IMG/VR virus record: IMGVR_UViG_3300046777_000118
Location: 1 to 29,909 of that record
Origin: a virus
Lineage: Duplodnaviria; Caudoviricetes
Strand: one strand, 5' to 3'
Length of the DNA stretch: 29,909 bases
The notes beneath the pieces are model-generated. The model did no database searches. It had not been told where the DNA came from and saw only the letters and a program-made list of their open reading frames with translations. Below are positions 1-29,909 of this stretch, piece after piece. Numbering within the stretch: the stretch's first letter is position 1; each line of letters opens with the position of its first letter. The translations under genes were made by a program, and so were the position numbers.

Positions 1-270
1 CACATCACGGTATGCGTGGCAGTGCTTGAGTTGTTTGTGCAGCAGCTCGTGTGCACGCACGTAGCGCATCTGCTTGCGATTCTGTGACACCACGAAGTCA
101 GGGTTATAGACCTCGTCACGACCGTTAGTCGCAGCGTAAGTTACACGATCAGAGATCTCGATGTCGCCAACCACAGCGACACAGCTGAGCTGTGCGAACC
201 GTGTATCTTTTGTGAAGTCGATGCCCACTGCCGTGATGCGCTCACGTGGGGTAAGTGTAGTAAATGACAT
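1..270 (-). CDS. Putative metallopeptidase, DUF2201/VWA-like family N-terminus (partial, runs off the window)
   Basis: Not in the ORF track. Manual translation from ATG at 270 gives MSFTTLTPRERITAVG...AATNGRDEVYNPDFV...VRAHELLHKQLKH, with AATxG...NP.F and HExxH motifs. AGGAG RBS upstream; lies downstream of a MoxR-like ATPase. Confidence 0.8.
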   Translation of the reverse strand, partial: MSFTTLTPRERITAVGIDFTKDTRFAQLSCVAVVGDIEISDRVTYAATNGRDEVYNPDFVVSQNRKQMRYVRAHELLHKQLKHCHAYRDV

Positions 271-293
271 AACATCTCTCCTTGTAGTTAAAG

Positions 294-1166
294 TTAAAAC
301 GACAGCTTGTCGATGAGTGCATCGACGTTCTTGCGCACGTCCTCACGGACGGACATGTTGTTGCGTAACTCTTTAGCGTCCACACCACTTAGTGCCTGTG
401 ACAGGCCCACACGCGCTTGCTCAAGCTCAACGTCCCCCACGATGTTGAGGTGCTTGACCATGTCACATAACTCAAGCGCACCCGTGACGAGTGAGTCGTG
501 GAACTTGCGCGTCTTACTCTCCCCGTCCACGTTGTCGTACCCCAGCCTGTCCTGCATGCGCGTGAGGTGCGTCTTGAGTCGCTGGCGTATGTCCTGCATC
601 GCTGCCTCGACGCGATCATCTGCGAGCTTGTTGAGCTTGTCCTGCAGTTCTTTCTGTGCGTCGTTGCCCACGTCCACACGGAAGTCACCCGCTGTGGGCA
701 CAGGCATGTAGTTGACCTTGAACGCAAACTTACTCTGCAACTCATCGGGCGTGGGGTAGTCCTCGCGTCTGAACATGTCACCAAGCGCCATCGCTTGTGC
801 TGTGATGAGTGACGGGTAGACCTTGATGAAGTCCTCGACGTAGCTGAAGAACGTGTCCTCGCTGTCGTGCATGCGCTTGCTGAACTCCATGAAGAACGTC
901 GTCGGTAATAAGCGCAAGCCATTGTCAGACCACGGCATGGTGTTCTCGTACACGAATGTGCGCACACTGCCAATGTAAGTCTGGATCACGTCCAGCTCGT
1001 TGCGACCTGCGAGCAGGTGCTTGTTGACTCGTGCTGCATCTTTAGCAGCAGCGTTCTTGCTGGACACAACCTCGTCGGTTGTTTTCTTGTCGAGCTTACG
1101 TGCTGTCCATACGGACGCGTTGAACTCAACGAGTAGTGAGCAGGTGTCTATGTTGAAACGTGTCAT
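294..1166 (-). CDS. Conserved phage protein, DUF3150-like
   Basis: 290-aa ORF with AGGAG RBS. N-terminal LVEFNASVWTARKLD and later TMPWSD.G.RLLP / PVP..GDFR motifs recalled from phage proteins found between AAA and VWA genes. Confidence 0.6.
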   Translation of the reverse strand: MTRFNIDTCSLLVEFNASVWTARKLDKKTTDEVVSSKNAAAKDAARVNKHLLAGRNELDVIQTYIGSVRTFVYENTMPWSDNGLRLLPTTFFMEFSKRMHDSEDTFFSYVEDFIKVYPSLITAQAMALGDMFRREDYPTPDELQSKFAFKVNYMPVPTAGDFRVDVGNDAQKELQDKLNKLADDRVEAAMQDIRQRLKTHLTRMQDRLGYDNVDGESKTRKFHDSLVTGALELCDMVKHLNIVGDVELEQARVGLSQALSGVDAKELRNNMSVREDVRKNVDALIDKLSF

Positions 1167-1187
1167 GGTAACTCTCCTAAAGTAATA

Positions 1188-1206
1188 GGGGACATGTGCG
1201 TCCCCG
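1188..1206. repeat. GGGGAC-N-GTCCCC palindromic hairpin, copy 1
   Basis: GGGGACATGTGCGTCCCCG in the intergenic gap between the AAA and DUF3150-like genes. Confidence 0.85.
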
Positions 1207-1223
1207 TTTGTTGCAACTACGGA

Positions 1224-2357
1224 TCAGACATTCACAAACTTGTTGTACTCACGCAGCATCAACTGGAACGGCTCGACGGTGTAGAAGTACGTCACCTTTG
1301 TCGAGTTAGCGATCTGGTTGATGAACAACTGCTTGTGCTCCTCGCGTGGCATGCGCGTCACGTATGTTGTAACTGCTGCCGCCTCGTCCCTGTCCTTAAC
1401 GCGTGACACAAACTGCTGCACCTGCACCATCTGTGCTATGGGGTCGTTGACCAACGGCGCACCCGTGGGGTTGTTACACACGAGCATGTAGTCAGGCAGC
1501 GTGTTACCGAGGCGTATGACTGTGAGGATCTTTTCAGCAGCCACACCCACCGCACCCCACAACAGCGCACGTAACGTCTGCGCATCCATCATGTCCATAC
1601 AGCGCACGATGTCCGAGGATGCCTCGAATGTGCGAGGCGACGCGTAGCTGTCTTGCGTCTCGCGTGGGTTGTAGATGTCAGGGTTGTCGAGCTTGAGCGT
1701 CTTGTCGTGGTGCTTGCCCCCCTCCTCATAGTCGAGGAATGAGTCAAACAGCGAGGGGTACTGACTTGTTGTAGCAATCACTCGGTAGTCGAGACCCTTG
1801 TTGATCGCGTACTCTTTCCACTCAGGCTGCGTGGGCTTGCGCATCTGCACGGTTATGCGTCTGCTGCGGATGTGTGCACGTGTGCTATCACCGAGACCCT
1901 CAGCGCCGAGGTTAGACGCAGCGATGACGAGCGACCCTTCGGGGAAGTGATAGTCCCCCACGCGGTAGTCATACATGATGGGCGCAAGTACGTTCTGTAT
2001 GTACTGCGGTGCTTTGTCCACCTCGTCGAGGAACACCACGACAGGACGCGAGCCGTTGACACCGAGCCGGTTAGTCCTGCTCAGCCCGAAGCGCTCGTTG
2101 GGTAACTCGCGTGATACACCTGCCTCGCGGTCGATGTCAGGCATCCACACCGAACCATCAGACATCTGCGTTGCGTCGATGGGATCGACGAAGATGTGGT
2201 TAGCGAACTGCGGGTCGTTGCGCAGCGCCATGACACAGGCCGTCTTGCCTATGCCGTTCTCACCCTGCACGTAGATGGTACGCCGCACACCGTTAGCGTT
2301 GAACGCCTTGATCGCCGACGTGACTTGGGCGTGTGAGAGCATGTTGTTCATGTCCAT
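1224..2357 (-). CDS. MoxR-like AAA+ ATPase
   Basis: Walker A GENGIGKT, Walker B VVVFLDE, sensor-I-like AASN, arginine-finger-like RSR; AAGGA RBS. Confidence 0.85.
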   Translation of the reverse strand: MDMNNMLSHAQVTSAIKAFNANGVRRTIYVQGENGIGKTACVMALRNDPQFANHIFVDPIDATQMSDGSVWMPDIDREAGVSRELPNERFGLSRTNRLGVNGSRPVVVFLDEVDKAPQYIQNVLAPIMYDYRVGDYHFPEGSLVIAASNLGAEGLGDSTRAHIRSRRITVQMRKPTQPEWKEYAINKGLDYRVIATTSQYPSLFDSFLDYEEGGKHHDKTLKLDNPDIYNPRETQDSYASPRTFEASSDIVRCMDMMDAQTLRALLWGAVGVAAEKILTVIRLGNTLPDYMLVCNNPTGAPLVNDPIAQMVQVQQFVSRVKDRDEAAAVTTYVTRMPREEHKQLFINQIANSTKVTYFYTVEPFQLMLREYNKFVNV

Positions 2358-2390
2358 AATAGTTTCCTTGAGTTGTTTGTGAGAAATATG

Positions 2391-2419
2391 ATTAGACCCC
2401 AGGTGGGGTAAGTTGTCAA
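2391..2419 (-). promoter_or_regulatory. Sigma70-type promoter for the AAA operon
   Basis: TTGACA (2419-2414), 17-nt spacer, TCTAAT (2396-2391). The spacer contains the inverted repeat ACCCC-N4-GGGGT. Confidence 0.7.
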
Positions 2420-2434
2420 GTATTAGACATTGTG

Positions 2435-2662
2435 TTAGTCAAGCATGTTAGTTCTCCTTAAGATGTTTGTGAGATGTGGGGATATGGGGACATCAGCGTC
2501 CCCGATTAGTTCTTCCATAACTTCTTGGTACACCTCCGTCCAGTATGTGTAGCCGATGCGTCCCTTGTCGTGCAGGTTGAGGTGGTATGTGCAGTGGATG
2601 GGCGCATAGTGTCCGTAGAGCTTGAGCATCTTCAGCGCGGTGTAGCGTGGGTCTGGTTTCAT
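2435..2662 (-). CDS. Hypothetical protein (75 aa)
   Basis: Likely start is ATG 2662 (MKPDPRY...), with a GAGGAG RBS and an ATGA overlap with the upstream gene's stop. Confidence 0.6.
   Translation of the reverse strand: MKPDPRYTALKMLKLYGHYAPIHCTYHLNLHDKGRIGYTYWTEVYQEVMEELIGDADVPISPHLTNILRRTNMLD
2486..2504. repeat. GGGGAC-N-GTCCCC hairpin, copy 2
   Basis: GGGGACATCAGCGTCCCCG, followed on the minus strand by TCTCACAAACATCTTAAGGAGAA. Confidence 0.8.
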
Positions 2663-3009
2663 ATAAGCTCCTCTGGTATGTCGATGTCGTCTCCAAGTTT
2701 TGATGCTACGTAGCACCGCATAGCTGCGATGAGTGGGGTTGGGCCATCTTCAAACGCAGTAGCGGTATGCTGCGCGTCGTATGCCATTGCGTTCCAACAT
2801 CCACGCAAAGACTTGGCGAGAAAGATTTCCTCCTGCTCAATAATCGGGCCACCTTGCGTCCAGTCGGTTGATGGGCGGTATCTTCCACCATTCAGGTCTG
2901 ATACGACATCCACCCCTTCGAGTGTTCCGTCCCAGTCTTCCGCACCATCAAATTCACACTTCGCCACTGCCCAATCAAGGGCAAGTCCTGTTAGTTCATT
3001 TGTTTTCAT
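2659..3009 (-). CDS. Phage NinX/DUF2591-like protein
   Basis: Motifs ELTG.ALDWAVAK, Y.PSTDW.QGGPIIE and GPTPLIAAMRCYVASKLG; AAGGAG RBS. Confidence 0.8.
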   Translation of the reverse strand: MKTNELTGLALDWAVAKCEFDGAEDWDGTLEGVDVVSDLNGGRYRPSTDWTQGGPIIEQEEIFLAKSLRGCWNAMAYDAQHTATAFEDGPTPLIAAMRCYVASKLGDDIDIPEELI

Positions 3010-3185
3010 GCTTGCTCTCCTTTAGTTGCATTTGCCAGTTCTTCACAGCACAGGCACTCACCGCACCGACAGATTCGCCCAACGGCTATGCGCTCTTGGC
3101 GCAGGTACTCCTCGCGTGACTCCGGCTCTTTCTTCTGCTCATACTTGAGCACGTTTAAGTTTCCCCACGTTTCGTATCCGTTCAT
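3006..3185 (-). CDS. Small Cys-rich hypothetical protein (59 aa)
   Basis: Below the ORF-track cutoff. MNGYETWG...ICRCGECLCCEELANATKGEQA; AGGAG RBS; ATGA overlap with the next gene. Confidence 0.7.
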   Translation of the reverse strand: MNGYETWGNLNVLKYEQKKEPESREEYLRQERIAVGRICRCGECLCCEELANATKGEQA

Positions 3186-3186
3186 C

Positions 3187-3267
3187 TCAATCTCCTAGTA
3201 TGAGTATGGTCAGCGCTACACCAAAAGCGAAAGCTATGGCGTAGCCAATGATGGCGTCCCAGTTCAT
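3187..3267 (-). CDS. 26-aa single-pass membrane peptide
   Basis: MNWDAIIGYAIAFAFGVALTILILGD with a strong AAGGAG RBS; fills the gap between hairpin copy 3 and the next gene. Confidence 0.6.
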   Translation of the reverse strand: MNWDAIIGYAIAFAFGVALTILILGD

Positions 3268-3297
3268 GTGATTCTCCTTGAGTTGTTTGTGAGATAT

Positions 3298-3316
3298 GGG
3301 GACATGTGTGTCCCCG
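3298..3316. repeat. GGGGAC-N-GTCCCC hairpin, copy 3
   Basis: GGGGACATGTGTGTCCCCG, intergenic. Confidence 0.85.
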
Positions 3317-3339
3317 TTGGGTTGGGCGTTGTTGTTGGG

Positions 3340-3861
3340 TTAGATAGTTGGGATTAGTTTCTTGGTGGGTCTGCCTCGCTTTCGTATTGTGAAAGGGTTG
3401 TTGATGGGGTTGGCTAGTTGTTGGCGTAGCTTAGTGGTGCGGTTTGTTTCTGCAATGAGCGCTTGCTGTTCTCTGCGTATGGACTGCTCAAGTAGTTGCA
3501 GCTTCACGTTCTCTGGTTTCAATGATGGGTACTTGAGCATGACGTGATGCAGGAGCATGGCTGCTTTCTTGTTACGTGATTCTTGTGCCTTGCGTCGTGC
3601 GATCTCAGCGTCGTAGTCAATTTGCTTGAGGTCGCCAGACGCTACGCGGTTGGCTAGTTCTTTACGTGATAGCTCACTGATGTGTCTGCGTTTGGGGCGG
3701 CAGTCTCGGCAGAGTTTGGATTCAATCCACGGTAAACGGTTGCCGGATAAACCACGCGAAATTGCCTGTGCGCGGGTTCCAAGATAACGAAAATGAGTGG
3801 TTGGGAAGGTGAGATTGCACTTGGTGCAGGTGCGTGTGTGGGTCGTTTTAGCGTGTGACAT
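3340..3861 (-). CDS. Basic zinc-finger / AT-hook DNA-binding protein (173 aa)
   Basis: Likely start ATG 3861 (MSHAK...) with AAGGA RBS. Two CxxC pairs (CTKC, CRDC) and a C-terminal RKRGRP AT-hook-like motif. Confidence 0.6.
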   Translation of the reverse strand: MSHAKTTHTRTCTKCNLTFPTTHFRYLGTRAQAISRGLSGNRLPWIESKLCRDCRPKRRHISELSRKELANRVASGDLKQIDYDAEIARRKAQESRNKKAAMLLHHVMLKYPSLKPENVKLQLLEQSIRREQQALIAETNRTTKLRQQLANPINNPFTIRKRGRPTKKLIPTI

Positions 3862-3879
3862 GTCTAATCCTTTACAAAA

Positions 3880-4245
3880 AGTGTCAAAAGTGTCCACATT
3901 GTCCAGATGGGTAGTGGACAGTGGTTTGCCCAATAACCACAGGGCTTGCAGCATAGTCGCCTCGAATTGCGGAAAATGAAGTGGACAGTCGGGAGCCCAA
4001 TAGCTGCGGGGAAATCGGCAAAAGTGTCCAGGTGTCCACCAAATTTTGGGAAAACACAAACTTGGGAAAGTAAAAAAGAAAAAGGGAAGCAAAGGCTCTT
4101 ATACATATTAATACATTACCCATTATTATTATATATATCTAATGACTTTTGATATAGATATAGGGGATGCCCCGTGGGACGGGGCTTTTCCGTGTACCAC
4201 GCCTATGTCCAAGCTGCACAAAAAACTGGGTCGCACTGGACATTT
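3880..4245. other. Candidate replication origin (short repeats plus AT-rich core)
   Basis: Non-coding. Eight TGTCCA/TGGACA hexamers flank an AT-rich tract at ~4098-4162. Confidence 0.45.
4169..4189 (+). terminator. GC-rich hairpin, possible intrinsic terminator
   Basis: GCCCCGT-GGG-ACGGGGC followed by TTTT. Confidence 0.4.
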
Positions 4246-4285
4246 CATAATGTGAAATAATCACTCCACAACGTGTTAAGGAGAA

Positions 4286-4474
4286 CTATAGCCAGCGTGA
4301 GGGCTTGTCGTTGTTGAAGCGCCATAGCAGAGCGATCATCTGGTCGTTGGTTGGAGCGTGTGTGCCGCGTTCGAGAGTGGGCTTGGTTGGGCGTGGAGCG
4401 TCTTGTTGGTGTTTGAGCGCAAGCATCTGCTCGTGGGTGAGTTTGGTGAATGTGTCGTGCCAGTATTTGTTCAT
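4286..4474 (-). CDS. Hypothetical protein (62 aa)
   Basis: Start ATG 4474 (MNKYWHD...) with AAGGAG RBS. Confidence 0.65.
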   Translation of the reverse strand: MNKYWHDTFTKLTHEQMLALKHQQDAPRPTKPTLERGTHAPTNDQMIALLWRFNNDKPSRWL

Positions 4475-4506
4475 GGTAGTTCTCCTTGATAAGTGAGGGA
4501 ATAAAA

Positions 4507-4523
4507 GGGGACATGTGTCCCCG
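4507..4523. repeat. GGGGAC-N-GTCCCC hairpin, copy 4 (U-tract on minus strand)
   Basis: GGGGACATGTGTCCCCG; the minus strand continues TTTTATT. Confidence 0.85.
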
Positions 4524-4530
4524 ATATGAA

Positions 4531-4938
4531 TCAAAGTGCTGCTTTGATGGCAGCGAGTTGCTTGGGGGTGAGCTTGGCTTTGTTGATGTAGTCGAGCACT
4601 TTCTTGACTGCGTCAACGCGCTTCTTGGGCTTGGGTTCTGCTTTGCCTTTGCTTGGCTCCATGATCTTAGCGATAAGCCGTTGGAGTTGTTTCTTGGCAG
4701 TCTCGTAGTTGGATGCGTCCTTGTCGAGCACGTATGTGCCTGCTGCCTTGCGCTGCCCTTCGAGTACATCAACACCGTAATGCTTGCCCACGGTGTGAAT
4801 GATGGATTGACGGATGACGACAGCATCATCGCCATAGAAATAGTCTTGAAGCTCTGCAAAGTTAGTTGCTAGCTTGTCCATGTTGATAAGGGCGGACTTG
4901 AGCATTGCAACGTATGCGGGTTGAAGGTTCTTAGCCAT
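4531..4938 (-). CDS. Hypothetical basic early protein (135 aa), first gene of the leftward operon
   Basis: Start ATG 4938 (MAKNLQP...) with GGAG RBS; Lys/Ala-rich C-terminus. Confidence 0.75.
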   Translation of the reverse strand: MAKNLQPAYVAMLKSALINMDKLATNFAELQDYFYGDDAVVIRQSIIHTVGKHYGVDVLEGQRKAAGTYVLDKDASNYETAKKQLQRLIAKIMEPSKGKAEPKPKKRVDAVKKVLDYINKAKLTPKQLAAIKAAL

Positions 4939-4959
4939 ATTTACTCTCCAAAAGAAAAA

Positions 4960-4976
4960 GGGGACATGTGTCCCCG
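4960..4976. repeat. GGGGAC-N-GTCCCC hairpin, copy 5 (U-tract on minus strand)
   Basis: GGGGACATGTGTCCCCG, identical to copy 4; the minus strand continues TTTTTCTTTT. Confidence 0.85.
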
Positions 4977-5116
4977 TTAGTGTGTGCTGTTTGATGATGT
5001 AGGCGGTTTTGGTGTTGCTTGGGTTAGTTTGTCGATTGATTTGACAGAGTTTGAAACCTGCCGCGACCCTCGCCGTCTGAATGCGTGATCGGCAACAGCA
5101 TCCCGACCACAACTAT

Positions 5117-5138
5117 ATTATACCACAACGTATTGTGG
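5117..5138 (-). promoter_or_regulatory. Extended -10 early promoter with overlapping palindrome
   Basis: TGTGGTATAAT (TGn-TATAAT, -10 at 5122-5117) overlapped by CCACAA-CGTA-TTGTGG (5123-5138). Confidence 0.65.
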
Positions 5139-5261
5139 AGAGCCTGACGGGGGTTATGCTTTTCGGCAGTTTTACAACCCCACTACTCCCGTATCCCCCC
5201 AACTGTGCGATGCAGGGACGATGCCGTATGGACACTATTTCACTCCCACACCACATATTTT

Positions 5262-5323
5262 TTACAAACTTTTACACCACCCACGCTAAGTACGCAAATT
5301 AATTACAAATCCTTACACCACCC
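5262..5323. repeat. Two 21-bp direct repeats TTACAAAnnnTTACACCACCC
   Basis: Copies at 5262-5282 and 5303-5323, 18/21 identical. Confidence 0.7.
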
Positions 5324-5404
5324 CCATACCAAAAACAAACACCTGCCCAAAAAAATTTTAAAAAATTGTACTTAAGTATTGTCAAATAATTGACATTGAT
5401 ACAT

Positions 5405-5430
5405 AAAAAATTCCCGGCGCGATGCCGGGA
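5405..5430 (-). terminator. Intrinsic terminator of the putative sRNA
   Basis: TCCCGGC-ATCGC-GCCGGGA followed by ATTTTTT on the minus strand. Confidence 0.75.
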
Positions 5431-5484
5431 TAAATCGTCGGGGGGAAGTGCCCAACTCAAGGAGAGTAGCATGGACATAGCTAC
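5405..5484 (-). ncRNA. Putative ~80-nt trans-acting antisense sRNA
   Basis: Promoter TTGACA-N17-TATTCT upstream and a terminator hairpin with U6 downstream. Body is complementary to the translation-initiation regions at 2350-2375 and 3265-3285. The 5' end is estimated from promoter geometry. Confidence 0.65.
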
Positions 5485-5490
5485 ACTTAT

Positions 5491-5519
5491 AGAATAGCTG
5501 CCTATTGCATACATGTCAA
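5491..5519 (-). promoter_or_regulatory. Sigma70-type promoter of the putative sRNA
   Basis: TTGACA (5519-5514), 17 nt, TATTCT (5496-5491). Confidence 0.7.
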
Positions 5520-5533
5520 TAAACCTTTAATCT
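5505..5533 (+). promoter_or_regulatory. Candidate rightward promoter for the terminase/morphogenesis operon
   Basis: TTGCAT (5505-5510), 17 nt, TAATCT (5528-5533); overlaps the divergent sRNA promoter. Confidence 0.45.
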
Positions 5534-5569
5534 ACGCCCACTTAAACAGAGGTGCCCCTTTTCCCTCGC

Positions 5570-6136
5570 ATGTTTGAACATCTTCTTACGCCTACTGTGT
5601 ATGACAGCCCACCAGCTATGACGATGGTGGATAAAGCCTCGCCTCAACAAGTCGTTGATGCGCAAGTAGCAACTGCAGACTTCTTAGAATCCATCGGCGC
5701 AGCATCCGAAGCGGAAGTAGACGCCAAGGCACAACAGAAGAACGCGCAGCTTGCGTTTGCAGCGATGACCGCAGGAGCGCCTACCGATCAGGTTAAGAAG
5801 AAATTGATGGCTAATACGACGCCAGAGGCTGTGCGGCACCTTGTAGGCATGCTGACGGCTTACGATTGGGCCTTTGTTGAGCAAGCGCGACAGATGCGTG
5901 GGTACGCCGTGGCTAAGATTCTGGAGGATACGGAGCACCCAGACCCCAGATACAGGCTAAAAGCGCTTGAGATGCTGGGTAAAGTGACCGAAGTGGCGCT
6001 ATTTACGGACCGCGTGGAGGTTAAAAAGACAGAAATGTCAGACGCGGAGATTGAAGAGAAGATTAAAGCCAAGCTTGGCAAGTATATGGGCGCTATTGAG
6101 GTAGAAGCCTCGGAAAAACCGCATGAATCTGAGTAA
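5570..6136 (+). CDS. Putative terminase small subunit
   Basis: Directly upstream of and overlapping terL; RLKALEMLGK...LF motif. Start is ATG 5570 or GTG 5552. Confidence 0.65.
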   Translation: MFEHLLTPTVYDSPPAMTMVDKASPQQVVDAQVATADFLESIGAASEAEVDAKAQQKNAQLAFAAMTAGAPTDQVKKKLMANTTPEAVRHLVGMLTAYDWAFVEQARQMRGYAVAKILEDTEHPDPRYRLKALEMLGKVTEVALFTDRVEVKKTEMSDAEIEEKIKAKLGKYMGAIEVEASEKPHESE

Positions 6137-7658
6137 TCATGAGGTGGAAGCGCTACGACATGCGCTGCCTAAAATGCCTGCGACAGAAAAAGCAGAAGTT
6201 TTGGCATTATTAGAAGAATTTGAACGTCGTAAAAGCATTAAAAGTGCGCAGACTTCATTATTATCTTTTGCCCACCATGTATATCCAGGGTTTAAAGAAG
6301 GCGCCCACCATAGAAAATTAGCAAAAATATTTGAAGATGTAGTTAATGGTAATAAAAAGCGGGTAATTATTAATATTGCCCCGCGTATGGGTAAATCAGA
6401 ATTCAGTTCTTATTTATTTCCAGCATATTTTCTTGGTCGATACCCTAATAAAAAAATTATTATGGGTACACATACGGCATCATTATCAGAAGATTTTGGG
6501 CGCAGAGTTAAAAACCTAGTTGATTCTGATGAATATCAAGAGATTTACCCTAAAACAGCGCTTGCAGACGACCAAAAAGCAGCCGGAAAATGGTCTACCG
6601 GTGCAGGAGGTCAGTATTATGCTGTTGGGGTTGGTGGTGCTCTGGCTGGTCGTGGCGCTGATTTATTTGTTATTGATGACCCACATTCTGAACAAGATAT
6701 AAAAGCTAATTCGAGATTAACTTTCGATCAGGCGTGGTCGTGGTTTCAAACTGGACCATTACAGCGATTAATGCCTGGGGGTGCGATTATAGTTATTATG
6801 ACCCGTTGGAGTTTAATTGATTTAACGGGTAAATTAATTGATTATCAAACTAAAAATCCTGAATCAGATAAATGGGAAATTGTTGAATTACCTGCGATAT
6901 TAAATGAGAATGAAGATAATGAAAAATCATTATGGCCTGAGCAGTGGCCTCTTGACCAATTAAAATCAAAACGTGCGGGGATGGACCCGCGCTACTGGCA
7001 AGCGCAATATATGCAGCAGCCGACAAGCGATGCAGCGGCTGTTATCCAGAGAAATATGTGGAAGGTCTGGGAGCACGAAGATCCGCCACGGTGTGAATTT
7101 ATTATTCAGTCTTGGGACACTGCGCACGAGACAAAGACACCCTCGGACTACACGGCCTGCACGACATGGGGTATCTGGTATAACGACGAGGACGGCGGTT
7201 CGCCCAATATTGTGCTGCTTGATGCGTTTAAGGCACGCCTTAACTTCCCTGACCTCAAAGCACGGGCGATGGAGATGTATAAGGAGTACGAGCCAGACAT
7301 CGTGCTGATTGAAAAGAAAGCAGCAGGCGCTCCTCTCCTGCAGGAGCTACACCGACTGGGTGTGCCGATCCAGGAGTTCAGTCCGTCCCGTGGTAACGAC
7401 AAGCACGTGCGCGTTAACGCTGTTGCCGATATATTTGCAAGTGGTAAGGTGTGGGCACCGGACACACGCTGGGCCAGAGAAGTGATTGAAGAGGTTGCTG
7501 CGTTCCCTGTGGGTGAGAATGACGACTACGTGGACACAATGACACAAGCCTTGCTACGCTTCAGGCAGGGTGGGTTTATTTCGCTGCCTAGCGATGAACC
7601 TGACGACGTGAGATATTTCCGTGGGTTCAGAGGGCAGAAACGTGGGTATTACTTATAG
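6123..7658 (+). CDS. terL: Terminase large subunit
   Basis: Walker A APRMGKS, Walker B LFVIDD, coupling motif MTRW; RNase H-like nuclease domain (QSWDTA ... DDYVD). Confidence 0.95.
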   Translation: MNLSNHEVEALRHALPKMPATEKAEVLALLEEFERRKSIKSAQTSLLSFAHHVYPGFKEGAHHRKLAKIFEDVVNGNKKRVIINIAPRMGKSEFSSYLFPAYFLGRYPNKKIIMGTHTASLSEDFGRRVKNLVDSDEYQEIYPKTALADDQKAAGKWSTGAGGQYYAVGVGGALAGRGADLFVIDDPHSEQDIKANSRLTFDQAWSWFQTGPLQRLMPGGAIIVIMTRWSLIDLTGKLIDYQTKNPESDKWEIVELPAILNENEDNEKSLWPEQWPLDQLKSKRAGMDPRYWQAQYMQQPTSDAAAVIQRNMWKVWEHEDPPRCEFIIQSWDTAHETKTPSDYTACTTWGIWYNDEDGGSPNIVLLDAFKARLNFPDLKARAMEMYKEYEPDIVLIEKKAAGAPLLQELHRLGVPIQEFSPSRGNDKHVRVNAVADIFASGKVWAPDTRWAREVIEEVAAFPVGENDDYVDTMTQALLRFRQGGFISLPSDEPDDVRYFRGFRGQKRGYYL

Positions 7659-7666
7659 GACAGATC

Positions 7667-10045
7667 ATGGCAATCAGTAAAGCACTTTATGAAATGCCTG
7701 AAGGCATCGAGATGTTGGCGCAGCAAGAAGCTCCCATCGAGATTGAAGTTGAGAACCCCGAAAGTATGAGTATTGGTGTGGGTGGGGTGGAGATTGAACT
7801 TGTGCCAGACGAGCCTTCGGCTGAGGACTTTGACGCTAATCTTGCAGATTTCATGTCTGAAGCTGACTTACAGAAGCTATCTTCTGATCTGATGGAGTTA
7901 GTTGAGGCTGATATTAATAGTCGCAAAGACTGGGTTGATACGTATGTCAAGGGTTTGGATGTTCTTGGCCTTCGGTACGATGAGGTGACTGAGCCTTGGG
8001 ATGGCGCTTGTGGGGTGTTCTCTACGTTGCTGACTGAGTCAGCGATTCGCTTCCAGAGCGAGTCTATTATGGAGACATTCCCCGCGCAAGGTCCGGTTAA
8101 GACCAACATCATTGGAGCTTGGAACCCACAAGTTGAAGAAGCTGCCAAACGGGTGCAGGCTGATATGAACTATCAGCTTACGGACAAGATGCCTGAGTAC
8201 CGCAGTGAGCATGAACGTGCTCTGTGGGGTGTTGCCCTTGCGGGGTCATCATTTAAGAAAGTCTACTACGATCCGTCGCTTGAGCGACAGGTGTCTTTCT
8301 ATGTTCCTGCTGAAGATGTCATCTTGCCCTATGGTGTGACAAACATTCGACGTACAGACCGCCTCACTCATGTGATGCGTAAGACTAAGAATGACATTAA
8401 GCGGTTGCAGGTCAGTGGGTTTTATAGGGACATCGACCTTGGTGAGCCTGACCCCAGTCAGACAGATATTGAGAAAGCCAAGGCGCAGAAAGAAGGTCAG
8501 CAGCCCACCCGCGATGAGCGGTATCAGATCTATGAGATCCACGCTGAGTATGACTTGCCGGGGTATGAGGAAGAGTTGCCGGTGCCCTACGTCATTACGA
8601 TTGATAAAGGCACTAATAAAGTACTCGCCATCCGCCGCAACTATCGGGAAGATGACTCACAGAAACGTGCGCGTCAGCACTTTGTGCACTATATGTATAT
8701 ACCTGGGTTTGGAGCATATGGCTTCGGGTTGATACATATTATTGGTGGTTATGCCACCGCAGGTACGATGCTGATCCGTCAGCTTGTGGATGCAGGCTCA
8801 CTGTCTAACCTCCCCGGCGGTCTTAAGTCCAGAGGGCTACGCATTAAAGGTGATGACACACCAATAGCTCCTGGTGAATGGCGAGATGTGGATGTGCCTG
8901 GAGGTGCTATACGAGACAACATCCTGCCGCTGCCGTACAAAGAACCAAGTCAGGTCTTATTAGCACTACTTAATCAAATTACTGAAGAAGCGCGACGGCT
9001 CAGTGGTATGGCTGATATGAAGATCAGCGACATGTCGAGTCAAGCTCCGGTGGGTACAACGCTGGCTCTCTTAGAGCGACAGCTCAAGACGATGGGTGCA
9101 GTACAGGCTCGCATCCATGCGGCGATGAAGGAAGAGTTCAAACTCCTCAAAGAGATCATCCGCGAGTACACCGCACCGGACTATAGCTACACACCACAAG
9201 ATGGCTCCCCACAGGTCAAGGCTGAGGACTACGACATCATTGAGGTCATACCCGTCTCTGATCCTAACGCCTCGACCATGGCTCAGCGGGTGGTGCAGTA
9301 CCAAGCGGCACTTCAGTTAGCTCAAGGGGCACCTCAGCTTTATGACCTCCCACGGCTGCATAGGCAGATGCTCGATGTGTTGGGTATTCCCAATGCTGAT
9401 AAGTTGGTACCACTACCTGACGATCAGACGCCTAAAGATCCTGTGACGGAGAACATGAACGCGCTAAAAGGCACACCCCTAAAAGCCTTTATTTATCAGG
9501 ACCACCAAGCGCATATCTCAACGCACATGGCGTTCATGCAAGATCCTAAGATTGCTGCAACGATTGGTCAGTCCCCGATGGCGCAGCAGATGCAAGCTGC
9601 GATTATGGCTCATGTCTCTGAGCACCTTGGGTATGCCTATCGTCAAGAGATTGAACAACGTGTCGGTGCGCCGCTACCTGGACCGGAGCAGAAAGTGTCC
9701 GAAGCTGAAGAGCTTGCGATGGCGAAATATGTGGCTGAAGCTGCACAACAAGTCCTACAGATTCATCAAGCACAAGCTGCACAGCAACAGTCTCAGGCAA
9801 TCGCAGCAGATCCGTTGGTGCAGTTACAGCAGCAGGACTTGCAGATTAAGGCGGCAGAACAGCAACGCAAAGCCGCTAAAGATCAGATCGACGCCCAGAT
9901 TGCAGCACAGAGACTGCAGGTCGAGCAGCAGCGCATCGCTGTTGATGCCCAGAAAGAAGGCATTAAGTTGCAGAACCAGAACCAGCAGAATGATCGTAAG
10001 TTGCAGTTTGATCTCCTCAAAGCACGTATGAAAGGTGGTCAATGA
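7667..10045 (+). CDS. Portal protein
   Basis: 792 aa, follows terL; G..FKKVYYD motif and long Gln-rich coiled-coil C-terminus as in P22-type portals. Confidence 0.85.
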   Translation: MAISKALYEMPEGIEMLAQQEAPIEIEVENPESMSIGVGGVEIELVPDEPSAEDFDANLADFMSEADLQKLSSDLMELVEADINSRKDWVDTYVKGLDVLGLRYDEVTEPWDGACGVFSTLLTESAIRFQSESIMETFPAQGPVKTNIIGAWNPQVEEAAKRVQADMNYQLTDKMPEYRSEHERALWGVALAGSSFKKVYYDPSLERQVSFYVPAEDVILPYGVTNIRRTDRLTHVMRKTKNDIKRLQVSGFYRDIDLGEPDPSQTDIEKAKAQKEGQQPTRDERYQIYEIHAEYDLPGYEEELPVPYVITIDKGTNKVLAIRRNYREDDSQKRARQHFVHYMYIPGFGAYGFGLIHIIGGYATAGTMLIRQLVDAGSLSNLPGGLKSRGLRIKGDDTPIAPGEWRDVDVPGGAIRDNILPLPYKEPSQVLLALLNQITEEARRLSGMADMKISDMSSQAPVGTTLALLERQLKTMGAVQARIHAAMKEEFKLLKEIIREYTAPDYSYTPQDGSPQVKAEDYDIIEVIPVSDPNASTMAQRVVQYQAALQLAQGAPQLYDLPRLHRQMLDVLGIPNADKLVPLPDDQTPKDPVTENMNALKGTPLKAFIYQDHQAHISTHMAFMQDPKIAATIGQSPMAQQMQAAIMAHVSEHLGYAYRQEIEQRVGAPLPGPEQKVSEAEELAMAKYVAEAAQQVLQIHQAQAAQQQSQAIAADPLVQLQQQDLQIKAAEQQRKAAKDQIDAQIAAQRLQVEQQRIAVDAQKEGIKLQNQNQQNDRKLQFDLLKARMKGGQ

Positions 10046-10245
10046 CCTACGAACGGCAGATGCTTGAGCATCTAAATAAAAGACTGTTAGAGCGTGAGGA
10101 GTCCGTTAAGGACTCTTTAGTGGGAAGCGGAGCGAAAGACTTCGCTGAATACAAAAATTTGTGCGGCGTTGTCCAGGGTCTGCGCCTAGCAAAGATGGAA
10201 ATCCAAGACCTTGTGCAACGTTATGAGGAATTTGAAGATGAATGA
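10042..10245 (+). CDS. Small conserved head-region protein (67 aa)
   Basis: ATGA overlap with the portal stop; helical; DFAEYKNLCG.VQGL motif. Confidence 0.7.
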   Translation: MTYERQMLEHLNKRLLEREESVKDSLVGSGAKDFAEYKNLCGVVQGLRLAKMEIQDLVQRYEEFEDE

Positions 10246-10618
10246 CACAGCGGAGGCTGTTATTGAAGCGGCACAACAAAAGGCAAAGCAATTGCCTGTA
10301 CCTAAAGGGTACAAGATCCTGTGCACTATACCTGACTACGAAGAAAAGTTTGATAGCGGGATCGTAAAAGCGGACATCACGATTAAGCATGAAGAGCTGC
10401 TTACTAATGTGCTGTTTGTCGTAAAGCTGGGAGATCTTGCCTACGCTGATCCGTCTCGTTTCCCTACAGGTCCGTGGTGCAGAGAGGGTGATTTTATTTT
10501 GGTACGCGCCAACACAGGTACTCGGATCATGATCCATGACCGAGAGTTTCGTTTGATTAACGATGATTCCGTCGAAGCGGTGGTTGAAGATCCCCGTGGT
10601 ATCCGACGTGCTGCGTGA
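10238..10618 (+). CDS. GroES/Cpn10-like co-chaperonin
   Basis: P.GYKIL, VVKLG..AY, GPWC.EGD.IL and FRLINDDSVEAVV motifs. Likely start ATG 10238 with GAGGA RBS. Confidence 0.8.
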   Translation: MNDTAEAVIEAAQQKAKQLPVPKGYKILCTIPDYEEKFDSGIVKADITIKHEELLTNVLFVVKLGDLAYADPSRFPTGPWCREGDFILVRANTGTRIMIHDREFRLINDDSVEAVVEDPRGIRRAA

Positions 10619-10626
10619 GGTGAACT

Positions 10627-11559
10627 ATGGCAATGGATAAAGAAGAATTTAAGTTTCCTGATGAAGCTGAAAAAGAGACTAAACAGGACGCTAAAGCGGA
10701 CAGTGAGTTTGAGATTGAAGTAGTTGACGATACGCCTGAGAGCGACAAAGACCGCAAACCGCTTGATGAGCCTATCAACGAGGTCACTGACGAAGATCTC
10801 TCTAAGTACGACGAGAGCGTACAGAAACGTATTAAGAAAATAACTCATGGCTATCATGACGAGCGTCGGGCTAAAGAAGCAGCACTGCGAGAACGTGAAG
10901 AAGCTTTGAGATTTGCTCAGCAACTTGTCGATGAGAACAATCGACTTAAGAAAGACCTCGGCAGTAATACCGACGTGCTCGTTAAAACGGCTAAAAATAC
11001 GGCTGAATTAGAGCTTGAGCAAGCGCGTAAACGGTACAAAGAAGCGTATGAGTCTTTCGACCCAGATAAGGTTGTTGAAGCGCAAGAAGCGCTGACTGCG
11101 GCTAAGTTAAAGCTTGAACGATTAAACAGCTTTAAACCAGCCCCTTTACAGGAAAGGCAAATTCCTGTAAATATGCAACCACAGATCGCTCCAGAGCCTG
11201 TTCCTGATCCCAAAGCACTTGCGTGGCGTGACCAAAATCGGTGGTTTGGGCAGGACGAAGAGATGACCAGCTTTGCTCTGGGGCTGCATGAGAAATTGGT
11301 CAAAAACGGTGTTGACCCGACTTCAGATGAGTATTATGAACGCGTCAACTCTCGTATACGTGAGAAGTTCCCTGAGAACTTTGAGAGCGTAAAAGAGGAA
11401 AAACCTCGACGTAGTAACGTAGTAGCTCCAGCGTCTCGTAGCGTTGCGCCCAAGAAAATCACGCTTACTCAAACGCAGGTAGCTTTAGCGAAGAAGTTAA
11501 AAATTCCTCTTGAACTGTACGCTCGCAAAGTAGCGGAAGGGATGACACAAAATGGCTGA
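10627..11559 (+). CDS. Putative scaffolding protein
   Basis: Acidic N-terminus and coiled coil; lies between portal and capsid genes. Confidence 0.6.
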   Translation: MAMDKEEFKFPDEAEKETKQDAKADSEFEIEVVDDTPESDKDRKPLDEPINEVTDEDLSKYDESVQKRIKKITHGYHDERRAKEAALREREEALRFAQQLVDENNRLKKDLGSNTDVLVKTAKNTAELELEQARKRYKEAYESFDPDKVVEAQEALTAAKLKLERLNSFKPAPLQERQIPVNMQPQIAPEPVPDPKALAWRDQNRWFGQDEEMTSFALGLHEKLVKNGVDPTSDEYYERVNSRIREKFPENFESVKEEKPRRSNVVAPASRSVAPKKITLTQTQVALAKKLKIPLELYARKVAEGMTQNG

Positions 11560-12013
11560 AAATCGTACAAACCGTGATGCAGTAACCCGTGACAAAGTTG
11601 AGCGTCCTCGCACTTGGGCACCCCCCACGTTGCTGCCTGACCCTACACCTGAGCCTGGGTATAAGTATCGTTGGGTTCGAGTCTCCATGATGGGCCAATC
11701 TGACCCACGTAATGTGTCAACAAAACTCCGTGAAGGCTGGGAACCTGTAAGAGCTGAAGATCATCCTGAGATTTCTGGTTATCTGGATAACGATAATCAG
11801 CGGTTTAAGGACAACATTGTTGTTGGCGGTTTGATGCTTTGCAAAACCCCGGTAGAACTCGTTGAGCAACGTAATGCGTATTATCAAGCGCAAGCAGATG
11901 CTCAGATGCGCTCTGTCGATAATTCATTCATGCGCGAGAACGATCCGAGGATGCCTCTGTTTTCAGAGCGCAAGACTTCGGTGACATTCGGACGTGGCAA
12001 TCCACAATCTTAG
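11552..12013 (+). CDS. Conserved head-module hypothetical protein
   Basis: 153 aa, YRWVR...LREGWEPV...GGLMLCK; overlaps the upstream gene. Confidence 0.65.
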   Translation: MAENRTNRDAVTRDKVERPRTWAPPTLLPDPTPEPGYKYRWVRVSMMGQSDPRNVSTKLREGWEPVRAEDHPEISGYLDNDNQRFKDNIVVGGLMLCKTPVELVEQRNAYYQAQADAQMRSVDNSFMRENDPRMPLFSERKTSVTFGRGNPQS

Positions 12014-12025
12014 GAGTAATTCCAA

Positions 12026-12685
12026 ATGGCTTACCCGACTGTAGACAAGCCCTATGGCTTGAAGCCGATCAACTTGATCGGTGGTCAGGTGTTTGCTGGA
12101 GCAACTCGTCAGCGTCGTATCGCATCCGGTGCTTCTAGCATTGGTTTTGGTGACCCCGTTATTTTTGTTAACGACGGCACCATCGCTGTATCGACCTCGA
12201 CAACTGCTGCACCAGCCACCGGTTTTGCTGGCGTCTTTCTAGGCTGTCAGTTTGTTTCGTCTGTTACTGGACAACCCACATGGTCGCAGTCATGGATCAG
12301 CGGCACTTCGGTGAAGGCTAACACCTTTATCTATGCTTATGTCTGTGAAGATCCCGATCAGTTGTTCCAAGTTGCTGTTGTGACGGGAACCACGGTTGTT
12401 TCGACAACTACGGGCCTTACCTACACCAACGTAAACAACAACGTCGCTTTGGTGGCTAACACCCTCAATACGACAACTGGCGATTCGCAGCAGGGCATCC
12501 TGTTGAGTTCCGCTGACGTAACGGCTTCTTTGCCTGTACGTATTGTTGATTTGGTGCCGGATACGGCGTTTACTTATAGTGGTACGGTTTACTACCCAGA
12601 GGCAATCGTTAAGTTCAATATGCCGAACATTAGCGGTTCTACCTTCCTCGGTGGTCATGCCTACTACAACCCAACCGGACTGTAA
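12026..12685 (+). CDS. Putative capsid decoration/cement protein
   Basis: Beta-rich with small residues, immediately upstream of the major capsid gene; AGGAG RBS. Confidence 0.55.
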   Translation: MAYPTVDKPYGLKPINLIGGQVFAGATRQRRIASGASSIGFGDPVIFVNDGTIAVSTSTTAAPATGFAGVFLGCQFVSSVTGQPTWSQSWISGTSVKANTFIYAYVCEDPDQLFQVAVVTGTTVVSTTTGLTYTNVNNNVALVANTLNTTTGDSQQGILLSSADVTASLPVRIVDLVPDTAFTYSGTVYYPEAIVKFNMPNISGSTFLGGHAYYNPTGL

Positions 12686-12697
12686 GGGGAAACTTAA

Positions 12698-13606
12698 ATG
12701 GCTATTTCACGCGCACAACTACTGAAAGAGCTTCTCCCCGGCTTGAACGCACTGTTCGGTCTGGAGTATGCAAAGTACGGCGAAGAGCACAAAGAGATCT
12801 ACGAAACCGAGACCTCCGAGCGTTCGTTTGAAGAGGAAACCAAGCTGTCTGGCTTCTCTGCCGCTCCGGTGAAGAACGAAGGCGCTGCGATTGCTTATGA
12901 CAACGCGCAAGAAGCTTGGACCGCCCGCTATACGCACGAAACAATTGCACTTGGCTTTTCGATCACTGAAGAAGCGATTGAAGATAACCTGTACGACAGC
13001 TTGTCTGCTCGTTACACCAAGGCACTTGCTCGCGCTATGGCTTACACCAAGCAGGTTAAAGCTGCTGCTGTGTTGAACAATGGTTGGTCTGCTGCTGTTA
13101 CTTATGGTGACGGCCAATCCCTGTTCTCAACGGCTCATCCGCTGGTGTCTGGTGGTACTAACAGCAACACGACCGCAACGGGCGTGGACCTCAACGAAAC
13201 GTCGTTGGAAAACGCTGTGATTCAGATCGCAGCATGGACTGATGAACGTAGTTTGTTGATTGCTGCTAAGCCTCGCAAGCTTATTGTTCCTCCTGCTTTG
13301 ATGTTCGTGGCAACACGCCTGTTGGAAACCGAACTCCGTGTCGGTACTAACGACAACGACATCAACGCGTTGAAGAACAATGGTTCGATTCCTGAAGGTT
13401 ACACCGTTAACCACTTCTTGACCGACACCAACGCTTGGTTCCTGACGACCGATGTTCCTAATGGTCTGAAGCATTTTGTACGTACACCGTTACAAAATTC
13501 AATGGATGGTGATTTTGACACCGGGAATGTCAGATATAAAGCGAGAGAAAGGTACTCATTCGGGGTTTCTGACCCGTTGGGTATCTATGGTTCGCAGGGT
13601 GCCTGA
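12698..13606 (+). CDS. Major capsid protein (HK97 fold, Mu gpT-like family)
   Basis: MAISRAQLLKELLPGLNALFGLEY..., KLIVPP.L, DFDTGNVRYKARERYSFG; strongly biased codons; followed by a terminator. Confidence 0.9.
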   Translation: MAISRAQLLKELLPGLNALFGLEYAKYGEEHKEIYETETSERSFEEETKLSGFSAAPVKNEGAAIAYDNAQEAWTARYTHETIALGFSITEEAIEDNLYDSLSARYTKALARAMAYTKQVKAAAVLNNGWSAAVTYGDGQSLFSTAHPLVSGGTNSNTTATGVDLNETSLENAVIQIAAWTDERSLLIAAKPRKLIVPPALMFVATRLLETELRVGTNDNDINALKNNGSIPEGYTVNHFLTDTNAWFLTTDVPNGLKHFVRTPLQNSMDGDFDTGNVRYKARERYSFGVSDPLGIYGSQGA

Positions 13607-13631
13607 TAAAAATCAAGCACTTAGCGTAGAG

Positions 13632-13662
13632 AACCCCGCTTCGGCGGGGTTTTTTGTTTTTT
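13632..13662 (+). terminator. Intrinsic terminator after the capsid gene
   Basis: AACCCCGC-TTCG-GCGGGGTT followed by a long T tract; cUUCGg tetraloop. Confidence 0.9.
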
Positions 13663-13670
13663 AAAGTTTC

Positions 13671-13681
13671 TGTGGTATATT
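13671..13681 (+). promoter_or_regulatory. Extended -10 promoter for the HNH gene
   Basis: TGTGGTATATT, the same TGTGGTATA context as the early promoter at 5127-5117. Confidence 0.5.
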
Positions 13682-13708
13682 CCCTGTTACTAAGTCACAG
13701 GAGATGAA

Positions 13709-14311
13709 ATGGACACCACAAACCTACCCAAAACCCGCAAAGAAGCCCAAGACAAAAGCGCTAAGTATTACTTCACAGGTGAACCCTGTAAGCACGGCCA
13801 CATAGCCCCACGTAAAACCAAAGGTGCATGTGTTGAATGTCTAAAAGTAGAGTGGGAGAAAGCCAACGTCACTCGTGCTGAATACTTCCGTGAGTACAAC
13901 AAGCGAGATGACGTTAAAGACCGTAAGAACGAGTGGTATGAAACAAATAAAGAGCAGGTCATCCAAGCTGCGGCTACTCGCCCTCCTGAAGTATTGCGGC
14001 AATACCGTCAAGTTTGGAAAGATAACCATAAGACGCAAGTTCGTGCGGACACAAAAGCACGTAGGCGTAAACACAGAGAAGCCACTCCAAAATGGCTTTC
14101 AAGACAGCAGAAATCAGAAATACGCCAGCTATACCAAATTGCTATAACCATGACAAAAACTACGGGGGAGCAATATGTTGTCGATCACATAGTGCCTTTG
14201 CGTTCTGAGGTTGTATGCGGCTTACATGTACCTTGGAATTTGCGTGTAATCCCTAGACAAGAAAACCTTCTCAAATCCAATAAGCTTATTGACACAACCC
14301 CCACAACCTGA
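13709..14311 (+). CDS. Free-standing HNH endonuclease (likely homing)
   Basis: VDHIVPL...VCGLHVPWNL...EN..KSN; N-terminal YFTG.PCKHGH...CxxC domain. Confidence 0.9.
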   Translation: MDTTNLPKTRKEAQDKSAKYYFTGEPCKHGHIAPRKTKGACVECLKVEWEKANVTRAEYFREYNKRDDVKDRKNEWYETNKEQVIQAAATRPPEVLRQYRQVWKDNHKTQVRADTKARRRKHREATPKWLSRQQKSEIRQLYQIAITMTKTTGEQYVVDHIVPLRSEVVCGLHVPWNLRVIPRQENLLKSNKLIDTTPTT

Positions 14312-14317
14312 TAAAAA
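14289..14317 (+). promoter_or_regulatory. Promoter inside the HNH 3' end driving downstream genes
   Basis: TTGACA (14289-14294), 17 nt, TAAAAA with TG immediately upstream. Confidence 0.5.
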
Positions 14318-14325
14318 CACATTAT

Positions 14326-14397
14326 CTGGGAAAACCCAGCTTGCTAAACTGTCCCAGCAGACGATGCACCGATTGGCAAGCTACTTGTGCATAAGGA
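14326..14397 (+). ncRNA. Putative structured cis-regulatory leader (double pseudoknot)
   Basis: Three interleaved complementary pairs ending next to the AAGGA RBS; details in findings. Confidence 0.55.
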
Positions 14398-14403
14398 TTT
14401 ATC

Positions 14404-14886
14404 ATGGCTCTCGCTACTACCTCAGCCGTCTGGCGTTCGACCGGCGGTGACTCTACTCGTACTGCTTATGCTGGCTCCATGAAAATGGCCGCGCAGTTTT
14501 ACGCATCTTGTGCGTCAAACCCTGGTACTAAAGTAACTAAATCTTCTTCTGATTCCTCAAACGTTATCCTTCCAGCAAACGCTGTGGTAACGGACATTCT
14601 TATCGTTGATGGCACTGGCGCTAGCTCTGCAAGTTTTGACATGGGCTACGTTCGTTATAACGATACGACCACGGGCGATGCAGACTGCCTCTTGAACAAC
14701 GCTAAAGCAAATAGCGTTGGCGCATTTAACATCATCTCTGCAACGGCTGGTGACTCCATTGGTGATGTACTTTACCCCGATGGTTTGGTTTACCTGACTG
14801 CTGGTGCTGGCGATACGGTTAGCGGTGGTGCTGTTTCTGGCTACGTTGAGTATTTCGTCCGCGATAACGGCGCTGAAAACGTCTAA
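14404..14886 (+). CDS. Putative virion structural protein
   Basis: 160 aa, beta-rich, LPANAVVTDI motif; AAGGA RBS. Confidence 0.65.
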   Translation: MALATTSAVWRSTGGDSTRTAYAGSMKMAAQFYASCASNPGTKVTKSSSDSSNVILPANAVVTDILIVDGTGASSASFDMGYVRYNDTTTGDADCLLNNAKANSVGAFNIISATAGDSIGDVLYPDGLVYLTAGAGDTVSGGAVSGYVEYFVRDNGAENV

Positions 14887-14901
14887 TGACGGAGGCCAAT
14901 T

Positions 14902-15180
14902 ATGGCTATGCAAACAGACGTTCAAGCGATTTCGCTAGCGGCTTCTGGCGATATTAGTGCGTACCCAACCCGTGTTCGCGGGTTGGTTATTGAGCCGGGA
15001 GGTTCTACGGGCAGTGTGATTATCAAAGATGGGGGTTCAAGCGGTACGACTCTGTTTACGATTAACACACTAGCTAACGGAGAAACCTTTAATGTAGTGA
15101 TCCCCTCCCAGGGCGTAAGGTGCGAAACAAGCGCGTACGCAACACTATCTAACGCTAAAGTCACGGTGTTCTATGGCTAA
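14902..15180 (+). CDS. Small beta-rich structural protein
   Basis: 92 aa, GGAGG RBS, ends VTVFYG. Confidence 0.7.
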   Translation: MAMQTDVQAISLAASGDISAYPTRVRGLVIEPGGSTGSVIIKDGGSSGTTLFTINTLANGETFNVVIPSQGVRCETSAYATLSNAKVTVFYG

Positions 15181-15427
15181 GTCTCCTGCTTGGCAGCGTA
15201 GTGAGGGCAAGAACCCCAAGGGCGGTCTTAATGCTAAAGGCCGTGCCTCCTACAATGCTGCAAATCCCGGTAAGCCTGGGTTAAAACCTCCGCAACCCGA
15301 AGGAGGCTCTCGCCGGGATTCTTTTTGCGCCCGAATGAAAGGCATGAAAAAGAAGCTAACTTCAGCCAAAACCGCTAACGATCCGAACAGTCGTATTAAC
15401 AAGTCGTTAAGGGCATGGAAGTGTTGA
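15173..15427 (+). CDS. Small basic protein, DUF6321-like
   Basis: AWQR.EGKNP.GGLNAKGR...SFCARM...SLRAW.C motif pattern. Confidence 0.65.
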   Translation: MAKSPAWQRSEGKNPKGGLNAKGRASYNAANPGKPGLKPPQPEGGSRRDSFCARMKGMKKKLTSAKTANDPNSRINKSLRAWKC

Positions 15428-15430
15428 ATC

Positions 15431-15682
15431 ATGGAAACAGGTGCGCTCGTTTGGAACTTGATTACATCGTTTTTTGTGGCCCTCGTGATGTTTATGCTTA
15501 AGCATGCTTCTGATGAACAAAAGCGGATTCAGATTTTGCTAAACCGAACAAGAGAAGAAATCGCTCGTGACCACATCACTCGTGCAGAAGTTCGTGCAGA
15601 CCTTGAAAGAATTATGGAACGCTTCGATGCAGGCTTTGAGCGGCTTGAAGCAAAGATTGACCAGCTTGCTAAGAAGGGGTAG
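15431..15682 (+). CDS. Membrane-anchored coiled-coil protein (possible holin-like)
   Basis: N-terminal hydrophobic helix followed by a coiled coil. Confidence 0.55.
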   Translation: METGALVWNLITSFFVALVMFMLKHASDEQKRIQILLNRTREEIARDHITRAEVRADLERIMERFDAGFERLEAKIDQLAKKG

Positions 15683-15684
15683 AG

Positions 15685-15978
15685 ATGCCAGCGGTCAGTG
15701 ATAAGCAAGAGAAGTTCATGCAAGCTGTGGCTCACAATCCTAAGTTTGCAAAGAAGGTAGGTGTCCCTCAATCTGTTGGTAAGGAGTTTACGGGTATGAA
15801 AAAGATGAACATGGGCGGCATGGCCGCAAGCAAGATGGGCGCTGTTAAGACTGCTGCCCCCAGCAAAGACGGCATTGCTATGAAGGGTAAAACCAAAGGC
15901 AAGCAGATCAAGATGGCTGGCGGTGGCAAGATGCCCGCTATGAAGAAGGGCGGTTATATGAAGGGCGGGAGTTGCTAA
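15685..15978 (+). CDS. Small Lys/Gly/Met-rich protein
   Basis: 97 aa; AAGGGG RBS; operonic packing. Confidence 0.7.
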   Translation: MPAVSDKQEKFMQAVAHNPKFAKKVGVPQSVGKEFTGMKKMNMGGMAASKMGAVKTAAPSKDGIAMKGKTKGKQIKMAGGGKMPAMKKGGYMKGGSC

Positions 15979-15979
15979 A

Positions 15980-16255
15980 GTGATGGCGTCTCGCGGGATG
16001 GGGTGCATAGCCCCTTCTAAAATGCCCTCCGCTAAGCGTAAAGCTAGGCGAGACGATACTGATTTCGATCAGTACGCTGAAGGTGGCAAAGTTAATGCAG
16101 CGGGTAATTACACCAAGCCTGGGTTACGTAAGAAGATCGTATCTCAAGTTAAGGCCGCAGCGACTCATGGCACTAAGGCAGGACAATGGTCCGCGAGGAA
16201 AGCTCAACTCGTAGCTAAGAAGTACAAAGCTGCGGGCGGAGGCTACCGAGATTGA
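15980..16255 (+). CDS. Small basic protein (DUF5872-like N-terminal half)
   Basis: NYTKP.LR...GQWSARKAQL.AK.YK..GGGY motif; start GTG 15980 or ATG 15983. Confidence 0.65.
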   Translation: MMASRGMGCIAPSKMPSAKRKARRDDTDFDQYAEGGKVNAAGNYTKPGLRKKIVSQVKAAATHGTKAGQWSARKAQLVAKKYKAAGGGYRD

Positions 16256-16485
16256 AAGCACCGCAACAGTCGCTGAAAGACTGGGGGGACCAGAAATGGC
16301 GGACCAAAAGTGGTAAACCGTCTAGCAAAACTGGCGAGCGATACCTCCCGTCGGCGGCAATTAATGCACTTAGCCCTGCTGAATACGCAGCAACAACAAA
16401 GGCAAAACGCGCTGGAAAAAGTGCAGGTAAGCAGTTTGTCAAACAACCGGCAAAAATTGCCGCAAAGACTGCGAGATATAGATGA
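16252..16485 (+). CDS. Small basic protein (DUF5872-like C-terminal half)
   Basis: QQSLKDW..QKW.TKSG...ERYLP motif; TTG start overlapping the upstream TGA, with GGAGG upstream. Confidence 0.65.
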   Translation: MKAPQQSLKDWGDQKWRTKSGKPSSKTGERYLPSAAINALSPAEYAATTKAKRAGKSAGKQFVKQPAKIAAKTARYR

Positions 16486-17246
16486 CCACTAGCGGCGCAA
16501 CAGACTTCACCCCAGAATTTACGGAGATCGCTGAAGAAGCGTTTGAACGGGCTGGGCGTGAGATGCGTTCAGGTTATGACTTGCGGACTGCTCGCAGGTC
16601 GATGAATTTACTGACGATTGAGTGGGCAAATCGTGGCATTAACATGTGGACGATTGAACAAGGGACTGTTAACCTTGTACAAGGCACTGCGACGTACGAT
16701 CTACCGAACGACACCATTGACCTGCTTGAACACGTTATAAGGACAGGAGCTGGAAATTCCTCAACGCAAGCTGACCTTACACTTACAAGGATTAGTGTCT
16801 CCACCTACGCCACAATCCCAAACAAACTTGCTCAAGCCAGACCGATACAGATTTACGTCCAACGGCTCTCTGGACAGACCTACCCAGCAACAAGCAACTA
16901 CGAACCCTCAGACACGGCGAACCCCCGATTCACAGTTTGGCCTGTCCCTGACCAAGGTACACAAGGCTCTCCGTACTACCAAGTAGTTTATTGGCGCATG
17001 CGCCGTATACAGGATGCTGGGTCTGGTATCCAGACGCCTGATATGTCATTTAGGTTTTACCCCTGCTTGATGGCAGGGCTGGCTTATTACATTGCCCAGA
17101 AGATTCCTGAAGGTCAAGAGCGTTTGCAGTTTTTACGGGCTGAGTATGAGCAGCAGATGACCTACGCTACTGGCGAGGATCGTGAAAAAGCAGCTGTTCG
17201 GTTTGTTCCCCGGCGCATGTATTTGGGCAACACCGGGAGCTTCTGA
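16482..17246 (+). CDS. Putative head-tail adaptor / virion protein
   Basis: 254 aa; ARRSMNLL..EWANRG.N.W and WPVPD motifs; position after the head genes. Confidence 0.6.
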   Translation: MTTSGATDFTPEFTEIAEEAFERAGREMRSGYDLRTARRSMNLLTIEWANRGINMWTIEQGTVNLVQGTATYDLPNDTIDLLEHVIRTGAGNSSTQADLTLTRISVSTYATIPNKLAQARPIQIYVQRLSGQTYPATSNYEPSDTANPRFTVWPVPDQGTQGSPYYQVVYWRMRRIQDAGSGIQTPDMSFRFYPCLMAGLAYYIAQKIPEGQERLQFLRAEYEQQMTYATGEDREKAAVRFVPRRMYLGNTGSF

Positions 17247-17620
17247 TGCCTAATCAGTTCGCCTCTGGTAAATGGGCGATAGCGCAGTGTGATCGGTGCA
17301 ACTTCCGTTTTAAGCTAAAACAGCTTAAGACCTTGGTTATTAAGACCAAAAACGTTAATATCTTGGTGTGTCCTGAATGTTGGGAGCCTGACCAACCACA
17401 GTTGCAACTTGGGATGTACCCTGTCTATGATCCGCAAGCTATTCGCAATCCAAGACCTGATGCGCCATCTTATTATGTTCCAGCTCCTGGCGGAGATGGT
17501 GGCTCTCGTGTCATTGAGTGGGGCTTTAATCCTGTGGGCATGGCACGATGGTTCGACGCTGCCCTGACGCCAAATCACTTGGTCAGTTTTGCAGAAGTTG
17601 GTTCAGTTACCGTTTCTTAG
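17246..17620 (+). CDS. Zinc-binding hypothetical protein
   Basis: CDRC...CPECWEP.QPQL motif. Confidence 0.7.
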   Translation: MPNQFASGKWAIAQCDRCNFRFKLKQLKTLVIKTKNVNILVCPECWEPDQPQLQLGMYPVYDPQAIRNPRPDAPSYYVPAPGGDGGSRVIEWGFNPVGMARWFDAALTPNHLVSFAEVGSVTVS

Positions 17621-17626
17621 GAGTCC

Positions 17627-17803
17627 ATGATGGATAAGAAAGATTTAGCGCAAGACAAAAAGATGGTAGCCGGTGCAGTGCACAAGCATGAACGTGCCAA
17701 GCATAAAGGTCAGCCCCTGACTAAGCTCAAGAAGGGTGGCCCTACGGGTATGGACATGCGGAAGATGGGTCGTAACTTGGCTCGCGCACGTAACCAGGGG
17801 TAA
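17627..17803 (+). CDS. Small basic protein (58 aa)
   Basis: Not in the ORF track. MMDKKDLAQDKKMV...KLKKGGPTG...ARNQG; AGGAG RBS; fills the intergenic gap. Confidence 0.7.
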   Translation: MMDKKDLAQDKKMVAGAVHKHERAKHKGQPLTKLKKGGPTGMDMRKMGRNLARARNQG

Positions 17804-17806
17804 GAC

Positions 17807-18070
17807 ATGGCTAAGTACAGTATGAAAAAAGGTGGGAAAGAAGTTGGTCCTGCCTCAACTTATGCGGAGCCGCATACCATGGCTGGTAAAAAGACTAAGG
17901 TTGAAGCTAACCCAGGTTCTGGTCCAGACCACCGCAATACCGACACGCTGCGTATGAGCGTTGGTGCTTACACCAACCGTGAGAATAATGCAGTCAAGAC
18001 CTCTGGGATCAAGATGCGTGGTGCAGGTGCTGCGACTAAAGGTACGATGAGCAGGGGACCGATGGCGTGA
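17807..18070 (+). CDS. Small basic protein (87 aa)
   Basis: C-terminal MRGAGAATKG...RGPMA; overlaps the next start. Confidence 0.7.
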   Translation: MAKYSMKKGGKEVGPASTYAEPHTMAGKKTKVEANPGSGPDHRNTDTLRMSVGAYTNRENNAVKTSGIKMRGAGAATKGTMSRGPMA

Positions 18071-18726
18071 ATTACAGCCAGCTCGTTACAGCGGTTCAGG
18101 ATTATGTGGAGAATATTTTCTCCACGACTGACATTGATACCATCATTCGTCAGGCAGAGCAGCGCATCTATAACTCGGTGCAGTTGCCTAATCTTCGTCG
18201 CAACGTAACGGGTACGGTTACGATAGGTAATAAGTATCTTCAGTGCCCTACAGACTTTTTGTCGCCTTACAGCATGGCGGCAATCCACCCAACAACGGGT
18301 GAGTATCACTATTTATTGAACAAAGACGTTAACTTTATCCGTGAGGCGTATCCGTCTCCCACATCTACAGGCTTACCAAAACACTACGCTATCTTTGGTC
18401 CTGACTACAACGCTCCACGAGAGCTGACATTTTTACTTGGTCCAACGCCTAACTTGGCGTACACCATGGAGTTGCATTACTACTTTTATCCTGAATCTAT
18501 TGTGGACGCATCTTCAGGTCAGACTTGGCTTAGTGATAACTTTGATTCGGTGTTGCTGTATGGGTCGATCCGCGAGGCTTATATCTTCTTGAAGGGTGAG
18601 CCGGATATGATTGCGGCTGTGGATAAGATGTACGGTGAAGCGATGGCGCTCCTTAAACAGCTTGGTGATGCTAAAGACCGTCAGGATGCTTATCGTTCTG
18701 GTCAGGTTCGGTATCCGGTAAAGTAA
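18067..18726 (+). CDS. Putative head-tail connector/adaptor protein
   Basis: MNYSQL..AVQDY.E...I.QAEQRI, G.P..YA, LGPTP and LLYGS..EAY.FLKG motifs; GTG start. Confidence 0.65.
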   Translation: MNYSQLVTAVQDYVENIFSTTDIDTIIRQAEQRIYNSVQLPNLRRNVTGTVTIGNKYLQCPTDFLSPYSMAAIHPTTGEYHYLLNKDVNFIREAYPSPTSTGLPKHYAIFGPDYNAPRELTFLLGPTPNLAYTMELHYYFYPESIVDASSGQTWLSDNFDSVLLYGSIREAYIFLKGEPDMIAAVDKMYGEAMALLKQLGDAKDRQDAYRSGQVRYPVK

Positions 18727-18727
18727 T

Positions 18728-19162
18728 ATGGCAATCATCCAGACAGCGTGTACAAGTTATAAAGCGGAGCTTGCCCAGGGGTTACACAACTTTACGGCGA
18801 CAACAGGAAATGTTTTCAAAATCGCTTTGTACCTCTCCTCTGCCACCCTCGGTGCAGATACAACCGTTTACTCATCCGCTGGGGAAGTATCGACGAGTGG
18901 AACCAATTACACAGCTGGCGGTATTGCACTCACAAACATCACACCAACGACAAGCGGAACCACCGCTTACTGGTCATTTCAGACAGCTACTTTTAGCAGC
19001 GTTACCCTTTCCTGTGCCGGAGCATTGATCTACAATTCCACTAATGGAAACCGTGCAGTATGTGTTCTGAATTTCGGTAGTACGATTACCAAAGTTGCAC
19101 AGGACTTGGTGATTACATTCCCAGCCGCGTCAGCCACTGACGCAATTCTTCGCATAGAGTAG
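18728..19162 (+). CDS. Tail/fibre-associated structural protein
   Basis: 144 aa; FKIALY...EVS.SG..YTAGG...GALIYN pattern. Confidence 0.65.
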   Translation: MAIIQTACTSYKAELAQGLHNFTATTGNVFKIALYLSSATLGADTTVYSSAGEVSTSGTNYTAGGIALTNITPTTSGTTAYWSFQTATFSSVTLSCAGALIYNSTNGNRAVCVLNFGSTITKVAQDLVITFPAASATDAILRIE

Positions 19163-19171
19163 GAGTAAATC

Positions 19172-19741
19172 ATGAAAGATCACGCAACTAAAGCGGATCG
19201 TTTTGAAGCCTCGGTGGTTAATTCTGCTTTGGCGGCGGCGCATACAAAGGTCGGTGGCGTTTTCACCGTAGAGTGTTACGACGCTAACGGTCAGCTTAAA
19301 TGGAAGGATGACTTCCACAACTTGGTGGTGAACCAAGGTTTAGCTGATATGAACAACAAGTACTTTACCGGCACCACGTATACGGCGACTTGGTATATTG
19401 GCTTGATTAATAACAGCCCTTCGCCTACCCTTGCTGCTGGTGATACAGCGGCATCTCATGCTGGCTGGACAGAGTTTACTGGTTACTCACAATCCAATCG
19501 TCCTACGTTATCGTTTGGCTCTTCCACTTCGGCAGATCCTTCGGTGATCTCAACATCTTCGGCTGCTGCATTCAGCATCACTTCAACAGCGACGATCTAC
19601 GGTGCGTTTGTTATTTCCAACAACACCAAGAGCGGCACATCGGGTGTGTTGTTTTCAGAGGGTGCGTTTGCTGCAACCCGCTCAGTGGTTAACGGCGACA
19701 CACTAAACGTGTCGTATTCATTGTCTAACGACGCTGCATAA
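19172..19741 (+). CDS. Tail/fibre-associated structural protein
   Basis: 189 aa; NLVVN.G...WYIGL...GDTLNVSY pattern; AGGAG RBS. Confidence 0.65.
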   Translation: MKDHATKADRFEASVVNSALAAAHTKVGGVFTVECYDANGQLKWKDDFHNLVVNQGLADMNNKYFTGTTYTATWYIGLINNSPSPTLAAGDTAASHAGWTEFTGYSQSNRPTLSFGSSTSADPSVISTSSAAAFSITSTATIYGAFVISNNTKSGTSGVLFSEGAFAATRSVVNGDTLNVSYSLSNDAA

Positions 19742-19751
19742 GGAAAACATC

Positions 19752-19931
19752 ATGCCTGCTGCATTTCATGTTGGTGAGATTGTTAAGGTCAATACGCCAA
19801 TCCCTGAAGGTCCAGTTCTTCAGATCGGTGTGGATCAACAAGGCAACATCAATTACTTGGTTGAGTTTGTTGAATACGACCAGACGCAACAGCGTTGGTT
19901 CAATGAAGATCAGCTCATTGCGGTGACCTAA
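19752..19931 (+). CDS. Small SH3-like (YodC/DUF2158-like) protein, 59 aa
   Basis: Not in the ORF track. MPAAFHVGEIVKV...EGPV...RWFNEDQL; AAGGA RBS; TAATG overlap with the next gene. Confidence 0.65.
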   Translation: MPAAFHVGEIVKVNTPIPEGPVLQIGVDQQGNINYLVEFVEYDQTQQRWFNEDQLIAVT

Positions 19932-20275
19932 TGGCTTTTGTTGTTGCCAACCGAGTTAAAGAGACCAGCACTACCGCTGGTACAGGCACATTGACGCTTG
20001 GTGGTGCCGTAACGGGCTATCAGTCATTTGGCGCTGGGATTGGTAACGGTAACAACACGTATTACACCATTGAAGATCCGATAGCTGGTACGTGGGAAGT
20101 TGGGATAGGGACGTACACCTCGTCAGGAACAACGCTATCTAGGGACACGGTCCTTGCGTCAAGCAGTGGGGGATCGCTAGTTAGTTTTGCTGCTAATACG
20201 AAGTTTGTGTTTGTAGATTACCCGTCCAATGCTGCGTTCTTTAACTCCCAGGCGTATGCGTGGTTTAACTCGTAG
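19931..20275 (+). CDS. Tail fibre-associated protein
   Basis: RVKETSTT.GTG...WEVG.GTY...TLSR motif. Confidence 0.65.
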   Translation: MAFVVANRVKETSTTAGTGTLTLGGAVTGYQSFGAGIGNGNNTYYTIEDPIAGTWEVGIGTYTSSGTTLSRDTVLASSSGGSLVSFAANTKFVFVDYPSNAAFFNSQAYAWFNS

Positions 20276-20283
20276 AGGACATC

Positions 20284-21132
20284 ATGGCTGTATTAGTTCT
20301 TGATAGCACAGTAAAGACAATCAAGGCGGTGATGTCTGGAGCCGCGACGACAACCAACCCAGACTTTACGGCGCATTACGGTGACTCTAACGGCACAACG
20401 TTTTCCAATGGCGAGAATGATGGTGCTTTAAATGGCACAACGCCTGTTACTTTAGTTTCTGCACCGTCCAGCGGCTCTCAGCGTACGATCAAGTACATCT
20501 CCATTGAGAACCGAGATACCACAGCCAAGACCGTTACGATCTATTTGGATAACAACGGCACGCAAAGAAACATCGCTGTTGTTACGCTCAACCCTGGTGA
20601 TACATGGTCCACGGATGGTACGTTTGATACCAACGGTTCGTTTAAGCAAGTCTTAGGTACGATCAACGTAACGACAGTTACAGGCACACTTCCAATTGCC
20701 AATGGCGGTACAGGTCAGACAACTCAACAAACTGCGCTAAATGCTCTTGCCGGAGCTGTAACGAATGCTCAGTTCTTGAGAGGTAATGGAACTAACGTCT
20801 CAATGTCGGCTATACAAGTATCTGATGTTCCGACGCTGAATCAGAATACAACGGGAACAGCTGCGAATGTAACCGGCACTGTAGCGATTGCCAACGGTGG
20901 AACGGGTCAGACAGCACAGACTGCGGCGTTTGATGCGCTGTCTCCGGCAAATACTAAGGGCGATCTCATTGTCAGCAATGGCACAGACAATGTTCGGTTG
21001 GCTGTCGGTACTGATACTTATGTCTTAACTGCTGACTCAGCGCAATCGACTGGTGTTAAGTGGGCGGCAGCAAGCGGCGGTGGGATTACAACTGGTAAAG
21101 CTATCGCAATGGCGATGATCTTCGGCTTCTGA
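20284..21132 (+). CDS. Tail fibre protein
   Basis: Repeated VTGT..IANGGTG fibre motifs, KGDLIV...RLAVG, C-terminal GKAIAMAMIFG. Confidence 0.7.
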   Translation: MAVLVLDSTVKTIKAVMSGAATTTNPDFTAHYGDSNGTTFSNGENDGALNGTTPVTLVSAPSSGSQRTIKYISIENRDTTAKTVTIYLDNNGTQRNIAVVTLNPGDTWSTDGTFDTNGSFKQVLGTINVTTVTGTLPIANGGTGQTTQQTALNALAGAVTNAQFLRGNGTNVSMSAIQVSDVPTLNQNTTGTAANVTGTVAIANGGTGQTAQTAAFDALSPANTKGDLIVSNGTDNVRLAVGTDTYVLTADSAQSTGVKWAAASGGGITTGKAIAMAMIFGF

Positions 21133-21147
21133 TATAGGATTTAGAAC

Positions 21148-21555
21148 ATGGCAAACCCTAATATTGTCAATGTCACGTCGATTTACGGCAATTCTGCCTA
21201 TGTCATACCGAGTTCAGCGGCGACTAATACCACGACTTGGACATATAACGGTACGACATCACTGACGGGCCTGACCCCTGCGGCAAACACAGTAAACCGT
21301 GTGACGAGTATCACGGTGGCAAACACGACAAGCGCAGCGGCAACGTGTACGGTGGCTATAGGAAACAATGCGACCTTTGGTAGCGCCACGGTGATTTCAT
21401 ACTTTGCTTACCAGATTTCGGTACCTGCTGGGTCCACGTTGATTGTGGTGGATAAGACCAATAGCTTTTATGTTACGGAGAACCAATCAGTTGCCGTTCA
21501 GTCAGGCACAGCGAGTGCGTTGACTTTCCAAGCAACCTTTGAAGCAATCACCTAA
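21148..21555 (+). CDS. Fibre-associated beta protein
   Basis: MANPNIVNVTSIYG...ISVPA.STL pattern. Confidence 0.6.
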   Translation: MANPNIVNVTSIYGNSAYVIPSSAATNTTTWTYNGTTSLTGLTPAANTVNRVTSITVANTTSAAATCTVAIGNNATFGSATVISYFAYQISVPAGSTLIVVDKTNSFYVTENQSVAVQSGTASALTFQATFEAIT

Positions 21556-21557
21556 TC

Positions 21558-24062
21558 ATGCTGGACCGTTTCCTTGGTGGTTATGTAACGGCTAGTCCCA
21601 CAGCCCCGACCCAGACCTCAGCACAAGGGGTATGGGAGCTTGAGCAACAAGCCTCGGCTCAGGTTCAGAATGCGTGGCCTCTACCGCCTAATGTCATACA
21701 GAGATCACTGCGGTTTGATGGGGCAGCTTATCTGGATAGAACTCCTGCTACAGCAAGTAATCGTACGACGTGGACGTGGAGCGGTTGGGTAAAGCTAGGT
21801 TCTTTTGCGGATAGGTCATTCTTTTTTGCAGGCAGTGTTTCATCCCCGCCTTATGTTCTTGTAGGTATAAATGGCTCCGGCGCGTTTTTTACAGATTATT
21901 TTTCATCTGCCGGGGTCGTTGGTTGGAGGAAAACAAGCTCTTCGGTTTATAGAGACCCTTCGGCGTGGTACCACTTTGTGGTTTCCGTCGACACGACATT
22001 AGGAACGCCTTCAGACCGCGTGAAGCTATATGTTAACGGTACGCAGATAACGTCATTTTCAAGTTCCACAGACCCCAGTACGAGCGCAACAGCGGCTGTT
22101 AACAACACCGTAATCCATAATATTGGCCGATATGTGACCGGCGGTTATATGGACGGCTACATGACAGAAATCAACTTCGTTGACGGTCAACAGTTAACCC
22201 CATCCTCCTTTGGCGAAACCGATCCCCAGACAGGCGTATGGATACCTAAAGTCTACACAGGCAGCTACGGCACGAATGGCTTTAGGCTAAGGTTCAACAA
22301 CAACAGCAGCACGACAGCATTAGGCTACGACACATCAGGCAACGGTAATAACTGGACACCTAATAACTTCTCTGTCACCGCAGGATCAGGTAACGACTCT
22401 ATGTTAGATGTGCCGAGTCTGTACGGCACAGATACGGGTCTAGGCGGCGAGGTGAGGGGGAATTACTGTACGCTGAATCCGCTTGCATCGGCGCTTACAG
22501 GTCTTAACAACGGAAACCTAAACTCAGGAACTTCTGGCGCGGCAAACTGGAAGCACTGCCGCTCTACTTTTGGTTTGACATCGGGAAAATGGTATTGGGA
22601 ATGCCTTGTTTCTGGCGCTCCTGATGGGTCTAATGGCTATCAAGCCGGTGTCTTAACAGATTCTGCAAGTCTTACGGCAGACCCAAATTCTGCGTCAACA
22701 GGATTTTATACGAGACAAAGTACGAACAAATATGCAAATGGAACCCGGACGGACCCGTATTTCACTAGCACTGTCGCTAATGATATTTTGATGTTTGCAT
22801 TTGATGCCGACACCGGAAAAATGTGGAATGGAAAAAACGGCGTTTGGGAAGTGTCCGGCAATCCAACGGCAGGAACAGGGGAAAATTGGTCAAGTGTTCC
22901 GTCTGGAGTGTTTCCTATGGCGGGGATTTATGGATCTTCTATAACAATTACGCCTAACTTCGGCCAACGCCCATTTGCTTACACCGCACCATCAGGATTT
23001 AAGGCGCTGTGTACGACGAACTTATCCGCGCCGAGTATTGGTCAAACGTCAACGAATCAAGCAGGGGATTACTTCAATACCGTCCTGTACACGGGTACAG
23101 GCTCTTCCCTTTCAGTCACCGGCACAGGCTTCCAGCCCGATCTGGTGTGGATCAAGTCACGCTCGGCAGCAACAGATCATGCGCTTTACGATGCTGTTCG
23201 TGGCGTACAAAAGCAGCTTGAGTCCAACACAACAACTGCCGAAACGACTGAAACAACCGGCCTGACAGCCTTTGGTTCTGATGGCTTTACGGTTGGTGCT
23301 TTAGCTCAGGTCAATACATCAAGTGCTACTTATGTCGCGTGGCAATGGTATGCCGGTGGCTCTACGGTAACAAACACACAAGGAACGATTACAAGTTCAG
23401 TCAGGGCTAACCCGGCTTCTGGGTTTTCTGTTGTGACGTTTACTGGTTCTGCAACTAACAATAGCGTAGGTCACGGACTCGGAATTACACCATCGTTTGT
23501 AATTGTTAAATCAGCAACTGAGGTCGCTTCGTGGGTTGTTTATCATTCGTCCTTAGTTTCAAACGGGCTGTTGATCTTAAACTCAACTGCTGCTGTCGAC
23601 ACCACGATACCAAACTACTGGGGATCTGGCATGACGTCATCGGTTATCGGCGTTTATGCTGGTGGTATTGGAGGAAACAACAGAACCGGCCAAACAATGA
23701 TTGCCTACTGTTTCGCAGCCATCCCCGGCTTCTCAGCGTTTGGTAGCTATACTGGTAACGGCAGCACGGACGGCCCGTTTGTGTACACAGGGTTTAGGCC
23801 GAGGTGGTTGTTAATTAAAACTACTGCGTCAGGGTACGGTTGGCAAATATTTGATACAGCTCGTGCGCCATATAATGTAGTTCAGGTTGGTTTGGATGCA
23901 AACACTTCGGGTGCTGAATACTCCACATCGGTTGCTAACACAGACATATTGTCTAATGGATTCAAAATAAGAACATCTGATCCAAACTGGAATACTTCAA
24001 GCGGCACTTACATCTACGCTGCTTTTGCTGAATATCCCTTCCGACTCGCTTTAGCCCGATAG
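21558..24062 (+). CDS. Concanavalin A-like/LamG plus SPRY-like receptor-binding protein
   Basis: SLRF, WTWSGWVK, RDPSAWYH.V, GKWYWE (SPRY-like) and YTGNG repeats. Confidence 0.75.
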   Translation: MLDRFLGGYVTASPTAPTQTSAQGVWELEQQASAQVQNAWPLPPNVIQRSLRFDGAAYLDRTPATASNRTTWTWSGWVKLGSFADRSFFFAGSVSSPPYVLVGINGSGAFFTDYFSSAGVVGWRKTSSSVYRDPSAWYHFVVSVDTTLGTPSDRVKLYVNGTQITSFSSSTDPSTSATAAVNNTVIHNIGRYVTGGYMDGYMTEINFVDGQQLTPSSFGETDPQTGVWIPKVYTGSYGTNGFRLRFNNNSSTTALGYDTSGNGNNWTPNNFSVTAGSGNDSMLDVPSLYGTDTGLGGEVRGNYCTLNPLASALTGLNNGNLNSGTSGAANWKHCRSTFGLTSGKWYWECLVSGAPDGSNGYQAGVLTDSASLTADPNSASTGFYTRQSTNKYANGTRTDPYFTSTVANDILMFAFDADTGKMWNGKNGVWEVSGNPTAGTGENWSSVPSGVFPMAGIYGSSITITPNFGQRPFAYTAPSGFKALCTTNLSAPSIGQTSTNQAGDYFNTVLYTGTGSSLSVTGTGFQPDLVWIKSRSAATDHALYDAVRGVQKQLESNTTTAETTETTGLTAFGSDGFTVGALAQVNTSSATYVAWQWYAGGSTVTNTQGTITSSVRANPASGFSVVTFTGSATNNSVGHGLGITPSFVIVKSATEVASWVVYHSSLVSNGLLILNSTAAVDTTIPNYWGSGMTSSVIGVYAGGIGGNNRTGQTMIAYCFAAIPGFSAFGSYTGNGSTDGPFVYTGFRPRWLLIKTTASGYGWQIFDTARAPYNVVQVGLDANTSGAEYSTSVANTDILSNGFKIRTSDPNWNTSSGTYIYAAFAEYPFRLALAR

Positions 24063-24070
24063 GAAAACGT

Positions 24071-27000
24071 ATGTCTCGCTTCCCCGGCAACATCATCAAG
24101 CTACCGAATGTAACCCCGACACAGAGCAGCGCATCGGGAGTCTGGTCACTCAAAGATCAGATGGTTTACCAGAGAAACAACCTCTGGCCGTTCCAGCGCG
24201 ATCCGTACTTCAACTACACCACACTCTTACTACAAGGCAACGTCCCTAACACGACAGGCCCACAGGCGATGACCTTGCCCCTGTCTTACAACGCAGACGC
24301 CAGTACCAATAACTTCCTTGTCACGCCTAATGGTGACGTTGGTCCTCGTCCGTTCTCGCCTTACTTTGGGGGGAATTACAGCTTCTTTACTGACAGCACT
24401 GCAAATTATCTTCAGATCCCATCGAACCCGGCCCTGGCCCTCGGAGCCTCGGACTTCTGTATTGAATACTGGGTCTATCCGACCTCAACGACCAATCGTG
24501 TCATTAGTTGGGCCGCTGCAAATTGCCCGATTATGTACATGGAGTCGGACCAGACCCTTAAGTTTGAAAACTATGGGGTGGGGTCCATCCTTCAATCGGT
24601 AGCAAAGATCCCTCTCAATCAGTGGACGCACTGCGCCGTCAGTCGCGCATCAGGCGTCAATCGAATGTTCATCAACGGCGCTCTTGTCGCCACGACTACA
24701 AACAATCAAACTTGGGGACAAGCAAACCTCAATATCGGCGTGGACATTAGTTCCAACGCAGCGAACGGATACATCTCCAATCTTCGCGTTGTAAAGGGAT
24801 CTGCCGTCTATACGGCTGCGTTTACACCTTCCACTGAACCCCTTCGGAATATCCCAAACACGATCCTTCTGACCTGCCAGTCCAACCGCTTCATTGATAA
24901 CAGCACGGCGAACAGCGGGTCTGGTTTTGCTATTACGGTCGCAGGCTCCCCCCGCATCACCGACAACAGCCCGTTTGTATCCACCGACTTCACGACCGGC
25001 GCGGGGTACTTTGATGGGAATGGGGATTATTTAAGCGCAGCTGCTAATTCGGTATTCGACATAACAGGCGACTTTACGGTTGATTCGTGGATTTATCTCA
25101 CCGCTGATCCTGCTACAAACGGAAGCGGTAACAAACTTGCGGCTATTGCTGGTTATTCAAACGGCTCAACTTCCAATGCAGGATGGGAGTTGTACGTAAA
25201 TTTCACAGGTAATACGTTGTCGATGACAAGCTGGGGAACTGTTAATGCTGCAACGTGTAGCTTCACTCCAGTAAAGAATACGTGGTATCACATCGCAATC
25301 ACAAAATCAGGGTCAACATCCAGTATTTTTGTGAACGGAGTCAGTCAAACGCTGACAGTAAACGCATTGACTATCAATGCAGGTTCTAGCCCAACGCTAA
25401 ATATAGGAAGGTCATCAGGTGCTTCAAGTTATGAAGCTTATTTTCCCGGTTACATAAGCAATTTTCGGCTTATCAAAGGCGTCGCTGTCTACACCGGCAA
25501 CTTCTCGCCCCCATCCCTAGCCAACCTCGGCAGATCTGGCGCTACATCCGTCGCAGCCTACCCCAGCACGAACAACGTCAACACGACCTTTGCTGAGTCG
25601 GCCACATCCCTCCTCACCCTCCAGACCCGCGCTCCATCCCAGAACATCAACTTCATCGACTCCAGCCCCAACGAGTTCATCGTTACAAAGAACGGCAATA
25701 CGACGCAGGGTACGTTCAGCCCATTTAGTCCTACGGGGTGGGGCAACTACTTTGATGGGGTGTCAGGCACCTACCTGAGCATTCCTCGCAATACAAACAT
25801 GCTGCCGGGAGCGAACACGGACTTCACGTTTGAGGCGTGGATATATCTGACCGCCACCCCTAGCGCAGAAGGCGCATTGATTGCCGGTCTAGGAGAGTAC
25901 GGAATTGACTCTGACTGGAATTTCTTTGTCAACTCTAGCTTGCAATTAGGCTTTTGGTTTGGCTCGGTCACATCGGCCTACTACAACACAGCACAAACTA
26001 TCTCATTAAATACGTGGACTCACGTTGCGGTTTCAAGATCCGGTACAGCAACGAACAACCTTAAGATTTTTGTTAGCGGCGTTGGGCAAAGCGCCACCCA
26101 GAATGCAACAACGGTTGGGACCGGGGGAAGAAACCTAAGCATTGGCGCTGACCAAAATGGAGACGAAACTAGGGTAACTGGATACATCTCCAATCTAAGG
26201 CTCATAAACGGTCAAGCCTTATACACAGGAAACTTCACACCTCCGACCGCTGCGTTCACTGCGACCTCTGTTGGAACCTCTGGTGCGAACGTGGCCACAT
26301 CCATTACCGGCACAGTCGCTCTATTGACCTGTCAGTCGAACCGTTTCGTTGACAACGGCCCCAGCAATCTGACGGTCACGCGGAACGGTACTGCCTCCGT
26401 ACAAGCCTTCTCTCCTTTCGCTCCTGCAAATGCTGTCAGCCCACTCGTCACAGGAGGGTCGGGGTATTTTGATGGGACGGGGGATTATTTGCAGGTTGCT
26501 GCAAACACTAACCTTAACTTTGGTACTGGCAACTTTACAGTTGAAGCGTGGGTTTATACAGCATCAACAGGAACGCTCTATTTTGTAATTGGTGATTCAA
26601 CAGGTGATGGGTTTTTTGGCTACGAGAGCGGCAACTTTACTCTCGGAAGGCGTGGTATTGCTAACGATGTAAGTACGTCTGGTTTTACCATGCCGCAGAA
26701 TCAATGGACGCATGTTGCTTTCACAAGAGCCGGTACATCAACAAATCAAACCCGTATTTTTGTGAACGGTGTTTTGCGTGGCATTGGAACTACATCACAG
26801 TCTTACAACTTCCCAACCAACATAAGTATTGTGGGTGGTACATTCGGCTCTTGGCCTGGATATTTTACAAACCTGCGGCTTGTTAAAGGCACCGTTGTAT
26901 CGGCTTACTCGACCTCAAGCACAACCGTCGGTGATGTGATCTTCTCGCCCCCAACTGCGCCTTTGACTGCGATTACAGACACCTCTCTCCTACTCAACTT

Positions 27001-27613
27001 CACGAATGGCGGGATTGTAGATGCCACTGGGAAGAATAATCTGGAGACGGTGGCAAATAGCGGGGTGCAGACATCGCAGGCAAAATGGTCTCCGGGGAGT
27101 ATGTACTTTGATGGCGGCGGTGATTGGCTTGTTGTTCCAAAGACGGGAAATTGGAGTATTGGTTCATCGGAGCCATTTACTATTGAAGCTTGGGTTTATC
27201 TTACAGCCGCGCAAGCAAACTACAGAGCAATTCTGAGTGATTACAACAGCGGCACTCCAGGATCAAGTAAATATTTGTTTATAAACTCTTCAGGCATTGA
27301 GTTTCAGTTGGGGACGACTGCTGGAACTATTGCAAGTTGTACGCAATCCTTTTCTCAAAATCAGTGGTATTACATAGCAATAACAAGAAATAGCAGCAAC
27401 GTAATTTCTATGTATGTTGACGGGACTTCTAAAACAGTTTCTCAAGCAACTCAGTCAGGCGGGTTTCTTGATGTCGGTTCATTTTTTTACGTAGGCAGAT
27501 GGGGTGGCGCAACAGCTTATGAGTGGTATGGATATATAGACGATCTTCGCATTACCAAAGGCATAGCTAGAACCATCACTGCATCTCCCACCGGACCCTT
27601 CCCACTAGGCTAA
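24071..27613 (+). CDS. Multi-LamG (about 5 domains) receptor-binding/fibre protein
   Basis: Five repeats of (YFDG.GD)YL...FT.E.W.Y...W.H.A..R...GYISN.R..KG. Confidence 0.8.
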   Translation: MSRFPGNIIKLPNVTPTQSSASGVWSLKDQMVYQRNNLWPFQRDPYFNYTTLLLQGNVPNTTGPQAMTLPLSYNADASTNNFLVTPNGDVGPRPFSPYFGGNYSFFTDSTANYLQIPSNPALALGASDFCIEYWVYPTSTTNRVISWAAANCPIMYMESDQTLKFENYGVGSILQSVAKIPLNQWTHCAVSRASGVNRMFINGALVATTTNNQTWGQANLNIGVDISSNAANGYISNLRVVKGSAVYTAAFTPSTEPLRNIPNTILLTCQSNRFIDNSTANSGSGFAITVAGSPRITDNSPFVSTDFTTGAGYFDGNGDYLSAAANSVFDITGDFTVDSWIYLTADPATNGSGNKLAAIAGYSNGSTSNAGWELYVNFTGNTLSMTSWGTVNAATCSFTPVKNTWYHIAITKSGSTSSIFVNGVSQTLTVNALTINAGSSPTLNIGRSSGASSYEAYFPGYISNFRLIKGVAVYTGNFSPPSLANLGRSGATSVAAYPSTNNVNTTFAESATSLLTLQTRAPSQNINFIDSSPNEFIVTKNGNTTQGTFSPFSPTGWGNYFDGVSGTYLSIPRNTNMLPGANTDFTFEAWIYLTATPSAEGALIAGLGEYGIDSDWNFFVNSSLQLGFWFGSVTSAYYNTAQTISLNTWTHVAVSRSGTATNNLKIFVSGVGQSATQNATTVGTGGRNLSIGADQNGDETRVTGYISNLRLINGQALYTGNFTPPTAAFTATSVGTSGANVATSITGTVALLTCQSNRFVDNGPSNLTVTRNGTASVQAFSPFAPANAVSPLVTGGSGYFDGTGDYLQVAANTNLNFGTGNFTVEAWVYTASTGTLYFVIGDSTGDGFFGYESGNFTLGRRGIANDVSTSGFTMPQNQWTHVAFTRAGTSTNQTRIFVNGVLRGIGTTSQSYNFPTNISIVGGTFGSWPGYFTNLRLVKGTVVSAYSTSSTTVGDVIFSPPTAPLTAITDTSLLLNFTNGGIVDATGKNNLETVANSGVQTSQAKWSPGSMYFDGGGDWLVVPKTGNWSIGSSEPFTIEAWVYLTAAQANYRAILSDYNSGTPGSSKYLFINSSGIEFQLGTTAGTIASCTQSFSQNQWYYIAITRNSSNVISMYVDGTSKTVSQATQSGGFLDVGSFFYVGRWGGATAYEWYGYIDDLRITKGIARTITASPTGPFPLG

Positions 27614-27615
27614 TC

Positions 27616-28614
27616 ATGTTCGGCACAGCGCCATTTGCTTCGGCACCATTTGCTGGCACCCTGACCACGGGAGGCTTTTACTCGGATGCGCTAACCGATA
27701 CCATCACGCTGACAGACTCACTAACCAACACAGGGGACTTTGCCGAGGCGCTAGTTGATAGCCTAACCCTTACTGATTCGCTCACCACACAGGCAACCCT
27801 ATCGGTCTTTACAGAGGACACCATATCACTCAGTGATACGTATACGGCAGCGGCAAGCTTTGTCGCAGCTTTGCTGGAATCGGTCTCGGTACTGGATAGC
27901 CTAACGGAAGGTCTGGATTTCTTTAATACCGTCACTGACACGATCACCCTGACGGATGCGTCAACCAACACCATCATCTACAACGACGCAACACAAGACA
28001 CCATCACGCTAACAGACAGCCTTACGAACACGGCTGACTTCGTTAACACCATCACAGATAGTCTTACCCTAGCAGATACGGTCTCAGCGGCAGCGATCTT
28101 TGTTAACGCCCTGACTGACACGATTACCGTTGCCGACTCTATATCAAGCTTTATTACTCAAGACATTTACCTTGACGACTACATCACAGTCTCAGATCTC
28201 TTTATCGGTGGGCCGCAGTACACCAATAGCTTTGCCGATTCCATCACGCTCACAACCACGCTCACCACGAGCTATGACGCTTACCCCAGCCTTGCCGAAT
28301 CCATCACGCTAGCAGACACCTACGCGGCTGGGCTTAACTTTATCTCTGCGCTTGCAGATAGCATTACCGTTGCAGATAGCATCGTCACAGCAGGAAACAC
28401 CTTCTCAGTCACCCTGTCAGATACGATTACGGTGGAGGATGCCATTAGCGGCGGCATCGTATTGAATGACTCCATCTTGGAAACGCTCTCGGTCTTTGCT
28501 ACAGTCAACGGGTATTTCTTCTGGCAAGACATTGACGATACGCAGTTTGCCAACTGGACGCAGATTAACAACGTGCAAAGCGCCGGATGGGTGCTGATTA
28601 ACACCAATAGTTAG
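27616..28614 (+). CDS. Acidic Thr/Asp-rich 20-aa repeat protein (virion fibre component)
   Basis: About 14 repeats of a 20-aa unit with core D[TS]ITL.D; no K, R, H or C residues. Confidence 0.7.
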   Translation: MFGTAPFASAPFAGTLTTGGFYSDALTDTITLTDSLTNTGDFAEALVDSLTLTDSLTTQATLSVFTEDTISLSDTYTAAASFVAALLESVSVLDSLTEGLDFFNTVTDTITLTDASTNTIIYNDATQDTITLTDSLTNTADFVNTITDSLTLADTVSAAAIFVNALTDTITVADSISSFITQDIYLDDYITVSDLFIGGPQYTNSFADSITLTTTLTTSYDAYPSLAESITLADTYAAGLNFISALADSITVADSIVTAGNTFSVTLSDTITVEDAISGGIVLNDSILETLSVFATVNGYFFWQDIDDTQFANWTQINNVQSAGWVLINTNS

Positions 28615-28622
28615 GATCAAGC

Positions 28623-29594
28623 ATGAGTACCTACTCAACCAACCTCAAAGTTCAACTCATCGGTACCGGCGAAGAAAGTGGCACCTGGGGTACGGTCACT
28701 AACAACGCGTTCTCTAACGTCTTTGAACAGGCGATTGTCGGCTACGCGACAGTTAATTTCGCTTCAGACGCTAATACATCTCTCACGCTAGCAGACGGTA
28801 ACTCCAGCCAAACATCACGTAACCTGTACTTAAACCTCACTTCATCTACGTCGCTGTCCGCCACACGCAACCTCGTTATCCCTAACAACCAAACTGGCAC
28901 CGGCCCCATACAGAAGCTGTACATCATTAAGAATGCAACAACGGGTTCTCAGTCCATACAAGTCATAGGCGCATCAGGCACGGGGATCACAATCCCCAAC
29001 GGCGTGACCATGATGGTCTACAGCAACGGTACCAACGTTGTTGACGTAGCGACTTATTTTTCTTCACTGACGCTTGGCACACCCCTTCCGGTGGCTAGTG
29101 GCGGGACAGGAACTACGTCAACAACAGGTTCAGGGTCGGTTGTTTTTTCTACCTCACCTACGCTAACTACTCCGCGTCTCTTAGGGTCAAGTACTGGATA
29201 CTCAACATTTGCAAGTGCTAATTCAAGCGCAACTAACTACACAATTACTTTCCCCGCTGAGACTATGACGACGGGTTTTAGGAATATTCCTAATACAGGG
29301 ACCAAAACCTCAAGCTATACCCTTGCAGTGGGCGATGTTGGTAAGTATGTTCAATTAGGGTCTGGTGGATCTATCGTTGTGCCAAATAGCACATTTGCTG
29401 ACGGTGATGTTGTTTCCATTATTAACACCAACACAACAAGCATTACGATGACATTTAACATCACGACCGCAAACATATCTGGGTCAACTGTTAATAAAGG
29501 TGGTGGCAGTACCATAACGCTTGCTGCAAGAGGTCTTGCGTCTATTGTGTTTTATTCCTCTACAGCGTGTGTAGTTACTGGAGCAATTTCATGA
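28623..29594 (+). CDS. Tail fibre-like protein
   Basis: MSTYSTNL...GE.SGTWG..TN N-terminus; LPVASGGTG motif; YTL..GD.GK C-terminal domain. Confidence 0.7.
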   Translation: MSTYSTNLKVQLIGTGEESGTWGTVTNNAFSNVFEQAIVGYATVNFASDANTSLTLADGNSSQTSRNLYLNLTSSTSLSATRNLVIPNNQTGTGPIQKLYIIKNATTGSQSIQVIGASGTGITIPNGVTMMVYSNGTNVVDVATYFSSLTLGTPLPVASGGTGTTSTTGSGSVVFSTSPTLTTPRLLGSSTGYSTFASANSSATNYTITFPAETMTTGFRNIPNTGTKTSSYTLAVGDVGKYVQLGSGGSIVVPNSTFADGDVVSIINTNTTSITMTFNITTANISGSTVNKGGGSTITLAARGLASIVFYSSTACVVTGAIS

Positions 29595-29909
29595 CGGGCG
29601 CTGTTCAAGTTGTAGCTGGTTCTTCAGTTAGCACTGCGGCTGCTGAAGATGCTGTTTATACGTCTCCAGGAACTTACACCTTTATACCTGAAGCAGGTGT
29701 TACATCAGTATGTGTAGTTTGTGTTGGCGGTGGAGGTAATGATGGCGGCGGTGGTGGTGGTTTAGGTTGGAAAAACAACATTACTGTTGTTCCTGGCAAC
29801 TCCTACACCGTTGTCGTTGGCGGATCTGGGGGTACTAGCTATTTTATAAATACTAGTACTTGTGCTGGGTATGGAAATGGCGGAGGTTATGTTGGTACCG
29901 GAGGTGGTT
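29591..29909 (+). CDS. Glycine-rich domain tail protein (partial)
   Basis: Not in the ORF track. MTGAVQVV...PGTYTF.P.AGVTSVCVVCVGGGG..GGGGGGLGWKNNI.V.PG.SY.V.VG; ATGA overlap; open to the window end. Confidence 0.75.
   Translation, partial: MTGAVQVVAGSSVSTAAAEDAVYTSPGTYTFIPEAGVTSVCVVCVGGGGNDGGGGGGLGWKNNITVVPGNSYTVVVGGSGGTSYFINTSTCAGYGNGGGYVGTGGG

Follow-up and report, generated by a model that had tools for sequence, protein, structure and literature searches.

What does a complete promoter-to-terminator unit on the minus strand, lying between the leftward early genes and the rightward terminase genes of a tailed phage, produce, and on which messages would its product act? The original prediction took it for a gene encoding a trans-acting antisense RNA directed at the ribosome-binding sites (RBSs) of the phage's own early genes. 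This general claim is supported by the analyses described here, as the unit is conserved, its strand bias points to the minus strand, and its seed and the early leaders change together.

The stretch of DNA under study (29,909 nucleotides, hereafter the window) is a 29.9-kb piece of a tailed-phage genome (G000). To the left of approximately position 4940 all genes run leftward, namely a truncated DUF2201 metallopeptidase/VWA gene, a DUF3150 gene, an AAA ATPase gene, a NinX-like gene and several small ORFs, and from 5570 the genes run rightward and comprise a putative small terminase gene (terS), terL, portal, GroES, capsid and tail genes. The near-complete relatives, 60–67 kb in length, carry on their early strand the genes for a DNA polymerase, a primase-helicase, an SNF2-type helicase and an exonuclease. 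Among the 38 proteins scanned from one complete relative, there was no match to an integrase, repressor, antirepressor or RNA polymerase, and the family thus looks lytic and reliant on the host polymerase. The terS of the window had no match in 50,697 phage records (cultured relatives), and the closest capsids were those of MinM2, Pag-Yong1 and Pra-JY27 (73%) and HTVC023P (65%). In a pattern scan of about 6 kb on each side of terL, no promoter-seed-terminator unit was found in MinM2, DSL-LC04 or HTVC027P. A scan of GTDB returned five MAG contigs from unrelated taxa, none of which pointed to a usable host.

Several further observations concern the genomes themselves. The GroES-like co-chaperonin gene (window 10238–10618, plus strand) adjoins the portal gene and is kept in relatives. 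In two genomes (G022:C1:33891-36287 and G029:C1:15179-17590), the terL match is split in two within a single open frame of 818 aa, a pattern suggestive of an inserted in-frame element, for instance an intein. One Chitinophagales MAG contig (G025:C24, locus L268) holds the late-gene block of the family and the RNA amid unrelated genes, where terL is split in two and an early region is missing, and may be a remnant, a chimera or a mis-bin. In addition, many contigs stop just upstream of terS, which then lies approximately 40–400 nt from the contig end, near the low-complexity stretch at 5150–5400 of the window; such ends may represent a genome end, a pac site or an assembly break.

Anatomy of the unit

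The unit and its immediate neighbours consist of the following features:

5491–5519, minus strand: sigma70-type promoter of the RNA (−35 TTGACA at 5519–5514, spacer of 17, −10 TATTCT at 5496–5491)
5405–5484, minus strand: predicted small RNA of ~80 nt (5′ end placed at about 5486–5484)
5466–5484, minus strand: 5′ hairpin GUAGC/GCUAC of the predicted fold, whose loop presents the anti-AUG (5 pairs, conserved as identical bases, with no compensatory change)
5457–5465, minus strand: open anti-Shine-Dalgarno (anti-SD) seed core UCUCCUUGA (unpaired probability 0.7–0.9)
5453–5478, minus strand: segment predicted to pair with the AAA leader through 22 Watson-Crick pairs plus a single G-U
5437–5456, minus strand: middle hairpin, whose sequence varies among relatives
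5405–5430, minus strand: intrinsic terminator (7-bp stem at 5430–5412 and U6)
5380–5395, no strand: palindrome TGTC-N8-GACA, directly beyond the terminator and outside the RNA
5505–5533, plus strand: candidate rightward terS promoter, presumed active (TTGCAT at 5505–5510, spacer of 17, TAATCT at 5528–5533), overlapping the RNA promoter
5570–6136, plus strand: putative terS, without PHROG or Pfam matches and so named because it sits before terL

The TTGACA-N17-TATTCT promoter and the U6 terminator of the original prediction were both recovered by site listing. Among the 11 promoter-like sites in positions 1–8000, the RNA promoter was the best, with 10 of the 12 consensus positions; its TTGAC and TATnnT columns are unchanged across 15 close relatives, and its −35 box begins with TTG in 36 of 51 non-redundant copies. 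The proposed overlap with a rightward terminase promoter is also present, although TTGCAT-17-TAATCT is too far off consensus to enter the list of promoter sites; its TTG complement is invariant among close relatives. Folding of positions 5400–5490 gave z = −3.3, and the predicted fold agrees with the earlier description of a GUAGC/GCUAC hairpin that displays the anti-AUG in a loop and leaves the anti-SD single-stranded. The middle hairpin (5456–5437) was missing from that description, and the 3′ end of the AAA-matching stretch (5456–5453) falls inside it.

No reading frame over the unit is conserved on either strand. A minus-strand ORF of 71 aa (5514–5299) starts within the −35 box, and its ATG is missing in most relatives. 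The palindrome at 5380–5395 may be an operator on the next early promoter. Palindromes of the type TGTC-N8-(G/T)ACA occur at 2414–2429, 3861–3876 and 5380–5395 of the window, near early promoters or gene starts, and often supply the TTGACA −35 box; with two to four copies per genome in the eight genomes checked, they are possibly operators for a phage regulator.

RNA sequencing data were also inspected. Seven RNA-evidence runs contained at most 0.14 of the words. Mapping of four RNA runs to positions 1–12000 gave no contig over 5201–5557, the contigs being unstranded and an 80-nt RNA possibly being lost in the library or the assembly. By arithmetic, the depth in the 5201–5557 bin is fully due to contigs starting at 5558 (runs X2 and X4, a common start without a DNA-run control) and 5565 (X3). 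Mapping on L046:7000-9000, again with unstranded assembled contigs, likewise gave no contig over the RNA unit. These contigs are no evidence for or against the predicted RNA.

Conservation and strand of the unit

Three terS searches yielded 227 distinct viral loci, 200 of which were analysed; the other 27 were left out for a short upstream flank, a partial match, one duplicate and one oversight. As scored by script, the terminator was found in 191 of the 200 loci, the terminator together with the anti-SD seed in 181, and both together with the −10 box in 177. Among the 19 seedless loci, five have a seed by eye, three are ambiguous, and the remaining 11 form one clade without seed and terminator. 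The unit was also visible by eye in each of the 16 distant AAA loci in which terS is present as well (terL 50–75% identical). Across 51 copies of less than 80% identity, the seed core had a mean unpaired probability of 0.80 versus 0.41 for the whole RNA, exceeding 0.7 in 39 of the 51, and the portion of the RNA that varies least is the CUCC(U) core. The minus strand folded better than its complement in 43 of these copies, with 162 G-U pairs versus 29 on the opposite strand. RNAalifold retained only three terminator pairs and detected no column-level covariation in 24 diverse copies, because the stems are not alignable by sequence, and in eight close copies the pairs were preserved by identity, again with no covariation. 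In one lineage (G014, G015 and G017, together with L122, upstream of terS), the predicted RNA begins at the seed and the 5′ hairpin is absent. The unit is a real, family-wide candidate sRNA, whose predicted pairing with the early leaders of its own phage is well backed by comparison among lineages.

The same segment might be read in the opposite direction, as a rightward RBS followed by an ORF, short or decayed (MDIATLIE*), or as an alternative start of terS. A start codon does follow the plus-strand GGAG by 4–12 nt in 40 of 52 loci, five of them in the terS frame; however, there is no such codon in the other 12, frames and peptides are unrelated between lineages, and the promoter, the U tail and the G-U bias all indicate the minus strand. 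A decayed rightward gene start, which the original prediction had itself raised against the RNA, is hence inconsistent with the starts, frames and peptides of the different lineages; this reading is largely refuted, and we consider it barely credible.

Predicted targets and co-variation with early leaders

Within positions 1–6200 of the window, the longest inverted repeat is formed by 5478–5453 and 2375–2350, the latter covering the leader and gene start of the AAA ATPase gene. Our recount of this match was identical to the one first reported (22 Watson-Crick pairs and one G-U over 26 positions), as was that of the match to the 26-aa peptide leader, and a string comparison placed three of the four AAA mismatches in GCUAC, at 5466, 5469 and 5470, as had been described. 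Outside the SD core and the ATG, 15 of 18 positions match. Only one of 2023 called leaders from 28 genomes reached 22/26, namely the AAA leader of the window itself, and the match between the RNA and this leader exceeds chance. When the leaders of the window were ranked by predicted binding, with accessibility counted, the leader at 2357 came first, as anticipated. The predicted targets are as follows:

2350–2375, minus strand: leader and gene start of the AAA ATPase gene (2357–1224; phrog_1297 / AAA), rank 1 of 40 window leaders, −17.7 kcal/mol
3265–3285, minus strand: leader of the 26-aa peptide ORF (3267–3187), 18/21, −14.2 kcal/mol
3007–3028, minus strand: leader of the NinX-like gene (3009; PF10765), −13.8 kcal/mol
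4936–4955, minus strand: leader of orf 4938, −11.6 kcal/mol
4472–4490, minus strand: leader of orf 4474, −11.4 kcal/mol
268–286, minus strand: leader of the truncated DUF2201 metallopeptidase/VWA gene (270), −11.4 kcal/mol
1164–1185, minus strand: leader of the DUF3150 gene, a weaker target, −9.0 kcal/mol (the family co-varies, p = 0.0016)

The weaker matches at 4474 and 1166 that had been pointed out were thus predicted to bind, and the leaders of the NinX-like gene, orf 4938 and the DUF2201 gene, absent from the earlier list, bind equally well or better. The truncated gene at 270 owes its name to a relative, in which the gene at the equivalent position is DUF2201. In the genome of the window, no predicted target surpasses the AAA leader, yet it is only one among many.

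Two features of the early region are also recorded here. The 26-aa peptide ORF (3267–3187, minus strand) is hydrophobic, and its leader is strong and a repeat of that of the AAA gene. Hairpins of the type GGGGACA..GTCCCC recur just upstream of early leaders (1188–1205, 2485–2504, approximately 3298–3315, 4507–4522 and 4960–4975) and may be read as terminator-, processing- or stability-type elements.

Co-variation between the RNA and the leaders was evident at the depth of the family. In 10 deep lineages, the predicted binding of the RNA to its own AAA leader was −21.9 kcal/mol versus −15.4 kcal/mol for foreign ones (permutation p = 4 × 10−5; one RNA, that of L107, was mis-cut, a fault that works against the positive result), and two alternative sets of representatives gave p = 2 × 10−5 and 6 × 10−5. 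For example, the seed UCCUUCGUUGU of L128 pairs with the leader ACAACGAAGGA; L107 has the seed UUUUCCUUUA and the leader UAAAGGAAAA, with GGAG missing from both; and in L133 there is a perfect seed-leader match of 10 nt upstream of the start. The best five early leaders fitted their own RNA better than foreign RNAs in 14 of 14 lineages (25 genomes, p = 2 × 10−5). Late leaders, from which terS had been removed, fitted their own RNA no better than foreign ones (13 lineages, 21 genomes, p = 0.42), which argues against a host-wide RBS style.

Co-variation with the RNA at p < 0.05 was found for 7 of 16 early gene families and for 3 of 29 late ones, one of which is an artefact; in these counts, genomes of the same lineage are not independent, the lineages were drawn by hand from terL identity, and the starts come from a simple custom gene caller that prefers SD-like starts and in some cases called them wrongly. 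The artefact is the apparent co-variation of terS, which was rejected because in G024 and G029 the called starts fell within the RNA locus. The early families are AAA, DUF7307, DUF3150, DUF2201, a 322-aa family, the SNF2-type helicase and a 96-aa family; the co-variation of AAA is the strongest (centred −4.85, p = 0.0002), and DUF7307 also reaches p = 0.0002.

Nevertheless, the co-variation of seed and AAA leader that had been expected in relatives holds across the deep lineages and not within the clade of the window itself, where 14 loci gave p = 0.19 and 0.29. In addition, L082 and L086 combine a window-type AAA leader with a different seed, and their predicted pairing drops to −15.4 and −15.9 versus −30.8 kcal/mol. 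Together, these observations indicate that the 22/26 match belongs to this genome and a few kin, and not to the system. Six genomes from two lineages (G003, G004 and G006–G009, one of them 98% and another 100% complete) keep the RNA and have no member of the AAA family, and the AAA leader ranks only 23–32 in G001, G011 and G012 (in this per-genome ranking several RNAs were cut short, those of G015 and G016 badly, and they were recut for the later tests). In G003, G006 and G009, the best target is the leader of the SNF2-type helicase, with a G-U pair facing the U of AUG.

These results bear directly on the narrow form of the original prediction, in which the RNA is a switch dedicated to the AAA/DUF3150/DUF2201 module and induced together with the late genes. 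The first rank of the AAA leader in the window, its leading co-variation, the significance of DUF3150 and DUF2201, and the overlap of the RNA and terS promoters all speak for such a switch. However, the AAA gene is not supported as the defining target in view of the null result in the close clade, the six genomes with the RNA and no AAA gene, and the co-variation of leaders from the replication module (DUF7307 and the SNF2-type helicase), and we regard a dedicated switch as highly unlikely. From sequence comparison, the RNA is probably a trans-acting sRNA of the anti-RBS type whose targets include many early genes and replication genes.

Early and late leaders, promoter arrangement and related systems

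The extended SD motif AAGGAGA was present in 166 of 837 early leaders versus 15 of 797 late leaders (summed over 25 genomes; G025, having no phage early region, was left out), and early leaders were predicted to bind their own RNA better than late leaders in 21 of 21 genomes. The clade without the RNA (L240, L255, L259, L291–L297 and L301, including G031 and G033) allows this bias to be viewed in its absence. In all 11 of its loci the leftward −10 box reads TACACC, having lost the final T of the TACACT found in the sister loci, which retain the RNA; the rightward −10 box was retained. The joint loss of this T, the seed and the terminator ties the promoter to the RNA, and it counts as a single evolutionary event. 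In G031 and G033 the early leader motif persists (6/34 early versus 0/41 late and 2/26 versus 0/32, respectively), and RNAs taken from other genomes are still predicted to bind their early leaders better than their late ones. Thus, the early/late bias does not require the RNA and is by itself no proof of it. The RNA is dispensable in this clade, and a pattern search of G031 and G033 found no second anti-SD unit in either.

The relation to the terS promoter differs among lineages. In most of them, the −10 boxes of the two promoters share a palindrome (GTGTACAC or GTATATAC), and the 5′ hairpin has a GCAA loop that would serve, on the opposite strand, as the −35 box of terS. With starts roughly 20–25 bp apart by estimate, this arrangement resembles the bidirectional sigma70 promoters for which the accessible part of one report gives examples with starts 10–23 bp apart (PMC12825309). 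In contrast, the two predicted promoters in the clade of the window overlap at the −35 box, with starts approximately 55 bp apart by estimate. Shared or overlapping promoters may permit a coupling to late transcription, although the RNA promoter resembles an ordinary sigma70 promoter and might be active from the onset of infection.

This arrangement also admits an explanation in which the unit is an insulator: the terminator would stop the leftward by-product of a bidirectional terS promoter, and the seed would be an inverted early-leader repeat, kept by recombination or for a role in DNA or protein binding, without functional pairing. Besides the shared promoter elements, it can draw on the repeated nature of the early leaders, on the persistence of the leader motif in genomes without the RNA, and on the lack of a wobble asymmetry: wobble-compatible changes were not enriched in own pairs (207:173 versus 4898:4513, p = 0.37), so that selection for pairing is not separable from DNA-level copying of the leader repeat. 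However, several observations speak against an insulator: the seed is retained and unpaired even among copies with largely dissimilar stems, the leftward −10 box was lost along with the unit while the rightward one stayed, the RNA of one lineage begins at the seed, and the seed's complement is rare in late leaders. We therefore hold it to be unlikely.

Among known phage RNAs, c4 is processed from a longer precursor, whereas the unit described here carries its own terminator. As far as the accessible part of a review describes it, the c4 antisense RNA of P1/P7 is phage-encoded, approximately 77 nt long and trans-acting, pairs around the RBS of a phage mRNA to block its translation, and governs antirepressor synthesis in temperate phages, and the phage sRNAs covered there have as targets either individual phage genes or genes of the host (PMC12197685). 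The predicted RNA is likewise phage-encoded, short, predicted to act in trans and aimed at RBSs, but it would target many early and replication leaders, and its locus lies back to back with terS. The c4 model was not among the eight Rfam matches at E ≤ 10, the unit is flanked by terS and early genes, and neither an antirepressor nor a repressor was matched among the proteins scanned, which were a subset of the ORFs of these genomes.

A structural likeness is seen to the toxic double-hairpin sRNAs of Betaproteobacteria (RF02278; ncS03/05/27/62) and to anti-hemB (RF02837), which the available part of their description presents as chromosomal RNAs with host metabolic targets (PMC5688073). Like these, the predicted RNA is short and has hairpins, an intrinsic terminator, many predicted targets and, between the hairpins, a CU-rich unpaired anti-RBS stretch, whereas a lineage-wise match to phage leaders does not figure in that part of their description. 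The phage RNA might accordingly be a general anti-SD inhibitor of host mRNAs, serving shut-off or metabolic reprogramming, with the match to phage leaders being secondary. The constancy of the CUCC(U) core would fit such a role, as would a weak likeness to Burkholderia anti-hemB and RF02278, and the toxic sRNAs, as partly described (PMC5688073), cover the RBSs of host genes and slow growth. However, the flanks of the core track the phage-specific leaders lineage by lineage, Rfam gave no match at the gathering threshold for the window and 10 related loci, and the two covariance scores are far under gathering (24.4 versus 49.5 bits for anti-hemB, 16.1 versus 50 bits for RF02278). We thus consider a host-directed role distinctly improbable.

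A parallel in predicted logic is the RegB endoribonuclease of T4, through which, according to the part of the report available, early phage mRNAs are switched off as a class via the GGAG of the Shine-Dalgarno sequence (PMC1702504); RegB is a protein nuclease, whereas the RNA here would act by pairing. The predicted RNA belongs to none of the c4, RF02278, RF02837 and RegB groups. No description of such an RNA was found in the literature searched, a search outside of which most subscription journals lie.

Taken together, the reading that we prefer, with a probability of roughly two in three, is that the conserved minus-strand unit makes a non-coding RNA of ~80 nt that would pair with the early and replication RBSs of its own phage and lower their translation as a group, largely sparing the late genes. 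The host sigma70 polymerase would transcribe the unit, and a stable RNA would accumulate. Its open core would nucleate on AAGGAGA, the extended SD that early and replication mRNAs share, and with the opening of the 5′ hairpin the pairing would extend across the start codon; binding of the 30S subunit would then be blocked, and late leaders, mostly without this tag, would escape. As the promoter is near the sigma70 consensus, accumulation from early times is favoured, and the RNA would most likely be a built-in timer that damps early proteins while infection proceeds.

On a broader and more tentative view, this apparently lytic family may run its early-to-late switch by translation, with an extended-SD tag on early and replication genes that late genes shun, and an anti-tag RNA beside the terminase promoter that silences the tagged class. 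If this is true, the RNA would match T4 RegB in role while evolving in concert with an entire regulon, and a natural knock-out clade is available for it. The RNA and the leaders are short enough for plasmids, and the natural seed/leader pairs and the RNA-less sister clade provide controls, so that the phage itself is not required. An RNA able to mark, through their RBSs, all mRNAs of one temporal class of its own phage would bring a further level of control to the timing of phage development.
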